64,000 bases of DNA from Oculina patagonica (taxonomy: Eukaryota): NCBI RefSeq assembly GCF_052425735.1, contig NC_135760.1, forward strand, positions 7,688,001 to 7,752,000. The letters are read 5' to 3'. Shown piece after piece: positions 1-64,000 of the stretch (the stretch's first letter is position 1; the number at the start of each line of letters is the position of its first letter). Under the pieces are notes generated by a model, which was given only the letters and a program-made list of their open reading frames with translations, was not told where the DNA came from and did not search any database. The position numbers were made by a program, and so were the translations under genes.

Positions 1-838
1 TTGAAACTACTTTACATTAACATAACCAAATACTAACTCCACATACCAGAGCTGGCTAGCGTTATATAGTTTATGCAGGAGCCCATCAACTGGAGCCTCC
101 ATACGTACTGTACCCTTGAGTCAACCCTTTCCCGTATATTTTTATTTTTAGAAACACATTTCCCGCGAAAACATTGCTCCTGTAGTCAGACCACAGACCA
201 TCGTCAGACCACGATTAGAATCGATCAAGCTTTTATCAAGCTGCCTTTTTATCGGAAGAATTACACGGCAAATAAAATTGACCGATCTGTTGCGTCTATC
301 CATCCTCTTTTCAAAATATATTCGTAATTTCGCAGTTGCGAGATCCATCTCGGTGCCTTTCGATTCAAATAATTGCTCTTACTTTTTTGACAGACCTGTA
401 CAAAATTCCGCAGTTTTTTTAGTCATAGCATTACTTGATGTCTTTACTTCGAAGAAATACTGAATTTAGAGGACGACAAGGAACAACATTCTGCGGTATT
501 CCGCCATTGTTTTAGATGACACAGCTTGGGTAACCACAGCGGAATGCGACAAATGATGGGTGAGACCCTATTTAGGGACCGAGAACCTCAAAAACCATAC
601 CCAATATAGCCCATATATGGGAGTACCCCCTGGGTCACATATTTATGACTACCCCCTCCCTCCCCCCTCCCCTTAACCTTGCCTCCAACACTAAAAAATC
701 CTTGAGACTACTTACACAGTTGCACAAGCTAAAAGAGAACCTTAACATCAGAGGAAAAGTATGAGTGTTCTCATAAAGAGACTATGGCACTGAACCATGA
801 AAAAATTCTTCCTACTACCTTCATACATGTTCATTTAC

Positions 839-1571
839 CTCTCTATCAATATTCCTTGGATCAGTCTGAAATTAAAAAGTGTTAAAGAATTAAATTAATA
901 CTTCCAACAGTTGGAAAACGTGAAATAAAACAAAGAAAACAAAGGGAAAAACCCTGCAAACTTCCAATATATAACCTTATATCTTTTAAATACCTTTCTG
1001 TTATGTAAATATGTAACTCATTGATGCAGAATATTTCATACACAATGGGAAACGATCAAGCATATAATTAATCTTATGTTGTTGTTTTCTATTAGCAGAT
1101 TGTCAAAATGTACAAAACTTTTCACGAAGAAAATATTTCGTTGGGTATGTACAATGGATCTAAATTTGAGTTAATTTAACAGTGCAAAAATCTACGATTA
1201 AAGTTTGCATTTGAACTCAGTCCGTTTTGTCCGGATCTGGAAAGTTCTATAGCTACGCAATGTCTAAGTTATACAGTTTGTCAATTAAAACTGTAAGCTT
1301 ATCTTTTGTGGACAAAAAATTGACAAGACAAGCACTCGTTTTTAAATAAAAAGACCTTCATTGACTTTACCTCAAATAATCCTTCAGGTAGATCATTTAA
1401 TGTGGAAGCGTCCCCATACGCATCGAAGTAAGGTGGATTTCGTATGAACTCAACAAATCCAGCCCAGAGAAAACCCATTGCTAACAGAAAATGGACAACT
1501 TGTAAAGCATCGTAGAAATATTCCTTCCACGTTTTTCGCCTTCTCAAGCCTGTTGCTAGAATCGGGGGCAT
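839..1571 (-). CDS. 5' part of an unidentified spliced gene, probably a single-pass membrane protein; continues off the left edge
   Basis: Exon 1571-1371 reads MPPILATGLRRRKTWKEYFYDALQVVHFLLAMGFLWAGFVEF...LPEGLFE (basic stretch, then hydrophobic segment) and ends at GAG|GTAAAG. A 27-nt phase-0 exon at 865-839 (TDPRNIDRE) is flanked by tttcag and gtaaat. Product not recognised. Confidence 0.55.
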
Positions 1572-1978
1572 CTTGGAATAGCGGATGATCAAATCCTCTT
1601 GACTTTTGATGCAGAAATTATTTGCTTAACATTCAACGAGAGGCCCAGAGTCTGCAGATCGGAGATGCGTGACCGTGTAGAGCAGATCCCAGGGAAAACT
1701 GGGAACGAAAGTGAAAGTCACGCTCTGCGCCCGTGACGGCCGCGTGACACAGAACAACTCATCTCAAAGCGCGCTAAAAACGTGCTGTTTATTTATTTGA
1801 ATTCTTGCTAAGTTCTGTCGCTTTAGGGAGGTATTTTTCCATCAAGTGAAGATCCACCACTAGAATGATAGTTTTAATTTCGTGATTTTGTTAACAGACA
1901 CAAATTAGTCTTACAGTTAGACGTTTTACCAGTTGTAGTCTGTGGTTCCAAAACGACTCTTTCGTTGTTTACAAAAAT
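1572..1978. promoter_or_regulatory. Probable bidirectional promoter between the unidentified minus-strand gene and NME6
   Basis: About 400 bp separate divergent ATGs at 1571 (-) and 1979 (+). CpG-rich, with three CGTGAC motifs and GAAAGTGAAAGT near 1707. Confidence 0.5.
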
Positions 1979-4900
1979 ATGGGCCGTAGCCGTTTGCAGC
2001 TGACGCTTGCGATCCTAAAACCAGACTTGATGATGCATCCTGTGAGAACTAGGGTAAGTCAACTGTCGAATAGTTTTGTTAGATATTTAATTTGAATATT
2101 TCCTGGTAGAGTTGAAGTTTGTACGGCGAGTAATCTGCAAATCGAAACATAAACAACCACCCACGCCGCGTTAAAACCTTTGAACCTGCAGGGTGGTTCT
2201 GGATGTCAAATTTTATGTAATACGTAATTGTTTGTTCTATAAAGATTTGCATTTTATCAAAGTGGTTTTTTCAGAGTTCTCTCATATCTCTTCCAGCCGT
2301 CTACTTGTAATTTTTTTGCATTTTGTTTAGAACTCCTTTTATAATATAAATATAGTGTTGTTTTCATTCACAGATTAGAGCAAACTTTCATGTTGTGGAC
2401 TAAATGTGTTCATGTATTTTGTTTTAAATATTTTAAGGTCGACTTTGTTTTCCTGATGATTTATGCAGGCCAGGATGATTCTGGCCAGCTGGTGGCCTGG
2501 CCTGGCCAGTCCAGGGTTATTGTATAATTTTTGGGCAAGAATGCACTCACATTAAACCCCTTCTGCCCATAGGAGTATGCATATATGGAAAATGTAAGGA
2601 CAATGGAGTAACCTGGTGTTAAGATGGTGGCAAGCGAGGACACATTGTTGCTGATACTACCATTTTCGAGAACCGTGAACGGCCAACTTTTTCCACGTTT
2701 TTTCACGGGTAAAACATTCAACTTTGTCCAGACAAACCGTCGCGTTTTTCAACTGAACCAATTAACGTTTGGAGCTCAGCATCAACATGTCAAGTTTGAC
2801 AGCTCCGCCTGTGTGTTTCTGCACATGAAACAATGGTTTTGAAAACTTTTGCGTCGACTTTTTTTCCCGGGGGGGGGGGGGGGGCACTCCCCTATACGAC
2901 CTATACGGGGACATGCCGCTGGATAGGGTATGGTTTTTTACTCCTCCCGTCCTGAACAGGGTATATAATTTCAAGCTCCTCTGTCCTAAACAGGGCCTGA
3001 ACCTGTCCTAGACAGGGTATGGCTGCAAGACTGTCCTCAAGTATTTGTATTGTTTTCGCTTTCGCTTCAATGAAAAGCATTATTTTATTTGCTGGGATCA
3101 GTGTTCGCAGTTCAATGCGTCGTACATCGCGTACGGGACGCAATCACAATAAAGCGTAAGTTATTGTTGATGTTGCCCTTTGTCCTAAATAGGGTCTTAA
3201 AATAGGGCGTGTTGTCTTACACAGGGTAGGTATTTTAAGTTTTCACTACCCTAAACAGGGTCAGGGTTTCAAACCTCCAGCGGCACCCCTATACCTAAAC
3301 AAAGGTCATGTACCCCCCCCCCCCCCCGGCTTTTTTTATTTCTTCAATGAATGTCGACAGCAAAGGGCGGCTTTACATTTCTGGCAATTGCTGTGGCAGC
3401 AATCTTTGATTGTTCATTTATTTTTACATGTGAGAAAACGCAGAAAAAAGTTAGCCATTCACGGTTGCTCGAAAATGGTAGTAAACAACGTTTCTTGGGT
3501 GGGCAAACAAGCGAGACACAAAACAAATGTTGTTTTTTTCATGCTACGCAAATGGGGAAACATTTGTTGTGGACACAAAATGTTTGTGACAAAAATCAGA
3601 AACAATTTTTGTTTTTGGATACAAATTTTGTATCCGCAACAAGTAATACTTGTGCACTCCGTAAAAACTAAAATCTTAAATTAAGACGTTTTGTCTTACC
3701 TCAGCACCAGAACAATAGCTGACGTACTAGCTTCTCAGCTATTGTTCTGGTGCTGAGGTAAGACGAAACGTCTTAAATTATTTAAGATTTTAGTTTTTAC
3801 GGAGCAGGCAAACGGGGAAACATTTGTGTCCCCATCAATGTATCCGCAACATTGTGTCCTTGTTTGCCAACACCTTTAGATTTCCAGGTGCGCGTGCGCA
3901 AGGGGAGACTCCCCTTAAAAAATTTTCTTTAGAGAAGAGTCTCCTTTTCTTTCCATCTTAAAATAATGAAGAAGGAGGCTGTGGTAGCAGGGAAGCAGGC
4001 AAGCCTTCTGCACATTGTGGGACTTTTATTGTAGTAATAATATTTTTGTCAAACCCATGACAGGAGGTGAAGACCATCATAAAGGACACTGGATTTCTTG
4101 TAATTCAATCAAAGGTTACAACATTCAGTCAAAAAGAGGCAGAGAAGTTCTATGAGGAACACAGAGGTACTGTTAAATATTGATAATTTAAATTGTAAGT
4201 GAGATCATTGAGCTCAATGAAATGTCAAATTCATATTATAGGCGATATGTCATGTTAGTCAGTGTTGTTTAGGCTAACTGGTGTACTATTAAGAACAAAA
4301 GGCTAACCAGTTTGTTGTTTAGACTAACTTGAGTTGTGCTGATCTCTGGCCCATTATCTGTCATATTAAAAATCTGGAGGAGTTGGAATCTACTACCAAC
4401 CAATCAATGATGACTAGAGTTGAGATCATGAGCGCACGTGTGAGAAAACTTTCCAAACGCATATAGTGTGGGTAGCCTTTGCGTTAACTTTGCTTGCAGT
4501 TTCCTCTCTTAAATGGTCGGTGACCCCCATTTTTTTCGGCATATACCGGTATGACTTTTTGGGATAGATCTCTACCGATTGACAAAATTAAAAATGAGCC
4601 AAATTTGAATGTTAGAAGTTTATTATTTTTTCATTTTCTCTTCCTGCAAGCGATCGAATCAGTCACATCTTGCAGCATTGTGCTATTGTGAACGTTTACA
4701 AATCCAATTGTTAAAGACAAGGTTTGCTCTAAGGGACTTAAAAAGTGAAATATATATGTGTAAAATGGACCCACTCAAATAAATTTGGACAAAGGAATTC
4801 AAAGTTGGCTTGCATCAATACATTTAAAAAATTTTGTTGCCGGAAGCTGCAGAGGTCATATCGAGTGACGACGTCAAATTTATCCAAATAAGCGTCTTCT

Positions 4901-7900
4901 TCTAGATATCGTATCTCGAAATCGAATTCGGTGACTCCCAAATTTTTTCACATTTCTGATGTAAGTAACTTGTAAACTAGCACTGGTAAAATTAAAGTTT
5001 TAAGTGCACCTAACCCCCGAAACAATACTTTCAAAATTGATTGTACATGAGTTAGAGAGTTGAATGGTTAAATATTTCTTCATCTCAATGTTGCGTTTTT
5101 AAGTTATGAAGGTTTATTTTTCCAATATGTTAATGAGTATGACGTCTACCCAGTCTTCATTCAATATACAGATTTTGACTGGTTCACACAAGCAGTATTT
5201 AAAAAGCATTATCATATAATACTCCCAATTTCCACAATTTTTATTGTAAATTTGGTGTCTGGTAATGGCGAGTAAATAATGATATAAGCAAAACAAGTAT
5301 GTCATACTCATTAACATATTGGAAAAATAAACCTTCATAACTTAAAAACGCAACATTGAGATGAAGAAATATTTAACCATTCAACTCTCTAACTCATGTA
5401 CAATCAATTTTGAAAGTATTGTTTCGGGGGTTAGGTGCACTTTAAGAAAAATTGCAATGTTGGAAGATTTTCGCGGAAACGTCCTTATTATAACAGATTT
5501 ACTCACTTGTAAAGCCTGGTTCACATGTGCAACGCAAATGCAAATGCAAACCTTTAATGTAAATGCAAGCAGCATTTGCATGTAGAACTTAAATACAAGG
5601 AACCTTAAATAGGCAGACACAGCTAAAGTCTTTTTCCAAGATGGTGGACAGGTCACACTTTCCTTGCTTGTGTTTGCACTTATGTTTGCGTTAGCAATGT
5701 CCTCATGTGAAGCAAGTGCAAATGCAAGCGCAAGCCAGGTGCAGGAAAATGGACAATTCTCCATCCTTGTGCTTGCATTTGCACAGTCTTGCATTTTGCT
5801 AGTTCAGTGTTTTTCCTTGCAGTTTATGCTTGCATTTGCGCTTACATTTGTATTTGCATTGTGTTGCTTCATGGACCAGCTCTAAGAAGCCCTTTCAGTT
5901 TATTAGTTTAATAATTAGGAGAGACTGTTAACTGATGGTTAGTGCTATGTTGGTATTTTAATCCAGTAGCCCAGGATCAATATACATGGTCAGGGTCATC
6001 GTGTTCTGTTCTTGGGCAAAGCATTTTGCTCTCACAGTGCCTCTGAAGTAAGAATTTACACACAGTGCGGGCCTATTATACTGCGTAATTTTTCCAGTAA
6101 TGTAGGCATGTAATGCGTGTAGAAGACGCTGTAGCTGTAGTTCTTTAATGCTTTTTGGACTTATGGTGCTTAGTTTAGTATCATCATCAAGAATATCAAA
6201 TCATGATCAAGCTTATGATACCATTGTAAATCCTAGCTGATCACGGAAAAAAAAATTATTGGCTCACCTTCCAGCGGCTTACTTGTCCACTGCTCTAATT
6301 AGCTACCATCTGAGATACAGAGCCATGATGGGAACAGCGCGTGACTAAGTGAATCCCATTTGAGCTTACATGTGTACAGGAGTTTCCTACAATGAGCATG
6401 TGGAATAAATAAATATAAAGAAATGAATAAATAAAAAAAGGGTTTCAGTTCTAGTTAAGAATCATCCTTAGGCAAATGATGGTACTAGAGTTAATTTATC
6501 AAGAAAATGTAAAATGCTGAGTCAGTCAGTAACTTTTTATCCCACTGTCTATAAGTGGGAGAAGCTTTAGTCCGTGTTGCATCTGCTAGCCATGAAAGGT
6601 TTTTGTTGTTTTTATTTCTTGCAGAGCGCTTTTTCTTCAACAGGCTTACTGGATTTATGAGCAGGTAATAATTAATATTGATAGAACAAAATGTCCTTGG
6701 TCATAGTTTATCTAATCTCTTTTGTGCATTGGGTTCAGATCTCAAGAAGCTGGTGATTACTTGTAAATAAATAATATTTTTTTTCTTCTGTCAAACAGTG
6801 GTCCAATGACAGCCATGGTTCTTGCTAAAGAAAATGGCATCGCACACTGGCGGGATCTGATGGGGCCCACTAAGACTTATAGGTACTATAGCACCGTATT
6901 TCTTGCACTCATCATTTTTGCCAGTAGATCTTGGTGTTGCAGAAACAGTGTTTGTCTAGGACGTTAACTAAAATCTGTTGGTGCAAATTGCAACAATTTT
7001 GTTAAGAAGGCCACTATTGCATGCATGCAAATTTTGTTGGATAGTGTTTTGTCAGTTTTACGTCAATGCAAAGACCACCATTTTCAAACGTTTAAAGCTC
7101 AAGTCTGCGTTCGAGTCTAGTGGCCCATCTGGCCGGAGTTAACCCAGTTTCCGTAGCATTAAGTGACTAGGGGTATGTCTACTTCCCCCTGATTCAGGTT
7201 GGGATGCTAGACCGTCTCAGCATTACCCCTAGCAATAAATTCGCTAGTACCCATTTATACACCTGGGTTAAAAAGGCAATATGAGTGAAAAGTGTAACGT
7301 TTAAATTCGTTTTTCTTTTTCCAGGGCAAGAGATCTCGCTCCCACAAGTATCAGAGCACTGTACGGTATAAGTGATACTAGGAATGCTACCCACGGTTCA
7401 GGTAAGCTTCTATATATGGCTGTCAATAACAACAGTTTTTAATTCTTTTAACAGGTTTTTTCTCTTCCATTTTTCAATCAAAACTAAAACCTCTGGACCA
7501 GGATATGGTCGGTGATCTGAGTTGAGTTTAAAAGGGCTTTGTCACAGGTTTTAAAAGACTTTTGAACCGCCAAAAAAATATATATCTTTCGTAGGAAACC
7601 CAAAAATATCGGTCCATTTTTATGAACAATTGCCATATTAGAGCACTAAAACTGTTAGCGAGCGTCTTTGGCTGCGGAAGGCTAGGATGGAAATGGATTT
7701 CAGCTTGAAAGATTGAGGCGGTTAAGTTGCCTACCACTAATTGCAGCACAGTTTAGACCAAAAATCCGCGAAATCCCCGTGACGTAACGCTTTTAACAGG
7801 TGGATCAAAGATATACGTGGGGTGGGGCATGAGAAGTTGCTCTTTCCTTCACAAATCCCCGACTTCTTACTCCCTCCCTCGATCTTACCTGCACTATAAA

Positions 7901-8800
7901 ACAGACTGAATGTCGCCTCCTGGAATATCGATTCCTTGATGTTCTCCAGGAATGTAACTGCGCTTATGGCAAGTTTAACTCAATGGACAGCGAATCTTTT
8001 AACTAAAAGGAGTTGTAGGCTAATATAGTATTTTGACAACTCAGCTTCACGTACGTTAGCTAAAGGCTGGTTCTCATATAATCGGCCGAGCGTTTTTATT
8101 GGTTCTGTCACTTCAAAAAGTTTTCTCGCGATCGGGGCGATTATATGAGAACATTACACAGACGATTGCTAACGTCTGCGGCGATTGGGGCGATCACAAT
8201 CACTTGAATCGCACGTGTTCTATTCTCCAAGCTTCTCTTTCCCTTCTTCGCCGTAAAACTACAATAACTGAGAAGATAGGAGGCCACGAGTTTTGCTCTT
8301 TCTTTCTTGTTGGATCTAGGGCTAAAATGATTGTTTTTCGTTGGTCTTCGCTCATACCAGATCATATGAGAACCCCCGATCGCTTCCAATCGCCTCGATC
8401 GCCTACGATCGTCTCAGTATTTGCAAACTATCGATGCGATAGAAACGATCGGGGCGATCATACGAGAACCAGCCTTTAGCAAGTGGAGGAAATTCTAAGA
8501 GATCATTTCTTATTTGAGGGCTTCCCTCTTAGAGCAGATCGTGTACACCTAAGTAGTTAGCTTCATAATTACAGAAGTTATTAGTGCTGTCTCAAGTTTA
8601 TGGAAATCGACCTTTTTAATTGAAAAAATGTTCTGTCACATTTTTTTACAGACTCGGACGATTCTGCCAAGAAAGAAATCAACTTTTTCTTCCCCGAGTT
8701 TGACTGTGACTACTGGTTTAAAGAACACGAGTCTTTGTATCGTGAAAGCAAACACGCGGTGACCTGGGACGAAGAACAAGGTATTCACTACTTTAAATAA
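1979..8800 (+). CDS. NME6: Nucleoside diphosphate kinase 6, 6 coding exons
   Basis: Exons 1979-2053, 4064-4166, 6625-6664, 6799-6882, 7325-7401, 8652-8800; all GT-AG and phase-consistent. Protein MGRSRLQLTLAILKPD...FYEEHRERFFFNRLTGFMSSGPM...WRDLMGPTKTYRAR...SDTRNATHGSDS...EINFFFPEF matches NME6 motifs, including the catalytic His in NATHGSD. Confidence 0.95.
2866..3329. mobile_element. Non-autonomous DNA transposon with CCCGGG-poly(G)/poly(C)-CCGG ends and 8-bp TSD
   Basis: Terminal inverted G/C tracts; CTTTTTTT duplicated at 2858-2865 and 3330-3337. Same end structure as 35191-35514. Confidence 0.7.
3657..3804. mobile_element. Short foldback MITE (near-perfect palindrome)
   Basis: Arms of about 65 bp (CTCCGTAAAAACTAAAATC...CAATAGCTGA / TCAGCTATTG...GTTTTTACGGAG) around a 12-nt spacer, in NME6 intron 1. 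Confidence 0.75.
5000..5445. mobile_element. MITE with ~140-bp near-perfect TIRs at a TTAA site (Kolobok/piggyBac-type target)
   Basis: 5004-5142 is the reverse complement of 5301-5440. TTAA on both sides. Appears nested in an older repeat (about 4430-5490). Confidence 0.8.
7101..7270 (-). mobile_element. tRNA-derived SINE, partial copy
   Basis: Shares GTGGCCCATC..GGCCGGAG, GGGATGCTAG and CCCATTTATACACCTGGGT blocks with the copies at 10001 and 54073. Confidence 0.75.
8061..8478. mobile_element. PIF/Harbinger-like MITE
   Basis: TIRs AAGGCTGGTTCTC(A/G)TAT at both ends; internal CGATC repeats; TAA/TTA flanks. Confidence 0.65.
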
Positions 8801-10000
8801 CAGACACTGTTTTGACCCGTTTTGTCGGCTGTGGACCAAATAAAGGCAAAGGTATTGGAGAAAACAAAGAATACGTGCAATTTGTTTACGGGACAGCTCG
8901 CGTGTTCAAGTATGTCTTGAGCGAGGAACGATGTACAGAGAACTGTTTTTTGTCAATTCAGCGAAATGCCTTTGCTCGAGCTTACACTGTCAAGACTTAT
9001 ACAGCACTTCACTCGTTCTACATGCACAAATGTATTTCCAGTTTATTTGTTTGTAGAAACTTACAACAGAGCGGTACGGTTTACTGTTTCTGGTAAATCT
9101 CATAGCACGTGCACTTCCAAAATGTCTCCGTCAGCAAGCTACTGGGAAGCTACGTAGCAACCTTTTAATTAATGACGTCATCGTGACGAACGTCTTTTCT
9201 CTCACGCAGTCATGTGACCCAAAGCGAATGAACCGCGCGGTTTACACGGCAAGGTTTTGTTCATATTTCAACAGTACATTTTGCGGCTAATTGTAGAATG
9301 CTTAAATCACATGTAGATAGCATAAGTTCAACGCTGAGTGAATCACGACTTAGCGAGTGATATCGAAATTATTTTCTGAGAATTCCAAATAGTACTTCGA
9401 CACAGAATTCGAGATACCGTTATTTAACAAGCAACATATATACTAAAATTTATTTAAAATTTTATTTATAATGAGGCCAAGGGTTAATAACTGAGAATTG
9501 CTTTCCCCCAGTTTCTTTTTATCTATTTTCCCGAGATGCTTAAAATAATGTTATAGTATAACCATGTATAGGAATGATCGTTAATGTGGCAGGAATTGGT
9601 GTGTAAATAAAATTTTTGTTGTCTTTAGTCGCTTTTCTCCACTGACCTACAATTTCGTACTAAAACCGTGTTCAGATTTGTCCAGGATAAAACGCGTATG
9701 AGACACGCAGCTTTATGATAGGCTTCATAAAGTGTCATTTCAAATATGAAGTACAGCCAGGATATGAAAATGCATAAATAACCCAGTTGAACATGAAGTA
9801 CTTATTAAACAATTCAATCCTGGGATTGAAAGTTGATTGAGGGTTCAATTTCTCTTGTATGAAAGTGTTTTTATTGCTTGTTTATTGTGTAGTTTGAGGT
9901 TATTCGAGGTCAAAACTTGAGGAAATAAACAGACTACCTCACTGAAAAGTTGAAAAGCTGAAATGAAAATTCACACTTATCTTGAATTAGCTTAATCATA

Positions 10001-10288
10001 AAGTCTGCGTCGGCGAGCCTAGTGGCCCATCAGGCCGGAGCTTATCCGGTTTCCGTAGCATAAATCGACTAGGAGTATTAATTTTCTACTCCCCCCTGGA
10101 TGGGATGCTAGACCATCAGAGGGTTAACCCCAGCAGTAAATTCGCTGGTACTCATTTATACACCTGGGTAGAGTAAGGCACAATGACTGAGAGTCCAAGA
10201 ACACAACGCAGTGCCCCGTGCAGTGCTCGAACCCGGACCGCTCGCGCTCGATCTGGAGTCCAGCGCACTAACCATCAGGCCGCTGCGC
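10001..10288 (-). mobile_element. tRNA-derived SINE, near full length
   Basis: Minus strand starts with a tRNA-like head (A-box-like GGCCTGATGGTTAG, B-box GGTTCGAGCAC), followed by a body shared with about ten other copies in the window. Confidence 0.8.
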
Positions 10289-10607
10289 GAAAGTGTAAAA
10301 CCGTTGAGACTAAGCTTGAACATGGTCTTACTCTTTCATCTCTCCTTGCTTTCTCTATATAGTGCATTAGGCCACTATTCCTCCCGTTTTTCTACGTAAG
10401 ATAACTATTATTTTGAATTTCAAAATTTCAATTTGAAAGCAATTTTGGACATCCGAAAAATGACTTAAAATGTCATGACATAGCTATGTCAACTGAGCAT
10501 ATGCTGCAACTTTACACGCCATGTTGTAGAGGATTGTTGTGCGGAATATTGAATTCATTCAGTTTTAAGAGTGCCGAGGGAAGGTTGTAACTGAACATTG
10601 CCCGCCA

Positions 10608-10880
10608 CTAATGGTTAGTGCGCCGTACTCCGGAGCGGACAATCCGGTTTTGAGCCCTGGTTGGGGTCACTTGTGTTGTGTTCTTGGGCAAGACACTTTA
10701 CTCTCATAGTGTCTCTCTCCACCCAGGTGTATTAATGGGTACCGGCGAAATAGGGAGGGGGAGGGGGTACCATGCGATGGACTAGCATCCCATCCAGGGG
10801 GGAGTAGAACTATTCCTAGCTGCTTAATGCCATCGAAACCGGGATAAGCTCCGGCAGTATGAGCCACTTAGCTCGAGGCT
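10608..10880 (+). mobile_element. tRNA-derived SINE, same family, inverted relative to the 10001 copy
   Basis: ATGGTTAGTGCG...TGTGTTCTTGGGCAAGACACTTTACTCTCA...GATGGACTAGCATCCCATCCAGGGGGGAGTAG. Further degraded copies near 5935-6045, 30825-31015, 32030-32180, 36330-36730, 39320-39560 and 41550-41660. Confidence 0.8.
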
Positions 10881-11142
10881 GCCCTTTTTTAAATTAACAA
10901 ACACCAAAGAGATAATTCTAAACCGAAAATAAGCAAGGATGGTTACGACTGAGGAAGATTTAGATGGATTACTAATTACAAACTCGAAAAAATTGCCAAT
11001 TTTTTAACGTACGCTGTCCGTGACCTAGCTCCCTTAATCGTAACATCACCACCCACTTCCGTCACGCCTGCGTGACATAAGGTGTGCGGCGGTTTATGCG
11101 TCATTCTTTGCTTCGCACGTTGCTCTAACCGGGTGTTAACAT

Positions 11143-11388
11143 CTTGTACCCCTGCTCCACAATAGGGGGCAGTGGCAATTCTAGTTTCCGTTTCTGCAAT
11201 ATGTTTTTTTTTTCCGGGAGCGGGTTATCAGCCCGCCGCCCAACCCCCAACCTGGAGGACCAGGGGCTGTCTTTGTCTGGCCTCTACTCTTCGACCAATC
11301 CCGCGTGGTTAGACCTGCCAGGGACCAAAGTCCCCGCCGGTACAACTCTTTGGGGCACTGAGACATACCAGCTTCATCACCAAGACAA
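11143..11388 (-). mobile_element. Probable RTE-clade LINE 5'-UTR fragment or RTE-derived non-autonomous element
   Basis: Minus strand GGCAGGTCTAACC...GGTCGAAGAGTAGAGGCCAGAC...CTGGTCCTCCAGGTTGGGGGTTGGGC resembles the 5' region of RTE elements (from memory; not searched). Confidence 0.5.
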
Positions 11389-11391
11389 AAC

Positions 11392-11529
11392 GGATCAATT
11401 TAGGTTTCTGGGAAACTGCTCACCTACCCCCTCCCCAAACCTAACATTTTGCCCAAAGCGATAAGTAAGGGTTAATGTTAGGTTTGGGGAGGGGTAGGGG
11501 AGCAGTTTCCCAGAAACCTAAATTGATCC
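11392..11529. mobile_element. Palindromic MITE
   Basis: GGATCAATTTAGGTTTCTGGGAAACTGCTC...CCTAACATT and its reverse complement around a short spacer. Confidence 0.75.
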
Positions 11530-14500
11530 TAACCTTCTTCAGGGGCTGAAAAAGCTAAGTTAAAAAAATGCATGACTTAAAATTGACGTTCACTGGACTC
11601 CTGGGACGTGTTGTTCAAAGCACGATTTATCTAATCCAGGATTAGCGTGAATTTCGATTTCAATTTTTTAACTTTTCAGTAAGGTTTTCTGTTTATACTT
11701 TTTGTTCTCCAGTTTTGACGTTCACTTACCTCAAACTGCACAGTGCATAAGCAATAAAAACACTTTTATACAAGGAAAATTGAACCCTCGATCAACATTT
11801 AATCCTCATCCTTGACGTTCAACAAGAGTACTAGGTGGATGAGTGGGGCATTTGGTCTTCAAACTGAATCTAAGGTTAGGGAGGGGAGGATGTTTGAGCA
11901 CACGAAAGGAGCCTGGGTATGAAACGATTTGACAACACTGTGCAATGTGAGAGGGCACTGATATCACAACAACTTTTCAGCTTTGTTAAATTCCCGACTT
12001 TGCGGTCAGCATGTCTCATCCGGTATGCCGCTCTGTATATTTCCTGTCACACTTATCCGTAATATATATCGTACATTTTAAAAATTCCTGTTTGTTACAA
12101 GTCATAGATGATAATTATATACTTAGGTCGTTTGGTCTGCGATCTGCGCATGTACGTGGGTGGGTGTGTACGAGTGTGTCCTAGAGCATGTTCGTTCTAT
12201 TTTAAGGACTTGTTTGGGATAAAAATATGCCTTATGAAAAACCGAAAAAGGAAACTTAAAGATTTTGTTTACCAATGACAGCGTCGCCGAAGGTAAAACT
12301 ACTTGTGCAGTTTCGTGTCGCATATTGAGGTAGTGAGCCATATTAGGATTTGGGACTTGACCCGATAGATAAACAACACTTGTTGAGGCCTGCTTTGAAT
12401 GAACAATTGGTTATTTGATCAATTGCAGTAGAGAACGAGCTTTGACAATTGAGCTACAATAAAGCTGTGATGCGTCAGTCTGAGAACTGTCGTTCGACTG
12501 CGAAGGTTAACTTTCGGTGAGTTGTGAGAGCTCGAGCTTTGAAGAAGAACGTCATCTGTGGAATACTTACACTGGCTCATCTCTGGCGTGATTCTTATTT
12601 TTCTGTCAATATTGTGTTTATTTTCAGCTTGACATTACATTATCTACATAACATGATCATATGATGATATTATCATGCATGTTGGCTTTCTTCGTTGGCT
12701 ACAGGAAAATACTAAAGATAAGAAAAATAAGGGAGCGAAAACGTATAAGAGACATGTAATTTCTGCGTGTGGCACAGATGACCCATGCATGTGTAGGTCT
12801 GTGTAGCTTTTGGGTCTTTGGCGCGCGCGCGGATGGCACTCGCAGCTCGTGGGGCTCGCCACTCGCGCGCAACTCTCGCCCGTCCAAGCTGAGGGCCTTA
12901 TCATGCCACCCAGGATCCAGATTTGACTGCTCGCATTCGACAAAGTGAAAGAAATTTTGAGAAGTTACTTAGAAACTTTTAGAAGATTTGGGCTTCACTT
13001 CCTGTTAAAATTCGAGCAACGCGGTGACGTAATATAGTTTTTCTTTGCATTTGTCTGTCTTTCCTTGAAAGGGAATGGGGAGTGGGTAGGGGGAGACTTC
13101 AACATATTGGCTTATTATAAAGAACGGTAATGGGATATAAAGGTTTCCCGCCTTTTTGGTCTATTTCAAGATCAAGGTTATATATTTTTTTTTATTATTT
13201 CCGAGTATTATAGCTGTCTGGAATGGGGTACCAAAATAAACATTGTTTTGGTCTGGGAAAAGGTTGATCCGCAGTCTGAAATGTATCTTTCCTCCCCCCG
13301 GCAGCCGACACGCGAGGGCAGAGGGGCAAACTACCGCAGCCAAACATTCTGCGATGGATGTTTTTTTAATGGAGCATACGTCACGAAGCACTTCACTTGA
13401 AAGAAAGCCAGTTGTATCCCATATGAGTGCGTCAAGACTTGTTCACTGCATATACGTAGACAATTTTATCAAAATTTAAAATGGTTGCTTGCCAACAAAG
13501 GGCATTAAAAGCCAGTATTATGTGAAGTGATTTTCTTTATCTTGGCTCGTGGACGGAATATAATACCGATATTTCACAATTCAATTGATCAAATGAATGG
13601 CTTCGTTACGTTCAGGTATTTTACGTTGTCTTGGACACACGTCCGGCGAACCTTTATCGCACCTCGACCAAACCGTCGTGAGAATTTGGTCTTTTCTGAA
13701 ATTAGTTTAATGACAGCCCACCTTAAAGTGTTTTTGTAACGCTACATATTTAACTTGGCACGAAATGATGAGAAATCCTTATTTTGGAAGTTTTTTTATT
13801 GCGTTACATCCCAGAAAAGGCTCAGTAAAGTTCATAGTTTTGACAGATTTTATATGGCGAGGTCGTCCTTTGCGTATAAATTCGAAAAATAGGTAATTGG
13901 CGTTTCTCGGCTTGTCAACTTTTGTATGATAATCATGTTATAATATTTTAAAACGCCTTTAATTCGCTGACCACAAGTCTTGGCTAGTCTTCCAAGGGCA
14001 GCAGAAAGGTTTCAGCGGATTAAATGTTTCCAATACTGTAAATAGCTCAGTCGCCCGTATGTTTTCTGCGGCTTGTTTGACAAAATTCTCCGACGGACTA
14101 ACAACTTTGTGGTCAGGTCACACACTTAAATATATAGATAGCTAGACGTTATTTGGCAACCTAGCTCAACCTAGGACCTTGGGTCGGTTTGGCATGTTTT
14201 TATTTCCTCAGAACATGAACCAAGATACCACAAATGAGAGGCTTGCTTTTTCACGTAGGCCCAATGACAGAATAGTTTTATGCGCTAAATTGGACATTGC
14301 GAGCTTTTAATTTAAACGTGTGTTCTTCAAGTCGAAGCCAAGTTCTTTACTAAACTCATTCATTCAGTATCGAAAAACTTATGTGGAACGCATACAGAAT
14401 ACAAATTTTAAACAAACAAACCAGATTCATTTGGACGGAATTCAGTTTAAACTCGGTGGAAAAGAAAAAACGAAAAACATTTGCACCGCCTAAGTTGGAA

Positions 14501-15737
14501 TTAAAACTAAGAACATAAATATTTATTTCATTCGAAAACACATTTGAAGTTGAAACTTGAAGTTTTCGTCAAGGTAATGTGAGAGAAATCAGTAATTAAT
14601 GGATTTTAGTCACACTATTAAAATATGTGGACCCCAATTTTGAAAACCTAACTTTAGGATTGCAGCTTTTAAAGACGTTTTGCTCAGCAATAGGTATTAA
14701 ATATAAAGATTGTTTTATTTGTCCTTGCTAGTTTTTTTTTACCCATTAAAGATTATCATATTCTCTATGACTTCAAACAAAATATTGAAAAGCAAACATT
14801 ATCTTATCTTATTCAGTGCCTATTTTATTTGATGAAAAGCAACGAAGAAAGCTATCGTTAATACCTTTTTTTACTCCACGAAGTGATTCATTCCAAATCT
14901 TTAATCTCCTCAGAAAAAATTCGTTTTAAAACTCTTTAAGTTGCGATTTCAAAAATGCATGAAATATAGCATTAAAGTTAAGAAAAAACTTGATTACGCA
15001 ATCTTCTGACTTTAAATTGTTAAACTTTGTCCTCAATTTTACGTTGATTTGAACCAAATTAAGGAGATCACTTCGGTTAGAGATAATTGTTGTAGGTTAA
15101 ACGAAAAAAAGATTTTTTTTCATTTCAATCACGCTGTCCTCAAAATGGTCTTTCAGCGTTTCAGCTTGTTCGTTTATCCAGCTGTTAAGGGTTTGCTGAA
15201 TCGAAAATGCGATTATTTGCGTCTCTCAGAATTAAAGTTGACCGGCCAATTTAAAAGGAATTTAACTAAAATATCACAATATCAACCTCTGATTGACAAA
15301 CATGACAGGAAACATTTATTTAAAAATCCAATTATTACAATGAGTTACGGAATCAATTCTGCAAATGTTCCGAAAACGTTGTCAATCTCTTATGTTGATA
15401 ATTTCGCGTTGAAGCAACTTAGAGTCCCGTTGAAGCATTTCGATTTTCCAGCATTTTGCGATAAGCTGTCAAAAAGCTACCATTGGTCGGTCGAGTTTGC
15501 AAGCTTTTAAAGCATTTAGCTAATAAGCTGCCTAATTTCAATATTATTTACATCTGTCAACCGTATTGTTTTCGATTGGATAGAACAATGAGGTATGTTA
15601 AATTGGATTTTTTTTCGCTATCCATTTTACTTGGTACTAATTAAAAGTTTTCTCGTTTTTGAGCTTGCTTAGTTTCGGCTTAAATTTCGCCACTGTCTTT
15701 CTAGAGAAATACTTCTCAGAATTTCCACTGTAACTCG

Positions 15738-15790
15738 TGACAGATACTTAGAAGTTTAAGAAATGACAGTGACAGCGAAATGACAGCACG
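15738..15790. promoter_or_regulatory. Cluster of four TGACAG (TALE homeodomain) sites plus a CACGTG E-box; candidate enhancer/silencer downstream of TGIF
   Basis: TGACAG at 15738, 15764, 15770 and 15781, all in the same orientation within 50 bp. Confidence 0.55.
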
Positions 15791-18317
15791 TGTTTGAAGT
15801 TGTCTCAGTATTTCGCGAATAAAACCACAAAATGATTTCTAAAACGAATTATATAGTTAGGCATTCGCCTGGTGAATTGATACTCTGTTTGCGCGAAGTT
15901 CTACGGACGTTTTAGTACAGCTATGCAGTGGAAAGTTACCACGAATGAAATTAGCCTGAAATTGTCAGTCGGCTTGTCAAAATATGAATAGGCAAATCGC
16001 AGACACCACACGAACAACCTGCTCTCAAGCAAAGGAAGTTTTATTTTTTTAAAACGATAGGCTTTTCCCATGTAATACGTCAAACTGTTTTGTTACATTT
16101 TCAGCCAGTTTCCATTCCTTTGACATCAAAATTCGAAATCAGCTCAACTGGTTAACTGAGCACTTTTAGTTGAAGCCTTCAATGGCTTCGCTTTCAAGTC
16201 CTTTCTATGATTGAAAGTGAAAAGTTACTATCATTCATCATCAGTTACATAGGAAAGCGAATCTACGTTAGTGCACGTTACAGGGTACACTTTTCCAGTA
16301 TTGGCTTCGGTACAGCTGGATTGAAATCGGTGAGCGAATGTTTGAAAAGTTGCACCGTCTCCACAGAAACCATTTATCTGCAAGTTAGAAGAAAGGCGAT
16401 TGTTTACGCCGTAAAACTGAACAAAAGAAATGTTTTTTCTTTACTCTCTAATGTCTTTTTGAACATATTTTTAGCGCGGAAAAGGTCCTTAATTAAACTC
16501 TTTTCTCTCGCCATTTTGTGCGTAATTTTTCGTTTACTGCGTTAACTTTTGTTGGCAATGTTCGATTCAAAAGATCGGGTACCTGACAGTAGCGTTTAAG
16601 TAGCCAATTACCATGCACAGCTCTCTACAAAGACCGGTCTAGCTAGAGGGTTGTATATGGTTATCGGGTCGTCAGATCTCGTTGGATATGTAGAGAATTT
16701 CTACTCATCCGTGAAACTTCAGCGGAGACGAAAGTAATATTCATATTTTTTTTCTTGGGAGCTTGTCAGTTGTAGTGGAATTGTTTATTAAAGAGCGGCT
16801 GTGTATTCCTTTGTTCCTTTGTCTTTTTGAAAACTGACCTGCTATGAATCCCTGTAGCAAAATTGTGACCTTCCTTGAAAATTTACCTCATGTTATCCAC
16901 ACATAATGCTTAAACTACACATTAAATACCATGAGGTTTTCTCGCCCATGGACAAAATATTTTCTGGAGAACTGTCTCCACCAAAACCTTTTATAAATAA
17001 AACTGTGTAAAACAACCAAACAAACCAGGCGTTTTAACACTTTTATCAGCTGTGCCGACAGGTTCTTTTCTTAGAGTGCTTGAAAATGCCCGGAACAAAC
17101 GTGTTAGTGATCGACCAGATTGAATAGATCCTTTGGTCAAATAAGAGTGAAAAGCTGCGACGAGAAACTTTTAAGGCCTTTCAGATTGAAGTTTAGTCTG
17201 CGCTCTGAAAGATAGTTTAAAAAACTTGATACCTTCGCTAAATAAACGGCTGATTTTATTAAAGTGAGAAGTTCTGGTGGTCTGAAACCTTGCTGGGAGA
17301 TATACCCGGATATGGTCGGGGTTTCCGTTTTAATAAATCCCTAAAAACAATATTGACCCGTTCAGCAAGCAGTAATTTGTCTTCACTGATAATTTTTTTC
17401 GCGTTTATAACGCGCTTTTTCTCACCGGAAAACAAGCGATGCAGTCCAGGAGTTTTAATCTTCGAGAACTTTCAGAAAATCCAATAATTTGGTCTGCAAA
17501 TTTGATCTCGGTGTCAGATTATTTGTAAATTTGCATGAGTGATTGCCACTTTCAGTTTTCTATGTTCCGGGTGTTTTGAGGGTTATTATTGCAAGATGTG
17601 ATTGCGATATTCTGGGTTGATAAAGAGAATGTTTTTGATGTCGCTGATATGATCCAAGAGGTTTATCGATCGCGGGGCAAGGAATATGCGGGGACCAGCG
17701 GTAATTATTATTACACTTGTGGATTAGAAGACGGAATTAACACAAGAACAAAACACGCTCAAGAAACAACAACACAACAAGAGCTTAGGTGAAGGATTCG
17801 AGTTTTAATTTCAGAGCAAATGTCAAAGCTGACTCACTTGACCGAGCCATGCTAGAAAATTAGAAACAAATGACAATTTCATTTCGAAAGCCGGTTGGCT
17901 GCTTTCAAGTCACCGGTAGGCACTGTCATTTGACACAGTTCGTCTGTCACAACGTCATTTCAGAATTCTATTTACACAGCGTTCGACAAAACAATGGCGC
18001 ATCTACATAATCTTAGACTTGTTAAATTTCGCGATACTTTGTGGTTTAATCCGCGGACGACCGGCGCGCGCAAAGCGCGGATTGAGTCCAAATTAACTCG
18101 CGCGGTGCCCCCGAGAAGGGATGAAACGCGCTTGCAAGTAAAACCATTATTCGAGTTACCCTTGAAGGCGCAGGCGGCGCAGGTAACGCAACAAGTCAGG
18201 TCGCGCTCTGTTCGGCGAGCCAACGATCTATTATTCATTACAATGTACAAAGGATTCCCGGGTACAATGAGAAAACACAAAGTCTACATGCGATATAAAT
18301 TTCAAATTGCCTAAAAG

Positions 18318-19440
18318 TTAGCATGACAATGAAGCTACCTCTTGAAAGCAATTTTTTCCTTGTTTACGAAATTCGTCCATATTCAGTGCGACCTCCACTA
18401 ATAAATTGATACTGCTGAAAGCGTCTAATGTCTGTGCTTGTTCATTTGCCGGCATTTCTGGCTCGCTGTCCTGTTGCCCTTGCGAGGAAGGGCTTTCGCA
18501 ACCCACGTACTCAAACCGTCCCTGATAATCACATACAGGAAAATACGACTCTTGCTCGTGTCGATTAAAGTCTTTCTCAAACTGCCTCTCGGGGCTGGGC
18601 GATAAACTCCGTTGGTACAAGCTGTTCGGTGAAGGATTTTTGACATTCGCTCTTCGCGTGATGGTGTAATTGCTAGGATCTCGTCCCTCGCGACGAATCA
18701 TCTCGGGTAGTATTCGCCTTCGCGCATTTATAAACCAGTTGCATACTTGAAGCACAGATAGGTTGGCGGCTTTTGAAAGGTACTGCTTCTCCGCTTCGGA
18801 GGGGTAAGCGTTAAATCTGTGCTCCCACAGCCACAGTCGGAGAACGTTTACTGAATCTTTCGGAAGGTTGCCTCTTCTTCTCTTGGGCGGTGGGCTCGCG
18901 GTGACACGTGATGCGCGAAGTACCCTTTCGCTTTCCTCCCTCATATTTTCCACGTTTTCGTCCACTGCGGGAGAGAAAAAAATTATGGTTAGAAACGATT
19001 TAAAGGAAGGCACGAGTTTTCTACTGTCCAAAGTTAGAGAGGCGAGCGCCACGCGCGGATGTAAGCGCCATCATGTTAGTGTCGCATCAAGACATGTATT
19101 GATCTTATGAACTACCTCAACTGTCATCGACAGCGAACGAACAACAGTGAAATCACGAGACATGTCTCGTCTGGAACCCTACGTTCTCTATCTGCGCAAA
19201 ATACAGGAATCTTATTTGAGACAACTCAGAAGGTTTAGAAACAAAAAAGAGATGCAATCCCGACCGAGAATTTTCCCCCACAAACACGAAGTCAACACTG
19301 TCAAAAGCACAACTCATTCATTCAGACTTTGAGAGGCGTTGCGCATTTGGATGGCTTACTGCAAATGACATTCATTCAACCGGCTTCCGTAACTTACGGT
19401 AACGCTTGGTCCTTGATGCCTTGCCCGTATGGGGAGCCAT
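18318..19440 (-). CDS. TGIF: TGIF-class TALE homeobox transcriptional repressor, 2 coding exons
   Basis: Exon 19440-19398 ([14 protein letters not shown], donor C|GTAAGT) splices in frame to exon 18964-18318 (acceptor ttctctcccgcag). Homeodomain [33 protein letters not shown]...[25 protein letters not shown] has the TGIF-specific AYP loop and C-terminal extension. [12 protein letters not shown] resembles the TGIF Sin3-interaction motif. No PLDLS CtBP motif seen. Exon 1 is less certain than the homeobox exon. Confidence 0.93.
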
Positions 19441-21725
19441 GTCTCTTGTCGGAACGCGTCCCAGGGCTGTCGTTGTGTTAGTAGGAGAAAGGACGAGGCG
19501 AAGAATTTGAAGCAGAGCACTGTTTGCGAAACCTGCAGCAGCGAAGAGACTTTGACACTAATGACAGATGAAAGCGTGTGTGCAACAGAGCGTTGCTGTG
19601 TGTTTGTGTAATTTACAATATAATAACGGCACGCGATTGGCTTAGAGTGACAATCTATTTAAATTGCGCTCGAATTTCATTGGCTTCCGCGGACAACTGG
19701 GAAAATTTTCCACGTGGAACTGTGATATACGGTGATTTTATTTACTTCAGGTTTCAGAACCTAACGCCAATTTTGACTGCCCTTTCGCAAGTCTATTATC
19801 AAAGTTTTGTTTCATTTCACCAAAACAAACATTAAAGATCCCGAGGCTTGAGCGAAAATGAAATTTTCTCAACAAATAGAACATTTAACTTTGGTCAGTT
19901 TTCTTTTATTGCCCCGAGGACTCCATTCCTTTTAAAGAGCTCGCTTTCCAATCTTTTATATTGGGATAGATAGATATTCAGTTTATGAAAATTAAGCACC
20001 CGTGATGTGCTATTATATTCCAACTTAAACCAAATTAGAACTCACAGGAATAAATTATTCGCAGGTTCAGTGAAGAGTAGGAGTCACGGCCTGCTTAATA
20101 AGGGTTTGTTTTGATTTTTGCTCGTCAAAATTTCCAGTTTATTCATTCGGGGGGGAGTTAGATCGCGGTTGTTTTTTCCTATTTTTCTGAAATTGCTAAA
20201 GTATCTAACGCCTTATAGGGTTACCGGAGTTACTCTTGTCAACCCAACGCATGTATTGTTTCGTCTTTGAAAGCCGCATTGACCATGTTCTAATATTGTT
20301 TGTGAACAATGCGAGCCAGTCAACCTTGTATCAAGAATGGAATACGTATCTCCGAGCTGTCAAACGCTGGATAAACAAGCGCTTGTCAAATTACGAACGC
20401 GGCAAAAAACGATCGGGAAGTGTAAAAATCGTTTCACTTTCCTGACCACGGATGCGGTTTTATGTTATTATCCCGATATAAAACACGTATCCATTAGCTG
20501 GGTGCTTTTAATATTCGAGCCGACGTCTTTACTTGTTGAATTCTAATAAATATCATATCCCGCAGGCTATGTCATCTCATACGTCACTTGGATACCGCCT
20601 ACGCGAATGTTCAAGCACTTTTAGCCAGCTATGTATTCACTCGTCGCACTTAAAAATATAAGACTTTAAGTTTCTTCGACTAAAAACCCTGCGAATATGT
20701 ACTCTTTTATACTGCGTTTTTATCCAATATAGATGTTACTTTTGTAGCTAATTAAAGATTTCTTTTACCGAGTTCCAAGCGACCGAGAGTCAAGTGAACA
20801 ATGGCAATTAAATTTTCACTCGATACGAGCTAAAGCAATTCCATTTATCCCCAAAACGGCTTTTTTTCTTAAGCTTTTCGAGTGTTAAATTTTGTTTCTT
20901 TTTTCTGAATCGTTTATGTAAGTAGAAGATCCGAAAAGATCTGTAAATGGCAGGATTTGTTTAAAATTTACTGCTTTAAAGTGTTAATTGTTCACCTGAA
21001 CAAGATCTGTTGGAATATTTCACCTGTCAAACTCCGAGTCGCTTGTCAGTGTCAAAAAAAAAAAAGAAAAATGAAATAGCCCAGTTAACAAATTCCTTGT
21101 AACGCCGGGTAAAATAGGTTATTTATTATCGAACTCTCAAAATAGAAAATATCGCTAAAAGACCTGAAAACTCAGCTTGGCATAGCCGAATCACGTTTTA
21201 CAACTTCGCCCTCAGCGAAACTACATGTGGGTACCAGAAAGGACAAAAACACAACACTGGTAATTTGCATCGAATTGAGGAAGGTGACTTGTAAATGGCC
21301 GCGAATGTCTAGTCGAAAAGCTAATTATAAGAGCCAAAAAACATCAAGAACGAAAAAATTAAAATTTTAATATTCCATTTCGCGTTTGTTGGTTTTCTCG
21401 GTGGCTGGATCGAGTTTGAGGTTGCCGTATTGTCTTTTGTGGTCGAGGTTTACTCAGTTGTATTTGCGGTAGATAACACAATTTTAACTATTTTATGAAG
21501 AAAGCAATTGGCTTGTTAATGTAAAGAGCATTTTGTGGGCGTAGAGACCGGAACTTGGTTGATAAAGTTTTCGTTTTTGATTTTGACATGTTGGATACAA
21601 TACAAATGTATTTTTTTTCCGCGAAAGAAATTTTTTGACAAGCCGAGTCGCGCCCGCAGTGAATGTTATTGTACAGCGGCGGATACCATCACGATGTGCG
21701 CCGAAGTCATCACGCAGCAACAAAC

Positions 21726-39853
<18,128 letters not shown>

Positions 39854-40240
39854 CATATTTTATATTAAAGTAAAGTCATTTTTGTAAAATGTCTAAGTAA
39901 AGAAGAGTTTGTTCTTAAATATAAACCCTATACACGCTTGTTCGTAAGAACATTTATATGTAGAAACCCATACTGTTCACCAAAATAAGAAGATGGTTTT
40001 CCATGTTCTATAAAAAAAATAATGTCTGCTCAAACTCCTATTGCGCTTATACAGCGGCTATCTTCTAAATATAAATATAAACATACATGTACAAATTCGT
40101 AATAACAAAACATAAAACCACCTCGTGAAAATAGAAATAAAATGTTTTAAATACCGTAAAATCCTAGTGATAAGCTGTGGGCTTTCTTCAAAAGGCCTTT
40201 TTTTTTGGGAGGGCTTATATTTCGAGGGGGTGGGATTGGG

Positions 40241-40328
40241 GGTAGGTAGGTAGGTAGGTAGGTAAGTAGTAACTTTATTTAAACAGGGTAAATTCATCAG
40301 AAATATACAATAATAAAATACTAAAGCT
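40241..40328 (-). repeat. (GGTA)n microsatellite, probably the 3' tail of a LINE inserted in a G-rich MITE
   Basis: Minus strand reads ...TTTAAATAAAGTTACTACTT(ACCT)n. It lies inside a TACCGTAAAAT..TTTTACAG element (about 40153-40706). Confidence 0.5.
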
Positions 40329-40922
40329 AAGGGGGAGGGTAAGGGGGGTAAGGGGGGGGGGGTGGGAGTGCTTGTTATAGGAAGGGAGGTTGCGTTTAAA
40401 AAAATGTTTGGGTTTATATTTGGAAGGGATATTGCTTTGGAAGAATTACAAGAATATCGAATGGTAAAATTTTCTTAACATAATATGAAACACAAAACAA
40501 GTTCGATAAACGACCTTAAAATACAAAACAAGTTCTACGAAAGGAGGGTTGTAGAGAAAGAAGTTATAACTTCTAAATGTTAGCCCTTTTGGGGTTAGGG
40601 ATGGGGTGGGGGGAGGGGGGTTACCCGAGATACCCAGGGTAGGAGGTTATTTTCCGGAGGGCTTTTCTCGAGGGTGGTATCGGGGCGTATTATCGGAGTT
40701 TTACAGAACTTCATTCCGGTACTTATAATGTAAATGGTAAGGGTGATGTAATATCTAAGTTGCAAATAGATACATCAGAACGTTTTTAAAAACGGTTAGA
40801 AATAGCAAACTTCAGGTTCTTCTTGAGCCGCCTGGACCATCGAGAGACGCGAAAATTTACTGCGCGAAAATAATAACTAAAATTAGAAAAGATGTTCCTT
40901 ATTTAATTTTTCTGGCATTTTA

Positions 40923-41141
40923 GGCCTCGTCCACACTGACCCGGCTAAATTTGAAAACGCCGCGTAAAATGTTTTCCGTCCACATTAACCCGGGTAAATT
41001 TGAAAACGATACCCACTTTGGAGAGCGTTTTTGAAAGCTCCGTTTTCGGCGACCGTAAACGCCGGTTCAGTGTGGACGGTTGGCCTAACCGGAGAAAAAA
41101 GATGCGTTTTCAAATTTACCCGGGTCAGTATGGACGGGGCC
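40923..41141. mobile_element. PIF/Harbinger-type MITE, short form, TTA TSD
   Basis: TIRs GGCC(T/C)CGTCCACACTGACCCGG..AAATTTGAAAACG; TTA on both sides. Confidence 0.85.
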
Positions 41142-42858
41142 TTAAACATTAATTTCTTAGCATAATACTAAGAAAAACATTGAACTATCTTAATTAACCT
41201 ACGTTGACAAACGCGGGGGTTAAGTCAAAGTTACACTTGCCCTCTTTGGTAGTTTTATGGTGATTTTTCTGTTATTTGCTTCATCCTCAAGCGCATTCTT
41301 TTTGTTTCGTCAACGATCACAATTAGGTTTGTTACGTTTTAATTAGTAGGGTTGGGGCCGTAAATTTGTATAAACGTCGATTTGGTTTGATGGAAACATT
41401 TCATAACTGCAAGTGCATCGTTCTTTATTATTCAGTTAAGATTGTAATTGGTTTGCTTGACAATGTGATAATATTGTAAGGGAGGATAAGATTTTTATTA
41501 TTGTTGGAGTTTAAGGGTAATGCAGTCATTTTTCTACTAAAAATCATTGTTACGTTCTTGGGAAAGACACTTTACTCTCATAGTGCCTCTCTATCCAACT
41601 GACAAACTTCTGGGCGTTACCCGCGATGGACTAACATTCCATCCAAAAGGTATAGAAATACTACTAGCCGTTCTCTGCTCACTTTAGTATGCAATGCATG
41701 ACCGACATAGACGGCCTCTCTGACCAAAATTGTCTCGTTCTCCGTCATCGCTCGAGGCTAGAGCGATGTTGAGTTTGGCAAGCTTGAAATAAGTTTCACT
41801 GTCGCCTAAAAGGTCTTAGCCCATATTGATTTTAACTGAGTGCGTACTCGATGACAGTCAACATCCGGCGGAAGTAAAAAAAAAAACAAGTATACAGAGC
41901 TAATATTTTTACTAAGGGATTTTGAGGTGGCTAAATTGGGATCGGCTGCGGCGCGGGTGATGCAGTTAAAACATCTAGGGTCGCGGGTTCGAGCCTTCGT
42001 GTTATATGGATTTTTCTAAATGGTCTGGGGGCTGAATAACCTTCCCCCCCCCCCCCCTGTGTTGACTCGAGCCGGCTGCTCAAGGAGTTAGTAAAATAGA
42101 AACCTCTAAAGAAATTTCGTGTGACACTGTGTAGCGCATATAACTAGTGAATTGAAAATGATAATTAAAATGAAAAATGCGCTTGATGGTAGTATAATGT
42201 TTCCATGAGTTGCCCATCATCGGGCTTGTGGGCCGGATAATTCTTCTCCAGAAATCCATTTTTTTTCGTTTTCCATTTTTCTTTTCATGTTTATAACTGT
42301 TTTTTTCTGCTGTTGCATCCGTTGTTCAGACTTTCTTCTTTTGCTTTTACCTTCTTCACCATGCTTATTCTTATGTTTTCTACATATATTTTGCCTCATC
42401 TCTTCCTTTTTATGTTGACCAGTTACAAAGCCCGTAGCATCTCAAGTGATTTTAAAATATCCTGTTATGGGCCAGGTGCATGTGTTTTTTTCTCTCCGTG
42501 CCCGCATTTGTTTAGAAAATTTAAAATTAGTTTAGATTCACCGTGTTATATATTTTTTGGCAAGTGTTTTGCTACAGACTGGACGATTTAGGTTTTTATT
42601 TGTACCGCTTGACTCGAGATAATATTAATGGCTATAATTCACGCGTTAAAGAGGGAAAAAGAACGAATTCGAATATGCCAATTACGTTTTTATTATTCAC
42701 ACACAAATTACAGCATCCATACATCTTTAATTAGGTGAAATTAGCGCCTGATAGTTATAGTTTCTTATCCTTGATCGTTGGTCGCATTTGATTTTGACTT
42801 ATTAAAAAAGCTTTTGACTTATTAAAATGGAGACTGAAACGACAAGTGTTTAAATCAA

Positions 42859-44034
42859 TCAGTTCCTTTCAAGCGGCAAAGAAACGTCAGAACCTATTGA
42901 TTCCCTACTCTCTCCTTTACGCAGTAACTTTGCGATCTTTTTCCTTCCTGATTTTACGCGTCCTGCCGAAGTGATCGGCGTAGTTTTGCCGCTAAGAGGC
43001 GAGGAAGTGTTTTTCCTTGCTTTAGCAGCTTTTTGCAAGCCTTTGATTCTCGAGTTGATCTCGTTGATCTGAGCAAAGTTCATCTTGGTTTTTCCTTGTT
43101 CAGACTGATTTTCTTCAAGACCCTCTTCAGCAACTTCTTCCGCTAACGGAGGGAGAGTTTTCACCGGTTTCGGGACAATTTTGTAACCCTTGCGGTAAGA
43201 GCTTGTTGTCTGTTGATGAAATATTCCGTATAAACGCAGCAAATCCTCCTGCACTGGTGTACATGGCGTAAAAAAATCCGGCACTACAATCCTATCGGGC
43301 GCAGTAAAAGGACGATCTTTACTAGGTTTTTTCCTCTCGACTATTTTGGGAAGAGAAAAAGCATTCGTGGTCTTCGCACTTAGAGTCTTGCGTAATTTTC
43401 GCGACGATTTTTTATCCACTTTATGCTTATTCTCGACGGTATAAAACGATGAAATGACCCGCTTTCCATTTCGTAGCATTTCTTTTTTCCACTCTGCGGC
43501 GCTTTTAAACTGCTCCATATCTCGGACTTCCAACGAAGCCTTGCCTTCCTCGATTAAAACGTCCGCGCATTGTGCATGCCCTATTTTTAAAGCGTGTATA
43601 AGCGGCGTTTCGCCCTTGTTATTTGGTGTATCCACGCTTAAACCGTAGTGTTTTAATTTCTTAACAATCATCTTGACAATCGAGAGATCTCCCACGGTAA
43701 TTGCATGGAAGAGCGCTGTGTTTGCATCTTTGTCGACCGCATTTAAATTGTAGTCCACAAATTGTAGAAACAAAGTGACAAGTTTTATCCTTTTCAAAAT
43801 GCACGCGTAAGACAAAGCGGTCAGCCCTTGCTCATCCTGAAAATCGAGCGCTGCGCCGTTTTCTAAAAGCATCTTCGCCAAGCCAAAAGCTTTTTCTTCG
43901 TCGTCTAGGAAACAGACTTCCATGATCGGTGTCCTCTTGTTTTGGCCTCGCCAGTTGATATCAGAACCGGCCTCAATCAACAGACGAGCTTGTCTCCAAC
44001 GCTTGTTACGAATGGCTTGACTTAACGCCGTCAT
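42859..44034 (-). CDS. Single-exon ankyrin-repeat protein, ANKRD63/ANKRD34-like
   Basis: About 391 aa from ATG 44034. About five N-terminal ANK repeats (RTPIMEVC, GLTALSYAC, NTALFHAI, GETPLIHAL), with the KKLKHYGLSVDTPN segment typical of ANKRD63-like proteins, then a basic low-complexity tail. An upstream exon cannot be excluded. Confidence 0.85.
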   Translation of the reverse strand: MTALSQAIRNKRWRQARLLIEAGSDINWRGQNKRTPIMEVCFLDDEEKAFGLAKMLLENGAALDFQDEQGLTALSYACILKRIKLVTLFLQFVDYNLNAVDKDANTALFHAITVGDLSIVKMIVKKLKHYGLSVDTPNNKGETPLIHALKIGHAQCADVLIEEGKASLEVRDMEQFKSAAEWKKEMLRNGKRVISSFYTVENKHKVDKKSSRKLRKTLSAKTTNAFSLPKIVERKKPSKDRPFTAPDRIVVPDFFTPCTPVQEDLLRLYGIFHQQTTSSYRKGYKIVPKPVKTLPPLAEEVAEEGLEENQSEQGKTKMNFAQINEINSRIKGLQKAAKARKNTSSPLSGKTTPITSAGRVKSGRKKIAKLLRKGESRESIGSDVSLPLERN

Positions 44035-44838
44035 TTCACCCAAAAATACCTTTGTGAAGCGGATAATTTTTCCCTCTCTTTTTATTGACTAAAGAGTCAA
44101 ACTTTTCACTGTGGCGTGTGAATTAAATCGAAATTGTAATTACGCCGCAAAACGAAAACATGACTTTATTGATAACTACCGTGTACTTTGTTTCGACCAA
44201 TGGGATTACAAGTTGATAAAGCGAGACAGGTGATATCACAGTGTGAATTACTTATTTCCTTAGTAAGCCTGATTTACACCTGTAGGAGAAAATGGATTTA
44301 AAAAATAACAAGCAAGGGCGTATTTTTGGTGTTTTGATTAGTGAAATAATATTTTTTATTATGGTCACTGGAAACCAACGATCTAGTTGTTTTCCTTTAT
44401 GTTTCTTGGCGGGAGTTCCGGACTGTTATATTTCCAGTTGGATAAAAACCAATATTCTTCCCCAAAATATCAGACGTATTGACGCATGATGCAACTGGAA
44501 AATTTATTCTAAAAAAATAATGTTTTTCTTTCTTTCGATAGATTTGAACGAAAAAATAATCGGTTAATATAAATTCTGCCTCTCGTTTGAATGCTACAAA
44601 GGCATTGAAGTAAAACATAATTTATATTTATTAATTTATTGTTTATCAACATTTTCAAATTGAATTTTATTCCCACTGTTCCTAGACGATAATTACATGT
44701 ATAGCTAGCTACAAGCATCTATTATAATTAATAAGAGTTTTTTTTTATTTGAGGGATTTCTGCGTCATTGAATACATCAACTCACGCGATGGCTCGCTCG
44801 GTCGGGATGCCTGGAGAGGTACAAAAACTGCGGTCTCA

Positions 44839-45567
44839 GGCCCCGTCCACACTGACCCGGGTAAATTTGAAAACGGCGCGTAAAATGTTTTCCGTCCACA
44901 TTATCGTTTTTGTATTGTTTTCAAAATGTTCCCCGTCCACATTAACCCGGGTAAATTTGAAAACGATAGCGGCATCGGCCATAGATGAAAATGGCAGAAC
45001 ATGCGTGCATTATAACTGGAGCCCGTGCTATATTCAAATGAGGAAATTTTTTTACTATAAATGTTTTTGTCGGCGCCGAGGATAACGTCGATTAAAAGAT
45101 ATTTTACTTAAGAACATTTCGATGATCCATAGATTTCAAAGCTAACCTCACCTGAATATTTAAATACAGCGATCATTTCCAAAAGGAAGTCGAAAATTCA
45201 CGCCGTAAAGAATTTACTGATTTAGCGTTCGGAGTTTTAAATTTAGGTTGTAAAGCGCAACGTTCAGCTGCAAACAACAAATTAAGCTCGATAATAAACA
45301 AAGAAGCATAAACATCAATTCGTCTGCCATCTTGAATTGATGTTCGTAGGGGACTGTGACAGAGATCACATGGCCATTTGACGTCAACGTTTTCGAAAAG
45401 TATCGTTTTCTTTAGTCCACACTACACCACCTAGCCGGCATTTTTAAATTTACCCACTTTCGAGAGCGTTTTAGAAGACCGAAAACGCTGTTTCAGTGTG
45501 GACGGTTGGCCTAACCGGGGAAAAAAGATGCGTTTTCAAATTTACCCGGGTCAGTGTCGACGGGGCC
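44839..45567. mobile_element. PIF/Harbinger-type MITE, long form of the 40923 family, TCA TSD
   Basis: Same TIR and subterminal sequence as 40923-41141; TCA at 44836-44838 and 45568-45570. Confidence 0.85.
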
Positions 45568-45599
45568 TCAGAAAGCTGCAAATGCTCTATTAAGTTACG

Positions 45600-46025
45600 T
45601 TAAGTTAAGTTAAGTAAAAAACAGAAAGGCTGACCGTACGGTAGGCGGATTGAACTATTATAATTTCCTTCCAATATTTCGTCAGGCACGGCCTGACTTC
45701 ATCAGGGAATGAACAACTAACGAAAAAACTTTACTATTTAAACAACCAAGACTAAAGATAATAAGATTACAATTGTAAAATAACCCATGAATTAAAACCA
45801 ACGGAAAAACAAACTAAGTTTAATATACAAAAGAGGGTAAAACAAACGGTTATACACTAAGTACATTAAACTAATTCCACTAAAACTCATACACTCATCT
45901 CATGACGCACCACTAGGGAGAGAGGCGTATCTTATCAAGGGTGCCAAACTAAAGACCATTAATAAACGTGAAGAAATTTAATATAGTGTACAATGTATTT
46001 AGTGTATCACCGTTTGTTTTTCCTT
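45600..46025. mobile_element. Penelope-like retroelement fragment with inverted pseudo-LTR
   Basis: Plus strand about 45871-45980 encodes a degraded GIY-YIG C-terminus (LIPLKLIHSSHDA..REAYLI..NKREEI*). The following 3' UTR start (45992-46022) recurs inverted at about 45838-45868, and that inverted copy runs into a hammerhead motif. Confidence 0.65.
45665..45713 (-). ncRNA. Minimal type I hammerhead ribozyme
   Basis: UUCAUUCC-CUGAUGA-A-GUCAGGC-CGU-GCCUGAC-GAAA-UAU-U-GGAAGGAA: complete catalytic core, 7-bp stem II, 8-bp stem I with one mismatch, palindromic AUAU in place of stem III. Confidence 0.75.
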
Positions 46026-46696
46026 AGAATTTTTTTCACCTTCATTTGATGCAAGGTTTTTTAAGATGATATTTTTATTTTTTTCCCCATGGCTCCATTT
46101 GCACTATATTTTTTCAGCCGTTCTTTCTAAACAGGAACTTGTTTTTGGAAATGCTCAACCTCCCTCCCCCTCAAAAATTTTTTGGCTCGTCCCTAAAGAC
46201 GTCTGGCAACTTGGTTGCTATGAGACTTAAACATAGCAACGAAATGACGTTTTCCTTCTTGGGAGCAGTTTAAACAGGGTCTGTTGGCTTGTTTTGTTGC
46301 TGTTCAATAAGTGCTCATGACTATACGGATCCCTTACTGAAAGTTCGAAAATAAGAAAATTTTCACGAGTCTTTTTCTTTAACCGAAGTTTTGTTTTGAT
46401 TTATGGAAATGTTGTTGTTCTAGGTCTACAAGCAGTAAAAATGAGTTTGCTGGCTTCAAGGTTAAAATTCTTTGTACAGAAAAAAACTGCATCACCGATA
46501 ATTTACTGCAGTTTCAAGAATTCATGAAATTTTTTCTTAACAGCTCGGTAAAAAAATTTAGTCTACGGTATGTCACCAGATATCTGCTATACAAGATGCC
46601 TTTATTAGAAAGTCAGTTGACTCTTATCAACTATTTGCTCTGGAACGAAGTTTCCAAGTTGTACGTAGGACGCTTCTCAGTTTGTGCTATCCATTG

Positions 46697-49600
46697 CTAT
46701 GGTCTTTCTGGTCTTTCGTCCTAAAAACAGCAAAAGCAAATCAGAATTCGAGGAAATTCATTTTTAAATTGTAAAAAGGAAATTGTGTGCTCTGAATAAA
46801 TTATAACAGCATCGGTTACAAGCCGTAATTAATAGTTAATTAGTAAAGGCAGTTCATCAAATCTTAGGCAGTGTCATCTACCATACCGGTCCTTACTTGC
46901 CCCAAACCCCAACCCTAAAACACTTTTCCTCTCTGTGACTTGAGTTTGGGCATAAAAACGTTTAAGTCAAAGTTCGGCTAGAAAAGTAGGGTCTGCACAA
47001 CAGTACATCCAGCTTCAATAGACTACTAAGTTTTCTCGATTGTTATTAAAGCCGGGCCCACACGAGTAAAGGAAGCATGTACGTTCAAAATAATACGCAC
47101 ACGCAGGAATCTACGCTCGTTTTACAAGCTAGTGAGAACCTGGCCCGGACCCAGTAATATCGATTCTTCGAATAGTGTTAGAAGAATCTAATCGCTAAAG
47201 ACAAGATAATATTCTCTTGCATAAGAAAAAGGAGCGTGTCGATCATAAACATAATTATCTCGACAACAAGTAAGTCATGGGACGAACCAATTGCATTTGG
47301 GACACAAGCAGATCACCATCGTGGAAGAAGTCACGTGTGGTGGGACAAAAACGGCGATACCTTTGCAACGAGCACAAACTGAGAGGTGGTATTAAAATAC
47401 TAAAGCGTATTCCTTTTAATTATTAACAGGTTTAATTGTTAATTGTCTTTAAAACGACTGAGTTTCAGAGGTAGTAGCTTCTATCCCGTCCATTTTGTTT
47501 GTGTATAGCACTTCCTGCTACACAATTAGCAACTTAACAACAACAACAGTGACCTAAATAGTCGGCTGATTTTTTTTCTGACCTTGTCACTCGAAATAAA
47601 CTCGAAGCCAGTTGTATACTTTTAAATTAACTTATGCAGCTTTTTGACTTGAAGTTCTCAACAACGCGTCCTCAATAAAAAATGTTCCCCTAAGTTAAAC
47701 TTACCTCTCTTCCAAAGTCAAATGTCACGTTATCTCCAATCAGCACAAACGGTGCCCATTCTCTCACGTCAGAATAGCCATAACATCTCATCCACTTCAT
47801 GGCCTTGTGAAGAGATTCACTTGCACTTTCCCCACGAACAAGATGCTCATAGAAACGACGCATCAGCTGCTCTGTTGAACTGTCTTTTAACGCCCACAAT
47901 GCCACCAGTACTGAGCGTGCACCTGATCCTAAGAACGCTCGAGCGATTCCAACTACTCCCTCGGCTCTAATTTGTCCACGCCCACTGTGACAACAGCTTA
48001 GCACTACCAGTTTGGCTCGCAGTTGAACTTGTGAAATGTCATACATTGTCAATAGGTAATCTTCTTCTTGTGGAATCCTATTAGAAGAACGCACAGGAGA
48101 AAGGGCAATTTCTCCTCGTTCGGCATTACCATGTGCAGCAAAATGTATCAGACTCACTGAATGAATCATTTGAAGTATCGCCTGCTTGGTCGCGTGCTGT
48201 CCTAACAAAGGCTGAACGCCCAGCATTTCTCCAATCATCTCTGCTTCCTTTCTTGCATAAGGCAATGGCGTTATGTTTTCTGTTCGTCCTTTGTAAAGCA
48301 CCTCACCAACTTCAGGATCTCCCACTATAAGTGCACCACTCTGACTGTGATAGTCCGGGGGACTGTCTTGAATGAGCTCGAGAGTCGTCAAAGAAGGAAC
48401 GACGCGGATCCTGAAAGTCTCTGACAAATACTGTCCGTCTTCATCGCGTAACGCTGCAAATGGAACTTGGTACAAGGAGCGATCAGGAACAATGATAATT
48501 TCGGGCTCCTTAAGTAAGTCGGCCACAGGAGCGATGAGCATTTTGTAGAACAAAGGCTCGGGATCTTGGTTGTCTTCATCGTTATCCGCTACAAGACGCA
48601 AATTTGCGAGGCTCTCCTCCTGATAGGAATCAGGCTGAACCATATTCTAAAGATCGATCTTCACAATCCTCATCAGGTAAAATTACAAAGCTGCGAAAGC
48701 TTTTGGCAAAAAAATCATCCAAATCGTGAACTAATGCAGCGTGATCGTTGCTTTCATTTACTGTTTTTCTTCGAAAATGAATGTCTCCGCTCATTGTGAA
48801 AATCCACAAAAACACCCAATGAGCACGGTGGGAAATGTAAAGACAGGTGCAATTACTTTCTTTTTTCATGGCATTTTCAATGCCAATCCACGATTGCGGA
48901 TTAGCAGAGATTTGCCTTTCAATACAGTACTGAGCTGCCATCAAGTCTGCTAAGGCACTAGCTCTTCCCAGCTCTAGAACATAAAGAGCATTATTGGGAT
49001 TCTCAGAACAACAGAAGAATGCACTGAGCGTCTTGTATGGAAAATCGTTGAAGTCTGAAAAAGATATCTTAAATTGATCGTTGTTTTCAAGCAAACGTCG
49101 CAAATCTTCGCTTTTATTGATACTCAGTAGTAAATAGTCAAATGCTTCCGAGATCTTTTCTAGGGATAACTTCACCAATATCAAGTTACAGTACAAGTAA
49201 AACTCTAGGCCAGGGATTCCAATATCTTTACTAATTGAAAGTGCCTTCTCAAAATAACTTTCAGCTATGACTTGCTCACCAAGAATATAAAACATACTTG
49301 CAAGGTTTGCATAACTTTTTGCTTCTCCTGATCTATCACCAATTTCCATTTGAATCGCAATTGCTTTCTTGAGATGTTTTTTAGCTTGAACATATTCACC
49401 AAGATACAGAAACACTTTTCCTAGGTTAAAGTAATTTGCTGCTTTGCCTTTCCCAGATCTGTCGACAATTTTTATTGAGATCGCAAGTGCTTTCTTAAGA
49501 TGTTCTTTAGCTTGGACATATTCACCAAGAGATTGTAACAAAACTCCTAGATTTCGTAATTACGTGCTTGGCTTGCTCTGTCACCAATTTGCATTGAGAT

Positions 49601-50590
49601 CGCAACTGCTTTCTTAAGATATTCTTTAGCTTTGACATGTTCACCAAGAGACAGAAACACAGCTGCTAGATGTTCCAAATGTGCTGCTTCTCCTTTTCTG
49701 TCACCAGTTTCAATGCTGATCCCTAGTGCTATCTCTAGACATTCTTTAGCTTTGACAAAAACACCAAGAGACTGAAACACAGCCCCGAGGTTTCCATAAG
49801 AGGATGCTTTTGCTACTGTATAACCAATTTCCGTACTGATCACCAGTGCTTTCTCGTGACATTCTTTAGCTTTCTCATATTCACCAAGAGATCGAAACGC
49901 AGTTCCCAGGTGGTCGTAATTTGCTGCTTCAACCTTTCTGTCGCCAATTTCTATACTGATTGCAAGTGCTTTCTCGTGACATTCTATAGCCTGGGCATAT
50001 TCCGTAAGAGCCTGAAACACAGTTCCTATGTCTCCGTAACTTGTTGCTTCTTCTGCTCTGTCCCCAGTTTCCATATTGATTGAAAGTGCTTTCTGGAGAT
50101 ATTCTTTTGCATTGACATATTCACGGAGATGATAACACACATCTCCTAAACTTTTGTAAGCATCTCCTTCTCCTTTTCTGTCGCCCGTTTCTCTCATAAT
50201 AATGATCGCCTTCTTATAAAGTTCTTGTGCTTCTGCATATTTACGTTGCCCTTCACATATTTCTGCCAGTTGCATAGTGAGATTCCCTTCTTCAGCGGTT
50301 TCACCACACTCGCGGTAAATGAGAAGAAGTTCCCTGCCGTACTTAACAGCATTTGTGTAATCAGAGATCCGACAGTATGCACGGAAGATCACTCGATGGC
50401 TGGCAATCTTGAATAGTTTGACAAACCGTTCTCGTTTTTTAAGTTGTTCATTTTTTAGGAAAATCAAACATTCCTTACACAACGGGATGGCGTTTAAACC
50501 ACGACCGGTATTGAGAAGGAAAATAGCAATAAAGGTGCCTATATAGATGGCTGCTTTGGTGTCTAATATAACGTCCTCTGTGCTGTTCAT
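46697..50590 (-). pseudogene. TPR-CHAT protease paralog A, split by two 1-nt frameshifts
   Basis: ORFs 50590-49547, 49541-48630 and 48643-47690 are collinear with the intact paralog. 1-nt deletion near 49553 and 1-nt insertion near 48647. Phase-0 donor after 47705; terminal exon 46720-46697 (DERPERP*). Catalytic His (48133-48131) and Cys (47992-47990) retained. The indels could be assembly errors. Confidence 0.75.
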
Positions 50591-51038
50591 GGTGTCTTCT
50601 TCTTAAAGCCTTGCAAAATGATATAGTAAAACGAAAAAAAGATTAATAGAGTACAGAATGTATAGAATGAAGTTAGCAAGTGATTTAGAATAACGTTATG
50701 CTTTTGTGAAACATTGACTGTGGTCTTGTTTTGCTTAAGTTAGTTTTCGTCTTTGGAACAAATGAAATCAGTGCTATATGCAGAAAAACGCATGATGAAA
50801 GAGGGCTTCCTCGAGAAGCAGAGGATTCATATAGTCATAGTTAATAAAAGTGTAGATTTACCAGAAGATGAGCTAGGATATTTGATAATTTCTTACGTAG
50901 AATTAGATCAGTTTGTTTCAGTTGCAAGAAGAAGCTTGGGCAATCAAGGTGAAATTGTGATAGAAAAATATCTAGTAAATGTGCGCGCAGTTTTTACAGG
51001 AAACCAACCAAATTTTCGATGAAATTATTTATCTCATA

Positions 51039-51470
51039 CAGTTAAAACCCGCGAGTAAGAACCTAACATTTAAGAACCTGTTAGGCTAAAATTTCCAAAT
51101 TAAATACCATTTTTATAAGGACCTATTTAGCAATAAATTTGAAACAGGTTCTTAATTTCTAAAATGATTAGAAATGTCTACTTTTTGGAAAATAATTTGG
51201 ACACGACATTACTCAGTAATGTTATGTTCTGAATGATTAGTGCTTCATTTTTACATAAACACTATGTGGTATGCAGATTTTATATAAGAAAAAGGCCGAA
51301 TACCACTAAAGTCTCTATAACAACATTGAAACTTTTTCTTCAGAAATCAGTTAAGAACCTATTTAGAACCTAATTACCGGTAGCCTAAATTTATGTTAAT
51401 TACCCTTTATGTAAGAACCTGTTTAGGCTAATTTTAAAAACAATAGGTTCTTACTCGCGAGTTTGTACTG
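51039..51470. mobile_element. Tc1/mariner (pogo-like) MITE with TA TSD
   Basis: TIRs related to 23679-24041. The paralogous position near 59320-59340 (TGTCTCATATGCATATTTAGCC) lacks it. Confidence 0.85.
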
Positions 51471-52671
51471 TATTTAGCCTAAAACCCGACAAAAACTAAT
51501 TTTAGCCAGCGCTCATTTGCGTGACTTACTGTCAGCTCTTACAACCCAACGAAGTGAAATCAGTCACGCGATTCATGCAAATCGTTATAAGCCTCTAGCT
51601 TATTTACTACAAACATGAACTGTTTTTACATCGGCCATCGGCCATCTTATGATATATGCTTAGTTATCCTTTGCAAAAAGCATAAACTAAGATATGAACT
51701 GATCGAACTAATCTATGATTACAGCTTGTTATAATAATAGAACAAAGGGCAATTAATTGAAATACCACAGAGGGACTTTTCCTGAAAAATTGAAACTGAA
51801 ACCAAGTACCCGAAAGAAAAACCTTTCCGCTTAAGCATGTTGAATCCTTTACTTTAAACTCCATTCTTTGTCAATCACAGACGGTATAGCCGTACAGTAT
51901 TTAAGTAAATTCCATGTTGTTGTTGGCATATAACCGAATTCACATTTCAGCTTTCTGTCATGGAGAAACCGACCCGTTGTCAGAGGAAAAATGTGACCAA
52001 ACTGTATGGCAACTAGCTTCTTTTTCTATTGTAATTCTTCATTATTATTTCAGGACACGTACGGCAGACGTAAAGTTATATTTGGAAGTCACTTCATTAT
52101 GTATTTTGCACGAGTTGATCGATTTGATTCTTTCTCCTGTTCATGATAACAGACATGAGATCACAGAACCAGACAGCTTTATATGTAAGAAAAGCAAATG
52201 ATCAGGTTTTCGATTTGTTACTACGCTTGTGATATTCAATAAGTTGTTTCTATTAAAGAAATCCACCTCTGTATATTCTAATCTGGTTTAAGATGGAGAT
52301 TAGACAATGCAAGATGAGTTGTACTTACCTATCTGCCTATTTTCACCAGTGGCGCAATTACACTGCAATCAAAGGGTCATCAAACACTCGGGAGTACGTT
52401 TCCCGACATTCCGAGGAAACGGTATCATGTTATGTCACGCATATTACATGGAGTGTTACGAGGTTTGTAATCAAATAAATTTCTAAATAAACAATTTGAA
52501 AAGTTAACATACCTGTTATCAGAGTCACATTAAAAAAAAAAGCGAAAGAGAAAACACTGAGAACCAGTGTAGCAAATATAAACCTAAAAAAAATATCATA
52601 ATTTTGCACAAAAAAGAAAAGGCGGACAGATAAAGTAACGGCTGGGACAGACGCAGTGTCAACTCTGCTCC

Positions 52672-52925
52672 TACTCCCGGCATAGCTAATCGAACGTTCG
52701 AAAATCGAACTCAATCGAACTCAATCGAACTCAATCATGGATTGAATTCGATTGAGTTCGGCAATCGAACGAAATCGAACACTAGACTTTCAGTGAGTTC
52801 GATTTCCGAACAAATCGAACTCAATCGAACAAATCGAACCCAATCGAACTCAATCAATCAGATTGGGTTCGATTTAGTTCGGTAACCGAACTAATTCGAA
52901 CACAATTAAATGGATTGCGGTCGAT
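52672..52925. repeat. AATCGAACTC-type ~10-bp repeats in both orientations, probably a DNA-transposon subterminal array
   Basis: Many AATCGAAC / GTTCGATT units directly after a TACTCCCGGC end. Confidence 0.7.
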
Positions 52926-54072
52926 TGGCTCTGGTAAACCTATTTTACAGTTTATTCAATAACAGAAACCCCTGTCAGCAGTAAAGAGAACAGAACAAAA
53001 CAGACCCGTTATTAACGCTTGCGTATTCAATAACTATTGCACCAATTCATTTTTAAAAACATCTTACTGTCGTGATAGAAAGGATAAATAGTAAATGCAA
53101 CAGTAAAATTATTTTTTTCCTCAGGTCAAAATCAAAGCAAATGATCAGATGTTCCCCGTCCTACTGTTTTATTCTGTTTAAATATGTTCATGAGTTTTTA
53201 TCAATTTCCAGTTACGTTATATTGTGTTCTACAAAATCTATATTTCGCACGAGACAAATTGCAAATGTTAGCTTTAATCATGTGAAACTTTGCCAAAATT
53301 GATTTGTATCTCTAGGAACGAGACATGTCATTAAAACAATAGATAATAAGTCAAAACAATGCCCCTAGTGTTGGTGTTTACAACATGCGAATAAAAATAG
53401 AGGTTCTAGAGCCCCGCGCAGGGACTCGCATATGAAAGGGGCGGGGATGCCCGTCGTCTCACTTAGGAATGTAAATTTCGAAGTTTGGTCTTACTTAGGG
53501 TGTTCCGCGCAAAACGCTAATAATTTTCGCCTTCAGGGCCTCGTTTAAGGTTCCACACGAAGAAATAAACAAAACAGAATTTTATTTTTAGTACATTGGT
53601 ATCTTTAAGGGGTCACAAAAAGCTTCAGCCACGTCCAAATTAGGATGAGCAATTCAATCCTAAGAAACGGCGCTCTTGTTGTTTCATGTTAACGTTGCAA
53701 ATGGACACGAAAATTTTGTGTCTATAAATTTTTGGTGTCTTCAGACGACAATAAAGAGCAATGTTTTAATGTAAAGTTTAATTACACATGTTCTTTTTCT
53801 CTCTCTGTCAAACGGACAAAGCTATCCAATGGAATGATGGCGATGAAAAAGAACGCTGACTACGATAAAATAGCAAACAAGGCCAGCCTTTCAAATTTAG
53901 AAAAGAAAACGAAAAATCCTACGCAATCGATATCTTAAAATCGATGCACTGAAACTTGGCTTACACTCCTATGGGCTCGATTTTCGAGTTTCTCAAAATG
54001 ACGTTAAACAAGGAAGGAGAAAGAAAATAGAAAAGGGAGAGAGAGGAAAGGCAGGACAGGCCGTATCAAAAA

Positions 54073-54258
54073 GAAAGTCTGCGTTCGAGCGTAGTGGCGC
54101 GCCCATCAGGCCGGAACTTATCTTGGTTACAGCAGTCTCATCAGGTGACCAGGAGTATTTACACTCCCCCCTGGATGGGATGCTTGTCCATGGCAGGGGC
54201 CCCAGGGCTGCCCCCAAGTAATAAATTCGCCGTCACCCATTTACACACCTAGGTGGAA
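54073..54258 (-). mobile_element. tRNA-derived SINE, partial copy
   Basis: Body matches the 7101 and 10001 copies. Confidence 0.75.
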
Positions 54259-54540
54259 AAAAAATACCGCAGAGGAAGAAATCAGCGGAAAAAAACCTGG
54301 TCCAGATTTTAAACCACGTCATGACTAGCATTTTAGTCAATCAAATGGTCAAGCTATTATAAATATCGCAACCAAAGCTATATTGACCTAAACCTCACCG
54401 TAATTTTTTCTGCAACGCTATGAACAAGCCTTTAATGATGTATATGATCATGTTTTTTGAATCAATCTTGGAAACATTGCGATAGAATCATCCTAGACTC
54501 CTACCATATCGCCACTTCTGAGAACTTAGCTCTTTTTAAA

Positions 54541-54710
54541 GGCCGATTTACAAGGTACGATTTTGTCGCATGCGATATGTTTGCGACATGCTTGCGACAG
54601 GCCTACGACACGAATTGTGTCGTGTAAGTCAAACCTACAACTCGCTTACGACTGTCGTAGGCGTGTCGTAATCTTGTCGCATGCGACAAAATTGTACCGT
54701 GTAAATGGCC
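54541..54710. mobile_element. Short palindromic Harbinger-like MITE
   Basis: GGCCGATTTACAAGGTACGATTTTGTCGCATGCGA ... TCGCATGCGACAAAATTGTACCGTGTAAATGGCC. Confidence 0.7.
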
Positions 54711-55510
54711 AATCAGCGGTCATGATCCAGAGAACACAGGGAGCAATACGTTTACACTGAACGGTAAATAACACACTGGCGTAAATCGCTGGCGCAATCG
54801 GAATCGATCAAAAGGGAATAGGGGAAGGTTTACTGAAATAAAGATAGGCCGTTTTGTGCTAGCATTGGAGAAACAGGATACGATCTAAGATGGACCCTTT
54901 ACATGTACAGCCCTAGACAAAGAAAAGTCATATTTTTAACTTTTAATTTGATTTAATATTTCACTACTCACATCAACTTATGGATTTCACAACTCTCAAT
55001 GAAATGCTGTACGATTACAAATCTCTCTTGATTGTACTGAGTGTTAAGCGGTCACTCGTCAGGAGTTCGTGACAACTTCGCGCTTATCGTAAAAGTACAG
55101 CAGTTGTCACGTAAAGGGCGCTTCGCTAAACCTACGCCAGTCAAACACCATCCTGTTTCTACGACTACGATTGATTTTGACTCCGAAATTTGCGTAAACA
55201 GGGCTTTTAACAATATATACGTCTGCGATAGTTTCGCGAAATCATTTGTGCTCTATAAAAAAGTCAACGTCTGCTTTACGCACTAAAAACTACATCACTA
55301 CATATTTATTGCATTTCTAAGAAGTCCTTGAAATTTAAAAACGAGGATGTTAATAGCTCGGCTGAAATGAAAAAAATATTGTGTGCGGTATATCGCATGT
55401 AATCACTTAAATTATTTACAAGACGCCTTTCTCTATCAATGAGCTAGCGGCAACAAACTTTACTAAGTTTCTCAGGTTGCACGAAGTTTTTCAGCTTGTG
55501 CTGTCCATTG

Positions 55511-58500
55511 CTAAGGGATTTCTTCCTAAATAACAAAAAAGAAAAACAAAGAAAAACAAATTAGAATTTCAAGAATTTTATCGTAAACGGTATAGAAAAA
55601 AAAATTATTACTGACGGGATTTGTTTTAAAAGCCAATTTCAATTTCCCGTCAAAAATTATCCTTTTCGGTGAGTCAGGTTATTACATTTAGCGTTGATTC
55701 TCACTAGACTGTTATTTAATTGTGCAATTTTAATTTACATCAAGCAAATTTTAACTTCCTAACGTGCTCCTAACAGAAGTTTCTATAGTCTTAGTTAAAC
55801 TTACTTTTATTTTGCTAAAGTCAAATGTCACGTTATCTCCAATCAGCATAAACGGTGCCCAGTCGCAAACCTTGGGATAGCCGTTACATCTCATCCACTT
55901 CATGGCCTCGTGAAGAGATTTACTGACGCTATCCCCACGAACAAGGTGCTCGTAGAAACGACGCATAAGCTGCTCTGTTGCTATGTCTCCTAACGCCCAC
56001 AATGCCACCAGTACTGAACGTGCACCTGATCCCAAGAACGCGCGAGCGATTCCAACCACTCCCTCGGCTCTAATCTGTCCACGCCCACTGTGACAACAGC
56101 TAAGTACCACCAGTTTAGCCCGCAGCTGGACTTGTGAAATGTCAGACATCGTCAATAGGTACTCTTCCTCTTGTGGAGTCCTGTAAGTAGTTCTGACCGG
56201 GGAAAGGGCAATTTCTCCTCGTTCGGCATTACCATGTGCAGCAAAATGTATCAGACTCACTGAATGAATTATTTGAAGTACCGCCTGCTTCGTTGCGTGC
56301 TCTCCTAGCAAAGGCAGAACGCCCAGTAGCTGTCCAATCATCTCTGCTTCTTTTCTTGCATAAGGCAATGGCGTTATGTTCTCTGTTCGTCCCTTGTAAA
56401 GCACTCGACCGACTTCAGGATCTCCCACTATCAATGCGCCAGTCTGACTGTGATAGTCTGCAGGACTGTCCTGAATGAGCTTGAGAGTCGACAAAGAAGG
56501 AACGATGCGGATCCTGAAAGTCTCTGATAAATACTTCCCATCTTCATCGCGTAACGCTGCAAATGGAACTTGGTACAAGGAACGATCAGGAACAATGATG
56601 ATTTCGGGCTCCTTAAGTAAGTCGGCCACAGGAGCGATGAGCATTTTGTAGAATAAAGGTTCGGGATCTTGGTTGTCTTCATCGTTATCCTCTACAAGAC
56701 GCAAATTTGCGAGGCTCTCTTCCTGAGAAGATTTCGAATCAGGCTGAACCATATTTAAAGATCGATCCTCGCAATCCTCATCAGGTAAAATTGCAAAGCT
56801 GCGGAAGCTTTTGCCAAAAAAGGCATTCAAATCGCGAGGTAGTCCGGCGGAAGCATTGCTTTCATTTACCGTTTTACTTCGGAAATGAATGACTCCGCTT
56901 GTTGTGAGAATCCACAAAAACACATCTTGACCAACATAAGAAATGTATAGACAGGTACAGTTACTTTCTTTCTTCATAATATTTTCAATGCCAATCCACG
57001 ATTGCGGATTAGCAGAGATTTGTCTTCCAATACAGTACTGAGCTGCCATCAAGTCTGCTAAGGCTCTAGCCCTTTCCAGCTCTAGAACGTAAAGCGCATT
57101 GTTAGGATTCTCAGAAAAACAGAAGAATGCACTGAGCGTCTTGTATGGAAAATCGTGGAATTCTGAAAACGATATCTTAAATTGATCGTTGTTTTCAAGC
57201 AAACGTCGCAAATCTTCGCTTTTATTGATACTCAGTTGTAAATAGACAAATGCTTCAGAGATCTTTTCTTGGGATAACTTCATCAATATCAAGCTACAAT
57301 ACAAGTGAAACTCTACGTCAGTGATTCCAATATCTTTACTAATTGACAGTGCCTTTTGAAGATAACTTTCAGCTGTGACTTGTTCACCAAGAATACGAAA
57401 CACACTTCCAAGGTGTGCATAACTTTTTGCTTCACCTGATCTGTCACCAATTTCCGTTTGAATCGCAAGTGCTTTCTCGAGATTTTTTTTAGCTTGAACA
57501 TATTCACCAAGATACAGGGACACTTTTCCTAGGTTTACGTAATTTGCTGCTTTGCCTTTTCTAGATCCGTCGCCAATTTCTATTGAGATCGAAAGTGCTT
57601 TGTTAAGATGTTCTTTAGCTTGGACATATTCACCAAGATATAGGAACACAATTCCTAGTTCTCCGTAATTAAGTGCTTGTCTTGCTCTGTCACCAATTTT
57701 CATTGAGATCGCAAGTGCTTTCTTAAGATATTCTTTAGCTTTGACATGTTCACCAAGAGACTGAAACACAGTTCCTAGATTTCCCAAAAGTGCTTCTTCA
57801 CTTTTTTTGTCACCAATTTCCATGTAGATCGCTAGTGCTATCTCAAGACATTCCTTAGCTTTGACATAAACACCAAGACACTGAAACACAGCCCCGAGGT
57901 TTCCATAAGATGATGCTTTTACTTCTGTATAACCAATTTCCGTACTGATTGCAAGTGCTTTCTCGTGACATTCTTTAGCTTTCTCATATTCACCAAGTAA
58001 TCGATTCACAGTTCCCAGGTTATCGTAATTTGCTGCTTTTCCCTTTCTGTCGCCAATTTCTATACTGATTGCAAGTGCTTTCTCGTGACATTCCATAGCC
58101 TGGACATATTCCGTAAGAGCCTGAAACACAATTCCTAGGTCTCTGTAACTTGTTGCTTCTTCTGCTCTGTCACCAGTTTCCATACTGATTAAAAGTGCTT
58201 TCTCAGAATATTCTTTTGCATTGACATATTCACGGAGATAATAATACACAACTCCTAAATTTCTACAAACATTTCCTTCTCCTTTCTCTCTCATGATGCT
58301 GATGGCTCTGCTATAAATTTCTTTTGCTTCTGCATGTTGACATTGCCCTTCACATATTTTTGCACACGTGCGGTAAATGAGAAGAAGTTCCCTGCCGTAC
58401 TTTAGTGCATTTGTGTGATCAGAGATCTGACAATATGCCTTGAAGATCACTTGGAGGGTGGCAATCTTAAATAGTTTGACAAATTGTTCTTGTTTCTTCA

Positions 58501-58648
58501 GATCTTCATTATTCAGGAAAATCAGACATTCTTTACATAACTGGATGGCTTTTAGATCACGACCGGTATTGACAAGGAAAATAGCAACAAGATAGCCTAT
58601 GAAGATGGCCAAGTGGGCATATCTTATAACGTCCTCTGTGTTGTTCAT
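55511..58648 (-). CDS. TPR-repeat + CHAT (caspase/HetF-like, clan CD) protease, paralog B, intact; commonly auto-annotated TTC28-like
   Basis: Large coding exon from ATG 58648 (acceptor at 58677) to a phase-0 GTAAGT donor after 55805, then terminal exon 55525-55511 (EEIP*). About nine or ten 40-aa TPR units (GDRxxEAxxYxNLGxVFxxLGEYxKAKExxEKALAIS). CHAT motifs IIIVPDRSLYQVPFAAL, LPYARKEA, IHFAAHG, LVVLSCCHSG, ARAFLGSGARSVLVALW, WAPFMLIG. Confidence 0.92.
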
Positions 58649-58836
58649 GGCGTCCTCTTCGTTAAAGCCTGGCAAACTGATAATAAAGAATAAACATGAA
58701 CAGAATATAAAATCAAGTTAAATTAGTTATGTTGAATACGTAATGCGTATTATGACTGCTATAACTATGACTGTTCTTTCTTTGTTTTAGTTAGTTTTCG
58801 TCTTTGGACAAAAAGGAATCAGGATCAATCAGTACA

Positions 58837-59106
58837 ATTGGCCGTTCCGAAATTGCACAGGGAAGTGGGGCGAGTTTCAAATTTCAAGTAATCGATAATC
58901 TGACACCACCAAATGAAAGATCATGGTGCGATTGGTCATTTGACCATGTTTTAAGGTCCATAACTTCGTTTCTGTTCATCCTGAAAGCATCAAACTTGGT
59001 GAAATGACCATTCTCATCATGATCTTTCATTTGGTGGTGTCAGATTATCGATTACTTGAAATTTGAAACTCGCTCCAGTTCCCTGCGCAATTTCGGAATG
59101 GCCAAT
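58837..59106. mobile_element. Foldback MITE with ~90-bp TIRs
   Basis: ATTGGCCGTTCCGAAATTGC...GAAAGATCATG and its reverse complement; ACA on both flanks; absent from the paralogous intron near 50770. Confidence 0.8.
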
Positions 59107-60488
59107 ACAAAGCAATGCAATGCAATACAACATTGCTTAGAAGTTTTTTATTTGGTTATTAGCCTTATAATTAACTAAGAACCAGCATTTTATGTTAATT
59201 GCTAAGAATAGCTATTGTGCGGCTGTTTCAGCTACTTTTTCTATGTTTTCTCTATCAGTGTTGCAATTTTGTATTTGTAATGAACAAAAAAACGTGCAAA
59301 TTTTCGATGTTATTGTCTGTCTCATATGCATATTTAGCCCGGCTTAGTGGCGGTGAACCTACAGTGGTACCGTAAAACATTGTTTGTTTTCTTTTACGAA
59401 AATAGGTGAAATGATAACCGTGAAAAACCTGAAAATCTTTTCACCCATCATTTTTTTCTCTTTTCGCAACGGAAATTGAACTCCTCCTGGATAAAGAGAT
59501 AGAGACTCAGAGGAACCCACTGTTCTCGAAGAAGACAAAATAGGACAAAAGACGGATTTGATAAATAACGAGAAATTGTAATCTAGAGCAACCTTTTGAT
59601 TTCGACTGAATTATTAAGCATGAAATATAAAACAAAAAACTATATGTACCGGAGAAAAGCCTCGAATTTGCCAAATTTGGTCAAACGTTTGTTTGATAAG
59701 TGACTATTACAGTATTTACTCTTCAGCACAGATCAAATGAAAATGGCCATGACAGTCTTAGCCCAATACGAATTTAACGGCCAAAATTAATTTGATTTGT
59801 CGTACTAACCACTTCTGCTGGGTCACCGGAAAGAATCCGAAAGTCAGTATGTTTCAAACAACTTCTCAACAAACACTACATCTAGACATCGTTCATTCGC
59901 GTGACTTTAATTTTATTGCGTGACTTACTGATCACGACCCAACGGACAAAATCAGTCACGCGATTCATGCAAATCTCTAAGCTCTCGCTTTCTCACTAAT
60001 TCAGCTTTTTTATTATAAATGCTGAGTTATCATTTTCAAAAAGCCTAAAGTAAGATATTAACTTACCGTGTTCAGTTTCTTGATCAAGTTATGATAGTGA
60101 AACCAAAAGCGATGAACTGAAGTACTGAGCGACTTTCCCTGCAAGACAGGAGACAAATACAAACTGAAACTGAAGAACAAAGCTCAAACTCAATGCAGAC
60201 TTCCAAAGGAAAACCTTGCTTCCAAAGTGTGTTTCATCCTTTACAACTCTATTCTATGTTGATTAAACACGGGAGAGTCCTTGAACGATTTGATCGATCT
60301 TTTAATACTTCCGGGATACTTTCGATTTTCGCCACTGCATGATTCCATGGTCCAGTTCACAGAACCAAACAACAGCTTTGTATCTAAAAGGAAACCGTCG
60401 AGTTTGCGATTTGTTGCAGCTTTTTGTGATTTTATGTGTTTCGTGGCTTTAAAAAAGTTTATACAAGGTTAGCCAGCGCTGTACTTAC

Positions 60489-60685
60489 CACGAAGCAGTT
60501 CGGTTTGGAAAGTGAAACTACGAAAACACTCGGGGATCAAGGAGGTTCCCTGATTATGCGGACAAAATAATTGGCTTATTTGACGACATGGTTGATATGC
60601 AAGGTATCCGCTGAAGTAGTACCGCAGGCGCAACTTCTTGCTCAAGAACAAACATGGCGGACAACACGTGAGGGAACGTTTTGAA
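60489..60685. promoter_or_regulatory. Probable bidirectional promoter and first exons of TPR-CHAT B (-) and LTV1 (+)
   Basis: Minus-strand donor GTG|GTAAGTAC at 60488 is conserved in paralog A (52328). A second UTR exon is likely at 60138-60068. CCAAT box (ATTGG near 60570), YY1-like AACATGGCG at 60651, LTV1 ATG at 60686. Confidence 0.55.
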
Positions 60686-63600
60686 ATGGTAAGCTTCTTT
60701 TGAGAGATTTTCTCGTCTATTCTGATCGAAAAATAATTTGTCCAGGTGATAAAAGTAAATTGCTGTTGCAGGGGAAGAAAAAGAAGCCGTTTATTGACAA
60801 GAAGAGTGCTCATAGCTTTCAGCTTGTTCACAGAAGTCAGAAAGATCCCTTACAAGCTGATGAAGACAGTTCTAAACATGTTTTGTTACCGATAGATTCC
60901 AGCAATCAGGTAGTAGTTGACTTTATAGTATTGTAACTGTTTTTGTTGTGTTTTGCTGCAGCCGCAATGGCTGCAAGCAAAACACATTGAGAGCTGAAGT
61001 TTGTGCCGTAAGGACCGTAAGGTGTAAGGTGTAAGTGCCGTAACAGAGGAGAAATCTGAACTACCGATGTCAATCAAATCCATGAACAAACAAAATCGAA
61101 ACCAATGAACCGTAGCGCTGATCGCATTCGAAGTTACGGGCCAAAGTATTCGAACGCAAACCACGTTGGACACGTTGGAAAACAGAAAACCGATTTAAAA
61201 GTATATCGCATTGGGAAAGAAAACAAACTGTGGCGCGACCACTCCAGTTTTATGAGAAAATTATTCTGCAGTTTTCATCATTTACGAAAAGAGCGAAGAC
61301 TTGGAACCTCGCCGAAGGTCATAAATATTTTCTCCAAAGGACCGGTTAGTGCACAGTTTGTAAACTTTCGCTTTGAAAATAAACTTACCCTCACCTTGTC
61401 TACACTGTTTACAGCATACTAGTACTGTATTAACTCTGAACTTCATATTTTAAAATAAAATGTATGAACGTGTAACTTGTCACGCAAAGACAGCTGGAAA
61501 GGAATATACCATGCTGGTAGGCTGCACCGCTAATTGTAGCTGTATTCGAGCTATATAAAAGACAGCTAGAAACGAATTAATACTAGTAACATCACAATGG
61601 GAAAGAAACTTATTCAGTGGTTCACACCGTCGAAAACAAAGAAATATTAAAGGAAGTTCTCATTCACCAGATTCACTGCATCAGATGCAACATTCGTCAG
61701 TTCGTGTTTAAATGCGTGGCGACCAGTTTGTTTACTAGTTATTAAAAAATAATACGGTCTTCATTTAATAAACAGTTCATCCTTAAATTTCAGCTTTTCT
61801 ACGACTGACAGGTAGGTACTATAGTATAAGCCCCGCTAAAATAGCTGGAAAGGGAAAGTTTTTTGAAAAATGAATTTTTGACTGCCAGACGCGCTGGCGC
61901 CACATGTTTATTTTGTGAAGATTAATTAAACGCCGTGAAAAATAGAATTTGATGTCCAGCGAGCCACTGCATCTTCGGCTACGCAGTCCTCAGTGAATCC
62001 TCCAACTTCACAAATTTCTAAAACTTTAAGAAAACGAACTTTCGCAGAATCAAAAATTGGTCCTTATCGATCTTCCGATCTTGTTGTGAAGACACTGAAA
62101 TTCGACGAGTGTTCATGCGTGAAGGGATGACTGACGAATGATAATAATTATTTGTAAACTTTCGCTTTCAAAATGAACTTTGCGTTACGTTCAACGCCAT
62201 CTTTCTGTTGTTGTACGCCGGTGCGCGTGCGATTATTTATAATTTCTGAATTTTGATCAGTAAAATTATCAGGATTGAATTAACACAAAGTGACTACAAT
62301 ATAGTGCAATTATTAACCTGCACACAAGTGACAGACAATAAAAGACGTTGGATTTCAATCTCGACTCACTTGTCTTTCATCAACATGTTCCCTAAGACTT
62401 TGCTCTAGCAGCAAAACACATGGACCCATTGGGGCCCTATTTTTTCTTTATGTAATAACTATACAAACGAACGTGCGAATCCAGCCTAGGGCCATAAATT
62501 ACTATACATAATTTTACCTTTTGCGAGTTTTGGTATTAAATTTCTGTAAAGAAAAAAATACAGACACTTGGTATTGACAAACGTGGCTTCTGTTTGCTTT
62601 GTTGTTTTATACTTGCCAAAAGGCTTGTTTCCTTTATTTTAATTGTTGGCATTTAGTTTATTTTATCTATGTTTTCTCTTCCAGGGTGCAAGTGAAACAG
62701 AGTCTGTGTAAGTGTTTGTTACTAAGGCCTTCCTTCAAATGTTCTCCAAAACCCACAAGTAGTCAGCAGACCAGTATTATTTCCTCACTGGTTTTGCGTT
62801 ACACTTGTGGGACAGTAAATAAGTCACAACTCTTGTGACTGAGTTCCCTGTTTTAGGGTTCTTTTGTCGCTTCTGAGTGTGACTTGCTGTTTTCTTCATT
62901 GTTACTTAGTTTGTGTTGTGCTGGCTACACATACTCTGAGAAGGAAACTAACAGTAACAATTTATTAAAGGAGCTACATCATTGGGATTTCGCAGATTTT
63001 TGGTTTCAACTGTTCTGAAATTAGTGGTATAAGCAACTTAACCCATGAAAAACGTTATCTTTGAACATCTTAAGGAAGATGTAACCTTAATTTGTGGATA
63101 GTAATCAAGCTACATGGGTATGGCTATAAATATAGAGTTTTTGAAGATGAGTGAAAACAACTTGAAAAGTAAACTCTTTATTTCTTAAGTTGCAATTCAT
63201 TTCCATCTGAGCCATCCAAAGATGCTCGTTAACAGTTTCAGTGCTCAAATATAGCAATTTTTTTTTATAAAAATGGACTAATAGTTTTCTTTATTAGTTT
63301 CCTGCAACACAAATGTAAATTTTGGCTGTTTATAAATCTGGTAAAATCCCTGTCAAAGCCCCTTTAAAGATGATTTCCAGTCCGTACTGCGCAGACTCAG
63401 GGTTTGTTTTCTTTTTTGTTTTGAATTTGTTGAAACGTTACACTTCGGTGATAGCGTACATGAAGTTTTTTAGTTCACTATTATGGATCGTCTCGTTCAA
63501 GAATTCACGATGAGCTAAAATGTCCGTTTGAAATACTGTCGAGCTTCTTTTACTCGTTATTATTGTTTTGCAAGGATATCTGGCGTTAATAATGAAGAAA

Positions 63601-64000
63601 AAGGTAAGTTTTGTCCCGGAATTTTTATTTTTGCTAGTAAACATTCTTCTGTTTGTGAGACTCACAAACATTGCAGGCGGAGATTGCGCAGTACGGACTG
63701 GAAATCATCTTTAAGGGTGTTATTTGCAACAAGGTGCTTTGTATTGTTTTTATCTTGATACATTGTACATGTATCTTTGATATGCCTAAACAACATACTG
63801 AACCTGGCTAAAATGGCCTGTATGGATGTCCTCAGCTAATATTACACGTACATGTAACTGATCTTCACAAATAGCCTGTAACTGGAAATATTAATTCTAC
63901 CAATCAGTGCCAGTGACAAGCGAAGGAAGAAGGATGAAGAAAAAGAACATGGCATTTTCTTTGATGACGAATATGACTATTTACAACATGTCAAACCTCG
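60686..64000 (+). CDS. LTV1: LTV1 40S ribosome biogenesis factor, 5' part; continues beyond the window
   Basis: Exons 60686-60688 (ATG only), 60772-60909, 62685-62707 and 63908 to window end. Protein MGKKKKPFIDKKSAHSFQLVHRSQKDPLQADEDSSKHVLLP...GIFFDDEYDYLQHVKP matches the LTV1 N-terminus. Confidence 0.92.
62965..63367. mobile_element. TTAA-flanked non-autonomous element (Kolobok-like)
   Basis: TTAAAGGAGCT ... AGCCCCTTTAA ends, in an LTV1 intron. Confidence 0.5.

Follow-up and report, generated by a model that had tools for sequence, protein, structure and literature searches.

The window, a stretch of 64,000 nt from the genome of Oculina patagonica, carries an intact TPR-CHAT gene (copy B) and its recently frame-broken tandem sister (copy A). 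We give a probability of about one half to the reading that the TPR arrays of the two copies were exchanged and that putative ligand-contacting residues then underwent a probably adaptive turnover on a conserved protease scaffold. In the scenario that we propose, the array of LGN/Pins-like 40-residue TPR units would have been exchanged or homogenised between the copies later than the rest of the gene, and amino-acid changes would since have accumulated mostly in helix A of the units, in both copies. The binding arm would set specificity and regulate or target the CHAT domain, as in separase, Craspase/Csx29 and DdvA.

Two tandem TPR-CHAT genes, one of them disrupted

The annotated first exon of B corresponds at 100% identity to the 952-aa 'hypothetical protein ACROYT_G009103 [Oculina patagonica]' (Table 1). 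In B, Pfam finds TPR_12 (E=3e-62), followed towards the C-terminus by one CHAT domain (PF13424/PF13176 plus PF12770), and the same domains are found across the three pieces of A. The protein relatives are 'TTC28-like' proteins of Orbicella, Pocillopora and Porites with 47-69% identity; apart from O. patagonica's own 100% match, no B orthologue above 69% identity was found in the protein collection. By domains and relatives, A and B thus belong to the coral TPR-CHAT (TTC28-like) family. The FAAHGN His814 and the LSCCHSG Cys860/861 are invariant in 35 aligned family members, and these putative catalytic motifs fit membership of the CHAT / clan CD cysteine proteases.

Apart from its two 1-nt frame breaks and the stop behind the first, copy A has no internal stops, and in the assembly it is apparently a recent pseudogene. 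Two stretches have been lost in B alone: 13 codons that make up helix A of the unit preceding U1, and the 4 codons of the TGDR loop. In the AlphaFold model of B, helices repeat every 40 residues, and DSSP on this AlphaFold2 model assigns unit positions 37-40 plus 1-13 to helix A (17 residues, in agreement with the initial annotation) and positions 17-34 to helix B. Tandem Repeats Finder detects the corresponding 120-nt period in B (57348-58240) and in A (49320-50124), and the interval 57360-58290, singled out by the initial annotation, matches B codons 129-438, i.e. TPR units U1-U8.

Table 1. Coordinates in the window of the features of copies A and B
Feature	Position	Strand	Detail
Copy B, intact TPR-CHAT ("TTC28-like") gene	55751..58675	minus	open frame, 974 codons
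B annotated first-exon CDS	55805-58648	minus	Met at codon 10 to codon 957, then GTAAGT splice donor
B N-terminal helical domain	58277..58648	minus	codons 10-133
B TPR array, U1-U8 of 40 residues (U6 = 42)	57311..58276	minus	codons 134-455; region of the finding
B capping unit U9	57191..57310	minus	codons 456-495
Tract of low A/B synonymous divergence	57116..58258	minus	B codons about 140-520
B CHAT domain	55835..56650	minus	codons 676-947; Pfam PF12770, E=9e-59
B caspase-like His, FAAHGN motif	56234-56236	minus	codon 814; putative catalytic, identical in A
B Cys-Cys, LSCCHSG motif	56093-56098	minus	codons 860-861; putative catalytic, identical in A
Copy A, tandem sister of B	47690..50590	minus	three ORFs; 88% DNA identity to B
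A frame break 1	near 49555	minus	1-nt deletion (B codon 338), stop at 49547; alignment to B
A frame break 2	near 48647	minus	1-nt insertion (B codon 641); alignment to B
A TPR units U1-U8	49203..50167	minus	each orthologous to the matching B unit
A CHAT domain	47732..48547	minus	Pfam E=2e-60; catalytic motifs intact in own reading frame

Amino-acid divergence is concentrated in helix A

The initial annotation had estimated that A and B differ at about 30% of helix-A positions, 15% of helix-B and turn positions and 11% of CHAT positions. These figures proved accurate, the measured values being 33.8% for helix A in its DSSP boundaries (47/139 residues, AlphaFold2 model), 14.0% for the rest of the array (26/186; Fisher p=2.8e-5) and 12% for the CHAT domain (32/272). 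Both helix-A examples that it quoted are present, namely GNVCRNLGVVYYY in B versus GDAYKSLGDVCYH in A, and EALLGNLGTVFQS in B versus AAHLEHLAAVFLS in A. With helix A taken as unit positions 1-14, 36 of 111 residues differ (32%) versus 37 of 210 (18%) at the remaining array positions (Fisher p=0.003; p=6e-6 against CHAT). Among the 40 cyclic 17-residue windows of the unit, that of helix A ranks first (34.8%) and helix-B windows rank lowest (12.5%). The density of changes in helix A is about 2.4 times that of helix B plus turns, and nearly all of them are single-base substitutions. Divergence in helix A is higher at second than at third codon positions (0.194 vs 0.101), the reverse of the CHAT domain (0.029 vs 0.195). 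The N-terminal 124 residues, which the initial annotation had omitted, diverge to a similar degree, at 35 positions (28%), but their dN/dS is 0.45-0.59.

Could these differences stem from short gene-conversion tracts, drawn from other units or paralogs, or from the alignment of non-orthologous units? Units are indeed shuffled in this family (paralog pairs whose C-terminal dS is 0.03 do not have equal numbers of units, and their TPR dS is 0.18), and a large exchange tract between A and B does exist. We nevertheless regard such an origin as very improbable, since orthologous units share 87-93% DNA identity versus 56-78% for any other unit pair, which makes the A-B unit orthology clear, and since the changes have almost no synonymous companions, which donors diverged by 22-44% would bring along. 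In the TPR array third paralogs reach at most 77%, in no region does one exceed the A-B identity, and no allelic haplotig or extra copy of A or B was found in the assembly. Repeat shuffling or gene conversion among the 120-nt units, for which the initial annotation had suggested a test, was accordingly discarded as the source of the helix-A differences, these being scattered single-base changes. Conversion from other units was rejected specifically (unit 6 reads CTA TAT in B and CAA TCT in A, one base per codon, and the CTG TAT of unit 7 is not matched), and there was no sign that a third paralog had converted either copy, each being the other's best match in every region.

A probable recent exchange tract and its synonymous clock

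Third codon positions differ at 29 of 380 sites (7.6%) inside the tract of low synonymous divergence versus 111 of 563 (19.7%) outside it, a contrast reached in none of 200 permutations. The tract probably reflects an exchange between A and B, or a homogenisation of the repeat array, more recent than the rest of the gene. The idea that synonymous sites of TPR arrays are constrained in general was rejected, for 20 other paralog pairs have a TPR dS about equal to or above their C-terminal dS; among them, the pair L009/L012 alone resembles A/B. Since the low TPR dS is thus confined to a sharply bounded tract and does not extend to the family, the local clock would be the appropriate one. The first frameshift of A lies inside this young tract, and would therefore be later than the exchange.

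On the local clock, dN/dS of helix A is 3.3 (p=0.009) or 2.2 (p=0.004) depending on the model, 1.8 with TPR-specific codon frequencies (p=0.04) and 1.6 by simple counting (p=0.07), the class having been noticed before it was tested and its significance ranging from 0.004 to 0.07 by method. The canonical concave positions 2, 5, 6, 9, 12 and 13 give 3.4 by maximum likelihood (p=0.066), and units U5-U6 hold 26.5 nonsynonymous versus 1.5 synonymous differences. The rest of the TPR array has a dN/dS of 0.64-0.98 on the same clock, and its equality with helix A is rejected (p=1e-5). The protease and the linker are under purifying selection, with dN/dS of 0.22-0.23 for CHAT and 0.25-0.32 for the linker. 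The helix-A ratio exceeds 1 only because synonymous divergence in the TPR tract is about 3-fold (3.4 times) below that of the rest of the gene; it rests on a local TPR dS of about 0.08, or some 20 synonymous differences, and requires that the TPR-local clock be neutral. On the gene-wide clock taken outside the tract, helix A falls to 0.63 and the rest of the array to about 0.27.

The initial annotation had inferred diversifying selection on a recognition surface coupled to a conserved effector, and had named a ratio at or below 1 at concave positions as evidence to the contrary. That inference holds in part: helix A reaches 1.6-3.3 and the concave positions 3.4 (p=0.066) on the local clock, so that a ratio at or below 1 is not clearly found, but whole helix A stands at 0.63 on the gene-wide clock, and many of the residues hit are conserved in the family or belong to the core. 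The helix-A bias hints at selection for new binding specificities, though it is no proof of it.

It is quite possible, if on balance doubtful in our view, that constraint was simply relaxed: exposed helix-A residues would be the least constrained of a TPR, A is a pseudogene, B is divergent and partly eroded, and a dN/dS above 1 would be noise on a small, mis-set denominator. The gene-wide ratios would then be the ordinary pattern, and simple counting, at p=0.07, agrees with this. Differences in the rest of the TPR array are equally spread over the three codon positions (13, 12 and 13), as under neutrality, and family-conserved or core residues (Y4, L7, G8, V10, F11 and N6) have been replaced in both copies. 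No other paralog is as far from the family consensus as B (62%), which also carries two in-frame deletions, and concave positions are the most variable ones in TPRs generally (PMC1261162). On the other hand, under neutrality the ratio cannot exceed 1, nor should helix classes differ on one clock, yet their equality is rejected and, in the likelihood tests, so is a helix-A ratio of 1 (0.004-0.04). The bounded extent of the low-dS tract also speaks for the local clock and against a mis-set denominator.

Lineage of the changes and variants in other organisms

Six outgroup paralogs, together with the family profile, served to polarise the A/B changes. Thirteen helix-A changes fall on B, 13 on A, and 10 are ambiguous. 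The initial annotation had reasoned that changes confined to the decaying A lineage would speak against selection; with 13 on B, the changes are not confined to A. Indeed, the concentration is stronger in B (13 in helix A vs 7 elsewhere, binomial p=0.005) than in A (13 vs 15), and such a bias in the intact copy, open over 974 codons, argues against relaxation. Taken by itself, the B lineage has an estimated helix-A rate of only about 1.2-1.7 times the local neutral rate, which is not a significant excess.

Unitig-sized Logan contigs from four public runs were aligned to B, and 40 of the 73 variants were listed; as the contig depths are mostly family cross-mapping and paralogs may be mis-mapped, this sample is a rough replicate only. 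Among the variants listed for three other organisms, helix A has 7 nonsynonymous to 1 synonymous versus 1:1 elsewhere in the array (Fisher p=0.02), and CHAT has 0:2, which repeats the helix-A bias without A being involved and again disfavours mere relaxation. Contigs of two other organisms span the two deletion sites of B with no indel reported, which likewise disfavours erosion of B. Variants also differ among the other organisms or samples at positions 2, 3, 9, 12 and 13. One run, X17, whose RNA label is a guess, has exact matches of 68-86 nt in CHAT.

The A/B pair within the coral TPR-CHAT family

A search of the window's own genome yielded 945 candidate TPR-CHAT places, and 346 units keep the 40-residue period exactly. 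In 28 paralogs (136 independent nearest-unit pairs), unit positions 2, 3, 9, 12, 38, 24 and 31 have pN/pS of 1.4-1.9. Together these seven fast positions have a held-out (cross-validated) dN/dS of 1.72 (1.43-2.00), as against 0.41 for the other 32 positions. The concave set defined a priori gives 1.16 (0.93-1.39) across the family, and the data-driven set 38, 2, 3, 9 and 12 gives 1.78; fast positions 24 and 31 sit on helix B. Positive selection on whole helix A family-wide was rejected (ratio 0.78, CI 0.66-0.93). In all 20 other paralog pairs the dN of helix A exceeds that of helix B, and helix-A dN/dS is 0.4-1.0 in 19 of them, as relaxed constraint would have it, the exception being L009/L012 with 1.31.

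The changes between A and B are not enriched at these family fast sites (p=0.16), the exposed helix-A stripe is barely richer in them than other helix-A positions (24/55 vs 23/80, p=0.10), and they often hit residues conserved in the main family (G5, N6, G8, V10, F11 and S13). For this pair, remodelling or relaxation would thus fit the groove changes as well as the tuning of a recognition surface does. Such hits at conserved positions (G5, N6, S13 and F11) instead of fast sites would also be expected if the A/B lineage had changed its ligand or binding mode once, as a neofunctionalisation after duplication and not as ongoing receptor diversity. Many derived states are common to A and B relative to the outgroups, the two form an isolated pair on chromosome piece C3 (87% mutual identity) with next relatives at most 79% identical and located in the big C1 clusters, and their short array is fixed at eight units, where C1 arrays vary in unit number. 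We hold this single directional shift to be unlikely, given the independent changes in both copies after the last exchange and the variation among other organisms or samples at the positions listed above, which suggests ongoing turnover. With two copies only, adaptive turnover cannot be assigned to either a diversifying regime, in which many specificities are kept, or a one-off shift in a divergent lineage.

Likeness to known repeat proteins and possible roles

The best solved match of the array is the TPR domain of LGN/GPSM2/Pins (6hc2, 3sf4, 4wne and 3ro2, with NuMA, Inscuteable or Frmpd peptides), both by sequence (E=2.6e-33) and by fold (Foldseek TM up to 0.75 by target, at 28-29% identity). 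In LGN, peptides run along the concave channel of the A helices, and position 9 binds the peptide backbone (PMC3438535); the concave positions of TPRs and the HOP contacts are likewise described (PMC1261162). By analogy with the solved LGN and HOP complexes, and using the DSSP boundaries and published TPR geometry, we infer that the exposed helix-A stripe (38, 2, 5, 6, 9, 12 and 13) lines the concave channel that holds an extended peptide, and the most likely reading of its divergence is therefore a fast, probably adaptive turnover of ligand-contacting residues. The coral units depart from LGN in detail. LGN has a Leu-Gly-Asn triplet whose Asn at 9 clamps the peptide backbone, whereas coral units have Asn-Leu-Gly-Thr, with the conserved Asn at position 6 (92%) and mostly Thr at position 9 (Thr 75%, Asn 6%). 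LGN moreover bears GoLoco motifs where coral B bears a protease.

In DdvA, Craspase TPR-CHAT/Csx29 and separase, a partner bound by the repeat arm controls the protease (PMC9729208, PMC11506125). The full-length model of B aligns with DdvA (8rw5, 8rot) and separase over about 1000 columns, at 11-14% identity and a whole-chain rmsd of 17-25 Å, and the CHAT sequence of B weakly matches the DdvA chain (E=0.001) with the His/Cys dyad conserved. B differs from bacterial DdvA and Craspase and from separase in lacking a CRISPR, anti-sigma or cohesin context.

A second likeness is to fungal NOD-like receptors with TPR, ANK or WD repeats. Their repeats are near-identical and variable in number (Dyrka et al. 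2014, PMC4986451), with positive selection at few positions per repeat, which in TPRs lie on the concave side (PMC4986451). This resemblance concerns the C1-cluster paralogs, with their homogeneous units and seven fast positions: in the most homogeneous C1 arrays (about ten genes), units are 84-88% identical to the consensus. The units of B are 50-72% identical to the family consensus and share 56-78% DNA identity with each other, in contrast to the internal identity above ~85% that serves as a criterion for the fungal repeats. The central NOD (NACHT or NB-ARC) domain of the fungal receptors is not found by Pfam in B, where the partner domain of the repeats is a protease.

The expansion of the TPR-CHAT family in stony corals is already published. 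Passages of one study give 276-304 copies of TPR-CHAT ('TTC28-like') genes in Acropora and up to 362 in Pocillopora (PMC12314368), and passages of another describe an expansion in Montipora (PMC9145168). In these passages, the two papers treat copy number, haplotype variation and TPR length, and propose that diverse TPRs may widen the range of partners (PMC12314368, PMC9145168); the passages covered of PMC12314368 and PMC9145168 contained no analysis of the repeats by position or by dN/dS. A literature search yielded no functional data on any TPR-CHAT protein of corals. Compared with the published expansions, A and B stand apart from the big clusters as a small, divergent pair, with hundreds of paralogs in the same genome.

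On a broader scale, we tentatively put forward, as a somewhat unlikely reading, that coral TPR-CHAT proteins form a germline-diversified sensor-protease repertoire without a NOD, in which a TPR groove renewed by paralog exchange and positive selection gates a caspase-like protease. They would be an animal counterpart of the repeat-diversified fungal NLRs and of the Craspase- or DdvA-type TPR-CHAT switches, serving immunity, symbiont control or allorecognition, and A/B would represent one cycle: an exchange of the array, then rapid divergence of the groove in A and B alike, and finally the loss of one copy. Stony corals have hundreds of TPR-CHAT genes, and if groove residues are truly under positive selection next to a conserved protease, the family would be a concrete candidate for a system of recognition in corals, be it in immunity, symbiosis or the fusion of colonies. 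Fast positions 38, 2, 3, 9 and 12 (plus 24 and 31) are where specificity should be sought. The A/B pair itself is a modest gain: it is a clean example from nature, in which all eight units are unambiguously orthologous, the exchange tract is dated and one copy is intact.

Two tandem copies of a TPR-CHAT gene

Copy B, the intact TPR-CHAT ('TTC28-like') gene in this window of the stony coral Oculina patagonica, matches the annotated protein ACROYT_G009103 at 100%, its nearest relatives after that being coral 'tetratricopeptide repeat protein 28-like' proteins. Pfam assigns it a TPR_12-type array followed by a C-terminal CHAT domain (E=9e-59), and the AlphaFold2 model (mean pLDDT 75; 76-92 per 10-residue block in the array) predicts a helical domain at the N terminus, then the eight regular 40-residue TPR units (U1-U8) and a cap, and finally a partly disordered linker leading to a caspase-like fold. 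The best solved match of the repeat arm is to LGN/Pins TPR domains (phmmer E=2.6e-33; Foldseek TM <=0.75), and the whole chain aligns loosely with separase and with the TPR-CHAT anti-sigma factor DdvA. All 35 aligned family members share the predicted catalytic His (FAAHGN) and Cys (LSCCHSG). A GTAAGT splice donor directly follows codon 957 in both copies, and the gene is not strictly single-exon, as the annotated protein runs 4 residues into a further exon. A hydrophobic segment close to the N terminus (LAIFIGYLVAIFLV), kept in the family consensus, may form either a buried repeat helix or a membrane anchor; DdvA, a structural relative, is a transmembrane protein.

Copy A is 88% identical to B in DNA, and its frame is broken twice: at B codon 338 by a 1-nt deletion, with a stop straight after it, and at B codon 641 by a 1-nt insertion. 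It has no other internal stops. The duplicated segment comprises the gene and about 150 nt upstream, nothing more. TPR-CHAT paralogs number in the hundreds in this genome (945 candidate places in a first look, mostly in clusters on contig C1), among which A and B are mutual closest relatives (87%), the next paralog being <=79% identical. B alone lacks 4 codons (TGDR, a loop) and a further 13 (GETAEEGNLTMQL) that encode helix A of the degenerate unit preceding U1, all of which are retained in A and five outgroup paralogs. Since no indel is reported at these two sites in spanning contigs of two other organisms, B's deletions appear to be common to more than this assembly. Two further loci, G000:C1263:26487-29630 and G000:C7:26661002-26664145, have the same match statistics to B, which suggests that contig C1263 is a duplicate or haplotig of the C7 region.

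Features of the two copies and their neighbours (window positions)
Feature	Position	Strand	Remarks
Copy B	55751-58675	minus	974-codon open frame
Copy A	47690-50590	minus	same strand as B, 5 kb from it; three ORFs
Splice donor	55799-55804 (B); about 47700 (A)	minus	GTAAGT
Low-synonymous tract	57116-58258		codons about 140-520
Deletion sites of B	58286 and 58363 (B); 50189 and 50305 (A)		TGDR and GETAEEGNLTMQL
Hydrophobic stretch	58570-58615		B residues about 21-35 of the 974-codon frame
Short tandem repeats	52703-52855		10-nt units (AATCGAACTC), between A and B
Ankyrin-repeat ORF	42859-44043	minus	394 aa; Ank_2, E=1e-20
zf-RVT ORF	26471-27796	plus	441 aa
Homeobox ORF	18318-19052	minus	244 aa; TALE-class, Homeobox_KN, E=2e-17

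Divergence is concentrated in helix A

The initial annotation had claimed that A/B divergence is concentrated in the groove-lining helix A of the TPR units, and both of its example strings are found in the sequence. Unit orthology is unambiguous, as orthologous A/B units share 87-93% DNA identity versus 56-78% for every other unit pair. The concentration holds under two definitions of the helix, including DSSP boundaries set independently of the difference counts, and the helix-A window ranks top among all 40 cyclic 17-residue windows. This pattern is genuine and does not come from the hand alignment, unit mis-pairing or decay of A alone. The N-terminal domain, absent from the earlier account, is equally divergent in amino acids.

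Divergence between copies A and B by region
Region	Residues differing	dN/dS	Test
Helix A, unit positions 1-14	36/111 (32%)		
Rest of array, same definition	37/210 (18%)		Fisher p=0.003 vs helix A
Helix A, DSSP (positions 37-40 plus 1-13)	47/139 (33.8%)		
Rest of array, DSSP	26/186 (14.0%)		Fisher p=2.8e-5 vs helix A
CHAT	32/272 (12%)	0.22-0.23	Fisher p=6e-6 vs helix A (residues)
Linker		0.25-0.32	
N-terminal domain	28%	0.45-0.59	
TPR outside helix A		0.64-0.98	
Helix A, own clock		3.3	LRT vs 1, p=0.009
Helix A, array-wide shared clock		2.2	p=0.004
Helix A, TPR-specific codon frequencies		1.8	p=0.04
Helix A, simple counting		1.6	p=0.07

Polarised with six outgroup paralogs and the family profile, helix-A changes fall 13 on B and 13 on A (10 ambiguous), and those outside it 7 on B and 15 on A (14 ambiguous), which rules out that changes are restricted to the decaying copy. 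The concentration is sharper in intact B (13 vs 7; binomial p=0.005), while A is nearer uniform (13 vs 15; p=0.13). An independent sample comes from fragmentary contigs of three further organisms, which share about 98% identity with B. Among the variants listed, nonsynonymous-to-synonymous counts are 7:1 in helix A, 1:1 in the remainder of the array (Fisher p=0.02) and 0:2 in CHAT. Several of these variants reveal B-specific states limited to the reference lineage, such as Ile at U2 position 9. One directional shift of specificity seems an unlikely source of these changes.

The synonymous clock and a candidate exchange tract

A common dN/dS for helix A and the remaining array is rejected (p=1e-5). 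Within helix A, differences are twice as frequent at second as at third codon positions (0.194 vs 0.101; CHAT 0.029 vs 0.195). Synonymous sites diverge by about 0.08 in the array versus 0.28-0.31 elsewhere (20.5 differences at 238 sites vs 98 at 380, p=3e-8; four-fold sites 7/116 vs 22/119 in CHAT). A two-breakpoint scan delimits the low-synonymous tract, equalled in 0 of 200 permutations. Given that 20 other paralog pairs reveal no general synonymous deficit in TPR arrays, and that no third paralog was found intruding on A/B, the tract most plausibly reflects a later A/B exchange spanning the repeats, a reading resting on few sites; a conversion mosaic is very improbable. Such an exchange would make the local clock the right one for helix A, and A's first frameshift, located inside this young tract, would be younger than the exchange. 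Helix A exceeds 1 on the local clock (1.6-3.3, p 0.004-0.07) and drops to 0.63 on the clock from outside the tract.

We regard as likeliest, at a probability of about one half, that the repeat array was recently exchanged between A and B, that groove-lining residues would then have turned over fast, probably adaptively, and that the protease would have been maintained by purifying selection meanwhile. Relaxed constraint on the exposed helix of a divergent, partly eroded pair is a serious rival, at a probability of about one third, favoured by the fact that the excess above neutrality hangs on about 20 synonymous differences.

In a second paralog pair, L009/L012 (G000:C1:4.51 and 4.63 Mb), the TPR array has a dS of 0.089 versus 0.228 in the C-terminal half, with a helix-A dN/dS of 1.31; as this array is also much younger, array exchange between paralogs may be recurrent. 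L002/L021 (G000:C1:22.31 and 22.46 Mb) have near-identical C-terminal halves (dS 0.031), 9 vs 16 units and an aligned TPR dS of 0.18; judging from this pair, turnover is much quicker in repeat arrays than in the protease domain.

Fast positions of the TPR unit in the family

Across 28 paralogs of the O. patagonica genome, 346 units keep an exact 40-residue register (consensus ASSYGNLGTVFQSLGEYDKAKEYLEKALAIRIEIGDRAGE), and 136 independent nearest-unit pairs served for pN/pS. Helix A overall gives 0.78 (CI 0.66-0.93), the canonical concave set (2, 5, 6, 9, 12, 13) 1.16 (0.93-1.39), and seven fast positions 1.4-1.9, namely 2, 3, 9, 12 and 38 on the helix-A side and 24 and 31 in helix B (held-out value 1.72, 1.43-2.00, in split-sample tests); the remaining 32 positions give 0.41. 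The TPR concave face is formed by positions 2, 5, 9, 12 and 13 and residues just ahead of the next helix A, HOP contacts its ligands through positions 2, 5, 6, 9, 12 and 13 (PMC1261162), and the position-9 residue of LGN clamps its peptides (PMC3438535). The family thus does show a site-specific excess of amino-acid change at expected ligand-contact sites, closely resembling the TPRs of fungal NLRs (PMC4986451).

Only in part does the A/B pair conform to this. Its differences are not enriched at the family fast sites (17/56 vs 55/263, p=0.16), and within helix A the exposed stripe (38, 2, 5, 6, 9, 12, 13) is weakly richer (24/55 vs 23/80, p=0.10). Many changes replace family-conserved residues (G5, N6, S13) or fold-packing ones (Y4, L7, G8, V10, F11), and B is the paralog most distant from the consensus (62% vs 67-88% in others; framework positions 85%). 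Diversifying selection on a recognition surface, as initially proposed, gains from the local clock and loses from the outside clock and the fast-site comparison.

By analogy with LGN, HOP, separase, Craspase and DdvA, we infer a putative receptor with a groove ligand, a protease output and non-self recognition. Published accounts already cover the expansion of TPR-CHAT genes in corals and the suggestion that a diversity of TPRs broadens the partner range (PMC12314368, PMC9145168); new here are the quantified unit-by-unit comparison of one orthologous pair, the dated tract of putative A/B exchange and a cross-validated fast-position set of the TPR unit.

Elsewhere in the window, the ankyrin-repeat ORF lies just past copy A, the ORF with a zf-RVT domain is probably a retroelement fragment, and the homeobox ORF is TGIF-like.
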